The notes under the pieces are model-generated. The model saw only the letters and a program-made list of their open reading frames with translations. It was not told the DNA's origin and did not search any database. A DNA stretch of 18,218 bases from Candidatus Sulfobium sp. Its GTDB lineage: Bacteria > Nitrospirota > Thermodesulfovibrionia > Thermodesulfovibrionales > UBA6898. Both the position numbers and the translations under genes were made by a program. The DNA lies in NCBI GenBank assembly GCA_037380845.1, contig JARRRI010000010.1:20577-38794 (forward strand). Direction: 5' to 3'. Each line of letters opens with the position of its first letter. The stretch's first letter is position 1. This document shows positions 1 to 18,218 of this stretch, one piece after another.

Positions 1-107
1 AATACTTTCTTCACCGCTTCTTCACATTCGTATGATAAATTAGAAACCATGCAACTGAGACCTTCGGTCTCACCACGTAACGGTCAAGAATCAAGGAGAG
101 GTAGAGA

Positions 108-815
108 ATGAAGAAGCAGACGGTTTTCAAGGTTTTGTCTTTGGTAGCAGTATTAGTGATGGCTTTTGCGGTACGTTCGGAGGCTATGATGGGAACCCCT
201 GTCTCCGGTGGAACAACAGACGGGGGCGGATACATCACCGGCGGCATGATGGGAGGCTTCCAGATGACCAACAACGGGGGCTTCGGCATGATGAACGGAA
301 TGGCGGGCACACCGGTGGTCGGCGACGACGGCACGGCATATCTGGTAAGTTACACCCCGACGGCCGATCCGGGGACAATACCCACTTACAATTCGTTTCA
401 GTCGAGCCTCATGGCGTTCAGCCCTGACGGTACGCCTGTCACCCTTACCCTGAACGGGATATTATCGAGGCCTCTGGTGGAAGGCAACGTACTGGTAGCA
501 ACAGCGTCACTGCCCAATTTCCAGCAGTTTAACGTCCTGGACAATACCAGCGGCCAGTCGGTGCTGTACGCCGTGTCACTTCCTTTCAGCGCTTCCTCGA
601 CACCGGCGGCTATAGCACTGGATGGTAATTACGCGTCGGTGCCAGTCATAAAGAACAATATGGTCTATGTGACCACGACCGACTTCGGCAACGCCATGAT
701 GGGAAGCGGGACCTTCAGCATGTTCAACTACGATTTCAGTACATCGGCTGCAAAGAGCTATCTTTACATGTACAACCTGAACGACGGTACGCTGAACAAG
801 TACGAAATCCAGTAG
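108..815 (+). CDS. Secreted hypothetical protein with a Met/Gly-rich N-terminal region and a probable beta-rich body
   Basis: 235-aa ORF with AGGAG-type RBS upstream, Sec signal peptide (MKKQTVFKVLSLVAVLVMAFAVRSEA), repeated MMG/GGMM motifs, followed by an intrinsic terminator. Confidence 0.8.
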   Translation: MKKQTVFKVLSLVAVLVMAFAVRSEAMMGTPVSGGTTDGGGYITGGMMGGFQMTNNGGFGMMNGMAGTPVVGDDGTAYLVSYTPTADPGTIPTYNSFQSSLMAFSPDGTPVTLTLNGILSRPLVEGNVLVATASLPNFQQFNVLDNTSGQSVLYAVSLPFSASSTPAAIALDGNYASVPVIKNNMVYVTTTDFGNAMMGSGTFSMFNYDFSTSAAKSYLYMYNLNDGTLNKYEIQ

Positions 816-832
816 ACGAACCCTCAAACCGT

Positions 833-863
833 AAGGCCCCGCCCAAATGGCGGGGCCTTTTTT
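833..863 (+). terminator. Rho-independent terminator
   Basis: AAGGCCCCGCC-caaat-GGCGGGGCCTT stem followed by a T-tract, starting 17 nt after the stop of 108-815. Confidence 0.9.
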
Positions 864-992
864 GTCTCATCCGCCAGTCCTGGCCCCCGCCCTTTCTTTT
901 GTCCTTTTTTACGACTTTTTCCCGGGCTCTGTGAGGTCATTATTTGTGTTTCTCCAAGGGGTTCCGTCGTCATTTTGGACATAGAGTCGATC

Positions 993-1022
993 TTGACTAA
1001 CAGTCACATGCTCTGGTAAGCT
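993..1022 (+). promoter_or_regulatory. Putative sigma70 promoter of dksA
   Basis: TTGACT-18nt-TAAGCT with an extended -10 TG. Confidence 0.5.
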
Positions 1023-1048
1023 ATTTGAATTCAAAAAGAGGAGCGGGA

Positions 1049-1630
1049 ATGGCAAGTTCAAAGTCTACCAGAACTACAAAAAAGGTAAAATCTGCATCGA
1101 CAAAATCTTCAGAGGCAAAACGCGGCGCACCCAAAAAGGCTGCGAAGACCGCTTCTTCCGCAGCATCGCAGAAAAAGACCGCCCTTTCCCCGAAAGGCAA
1201 GGGGAAAACGATAAAAGAGGTAAAAGTGAAGACATCAGGCACCGGGAAAACCAGGAAATCCACGCTTTCCGATAGAGAAAAGCATATCCAGAAGATAAAG
1301 GTAAAGCTACTCAAACAGAGGGAATCTCTCCTGAATGAGGCAGAATCGGCGCTCAACGAACTGCCGGGGCAGATGATCTTCCCCGACCTCGGCGATCAGG
1401 CCACCGCCGAGACCGACAGAAGCTTCATGCTGAGGCTGAGGGGCCGTGAACAGCGTCTTTTAAAGAAGATAGACGAGGCTGTTGAGCGCATAGAGAACGG
1501 GAGCTTCGGCATTTGCGACGACTGCGGCGAGGAGATCGACATCAAGAGACTCGAAGCACGTCCCGTCACCACGATGTGTATTGAATGCAAAACCCTGCAG
1601 GAAGAAGAGGAGAAGCTGAGGGAATCATAA
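1049..1630 (+). CDS. dksA: RNA polymerase-binding transcription factor DksA with Lys-rich N-terminal extension
   Basis: Coiled-coil tip DLGDQA, zinc finger CDDC...RLEARP...CIEC; ATG at 1049 preceded by AGAGGAG. Confidence 0.9.
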   Translation: MASSKSTRTTKKVKSASTKSSEAKRGAPKKAAKTASSAASQKKTALSPKGKGKTIKEVKVKTSGTGKTRKSTLSDREKHIQKIKVKLLKQRESLLNEAESALNELPGQMIFPDLGDQATAETDRSFMLRLRGREQRLLKKIDEAVERIENGSFGICDDCGEEIDIKRLEARPVTTMCIECKTLQEEEEKLRES

Positions 1631-1728
1631 TTCTCCCGCTTTCCCTGCTGCCAGAATTCTGTTCACCGCCGGCTCCTGAGACTTGCGCGGGCCGGTCGCC
1701 AGGGCGCAATTCAACAGGCGGAAAGGTT

Positions 1729-2976
1729 CTACCCCAGACGTGTGTAATTTACCCCTTTTTCTGTCCCCTCGATCCTGAAAAGTTTGTCACCCGCGGTGAG
1801 CTCCCGCAGTCTCGCGGGGTCGACCTGGTTATAAAAAACGGGCTTGAGAAGGCTATCTTCCCCGCTGCGGCCCAGTAGATGCTCCTTCAGTAGCGGGTCG
1901 CTCATGATAACCCTGGTGATCTGCAGCCTGCGGTAGAGCCTGATATATGTGTTGACATTGACGCTGTCAGGCTGGAGTCTCCTGAAGAGATCGAGATACC
2001 AGACCAGTGCCTTTTCATCCTCGTAGGGAAAACCGCCAAGGAAATCGACAACTATCTGCAGTCCGCAGGACTTCGCGATGAATATGATCTTCTCGATATC
2101 GGAATAATATAGAGAGCACTTCTTCCAGGAATCGACAGTAAGTGTGATGAGAGAGACGCCCGTGTCCTTCATCAGCCTGAACAGCTTCTTGTTGTAATTG
2201 GCGGGCTTCATATATACTGCCCAGTCCATCTCAATCCCGGCCATTTTCAAAGCGCTCAGGAAGTCGATGCAATAATCGATATCTTCGTTGAACTCGGAGT
2301 CACAGAGATGAAACCGCCTGAAACCGGCCGAAGTAAACCCTCTGATCTCCTCAATGACGCCGGGGATTCTCCTGAACGACACATTTGTATTGGCCTCTAA
2401 GCAATAGACGCATGAAGAACCGCACCCCTTGTGAGTCTGGAAACCCGCGACCCCGCCCCGGTCATAGTATTTCCGATAATCAATCTCCGCAGTGCGCCTC
2501 GGACATGAAATCTCGTATCGGTATGTTCTTCTCTGGATTTTCGGAATTTCTGCAGAAGACTGGATCCCCTCCAGCAGTTCGTTAATCTTGTCCTCTCCCG
2601 GCCCGACCAGAGCGTAATCGGCCTGAAGGTATTCGAGAACCCCCCCGGGGTCGGCAGACACGCCACTGCCACCTATTACCACTTTAAGGCCGTATTTCTC
2701 CTTTGCCCGACCGACGAGCCCCTTTATCTCATCCAGAAAAAATTCATTTTCCTGATAGAGGGCTGTGTCCACATTTCTCACCGTGATGCCGACCACGTCG
2801 GGTTCAAATCCTGCTATAGCCTCGTCGAGTTCCCGGGGGGGTGAGACCGAAAAACAGAAGTCCGCAATCCTGGCCTCGTGCCCTCCCCTCTCTATGCTCG
2901 CGGCCATGTGTTCAAGCCCTATCGGGGGCACAGGCGGAAACCTGTAAGTATTGGGGTTAACAAGAAGCACCTTCAT
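1729..2976 (-). CDS. Cobalamin-binding radical SAM protein
   Basis: N-terminal B12-binding-like domain (VLLVNPN...PPIGLE...PDVVGITVRN) and CxxxCxxC motif (CGSSCVYC); alternative TTG start at 2979. Confidence 0.85.
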   Translation of the reverse strand: MKVLLVNPNTYRFPPVPPIGLEHMAASIERGGHEARIADFCFSVSPPRELDEAIAGFEPDVVGITVRNVDTALYQENEFFLDEIKGLVGRAKEKYGLKVVIGGSGVSADPGGVLEYLQADYALVGPGEDKINELLEGIQSSAEIPKIQRRTYRYEISCPRRTAEIDYRKYYDRGGVAGFQTHKGCGSSCVYCLEANTNVSFRRIPGVIEEIRGFTSAGFRRFHLCDSEFNEDIDYCIDFLSALKMAGIEMDWAVYMKPANYNKKLFRLMKDTGVSLITLTVDSWKKCSLYYSDIEKIIFIAKSCGLQIVVDFLGGFPYEDEKALVWYLDLFRRLQPDSVNVNTYIRLYRRLQITRVIMSDPLLKEHLLGRSGEDSLLKPVFYNQVDPARLRELTAGDKLFRIEGTEKGVNYTRLG

Positions 2977-2984
2977 CAATCCCT

Positions 2985-3014
2985 ATGATAATCACTCCAG
3001 TTCAAAATGGTCAA
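2985..3014 (-). promoter_or_regulatory. Putative sigma70 promoter of the radical SAM gene
   Basis: Minus strand TTGACC-18nt-TATCAT. Confidence 0.55.
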
Positions 3015-3081
3015 AAGAAACGCAGCGCACCCGGCGGGCTGTGTCCTGCGCCGCTACTCCTCCGAAGAGAGACGTTATTCC

Positions 3082-3111
3082 TTCACAAACATCCCGATCT
3101 TAAACTATAAT
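3082..3111 (+). promoter_or_regulatory. Putative sigma70 promoter of cstA
   Basis: TTCACA-18nt-TATAAT, ending 6 nt before ATG 3118. Confidence 0.55.
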
Positions 3112-3117
3112 AGCGGC

Positions 3118-5049
3118 ATGCTGAAAAAACTTCCCTGGTTAGCGGTATGTCTGGTCGCCGCAGTCGCCCTGGCGGTAGTAACAGGTATCCTCAATCCATC
3201 CGAAAAGGTCAATGCACTCTGGGTCGTCGTTGCGACCGGCTGCTTCTATACCATTTCATACAGGTTTTACGCCTCCTTCCTCGCGGCCAGGGTCCTCTCT
3301 CTAAACGGGGATTATGTTACACCTTCGAAGAGATTTACAGACGGCAAGGACTACCACCCGACGAACAAGTGGGTCCTTTTCGGCCACCACTTCGCGGCCA
3401 TTGCAGGTGCCGGGCCTTTAATAGGTCCGATGCTTGCCGCACAGTTCGGATATCTTCCCGGTTTTCTCTGGATCCTCATAGGTGCTGCCTTCGGAGGCGC
3501 GGTGCACGACATGGTGATACTGGCCGCCTCGGTAAGAAGGAACGGCCGCTCGCTGGCGCAGATAGCCAGGGACGAAGTCGGCCCCGTCGCGGGCATCGCT
3601 GCGGCATTTGCCGTAATCTTCATAATAATCGTGGCCCTCGCCGGCCTGGGGCTCGCAGTGGTAAATGCCCTCGCCAAAAGCCCGTGGGGCACCTTCACCA
3701 TCGCCGTCACCGTCCCTATAGCCTTCTTCATGGGTATTTACCTCTACCGCATAAGACCGGGGAAGATATCGGAAGTAAGTGCAATGGGCGTGGTTTTGCT
3801 GCTGGCCGCCGTGTTTGCGGGCCATTACATCCCGGGGTCCTTCCTTTCCCCCTTCTTCACCCTCAGCAAGAACAGTCTCGTGCTTTCCATAATGGTTTAC
3901 GGCTTTGTGGCCTCCGTTTTGCCTGTCTGGATGCTCCTTTGCCCCCGGGATTACCTGTCCACGTATATGAAGATCGGGACGGTGGCACTCCTCGCCGTAG
4001 GGGTAATCGTGATGTCCCCCACTATCCAGATGCCTGCACTCACCAGGTTTGCCGCAGGCGGCGGTCCGGTTATCCCCGGCAAGATCTTTCCTTTTATGTT
4101 CATTACCATAGCCTGCGGCGCTATCTCCGGTTTTCATTCCCTCATCTCTTCGGGCACAACGCCGAAGATGATAAAGAGCGAGAAGGATATCCGGGTCATA
4201 GGATATGGCGCCATGCTGACGGAGGGCTTCGTCTCCATGATGGCCCTTATCGCAGCAACGATTCTCATACCAGGAGATTATTTCGCCATCAATACTAAGC
4301 TGTCCCTTGATTCTATCGCAGCCCTTGGGTTTCCCGTCGGGAGGATCCACGAGCTATCGGCGCTGGTCGGGACCAATGTGAGCGGAAGGCCGGGTGGTGC
4401 CGTGTCTCTCGCAGTTGGAATGGCATCGATACTCTCGAGCATACCCGGCATGAAGGGCCTGATGCCTTACTGGTATAACTTTGCCCTCATGTTCGAAGCC
4501 CTCTTCATCCTGACCACCGTCGATACGGGAACTCGCGTGGCCCGTTTTTTAATGCAGGAACTGGGCGGCGCTGTATACAGGCCCCTGTCCCGGACCGGCT
4601 GGCTGCCCGGCTCTTTTGTCACCAGCCTGTTTGTCGTGTGTTCCTGGGGGTATCTCATATATTCAGGCAGCGTGGCCACCATATGGCCCATGTTCGGGGT
4701 CGCCAACCAGCTTCTGGCGGCCATTGCCTTCGCGGTGGGCACAACAGTGATCGTTAAATCGGGAAAACTGCGCTATGCCTGGACAACCTTTGTCCCCATG
4801 GTTTTCATGTTTACGACAACCCTGACGGCGTCATGGGAACTGGCCGGGATTTTCGGCCGAAAGGCAGCGTCTGCGGCTACAGCAAGTGAAGCCCTCACGT
4901 ATAAGCTGGATCTTTTCCTGATACTCCTTATGGCTGTCCTCGCGGTTGTCGTCCTTGCTGATATCCTCGTTAAATGGTATGGATATTATTCCGGCAGGAT
5001 AGAGATGAAGACAGTGGAAACGATCTCGGTCAACGTTGAGACCGATTAG
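3118..5049 (+). CDS. cstA: Carbon starvation protein A (CstA/BtsT family peptide/pyruvate transporter)
   Basis: Family motifs FGHHFAAIAGAGPLIGP, PRDYLST, IACGAISGFHSLISSGTTPK, IWPMFGVANQLLA; start moved to ATG 3118 because the ORF-track extension covers the promoter. Confidence 0.93.
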   Translation: MLKKLPWLAVCLVAAVALAVVTGILNPSEKVNALWVVVATGCFYTISYRFYASFLAARVLSLNGDYVTPSKRFTDGKDYHPTNKWVLFGHHFAAIAGAGPLIGPMLAAQFGYLPGFLWILIGAAFGGAVHDMVILAASVRRNGRSLAQIARDEVGPVAGIAAAFAVIFIIIVALAGLGLAVVNALAKSPWGTFTIAVTVPIAFFMGIYLYRIRPGKISEVSAMGVVLLLAAVFAGHYIPGSFLSPFFTLSKNSLVLSIMVYGFVASVLPVWMLLCPRDYLSTYMKIGTVALLAVGVIVMSPTIQMPALTRFAAGGGPVIPGKIFPFMFITIACGAISGFHSLISSGTTPKMIKSEKDIRVIGYGAMLTEGFVSMMALIAATILIPGDYFAINTKLSLDSIAALGFPVGRIHELSALVGTNVSGRPGGAVSLAVGMASILSSIPGMKGLMPYWYNFALMFEALFILTTVDTGTRVARFLMQELGGAVYRPLSRTGWLPGSFVTSLFVVCSWGYLIYSGSVATIWPMFGVANQLLAAIAFAVGTTVIVKSGKLRYAWTTFVPMVFMFTTTLTASWELAGIFGRKAASAATASEALTYKLDLFLILLMAVLAVVVLADILVKWYGYYSGRIEMKTVETISVNVETD

Positions 5050-5106
5050 ACCCGCTGGTTCAATAAAGCCATTACGAGACCTTTTCGGTGCTCCTGTACG
5101 GCTGTT

Positions 5107-6147
5107 TTACAACGTCCGGGTAGAGCCGCCGGGATTGCCGGCTGCGTCCTCCTCTTCCATCCTTGCAGCGAGATAGGAAAGAAGTTCTTTTGTGCCTTTA
5201 TGCGTAACGGCGGAAACCGCAAAAAAGACGAGAGACTTTTTCCGGCAATATCCCGCAAGGCTTTCCATTCTCTTCCCGTCCCCCGCTGCGTCGATTTTCG
5301 AGCCGACCACCACCTGAGGCCTTTCCGCCAGTTCCGGGCTGTAGAGTTCAAGTTCCCTGTTTATCTTTATCAGGTTATCCACGGGGTCGCCCTCGCCCAT
5401 TTCCGACACATCGACCAGATGAAGGAGAATGGATGTACGCTCCACGTGACGAAGGAACCGGAATCCCAGTCCTGCGCCCCTGTGAGCACCCTCTATCAGA
5501 CCTGGAATATCCGCGACCACGAAACTCTTGTGATCTTTGAACTTGACGACCCCGAGATTAGGCACCAGCGTCGTGAAGGGATAATCGGCTATCTTCGGCC
5601 TCGCTGAAGACATTACCGAAATCAGCGTGGATTTGCCGGCATTCGGGAGACCGATAAGCCCCACATCGGCCAGAAGCTTCAGTTCGACCACCAGAGACTT
5701 CTCCTCGCCCTCCTCCCCTGGCTGTGCATACCTTGGGACCTGGCGCACAGGCGTAGCAAAGTGTGAATTGCCGAGTCCGCCCCGTCCCCCTCTGGCCGCT
5801 ACGACCTGCATACCTTCCTTATCGAGGTCATACAGAATCTCGCCGCTGACGGCATCCTTGATGATAGTGCCCACCGGCACGGAAATCACGAGGTCCCTGC
5901 CGTCACGCCCGTGCATCTTCTTGCCCATGCCGTGCTGCCCCCTCTGAGCGTGATATTCCCTTCTGTACCGGAAGTCAAGAAGAGTGTTCAGTTGTCTCGT
6001 TGCCCTGAAGACGACATGGCCTCCCCGCCCTCCGTCGCCGCCGTCAGGGCCGCCCCTTGGGACATACTTTTCCCTTCGGAAGCTGACACAGCCACGTCCT
6101 CCGTCGCCCGCCTTAACATAGATTTTTGCGTAATCAACAAATTTCAT
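5107..6147 (-). CDS. obgE: GTPase ObgE/CgtA
   Basis: MKFVDYAKIYVKAGDGGRGCVSFRREKYVPRGGPDGGDGG; G1 GLPNAGKST, G2 YPFTT, G3 DIPG; start at ATG 6147. Confidence 0.97.
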   Translation of the reverse strand: MKFVDYAKIYVKAGDGGRGCVSFRREKYVPRGGPDGGDGGRGGHVVFRATRQLNTLLDFRYRREYHAQRGQHGMGKKMHGRDGRDLVISVPVGTIIKDAVSGEILYDLDKEGMQVVAARGGRGGLGNSHFATPVRQVPRYAQPGEEGEEKSLVVELKLLADVGLIGLPNAGKSTLISVMSSARPKIADYPFTTLVPNLGVVKFKDHKSFVVADIPGLIEGAHRGAGLGFRFLRHVERTSILLHLVDVSEMGEGDPVDNLIKINRELELYSPELAERPQVVVGSKIDAAGDGKRMESLAGYCRKKSLVFFAVSAVTHKGTKELLSYLAARMEEEDAAGNPGGSTRTL

Positions 6148-6181
6148 ACTAAATTTAAACAAAACCGGGAAAAAGAATTTA

Positions 6182-6273
6182 ACCACGGAGACACAGAGGC
6201 ACGGAGTTACAACTCAAAAAAATTATATAACCATCCACACAAGACTTTCTCCGTGTCTCAGCGTCTCCGCGGT
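6182..6273. repeat. REP-like imperfect inverted repeat with 25-nt arms
   Basis: ACCACGGAGACACAGAGGCACGGAG (6182-6206) matches the reverse complement of 6249-6273 at 21 of 25 positions, around an AT-rich spacer. Confidence 0.75.
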
Positions 6274-6315
6274 GGTTGCTATTTCAGTCTTGACGGCAGC
6301 CCTTTACTCGCAAAT

Positions 6316-6342
6316 AAAAAAGGCAGACCGCGATCTGCCTTC
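6316..6342 (-). terminator. Intrinsic terminator after rpmA
   Basis: Minus strand GAAGGCAGA-tcgcgg-TCTGCCTT followed by a T-tract. Confidence 0.7.
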
Positions 6343-6368
6343 ATTTCTCTTTTCTTATGTGTTGCTTC

Positions 6369-6632
6369 CTATTCTTGCGCGGCGGGATATACGCTAATTT
6401 TCAGCCTGTCCCTGTCTTTCCTCTCAAAATTTACAACACCGTCGACAAGCGCAAAAAGCGTATCGTCAGATCCCTTCCCGACGTTGTTGCCGGGATGAAA
6501 TTTGGTCCCCCTCTGGCGCACCAGTATATTGCCGGCCCTCACGGTTTCGCCGCCGAACCTCTTTATCCCCAGACGCTGGGCATTGCTGTCACGGCCGTTC
6601 CTGGAACTTCCGACTCCCTTTTTATGTGCCAT
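6369..6632 (-). CDS. rpmA: 50S ribosomal protein L27
   Basis: [28 protein letters not shown]...[10 protein letters not shown]. Confidence 0.98.
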
Positions 6633-6633
6633 A

Positions 6634-6948
6634 CTATCCTCCGAAGACTATGTCTTTTATTTTCAGTAGCGTAAAATTCTGCCTGTGGCCGTTCAGTTTC
6701 CTGTAACCCTTCCTCGGTTTCTTTTTGTAGACCAGCACCTTGCGGGATTTTACATCACCCACGATTTCGGCCTTCACGCTGGCATTCTCCACATACGGCT
6801 TTCCGATCTGAAGGTTGTCATCCTTCCACACGACCAGTACCTTCTCGATGTTGACATCCTTTTCACTCGCCGGCACCTTCTGCACCTTGATAGTATCGCC
6901 GGGCGATACCCTGAACTGCTGCCCTCCGCTTTCTATAACTGCATACAT
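6634..6948 (-). CDS. rplU: 50S ribosomal protein L21
   Basis: [18 protein letters not shown]...GHRQNFT; canonical rplU-rpmA-obgE order. Confidence 0.98.
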
Positions 6949-6971
6949 GATCTTGTCACCTCCGAATAGAT

Positions 6972-7000
6972 ATTAAAGAATATACGGCCAAAAAAGTCAA
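6972..7000 (-). promoter_or_regulatory. Putative sigma70 promoter of rplU-rpmA
   Basis: Minus strand TTGACT-17nt-TTTAAT. Confidence 0.55.
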
Positions 7001-7053
7001 CTTGCAGGCGACCTTCTCCGGAAAAAAGCAGGGAGTGTCATCTGCAGATTTTG

Positions 7054-7096
7054 ATGGTAGCGGCGACCCGATGTGAGCAGGCGACCACTCGCACCC
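7054..7096 (-). repeat. Degenerate duplicate of the tRNA-Pro 3' half (att site)
   Basis: 38 of 43 nt identical to 17377-17419 in the same orientation; similarity ends in the anticodon loop. Confidence 0.85.
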
Positions 7097-7343
7097 AGGA
7101 AACGATGATGGCTATAACTCTGCGCTTTCATTGACATAATCTTATCATAATTTGTGTCACATTATGAGCTATTTTAAGAAGTAATGTCTTTTCAGCTTGA
7201 GAGTCAGGGAAATCCCGATTGTTCCGAAGGCTGGGGCAGTGATAACATAAAATGTCGGGCGTTTAATAAAACAGAGCAGGCATGATACGATTGAGAGCCA
7301 TCATGACGATCATACATTTTTTACTTGTGAGGGACTGCTGACG

Positions 7344-8162
7344 ATGTCAGGTCGCAGGATGAACCGCATTAGCAGGCTGTTTCCGTATATAACGGTCTTT
7401 TTCATCATTGCTCTTTTTTCGGGAGATTTTGTGAGACTCGGCAGCCTCACCTTTCAGATTATTGCCATCCTGTCGCTCACTATTTTCGTCACTGGTTTCT
7501 GGAGCAGGGTTTCGGTGTGGGCGAAGGGTGGGTCCTCCGACATCCTGAGAAAAGCATTGGCGAGCGTTTTCTCGATAGAGTGTTTGTTCGCTTACAGACT
7601 TTTCAGCAAGAGCATGATAAGGGGCCTTATTCTGGTCCTCACAATATGGAGTTTTTCTGTCTTGACCATTGGAAGCATATGCCTTTCGCTTGAATATCTT
7701 TTAAGAACGGACCTGACTTCCTCCGGGTTCTTCTCTCTCTCCATGGACATAGCAGGATCTGCGCTTCTCCTTTCGATCCTCTTTTACCTGGGTCGAAGGC
7801 TCATTGTGGAGAGGGCCAGACAGATAGCCGTAATGGAAGACATGGTGCTGCTTTTTACTTTCCTCCTGATTGTGATAACAGGTTTTGCAAACGAAGGACT
7901 GCGTCTGGCCTACATGGGGGTCGCGCCGGAAACCATGCGTCCGGCCGGTGCCCTTCTGGCCGGGGCGATAACCTCTTTTTCGCACAATCCGGCTGTCATT
8001 TTGAGAGTCAGAGACGTCGTATGGAAGATTCATGCTCTTCTTTCCTTCTTCCTTCTGGCTTATATCCCTTTTTCGAAGCAGTTCCATATGTTCGCAGCGC
8101 AGATAGTGACGAAGGAGGCCGGGAGGAGAAAAAGGGAACTGAGGAGTATCCTGCATGAGTGA
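7344..8162 (+). CDS. NarI/HdrE/DsrM-like membrane cytochrome b subunit
   Basis: Multiple hydrophobic helices, LIVITGFANEGLRL and WKIH...YIPFSKQFH motifs; overlaps the next gene. Confidence 0.75.
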   Translation: MSGRRMNRISRLFPYITVFFIIALFSGDFVRLGSLTFQIIAILSLTIFVTGFWSRVSVWAKGGSSDILRKALASVFSIECLFAYRLFSKSMIRGLILVLTIWSFSVLTIGSICLSLEYLLRTDLTSSGFFSLSMDIAGSALLLSILFYLGRRLIVERARQIAVMEDMVLLFTFLLIVITGFANEGLRLAYMGVAPETMRPAGALLAGAITSFSHNPAVILRVRDVVWKIHALLSFFLLAYIPFSKQFHMFAAQIVTKEAGRRKRELRSILHE

Positions 8163-9357
8163 GAAAGAGACCTTCACTTCGTGCCTTTCCAGCGGGCAGC
8201 TCATCGAACTGGACGCATGCACCAGATGCGGGGAATGTCTCAAGTACTGTCCGGTTCAGGAAGTGACGGGCAGACTTTCGATCTCGCCGCCCGAGAAGAT
8301 CCGCATCTTCAGAGAATTTATAAGAGCAACTGATGGCCTCAAGGCGAGGCTCTTCGGACCCGGTGAAATCGATAGGAAATTGCTCGAAGAATTCACCAGG
8401 GCCGTATTCGAATGCACCACCTGCGGAGCCTGCGGACAGCATTGCACGGTCGGGATCTTTACCCAGCGGCTCTGGCCGATGTTGAGAAAGGAGATGGTGA
8501 GGCGCGGTATCGGACCAATCGGCGGCCAGGCAAAGATACCGGAGGTGATAAGAAATACCGGTAATCCTTATGACAAGCCCGCGGCGGAACGGTTTTCACC
8601 ATGGCTTCCCGAGAATACCAGAATCGCAGAAAAAGCGGACATAGCCTATTACGCAGGATGCACGGGAGCCTACTCCGCCCAACCGATGGTCAGGGGAGAT
8701 GTCCTGGTCCTGAACGCAATCGGAGACCGCTTCACCATGCTTCCTCCGGAAGAGGAGGTCTGCTGTGGTTTTCCGCTCTTCATAACAGGACAGCATGATA
8801 TGCTCGAGGATTTGACGAAAAGACTTGTTAACGCCTATAAAGCCAAAGGTGTGAAGGTGCTTCTCTGCTCCTGTCCCTGTTGTGTGAATATGATGTCCCG
8901 CGACTGGCCCCTTTTTTACGGGGGGGACCTGCCTTTCAAGATAAGGCATATAACACAATTCGTTGTGGAGGCGCTCAAGGACAGAAGGTTGACTATCAAA
9001 AAAGGGTTGAAGGAAAGGCTGATCTACCATGATCCCTGTTACTTGAGCAGAGGGGTGGGTATTATAGATGAGCCAAGGACAGTACTAAGAAGCATTCCCG
9101 GCATCGAACTCCTGGAATTCGAACATCACGGTCTCGAATCGCGCTGCTGCGGCGCCGGAGGGGCGGCCCGTAAGGTCTTTGCAGAAAACGCAAATGCAAT
9201 GGGCAGGCTCACCATTGATGAGGCAGTGGAAAAGAAAGCCGACAGACTCATCTTCAGTTGTCCCGCCTGTTACGCGCAGGTCAACGAGGCAATGGTTGGT
9301 TATGAGAAACAGATAACGATAACGGACATTATGGAGTTACTGGGAGGTCTCCTGTGA
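8155..9357 (+). CDS. HdrD/GlpC-like Fe-S oxidoreductase (two 4Fe-4S motifs and two CCG domains)
   Basis: CTRCGECLKYCP and CTTCGACGQHC; CCG domains YYAGC...VCCG...SCPCC and YHDPCY...RCCG...SCPAC. Confidence 0.9.
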   Translation: MSEKETFTSCLSSGQLIELDACTRCGECLKYCPVQEVTGRLSISPPEKIRIFREFIRATDGLKARLFGPGEIDRKLLEEFTRAVFECTTCGACGQHCTVGIFTQRLWPMLRKEMVRRGIGPIGGQAKIPEVIRNTGNPYDKPAAERFSPWLPENTRIAEKADIAYYAGCTGAYSAQPMVRGDVLVLNAIGDRFTMLPPEEEVCCGFPLFITGQHDMLEDLTKRLVNAYKAKGVKVLLCSCPCCVNMMSRDWPLFYGGDLPFKIRHITQFVVEALKDRRLTIKKGLKERLIYHDPCYLSRGVGIIDEPRTVLRSIPGIELLEFEHHGLESRCCGAGGAARKVFAENANAMGRLTIDEAVEKKADRLIFSCPACYAQVNEAMVGYEKQITITDIMELLGGLL

Positions 9358-9390
9358 CAGGCCCTTCGACGTCATTACAAGAACTCTTGT

Positions 9391-10050
9391 CTACTTGCGG
9401 GCGTGGGCACTCAGGTATGCAATTATCTCCTTCTCTTCCCCATCTGTAATCACTCTTTTACCCATCGCTTGCATATTGGAACGCATTCGCTCCACGACTT
9501 TCGGCCACTCCACGGAAGTGTGGAGTTTCGGGTCTGGAAGAGCATGACACAGCGAGCACACCTGCTTAAACAAGACGGCCACCTTTGACTCAGGCGCCGG
9601 CAGCGACTCCGGAGAGACTGATTTCAGGGAGTACGTTTTGAGATAGGCCACTATAATCTGCCGTTCCTCCGGGGATGGACTCTCGATGCCCATCATGCCC
9701 GACATCATCCTCATGCGGTTAAACATCCTGACGACAACATGAGGCCACTCTTCAGCGGTATGCATACGGGGACTCGGGAGGTAATGACACTGGCTGCAAT
9801 AGCGCGTTAACAGCTGGGCTCCCTTGCTGTCCGGATCGGGAAGGTCGCCCGGTTTAACTCCCGGCGGGAGCATGCCGGGCATCATTCTCTGCATCATCCC
9901 GCCCATCTGAGCCCTGTTCATCAAGCCGCGCCCCATCATACCACCAGTCATCATGACGGGATAGCTTCCCATCCACGTTGTCGTAAAAAGGCCCAGCAGT
10001 CCGACGGCGGTCAGGGCCAGGGCGGTTATGAGCAGACGGCTATCTCTCAT
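9391..10050 (-). CDS. Membrane-anchored or periplasmic diheme cytochrome c with a Met-rich linker
   Basis: Two CxxCH motifs (CSQCH, CSLCH) in tandem homologous domains; N-terminal hydrophobic segment. Confidence 0.85.
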   Translation of the reverse strand: MRDSRLLITALALTAVGLLGLFTTTWMGSYPVMMTGGMMGRGLMNRAQMGGMMQRMMPGMLPPGVKPGDLPDPDSKGAQLLTRYCSQCHYLPSPRMHTAEEWPHVVVRMFNRMRMMSGMMGIESPSPEERQIIVAYLKTYSLKSVSPESLPAPESKVAVLFKQVCSLCHALPDPKLHTSVEWPKVVERMRSNMQAMGKRVITDGEEKEIIAYLSAHARK

Positions 10051-10059
10051 TAAAAAACC

Positions 10060-10284
10060 CTACGAGAGGTCTTTCTTCATCCTTTCAAACTCTTCCTTCG
10101 AAATCTCCCCCCGGGCATATCGCTCCTTCAAAATATCCAAGGCAGTTTTTTCGTCACGCCGTCCCGAGGATCCGCCGGACTGTCTCACAACCCAGACTAT
10201 CAGCAGAATAATCCCGATAATTATGACTACCCAAAAAAGGAAGTGAAAAAACCACATCTCTCCGCCGTATGGGGCGTACATCAT
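10060..10284 (-). CDS. SHOCT-domain membrane protein
   Basis: One TM helix plus [30 protein letters not shown] at 10284 with AAAGGA RBS. Confidence 0.85.
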
Positions 10285-10439
10285 AGGCTGGTTCCTTTCC
10301 ACAGTTTCATCTCATTTATGCGACCTTGCCCCGTTTCTTAAAGCTTATCATATCTGAAGGAAAAGGTTGGCAGGCAAAGAGGGATAAAGGCTCTGCGGTT
10401 TCTTTTGTCGATAGTCCTGTACGCTACGAATAATCCAGG

Positions 10440-11690
10440 CTAAAACTCGTATCGAACCTGTACATACGTGTTGTCATCCCTTGAAAACTGTCCAAAATCG
10501 CCGGCCGGCGTTCCCCCTCCGAAGACATTTGCGCCGACTGCGGCCCAGACGTGATCGGTGAAACTGTACCTGACCTCCGGATTCAGGAAGTACTCGCCCA
10601 CAGCAGGGCTGTAGAAGCCAAAAAAAGATAACTTAAGAGTCTGCTGCTTCAGAAGTTGAGTCAGCCTCAAAGAAGTCAGATCATAGTACCTCGGCCGCCC
10701 CGGAAATCCGGCCGGGAGGCTTCTCTCATAGGCCGGATGGTCGTGCATGTACTCGCCGTAATATTGCACTCCAACCGTAAAATCTTCCCACAGCTGCCTT
10801 TGGTATCCGACCAGAAACCTTGTCTGTGAATTCGGGATCATGGGGTTTGTGCCCTTTCTGTCCTGTCGTGAATCATAATAGCCCGCTTCAAGACTCAGAA
10901 CGCCGTCCAGCGCGCTCCTCTGCAGACTTGCGCCGTATACGGAGAGTTTTGGATAGAACTGGGTGAGCTTCCCGGGCATAACCGGATCATCCGGCATCAT
11001 GGACGGCTGTCTGAAAAAACCGCGATAGAAATAGACCGAAGCGTCGAATCCGGCTATGTTCCTGTATGCCCTTATGGCAACTTCCGTATCTCCGAGAGTA
11101 ACGGCCGGCTCCACCTTTCCCCTGTCGGTTACGCCCGGCATCGGATCGAAGACGTGGAACCTCCCCGGGGAGGGGTAAACGTTGCGGGTAAAGAAAGGAA
11201 TGATAACTACCTCGAAAGAAGCGAAGTCCGGATAAATACCGATCTTCGCCCCGTCGACGCCCTTCTTCAGATACCCAAGCGGCCTGCCGGAAAAAAAGGC
11301 ATCGTAATCCTTCGGAAATACGTCGTTGATGAATATCAGGTCGCCGACCCCCCACGTGATGATCTGCCTGCCGGCCCTTGCATCCCAACTGGCGGCAGTA
11401 TAATCGATATAGCCTTCTCTCAGATCCGAGTCCCATACCTGGTCAATGTGATCGTACCATCCTTCGGCCTTGATAAAAAGATGAACCGGACCTTCCGACG
11501 CATCGAGCTTCAGCTGCAGTCTTTCCTCCGCGAGTTTGAAGTCTCCGCCGTCGGGATTGGGATTATTCGATATATCGGCCGAATAGTTGCCCTGAAGGAA
11601 CCCATGGAGCGAGACTTCGGCTGCAGGGGCAGGAGGGACGAGAAGCAATATGACTGCAGCGGCGATGACGATCCTCTTCATTTGATCCAT
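10440..11690 (-). CDS. Putative outer-membrane beta-barrel protein (DUF1302-like)
   Basis: Signal peptide, LREGYID and RAGRQIITWGVGD motifs, C-terminal YVQVRYEF; third gene of an MMPL/LolA-like/OMP triad. Confidence 0.7.
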   Translation of the reverse strand: MDQMKRIVIAAAVILLLVPPAPAAEVSLHGFLQGNYSADISNNPNPDGGDFKLAEERLQLKLDASEGPVHLFIKAEGWYDHIDQVWDSDLREGYIDYTAASWDARAGRQIITWGVGDLIFINDVFPKDYDAFFSGRPLGYLKKGVDGAKIGIYPDFASFEVVIIPFFTRNVYPSPGRFHVFDPMPGVTDRGKVEPAVTLGDTEVAIRAYRNIAGFDASVYFYRGFFRQPSMMPDDPVMPGKLTQFYPKLSVYGASLQRSALDGVLSLEAGYYDSRQDRKGTNPMIPNSQTRFLVGYQRQLWEDFTVGVQYYGEYMHDHPAYERSLPAGFPGRPRYYDLTSLRLTQLLKQQTLKLSFFGFYSPAVGEYFLNPEVRYSFTDHVWAAVGANVFGGGTPAGDFGQFSRDDNTYVQVRYEF

Positions 11691-12469
11691 CTTCTGGGCG
11701 GCTGCTTCAGATAGCGCTCGGAAAAAAGACTGTCGCTTATCCCGACGTTATAATCCGCATCGAGATAAGTTACCTGAGTCATATGGTGACTTTTAAGATT
11801 CTTCATGGTCCGCTTCATGACAGTCGGAACCCCCTTCACGTCTTTCACTTCATCCGCCGTGAAGATCTTGTAGAGGTCACCCCGCTGGTCGTAGTATTCC
11901 TCTTTGAGGGGCAAAAAGTCGGCCTTGTCTATCCATAGAAGCCTGTAACTGTATTGCATGTCCCCCGCCCTCGGAGTGCTCTTTATGACATAGCAGTCCT
12001 TCGCCTTGTATTTCTCTTCTTTCACCATCTTGTGAGTGTCTTCTGCCAGGTCTCTCCCGGAGACGTCTTCGTAAGTAAAATCAGACCCTACAAAGCTCGA
12101 ATACTTGTCTCTGGCGGCTATCCTTCTCACCATATTGAGAGCGGGTACGAAGAGCCACCTGTCGGCGTCCCTGCCCGGATGTTTGTAAACCATAAAGGTC
12201 ATACCCCTTACGTCCGCCGGCCGGAAAAAGTAGATGAAATACTTCTGCTCGCCGCCGGGCGGTCCGAAGTTCTTTCTGATCATGGTCATTTCTCTCACCC
12301 TCTCCTGTCCGCCTTCGCTGATTAGCTTCATCAGGACCCGGGCCTTGAAGTCCTTACCGGGATAGAGAAAAGCGGCCTGATATTTCTCCATGACTTCATT
12401 CGCAGTCATAGCAAAGACGCTCTGCGACAACAACAAAACAACGGCGATACCAACAATCAGTTTCCTCAC
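11678..12469 (-). CDS. Outer-membrane lipoprotein-sorting (LolA-like) protein
   Basis: Signal peptide; FRPADVRGMTF, WLFVPAL..VRRI, SFVGSDFTYED, LWIDK motifs; GTG start overlapping the upstream stop. Confidence 0.85.
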   Translation of the reverse strand: MRKLIVGIAVVLLLSQSVFAMTANEVMEKYQAAFLYPGKDFKARVLMKLISEGGQERVREMTMIRKNFGPPGGEQKYFIYFFRPADVRGMTFMVYKHPGRDADRWLFVPALNMVRRIAARDKYSSFVGSDFTYEDVSGRDLAEDTHKMVKEEKYKAKDCYVIKSTPRAGDMQYSYRLLWIDKADFLPLKEEYYDQRGDLYKIFTADEVKDVKGVPTVMKRTMKNLKSHHMTQVTYLDADYNVGISDSLFSERYLKQPPRRWIK

Positions 12470-14695
12470 TTCAAGCCTCCTTTAAAAAGCTGGCCCTGAA
12501 AAAGTGTCACAAGGGCCGGCAGGTAAATAAGCGTCATAACGGCGCTAAGAATCATCATGCTCACAATAAACGCCCCGACCGTTATATAGGGCGTAAGAGG
12601 TGCAAAAATCATCACCGCGAATGACGCCGCAAAGAGAATGGCGTTCCGCATGATTCCCTTTCCGGGCCTTCCTGCCGTCCAGAGGAGAGCATCCGTCAGC
12701 GATTCTCCGGGCGTCTCCCTAAGGCGTTGCCTGAGACGGCTCACAAAATGGATGGCGAAGTCCACGGCCATACCCAGAGAAAGGGTGGAAAGGACAGAGA
12801 TGGGCATATCGAAATCCTTTCCGCTGAATCCTATGACCCCGTAAAGAAGAAGTATCGTAAATAGAAGCGGCGTATATCCCACAATTGCCCACTTGACGGA
12901 ACGGAAATCGAAAGCGAGTATGGCGAATACCACGATTAGCGCGAGGATAAATCCCTTGACCATGTCCCACAGGACATCGTTATTCCATACCAGGTTGAAG
13001 TATGCCTTTCCGGCCGGCTTCAACTCAAACAGAGAGGGATGCGCCTTCTCATACCGGTTTATGGCATTTATCACCTCTTTCAAGATCCGCCGGTTTTGCT
13101 GACATACTGAAAAGGAAGAGGTACTGACCGATCGCCTTCCCTGAGTCGGGAATTGAGTCGTATTCAGGGTCATCATCGTGCAGCACAAGGTTTATTCTCT
13201 TCAGGTAGTCGACCACAGAGGTCGTCTTTCCCACCATCGGCAGCCTTTCGAGGCTCCTCTGGAGTCCTTCTATATAATGCATGGCTTCAGGAGTTTTTAT
13301 ATAACCGTCTTTTGGCGCGGTCGCGACCACGTAACCGAGAGAGGTGCCTCCGAGGTTTTTATTTATCACGGAATCTGCAACGCGGATGTCGCTCCCCTTC
13401 TTGAACCAGTCTACAAGGTTATTGTTCACAGTTATTCTTGTCAGGCCGATGACCGCGACTACAAAGAGGACAAGCCCCACTAAAACGGTCTTCCCCGGGT
13501 GATGCGCTCCGAATCCGGCGAGTTTCTTCAGATACCCGGAGGTCTTACCGGTATCGCTGACTTCGGTCCGGGCTATCTTTTCGAGCTTCTCGTCTTTGAC
13601 AAAGGTGAACATTGCCGGTATAAAGCTGAAGCTGAGCAGCCTCAGGGAGATCGTACCGAAGGCAACAAGGCCGCCGAAGACCCTGACAGGAACGATGTTC
13701 ATGAACAAAAGCACGGCAAAACCCGCCGCCGTCGCCAGGGCGGTGTTGCGGACGGGTCGGCTCACGGCGCTCATCGTCTCGATTATCGCTGTCTTCTTGT
13801 TTCTCTTTTCCCTGTAGCGGAAGTAGAACTCATTGAAGATGTGCATGCTGTCCGTTGCGATCGCCATAAGAAAAACGGGCGCCATAGAGCTCATTATATG
13901 AATGGGAAAGCCGAGCCCGATGAGAAGCCCCATCGACCAGATGATACTCATCATTGCGTCCATCATCAGGGTGATTGACAGGAAGAGGTCGTGAAACATC
14001 AGATATCTGACGATCAGCATGACCATGCCAGCAATCGGCGCATATATCGCCATGAGCTTGAACATCTCGGCGCCGAAGGTATCGCGGGCGACGGGATCGC
14101 CGGCAATGTAGTACTTTTCGTCCCCCTTCTCCTTTCTTACGATCCCGCGTATCCTGTCTGCCACCTCCTTGCCGTTTGCCCCTTTCTCAAGCGGGACATA
14201 AATGGCGGCGGTCTTGCCGTCCTTCGAGATGGTGCGATTGATAAAAAGAGGGTTGTCGAAAAGCATCTCTTTTAAGGAGCCGAGGTCCTCTTCCTTTTCC
14301 GGCACGGTTGTCATGAGAGGGGCGACATTCAATGCCCCTTTATCCACGGTGACGTTATCGATAGTGGTAAAGCTCGACACGTCCCTGGCGGCGACTCCTT
14401 TGATCCGTAGTATCCCATCCGTTATATCTTTGATCCTGGCGAGGGTGTCACTGTTGACAATGCCCTTTTCGTTCACGACGCCGACGACTATCATGTCCTT
14501 GTAAAGGCTGAAGTCCTTGTCCACCCTGTCATTCCAGACCCTTACCGCGGATGTTGCAGGTAGCATGTTCTTGGGGTCGGTGTCGGTCCTCATCTTCGGG
14601 AACTGCGTCATGAAGGCAAGGGTTACTATTATGCAAAGCAGTACGACCAGCTTCGGATGCTCTACCGAAAACTCAACAAGAGAAAACTTACGCAT
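12466..14695 (-). pseudogene. MMPL/RND-family transporter, frameshifted near 13080
   Basis: N-terminal part 14695-13081 and C-terminal part 13080-12466 (LGMAVDFAIHF) lie in different frames and join at PADL|KEVINA; ATG 14695 has a GGGAGG RBS. Confidence 0.8.
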
Positions 14696-14742
14696 CAGAC
14701 CTCCCATATGTGCATCAAATTCATTTTAATGCCGATATGAAT

Positions 14743-15000
14743 TCAGACCACGTCTCTTCTCACAATCGCGATGCCCTCAAGCAGGCTTGCCAGAGCATCC
14801 TGCATAAGGCTGCACGCCCTCGTGATCTTCCCGTTGGCGATACCGTATCATGTGTTTTTGCCGTTTCTTCTCCCCTCCAGGATCCCCATCATGCGCATCA
14901 AAGACAGGTGCTGGGACACGTTTGCTTTCGAGGTCCTCTTAAGTTCAAAAGCAGCGGTCAGGCCGCCGAACGAGCCGCCTAATACAACTATCCTGGCCAT
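14743..15000 (-). pseudogene. Chimeric remnant: sulfide:quinone oxidoreductase-like N-terminus fused to an ArsR-family C-terminal half, with an internal TGA
   Basis: Manual translation MARIVVLGGSFGGLTAAFELKR|TSKANVSQHLSLMRMMGILEGRRNGKNT*YGIANGKITRACSLMQDAL...; strong RBS AAGGGGGAG. Confidence 0.75.
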
Positions 15001-15095
15001 GTCGTCTCCCCCTTGTGAGCCATCAGCTTTCAGCCTTTCAGCTCTAAGTGAAAACCTCTGCTTGTTGCTTGCCGGTTACCGGAAACCAATGGTTT

Positions 15096-15383
15096 TTAAA
15101 ACATACCGAGCACCTTGTCGGATTCAGCTATCAAGTCGACAAGACCGCTGTAATCGATGTCCCTGACGTCATCATTCATGGCAGTTGCCCTCAGTCCTCT
15201 TAACCTCCTGTCGTCTTCGAGGACGTAGGCCTTGCCCAAAAAACCGAGGTCTTTAAGATCTCCCCCTTTGAGAAAATAAGCGGCATTTTGCAGAAGAACT
15301 ATATCGGCCGACGTATCACGGGCAATCTTTGCTCCTCTTTTGCCTTCCGGCGTGTCCGGCGCGCTTTTTATCATCACTATCAT
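15096..15383 (-). CDS. DsrH/TusB-family sulfur relay protein
   Basis: IVLLQNAAY, YVLEDDRRLRGL, IDYSGLVDL motifs; third gene of the DsrE-F-H-like triad. Confidence 0.8.
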   Translation of the reverse strand: MIVMIKSAPDTPEGKRGAKIARDTSADIVLLQNAAYFLKGGDLKDLGFLGKAYVLEDDRRLRGLRATAMNDDVRDIDYSGLVDLIAESDKVLGMF

Positions 15384-15404
15384 CAGGGTCCTCCATTAAA
15401 TTTG

Positions 15405-15758
15405 CTAAAAGATCATCGAGGCATCAGCCTGTTTGAGGACAGCCGCTATCTGCGATTCATCCACCACCTTCACGCCCTCCAGGATGTCCTCTTCCTTCAA
15501 GCCCTGTTCCATGACGGACACATTATCCGCAAGAACCTCTATGCCCATTTCAACACAGTCTCTTAAAGTGTCTGCAAGGTCGGTGAAGCCCGTATCCGAG
15601 GCATCCTGTCCCTGTCTTGCAAGCTCGACCCCTCCATCAACAAGAATGAGCGTAGGCGATATATTCCCTGAGACGGCCCCCACGGCGTGTCTCACTGCCT
15701 CCGCGGCATTGGTGTCGCCGTAGGGCGGCTTCCTGAGTATCATCGCGATTTTTTCCAT
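15405..15758 (-). CDS. DsrF/TusC-like (DsrE superfamily) protein
   Basis: ILRKPPYG...AEAVR, LILVDGGV motifs; lacks the catalytic Cys, as expected for DsrF/TusC; GGAGG RBS. Confidence 0.8.
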   Translation of the reverse strand: MEKIAMILRKPPYGDTNAAEAVRHAVGAVSGNISPTLILVDGGVELARQGQDASDTGFTDLADTLRDCVEMGIEVLADNVSVMEQGLKEEDILEGVKVVDESQIAAVLKQADASMIF

Positions 15759-15767
15759 GATCTCCTC

Positions 15768-16124
15768 CTATGCTCCGACATTGAGCCAGATGTCGCTTTC
15801 GCCCATGGTCTTAAACAACACTTTGAGCGAGCCCATCTCTGTACCGTCCATGTAGTCTTCTTGCGCCGCACGGCGAAAGTTCAGGCAGCCCCCTCAAAGA
15901 TAGACCTTCAAGCCCTTCTGAATAAGTCTTGAGAATTCCTTCTCAGCGTTCGTAATCCCTTTTGCTTTCTGTTCTTTCAGAAAGCAATAGATTCCGTCGG
16001 CCGAAGCGATCACGTTGACGGCGTGTCCCTTGCCAAGGGCGGCGTCGGCAATCCTGATCGTCGAGAAGGTATTTTCGCAGGAATACGGCGAGGTAGACAG
16101 AAACAGTGTGATGTTTTTTCCCAT
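15768..16124 (-). CDS. DsrE/TusD-like sulfurtransferase, probable selenoprotein (UGA = Sec at codon 77, UxxC motif), 118 aa
   Basis: TSPYS...ADGIY DsrE motifs; TGA at 15894-15896 sits at the catalytic Cys position; the frame continues GGCLNFRRAAQEDYMDGTEMGSLKVLFKTMGESDIWLNVGA to a TAG abutting the next RBS. Confidence 0.8.
15858..15893 (-). promoter_or_regulatory. Putative bacterial SECIS element
   Basis: mRNA after UGA reads GGGGGCUGCCUGAA-CUU-U-CGCC-GUGC-GGCG-C-AAG; the apical loop starts with GU, 22 nt downstream of UGA. Confidence 0.6.
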
Positions 16125-16141
16125 GATTTCCTCCTTTGCTC

Positions 16142-16484
16142 TTAATTCTTCCTTTCACCCGGATATTTCCCCTTCCTTGTCACAGGACAACAGGCCTGGG
16201 CCGGCAGATCGTATTCATATTTCTTTCCGAGCAACTCCAAGCAGATCCGGGATGAAAGGCTCTTTGAGAAAATAACAACGGAGTTTCCCGTCAATATAGA
16301 AATCAATCAAATCATGATTCCGAAGCAGAGGGAGATGCTGCGAAATGCTGGACTGCCGGATTTCGGAGAACCCTTCCAGATCGCTGACGCACTTTACCCC
16401 TTTTCCGAACTCTTCGAGGATCTGTCTTCTCACCGGATGAGCAATGCCTCTCAGTACTTCCAATTTCTCTTCGCGGCTGATCAT
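16142..16484 (-). CDS. ArsR/SmtB-family regulator with a probable 1-nt frameshift near 16240 (the uninterrupted frame stops at 16215)
   Basis: AHPVRRQIL, CVSDL, QSSISQHL HTH motifs; the shifted frame continues LELLGKKYEYDLPAQACCPVTRKGKYPGERKN to a TAA just upstream of the dsrE-like RBS. Confidence 0.75.
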
Positions 16485-16502
16485 CGGGGCCTTCTATTCA
16501 CA

Positions 16503-16549
16503 TATTCAGAGGTTTGAATAGTATTACAGTCCTTGAATATATTTGTCAA
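16503..16549 (-). promoter_or_regulatory. Promoter of the ArsR operon with tandem ArsR-type operator palindromes
   Basis: Minus strand TTGACA at 16544-16549; TATTCA-N6-TGAATA (16503-16520) and TATTAC-N6-TGAATA (16522-16539). Confidence 0.65.
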
Positions 16550-16639
16550 GGATTTTTTTGTAATCAAGTGCAAAAAATAACGCCCCTTTCTTCCACGAAT
16601 TTCCGAGAGGGCTCTGACGCTGCAAAAAAAGGAGTGGAT

Positions 16640-16659
16640 CCTTCCTGCCGGCAGGCAGG
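16640..16659. repeat. 20-nt near-perfect palindrome (REP-like)
   Basis: CCTTCCTGCCGGCAGGCAGG, one mismatch from the perfect palindrome CCTGCCTGCCGGCAGGCAGG. Confidence 0.55.
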
Positions 16660-16872
16660 CCCGGCTAAGAAGCCCGGGCATGAAGGGATAGAGGCTCACC
16701 CTGGACTTAACATTCGGTGGAGTCTGGGCGGCCCTATCACCTTTCCGATAAACCAGGAATGAAGCTATTCAGGCCTTTGTGTTTCAGATTGAAACAGCTT
16801 CCAAGTTTCTTTGCACAGGGTGGAAACCAGGAATTTACAAAAGCAGAATACTTTCGGGACAGGTCACCTCTT

Positions 16873-16995
16873 AGGCAATTCGGTGTCCCTGTTGCACTGC
16901 CTACAGAAGACATTTTCAAAGATTTTTCGTATCGATTTCTTATTTGAGGCAACGATTCACTTTCGTATCGTTTTTCAGTGAGGCAATTCGGTGTC
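16873..16995. repeat. Cluster of short direct repeats
   Basis: AGGCAATTCGGTGTC x2 (16873, 16981), TTTCGTATCG x2 (16925, 16961), TGAGGCAA x2 (16945, 16979). Confidence 0.7.
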
Positions 16996-17349
16996 TTGCA
17001 AAGAAAGGCTAAATGAATATACAATGATCACGACTTGAGAGGGGGCTAATCCAAGAAAAGGAGGGAAAATTGAAAAAGGCTTTTTGCATTGCAAGTTTGT
17101 TTTTGCTTTTGTTCGCAGTGACGGCAGACGTGGGCCCCATTCCCGGCCCCTCTCCCCGGCACCCCTGAAAACCTATGGCTATGGAAAAAGGATCCCCTCA
17201 AGCATTTGACATGATAACAAATTGTTGGCATTTATTTAACAGGGATGATACTGCCAAACTTTCTATGTACTGATGAATCCAGGCGGGATACAAACCCACC
17301 GAACGACTACCGAACGAAAAAACGGGGAATTTCTCCCCACTTCTCAGGC

Positions 17350-17362
17350 TAACTACTTGATT
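17350..17362. promoter_or_regulatory. IHF consensus site beside the tRNA att site
   Basis: TAACTACTTGATT is the exact reverse complement of WATCAANNNNTTR, 15 nt from the tRNA CCA end. Confidence 0.55.
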
Positions 17363-17377
17363 TTACAGAAAGGGTAA

Positions 17378-17454
17378 TGGTCGGGGCGACCCGATTTGAA
17401 CGGGCGACCACTCGCACCCCAAGCGAGTGCGCTACCAGGCTGCGCCACGCCCCG
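17378..17454 (-). tRNA. tRNA-Pro (GGG)
   Basis: 77 nt, CGGGGCGTGGCGCAGCCTGGTAGCGCACTCGCTTGGGGTGCGAGTGGTCGCCCGTTCAAATCGGGTCGCCCCGACCA; full cloverleaf with encoded CCA. Confidence 0.98.
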
Positions 17455-17462
17455 ATTTATTT

Positions 17463-17855
17463 TTATTTAAGCTGTGTGAGGATTTCCCGAAGTCTCTGCT
17501 TGATGAAACCTATCGCCTCGGCGGGATTCTGCAGATCTCTCTTTCTTTCCTGGTGAACCTTCCTGCTCTCCGTCTTCAGTACGCCTTCACCGAACCTTTT
17601 TCTCACACCCTCTATAGTATACCGTTCCTGATACAACATTTTCTTTATCTGAAGAACCAGTTCCAGATCTTTTTTTACGTATACCCTCTGACCCGATTTG
17701 TTCTTCCTGGGTTTGAGGAATGGAAATTCAGTTTCCCAGTACCTCAACACGTAAGGCTCTACGCCGGTGATCCTGCTCACCTCGCCTATCTTATAAAAAA
17801 GCTTGTCCGGTACAGGGAGACCGGATTTCAAAGCCTGACCGGCAGATTTATGCAT
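17463..17855 (-). CDS. MerR-family HTH transcriptional regulator
   Basis: [30 protein letters not shown]...GQRVY...YTIEGVRK; conserved ihfA-merR-tRNA-Pro order. Confidence 0.92.
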
Positions 17856-18132
17856 CCAGTTTCTCTATTTCTTCCTTCAGTTGATTGCTGACCCTGAACG
17901 TAATCACCCTTCTGGGCGATATCTCCAGATCCTGCCCTGTCTTGGGATTACGGCCCCTGCGCGCCATCTTTTTTCGCACGTTGAATGTTCCGAATCCCGA
18001 AATTTTTATCGACTCGCCTTCAGCAAAGGTCTGTTTCATGGTGTCGAACAGGATCTCGACAATATCCTGAGCTTCCTTCTTGGACAGACCCAGTTTTTCG
18101 AAGATCGCATCTACAAGTTCGGCTTTCGTCAT
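17848..18132 (-). CDS. ihfA: Integration host factor alpha subunit
   Basis: MTKAELVDAI...IKISGFGTFNVRKKMARRGRNPKTG...ISPRRVITF. Confidence 0.92.
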   Translation of the reverse strand: MTKAELVDAIFEKLGLSKKEAQDIVEILFDTMKQTFAEGESIKISGFGTFNVRKKMARRGRNPKTGQDLEISPRRVITFRVSNQLKEEIEKLDA

Positions 18133-18162
18133 CTCCTCTTTACCCTCCAGGGAATTTTCTTA

Positions 18163-18191
18163 ATTATATTAAGGACATAGACTATTGTCAA
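18163..18191 (-). promoter_or_regulatory. Consensus sigma70 promoter of ihfA-merR-tRNA-Pro
   Basis: Minus strand TTGACA-17nt-TATAAT, a perfect consensus. Confidence 0.85.
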
Positions 18192-18218
18192 GAATATTTT
18201 AGTTTAAATTCCTGCAGT

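Follow-up and report, generated by a model that had tools for sequence, protein, structure and literature searches.

A selenocysteine-containing DsrE/YchN-fold protein predicted from a conserved in-frame UGA in an E-F-H-like operon of Thermodesulfovibrionales

An 18,218-nt stretch of the Candidatus Sulfobium sp. assembly GCA_037380845.1 (contig JARRRI010000010.1, positions 20,577 to 38,794; hereafter the window) very probably encodes a DsrE/YchN-fold selenoprotein with selenocysteine (Sec) at residue 77, for which we propose a sulfane-sulfur role in an E-F-H-like assembly. The core of this explanation, namely Sec at UGA codon 77, SelB and a hairpin that would recruit it, is strongly backed by comparative evidence, while the remainder is put forward more cautiously.

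The gene lies at 15768..16124 on the minus strand and starts at an ATG at 16124, with the ribosome-binding site AAAGGAGG ahead of it. Under translation table 11, the open reading frame (ORF; 15894..16124) is 76 aa long and stops at the TGA at 15894..15896 (codon 77, minus strand), whereas translation of this TGA as U gives a 118-aa product (...KVYL-U-GG-C-LNFRR...) that ends at a TAG (15768–15770), leaving a gap of 9 nt to the next ATG (15758). Translation confirmed the coordinates of this hidden read-through frame and its U-G-G-C motif, both proposed in the initial annotation from the letters alone; the second residue of the U-x-x-C, Cys80, is encoded at 15885..15887 (minus strand). Contigs from three public runs, representing at least two studies, show zero letter differences at 15894–15896, and the TGA is therefore not a sequencing error of the assembly. 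No RNA run was among the public runs found to carry the stretch. By itself, the 41-codon open stretch past the TGA is unremarkable relative to chance. Features of the single sequence are within chance expectation, and it is comparison among sequences that lifts the Sec reading beyond it, such that codon 77 is almost certainly decoded as selenocysteine.

The in-frame TGA is widely shared among relatives. In 41 related genomes, exactly one in-frame TGA was present in all 28 matches (E ≤ 2e-23), and in a phylum-wide sample of 301 genomes, a manual count placed the TGA in 91 of 96 matches (E ≤ 1e-20), with the remaining five consisting of four uninterrupted sequences and one that spans residues 1–70 only. 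At E ≤ 1e-10, 90 of the 301 genomes had a match, although a few of these are weak hits to unrelated DsrE proteins. A related-locus search of genome contigs recovered seven loci, including six true relatives, all from Nitrospirota/Thermodesulfovibrionales metagenome-assembled genomes. Forty distinct genes in the window's clade (clade 1) have the identical TGA codon (U77, UGGC), a second, paralogous clade (clade 2) has the TGA as U73 in the motif UTGC, and all Sec forms examined were UGGC or UTGC. The four uninterrupted orthologues have Cys at the TGA column, reading VEL-C-GTC-L, and among 35 aligned homologues, with identity down to 26%, the columns of residues 77 and 80 are Cys in at least 90%. 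The initial annotation had named TGA or Cys at codon 77, with conserved sequence downstream, as the pattern to look for in homologues, and this is the pattern found. Judged from these alignments, the codon-77 TGA is ancient.

Variation past the TGA resembles that before it, with diversity at codon positions 1/2/3 of 0.155/0.083/0.459 downstream versus 0.162/0.103/0.556 upstream, a pattern indicating that the post-TGA frame evolves as coding sequence. The Pfam DsrE domain (PF02635, 5.6e-14) also extends across the TGA, aligning residues 3–112 with model positions 1–112 of 116. In an AlphaFold model of the 118-aa product (pLDDT 94.4), two strands (95–98 and 112–116) and a helix (100–109) lie past the TGA, and a 76-aa stub would, on this model, be without two of the five strands and two helices of the domain. 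The modelled fold compares closely with those of YchN (1jx7; TM 0.88, rmsd 1.5 Å), DsrE (2hy5_A; TM 0.90), and TusD (0.84). We consider it highly improbable that translation really ends at the TGA, be it through a nonsense mutation that marks gene decay or because the cell makes a 76-residue stub, with or without a downstream peptide. Databases do list 76-, 75- or 72-aa "DsrE family/TusD" proteins together with 38-aa "hypothetical proteins", and truncation of the adjacent SQR-like gene in the window is genuine. Against this, a codon common to 91 of 96 strong phylum matches rules out a nonsense mutation unique to one strain, the downstream variation is third-position biased like the upstream part, the stub would lose much of the fold, Cys orthologues exist, and Sec machinery is present.

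A SECIS-like hairpin, CUUUCGCC-GUGC-GGCGCAAG, is located at 15879..15860 (minus strand), with an 8-bp stem that contains one U-C mismatch. As described in the initial annotation, its GU-started loop begins 22 nt past the A of the UGA (nt 26–29 counted from the U), and the element has the form expected of a SECIS, namely a 3' stem-loop with a small apical loop containing G. Across 40 clade-1 sequences, 93.4% of cells in the hairpin were paired compared to 47.5%–60.6% with the partner slid; six of the 40 share the U-C mismatch of the window at that pair, and compensatory changes in this clade came from one sequence alone (L061). RNAalifold predicted six of the eight pairs in clade 1, with no compensatory changes among those six. 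For clade 2, the hairpin in the matching register was 92.6% paired with 12 cells changed on both sides, a level of covariation matched by none of 500 shuffles, and one pair was seen as GC, CG, and UA. Synonymous diversity in the window's clade is frozen at codons 82–87 (0.23 versus 0.81 elsewhere; lowest of 98 six-codon windows; Mann-Whitney p = 5e-5), with Arg84 encoded by CGC in 40 of 40 clade-1 sequences and Arg24 by six different codons. The Cys orthologues lack the hairpin (−2.2 to −4.9 versus −7.9 to −12.1 kcal/mol). We discarded folding energy as evidence for a SECIS because it was non-significant relative to shuffles for the window (−11.1 kcal/mol, z = +0.57, with 141 of 200 shuffles equal or better), for a paralogue on contig C13 (z = +0.22), and for locus L024 (z = +0.64), with a mild value for L061 (z = −1.33). 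Searches of Rfam yielded one tRNA and no hairpin family in the whole window at gathering thresholds, and three chance-level matches and no hairpin family in 15700–16000 at E ≤ 10. Collectively, the sequence comparisons support 15879..15860 as a predicted SECIS hairpin located inside the coding sequence.

The genome has the Sec machinery whose presence the initial annotation had suggested checking: selA (620.3 bits; cut-off 267.9), selB (331.6 bits; cut-off 242.25), selD (over its cut-off, with 311.9 bits summed, and itself containing one TGA), and a tRNA-SeC(tca) on contig C31. At the same time, genes nearby use TGA as a normal stop: it terminates six neighbouring ORFs in the window, including the DsrM-like, DsrK-like, LolA-like, and ArsR genes, and is the terminal stop at codon 119 in 13 orthologues. 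Read-through of the TGA without Sec, due to a reassigned code (tables 4 or 25) or a near-cognate tRNA inserting Trp or Cys, would accommodate the evidence for translation past the codon, which does not name the residue inserted. Nevertheless, the use of TGA as a stop in these genes, the retention of selA, selB, selD, and tRNA-SeC, the conserved hairpin at the SECIS position and its absence from Cys orthologues, and the coincidence of the TGA column with the catalytic Cys column all argue for Sec, and we give this alternative almost no weight.

Selenoproteins of this kind are already known, as the initial annotation had stated. The "DsrE-like protein" family (PF02635, UxxC) is listed in Zhang, Fomenko & Gladyshev (2005, PMC1088965), was reported from Desulfovibrio vulgaris by Zhang et al. 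(2006, PMC1794560), and appears in reviews from 2022 (PMC9312934) and 2026 (PMC13188914), both of which cite Kryukov & Gladyshev (2004), dating the family to 2004–2005. Its catalogued reference protein is WP_014524487.1. In the accessible passages, selenoprotein catalogues group the family with redox UxxC proteins, and the 2026 review describes functions as still largely uncharacterised. The window protein has PF02635 over the whole read-through product together with U77-G-G-C80. It resembles catalogued members in that Sec comes first in the UxxC, some homologues have Cys, and just after the UGA there is a SECIS-like hairpin whose small apical loop contains G. It differs in belonging to a branch from uncultured Nitrospirota/Thermodesulfovibrionales, and in that the catalogue passages give neither E-F-H triad membership nor neighbours, while the gene here always comes first in an ArsR-E-F-H(-SQR-like) operon. 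This E-F-H/SQR operon context is the only, and a modestly, new part.

Profile searches identified Escherichia coli YchN (1jx7, 1.4e-21) as the best solved match, with its CxxC aligning with the U-G-G-C and Cys in place of Sec. The earlier assignment of the protein to DsrE/TusD is supported with a qualification: profile alignment with Allochromatium vinosum DsrE (2hy5_A) agrees that U77 occupies the column of the persulfide Cys78 (residue counted from the alignment), but among solved structures the nearest is the CxxC protein YchN, while DsrE and TusD have no second Cys and read C-V-A-A in the alignments. In the AlphaFold model, C80 is in the first turn of helix 78–83, straight after strand 73–77, and the protein thus combines the DsrE fold with a CxxC-type motif at a strand-to-helix junction, as is characteristic of YchN-like proteins. 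YchN is encoded alone, was crystallised as a homo-oligomer, and is without known function, whereas F- and H-like genes follow the gene here.

These two genes encode a DsrF/TusC-like subunit of 117 aa (15405..15758, minus strand; Pfam DsrE 5.7e-13), which is without Cys in the active-site column, and a DsrH/TusB-like subunit of 95 aa (15096..15383, minus strand; Pfam DsrH 1.9e-08), which is without Cys altogether; no conserved Cys was found in 49 distinct orthologues of the latter. Of 53 loci, 52 have the F-like gene behind the Sec gene and 50 keep the order E-F-H. The F and H subunits that accompany a Cys orthologue share only about 30% identity with their window counterparts. Gene order is therefore consistent with the DsrEFH/TusBCD-type triad proposed initially, although scores for the F- and H-like proteins were under the NCBIfam cut-offs for TusC (TIGR03010; 36.2 bits, cut-off 94.15) and TusB (TIGR03011; 39.6 bits, cut-off 49.2), and the E protein had no TusD/DsrE equivalog match and matched only DsrE2 weakly (18.9 versus 210 bits).

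Upstream of the Sec gene is an ArsR/SmtB-family regulator (16215..16484, minus strand), which matched NCBIfam HTH_metalloreg at 55.1 bits (cut-off 55) and BigR weakly. Its invariant C32 and C70 are present in all 39 distinct orthologues, and, as far as the available flanks reach, 35 of 53 loci have an ArsR gene upstream of the Sec gene. Directly downstream of the triad, 37 of 44 loci have an SQR-like ORF, annotated in relatives as a pyridine-nucleotide-disulfide-oxidoreductase-family flavoprotein. Further along are an RND (HAE3/MMPL-type) transporter gene (12466..14707, minus strand; Pfam MMPL, NCBIfam HAE3), syntenic in five relatives (G009, G020, G245, G012, and L070), and behind it genes for a LolA-like protein (11678–12469, minus strand; Pfam LolA_like 1.6e-62) and a 416-aa protein that matched no Pfam or NCBIfam family (10440–11690, minus strand), both syntenic in G009 and G245. 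Family searches of the window found no dsrAB/dsrC or tusE/mnmA, in line with the initial annotation, with the qualification that a DsrM/DsrK-like pair is located at 7344–9357; relative G009 has a DsrK-like gene inside the Sec-DsrE cluster. Elsewhere in the genome, contig C51 carries dsrA/dsrB-type genes together with dsrC, and contig C2 a second DsrC-like gene. The comparisons indicate a conserved operon comprising a two-Cys ArsR, Sec-DsrE, and DsrF/TusC-like and DsrH/TusB-like genes, joined in relatives by SQR-like and RND/LolA-like exporter genes.

The window copy of this operon departs from that arrangement. Its SQR-like gene is a remnant (14848..15000, minus strand) in which only 15000..14914 matches relatives' proteins, covering N-terminal residues 1–22 (91% identical) or 1–31 (74% identical) of 395 aa. 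A contig from a run of another study (X9) spans 14482–15049 with no differences, and the truncation is real because this independent metagenome assembly agrees. The apparent split of the RND gene into two frames is instead an assembly gap, since contigs of runs X8 and X1 carry 74 extra letters at 13082/13083 that are missing from the assembly, and we rejected a frameshift or decaying locus on that basis. Contig C13 of the same genome encodes an intact paralogous Sec operon (ArsR-E(U)-F-H-SQR-like), the three same-genus genomes searched have the C13-type clade only, and the window copy has several private substitutions at positions otherwise conserved among the orthologue sequences compared (e.g., G102V and L20F). 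The loss of the SQR-like gene, the same-genus pattern, and the private substitutions are compatible with a redundant window copy. It could follow that, within a true selenoprotein family, the window copy is a redundant relic and the C13 operon with its SQR-like gene does the work, but we find this unlikely: the reading frames of E, F, H, and ArsR are unbroken and have good ribosome-binding sites, the hairpin and UxxC motif are retained, the RND gap does not reflect decay, and at least two studies include runs whose contigs contain the sequence unchanged. The sequence recurs in marsh habitats.

DsrEFH and TusBCD of "type I" are the canonical sulfur relay heterohexamers. Like those of A. vinosum (2hy5) and E. 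coli (2d1p), the triad here has its three genes side by side, one from each of the same subfamilies, with the reactive residue on the E/TusD-like subunit only, at the Cys78 column. It differs from type I in having Sec for Cys, an extra Cys80, and an H subunit without Cys, in not being beside dsrAB/dsrC or tusE/mnmA, and in not reaching the equivalog cut-offs. A second type of DsrEFH (type II), linked to tusA/yeeE, was described in sulfate reducers and disproportionators (Plum-Jensen et al. 2026, PMC13293266); according to the portions available, it is likewise a divergent triad of dsrAB organisms, is common in Nitrospirota, and has a single functional Cys on E. Neither TusA nor YeeE adjoined the Sec triad in the window or at any of the loci examined, and a separate TusA-linked triad on contig C96 has subunits that are at most 28% identical to those of the window, in partial alignments. 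The available text of that study mentions selenocysteine zero times, and its HMM searches screened called proteins at an 80-bit cut-off, an approach that may have overlooked 76-aa stubs. Our literature search found no paper joining YchN with selenocysteine, and none joining DsrE, selenocysteine, DsrF, and DsrH. The only paper containing selenocysteine, DsrE, and DsrF concerned Methanococcus maripaludis and was not relevant.

We propose that SelB and Sec-tRNA(Sec), recruited by the hairpin 15–34 nt past the UGA, insert Sec at codon 77. The residue would occupy the DsrE/TusD Cys78 position, where a beta-strand ends, and Cys80 would follow in the opening turn of the adjoining helix. Sec-DsrE would be the only reactive subunit of a putative DsrE-F-H-like assembly encoded together with the next two genes. 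Zero-valent (sulfane) sulfur may bind to the selenol to form a Se-S(n) adduct that Cys80 could resolve or hand on, and in relatives the adjacent SQR-like flavoprotein probably supplies the sulfane sulfur, with a two-cysteine ArsR-type repressor probably switching the operon. We infer a sulfane-sulfur relay function from this arrangement. The initial annotation had pointed to sulfane sulfur or selenium handling, and of the two the SQR-like gene after the triad in relatives favours sulfane sulfur, although in the window that gene is deleted; the window copy would depend on another sulfur source or be the redundant member of a pair of paralogous Sec operons.

A different chemistry is also conceivable, though less likely than not: instead of carrying persulfide, the protein may be a UxxC selenol/thiol oxidoreductase that reduces polysulfide, persulfides, or a partner disulfide and is recycled by the flavoprotein or a DsrMK-like quinol-linked complex. 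The second Cys is missing in the carriers DsrE and TusD and common to YchN, the modelled strand-to-helix position of the motif is that of redox CxxC motifs, the catalogue passages place the family among redox UxxC proteins, and the relatives' neighbour is a flavoprotein of the pyridine-nucleotide-disulfide-oxidoreductase family; the DsrM/DsrK-like pair in the window and the DsrK-like gene inside the G009 cluster point the same way. However, the fold and active-site column belong to sulfur carriers, F- and H-like partners are typical of relay complexes, and the two roles are not mutually exclusive. Returning to the relay, we suggest only tentatively that Sec-DsrE/F/H constitutes a third DsrEFH-type system, distinct from types I and II, with a selenol acceptor, its own SQR-like feed, an ArsR persulfide sensor, and coupling to an RND/LolA-like exporter, that is widespread in sulfate-reducing/disproportionating Nitrospirota.

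Annotation of these genes is systematically in error, with gene callers shortening the gene throughout the phylum. More than 100 database clusters of Sec-DsrE end at the TGA, the named ones being Nitrospirota or Thermodesulfovibrionales, and the tail past the TGA is filed as a 38-aa hypothetical protein. Because the E subunit is cut to 72–76 residues, surveys based on called proteins under-count or mis-class the triad, and if it were indeed a third relay, protein-based DsrEFH surveys would be blind to it. The window gene leaves knowledge of Sec decoding unchanged. Rather, the operon makes it possible to test ideas on a selenoprotein family described as functionally uncharacterised in the available part of the 2026 review (PMC13188914), and its context points to the handling of zero-valent sulfur in dsrAB-carrying organisms.

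The DsrE-like gene on the minus strand (16124..15768) is a genuine selenoprotein gene that is systematically truncated in annotation, and it adds a member to the known DsrE-like family. It starts at ATG 16124, with AAAGGAGG upstream, and under translation table 11 comprises 76 codons ending at TGA 15894-15896. When the TGA is read as selenocysteine (Sec, U), 41 further codons extend to TAG 15768-15770, with the ATG of the next gene 9 nt on, and the product reads ...KVYL-U-GG-C-LNFRR.... The Pfam DsrE domain (PF02635, 5.6e-14) spans residues 3-112 of this product and therefore crosses the TGA. The TGA is covered without a variant by contigs from three public sequencing runs (two or more studies), which rules out an error of the window's assembly. 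The ORF, TGA, read-through frame and hairpin described in the initial annotation are all present; by themselves, the hairpin and open frame are within reach of chance, because the hairpin is no better than shuffles (no excess stability in folding energy, z = +0.57) and 41 open codons are unremarkable.

Conservation of the TGA was surveyed by a six-frame search counting stops in 41 related genomes, then in a phylum-wide sample of 301 genomes. Among the related genomes, exactly one in-frame TGA was found in 28/28 matches with E <= 2e-23, while weaker matches, at no more than 31% identity, were other DsrE paralogues without an in-frame TGA. The phylum sample yielded 96 matches with E <= 1e-20, of which 91 (counted from the table) contained the TGA, four were uninterrupted and one spanned residues 1-70 only; the TGA is thus not unique to this strain. 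A single orthologue among the 91 (G071:C185:2499-2849) has two in-frame TGAs. Sec genes form two paralogous groups: clade 1, which includes the window copy (116-118 aa, U77, UGGC motif), and clade 2, which includes a paralogue on contig C13 of the same genome (114 aa, U73, UTGC motif). In the four orthologues without interruption the sequence is VEL-C-GTC-L, Cys falling precisely in the Sec column, so that homologues present either TGA or Cys there. Over 35 aligned homologues, with identity down to 26%, few columns reach 90% conservation, and C77 and C80 are two of them.

Nucleotide diversity among 40 distinct genes of clade 1, taken by codon position (1/2/3), is 0.162/0.103/0.556 upstream of the TGA and 0.155/0.083/0.459 downstream, and the AlphaFold model of all 118 residues (pLDDT 94.4, pTM 0.87) has two strands and two helices past residue 77; codon pattern and model both indicate that the segment past the TGA is translated. 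The model superposes on YchN (TM 0.88, rmsd 1.5 Å), DsrE (TM 0.90) and TusD (TM 0.84); a product stopping at 76 residues would leave the domain incomplete. In the model, strand 73-77 ends with Sec77, and the first turn of helix 78-83 contains Cys80.

The hairpin, CUUUCGCC-GUGC-GGCGCAAG (15879..15860, minus strand), has a loop beginning 22 nt past the UGA; in bacterial SECIS elements this distance is usually roughly 16-37 nt. No Rfam family matched it. Across clade 1, 93.4% of cells in the 8-bp stem are paired; sliding the 3' partner by 1-3 columns lowers this to 47.5-60.6%. Compensatory changes are sparse (two pairs, both from one sequence, locus L061). Synonymous-site constraint is a stronger hairpin signal than these changes: codons 82-87 (N-F-R-R-A-A) have a normalised codon entropy of 0.23 versus 0.81 elsewhere in the gene. 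This is the minimum among 98 six-codon windows, and each of the seven lowest windows overlaps the hairpin (Mann-Whitney p = 5e-5). At Arg84 the codon is CGC in 40/40 clade-1 genes and at Ala87 it is GCG in 38/38, with six codons in use at Arg24. The clade-2 hairpin keeps the register but differs in stem sequence, and its GUCU loop occupies nt 26-29; its stem is 92.6% paired versus 28.0-50.9% slid, and 12 cells have both sides changed, a count that, like the covariation score, was reached by 0/500 shuffles. A single clade-2 pair is seen as GC, CG and UA. The hairpin is absent in the Cys orthologues, where the equivalent 27 nt fold at -2.2 to -4.9 kcal/mol versus -7.9 to -12.1 in Sec forms, and these genes serve as a natural control.

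The window's genome also encodes the Sec machinery, namely selB (331.6 bits; cut-off 242.25) with adjoining selA (620.3 bits), tRNA-SeC(tca) on contig C31, and selD (G000:C20:72213-73058, L009). Because the selD match holds one in-frame TGA, selenophosphate synthetase is itself probably a selenoprotein here. A reassigned code was excluded, since TGA ends six neighbouring window ORFs and also terminates 13 orthologues. On TGA conservation, Cys orthologues, hairpin and machinery, the core proposal of the initial annotation, a DsrE-type gene with TGA as Sec, is right.

The solved structure nearest to the family profile is E. coli YchN (1.4e-21), whose CxxC aligns with the U-G-G-C of the window protein, followed by DsrE (2hy5_A, 3e-14) and TusD (2d1p_A, 7.6e-10). 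The Sec column corresponds to DsrE Cys78 (profile alignment; residue counted off the printed alignment), but DsrE and TusD read C-V-A-A and lack a second Cys, whereas the window protein has one at 80. DsrE-like selenoproteins were correctly taken as a known family: a 'DsrE-like protein, PF02635, UxxC' has been catalogued since 2004-2005 (PMC1088965), Desulfovibrio vulgaris is listed for it (PMC1794560), and 2022 and 2026 reviews also cover the family (PMC9312934, PMC13188914). Divergent DsrEFH triads of sulfate reducers are a topic of current interest, with a 2026 paper on the tusA/yeeE-linked DsrEFH type II; its text leaves selenocysteine unmentioned and describes a search of called proteins at an 80-bit cut-off (PMC13293266). 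Our literature search returned no paper connecting selenocysteine with a DsrE-F-H triad or with YchN.

After the DsrE-like gene (E) come genes for a DsrF/TusC-like protein (F, 117 aa) whose active-site column lacks Cys and a DsrH/TusB-like protein (H, 95 aa) that is Cys-free throughout, both under NCBIfam equivalog cut-offs. E-F-H occurs in 50/53 loci; two have E-F only, with H undetected at threshold, and one, at a contig end, has E only. An ArsR/SmtB-family regulator gene lies upstream (35/53 loci, counted within available flank), with C32 and C70 invariant in 39/39 distinct orthologues. Farther upstream, a long gene-poor stretch (16485-17377) is separated from MerR-family/HU genes by tRNA-Pro(GGG) (17378-17454, minus strand). 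Immediately past H, an ORF starting MAKIVVLGGSFGGLTAAFELKRLLG... is present in 37/44 relatives' loci (a different ORF in three, flank too short in four) and encodes a 395-aa Pyr_redox_2 flavoprotein; its best NCBIfam match, type III sulfide:quinone reductase, scores 100.6 bits, below the 525-bit cut-off, so we name it only SQR-like. Longer loci continue, as does the window, with an HAE3/MMPL-type RND transporter, a LolA-like protein and a 416-aa protein without family match. At ~6 kb from the triad, the plus strand (7344-9357) encodes a DsrM/NarI-like membrane protein alongside a CCG iron-sulfur protein resembling DsrK/HdrD; a 78% identical DsrK-like gene sits between the RND and LolA-like genes in G009 (L066:2849-4048), and none was found in the 19 kb examined of G245. 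In the Cys-type loci (L056-L059), too, the upstream side carries an ArsR-like gene and the downstream side an SQR-like one; further on come rhodanese-like and YeeE-like ORFs, called by eye from translations. L059 contains a pair of DsrH-like ORFs as well as a stretch of masked letters.

In the window the SQR-like gene survives as its initial 22-31 codons (15000..14914), the opening part of a 50-codon ORF (14848-15000, minus strand) that matches the relatives' protein at its N-terminus over these residues. A contig from run X9 (another study) covers 14482-15049 with zero differences; the deletion is therefore genuine rather than a mis-join, and the window's Sec-DsrE copy is without its SQR-like neighbour. 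The RND gene (12466-14707) is apparently split into two overlapping frames; a frameshift was rejected because contigs from runs X8 and X1 have 74 additional letters at 13082/13083 that would restore the frame, a gap in the window's assembly rather than decay, and the gene is probably intact. In a single-contig genome, a clade-2 Sec triad (L063, G029:C1:745000-757000; 6943-8634) is followed by fragments only (SQR-like residues 39-156, RND 186-329, 416-aa gene 13-71 and 315-416); these downstream genes look degraded, with E, F and H intact.

The paralogous C13 operon of the window's genome is intact (ArsR-E(U)-F-H-SQR-like), and its Sec gene (G000:C13:42986-43324; L060:6987-7328; U73, UTGC, 48% identical) has its own covarying SECIS hairpin. 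Searches of three genomes from the same genus (89-98% complete) found the clade-2 gene alone. A separate TusA-linked DsrH/DsrE/DsrE triad on C96 is at most 28% identical to the window subunits over partial alignments, and dsrAB-type genes and dsrC are on C51. The C96 gene row, at a contig end (G000:C96:5546-6959, L076), runs DsrH-like, DsrE-family (CxxC), DsrE-family, TusA, and resembles the tusA-linked 'DsrEFH type II' cluster described in PMC13293266.

The comparative evidence supports SelB-dependent decoding of UGA77, guided by the in-frame hairpin and yielding a DsrE-fold protein with a U-x-x-C centre. By homology and synteny, E would assemble with F and H as in DsrEFH/TusBCD and be the sole reactive subunit; its selenol may accept sulfane sulfur as a Se-S adduct, which Cys80 would resolve or from which it would pass the sulfur on. 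The likely sulfane-sulfur source in relatives is the SQR-like enzyme, and the likely sensor the two-Cys ArsR protein. We consider a sulfane-sulfur carrier role somewhat probable; a UxxC reductase role is rather unlikely, is compatible with the carrier role and does not exclude it. Nothing in the analysis favours the selenium-handling role also suggested initially. What is modestly new is the conserved ArsR-E(U)-F-H-SQR-like-RND context, a testable lead.
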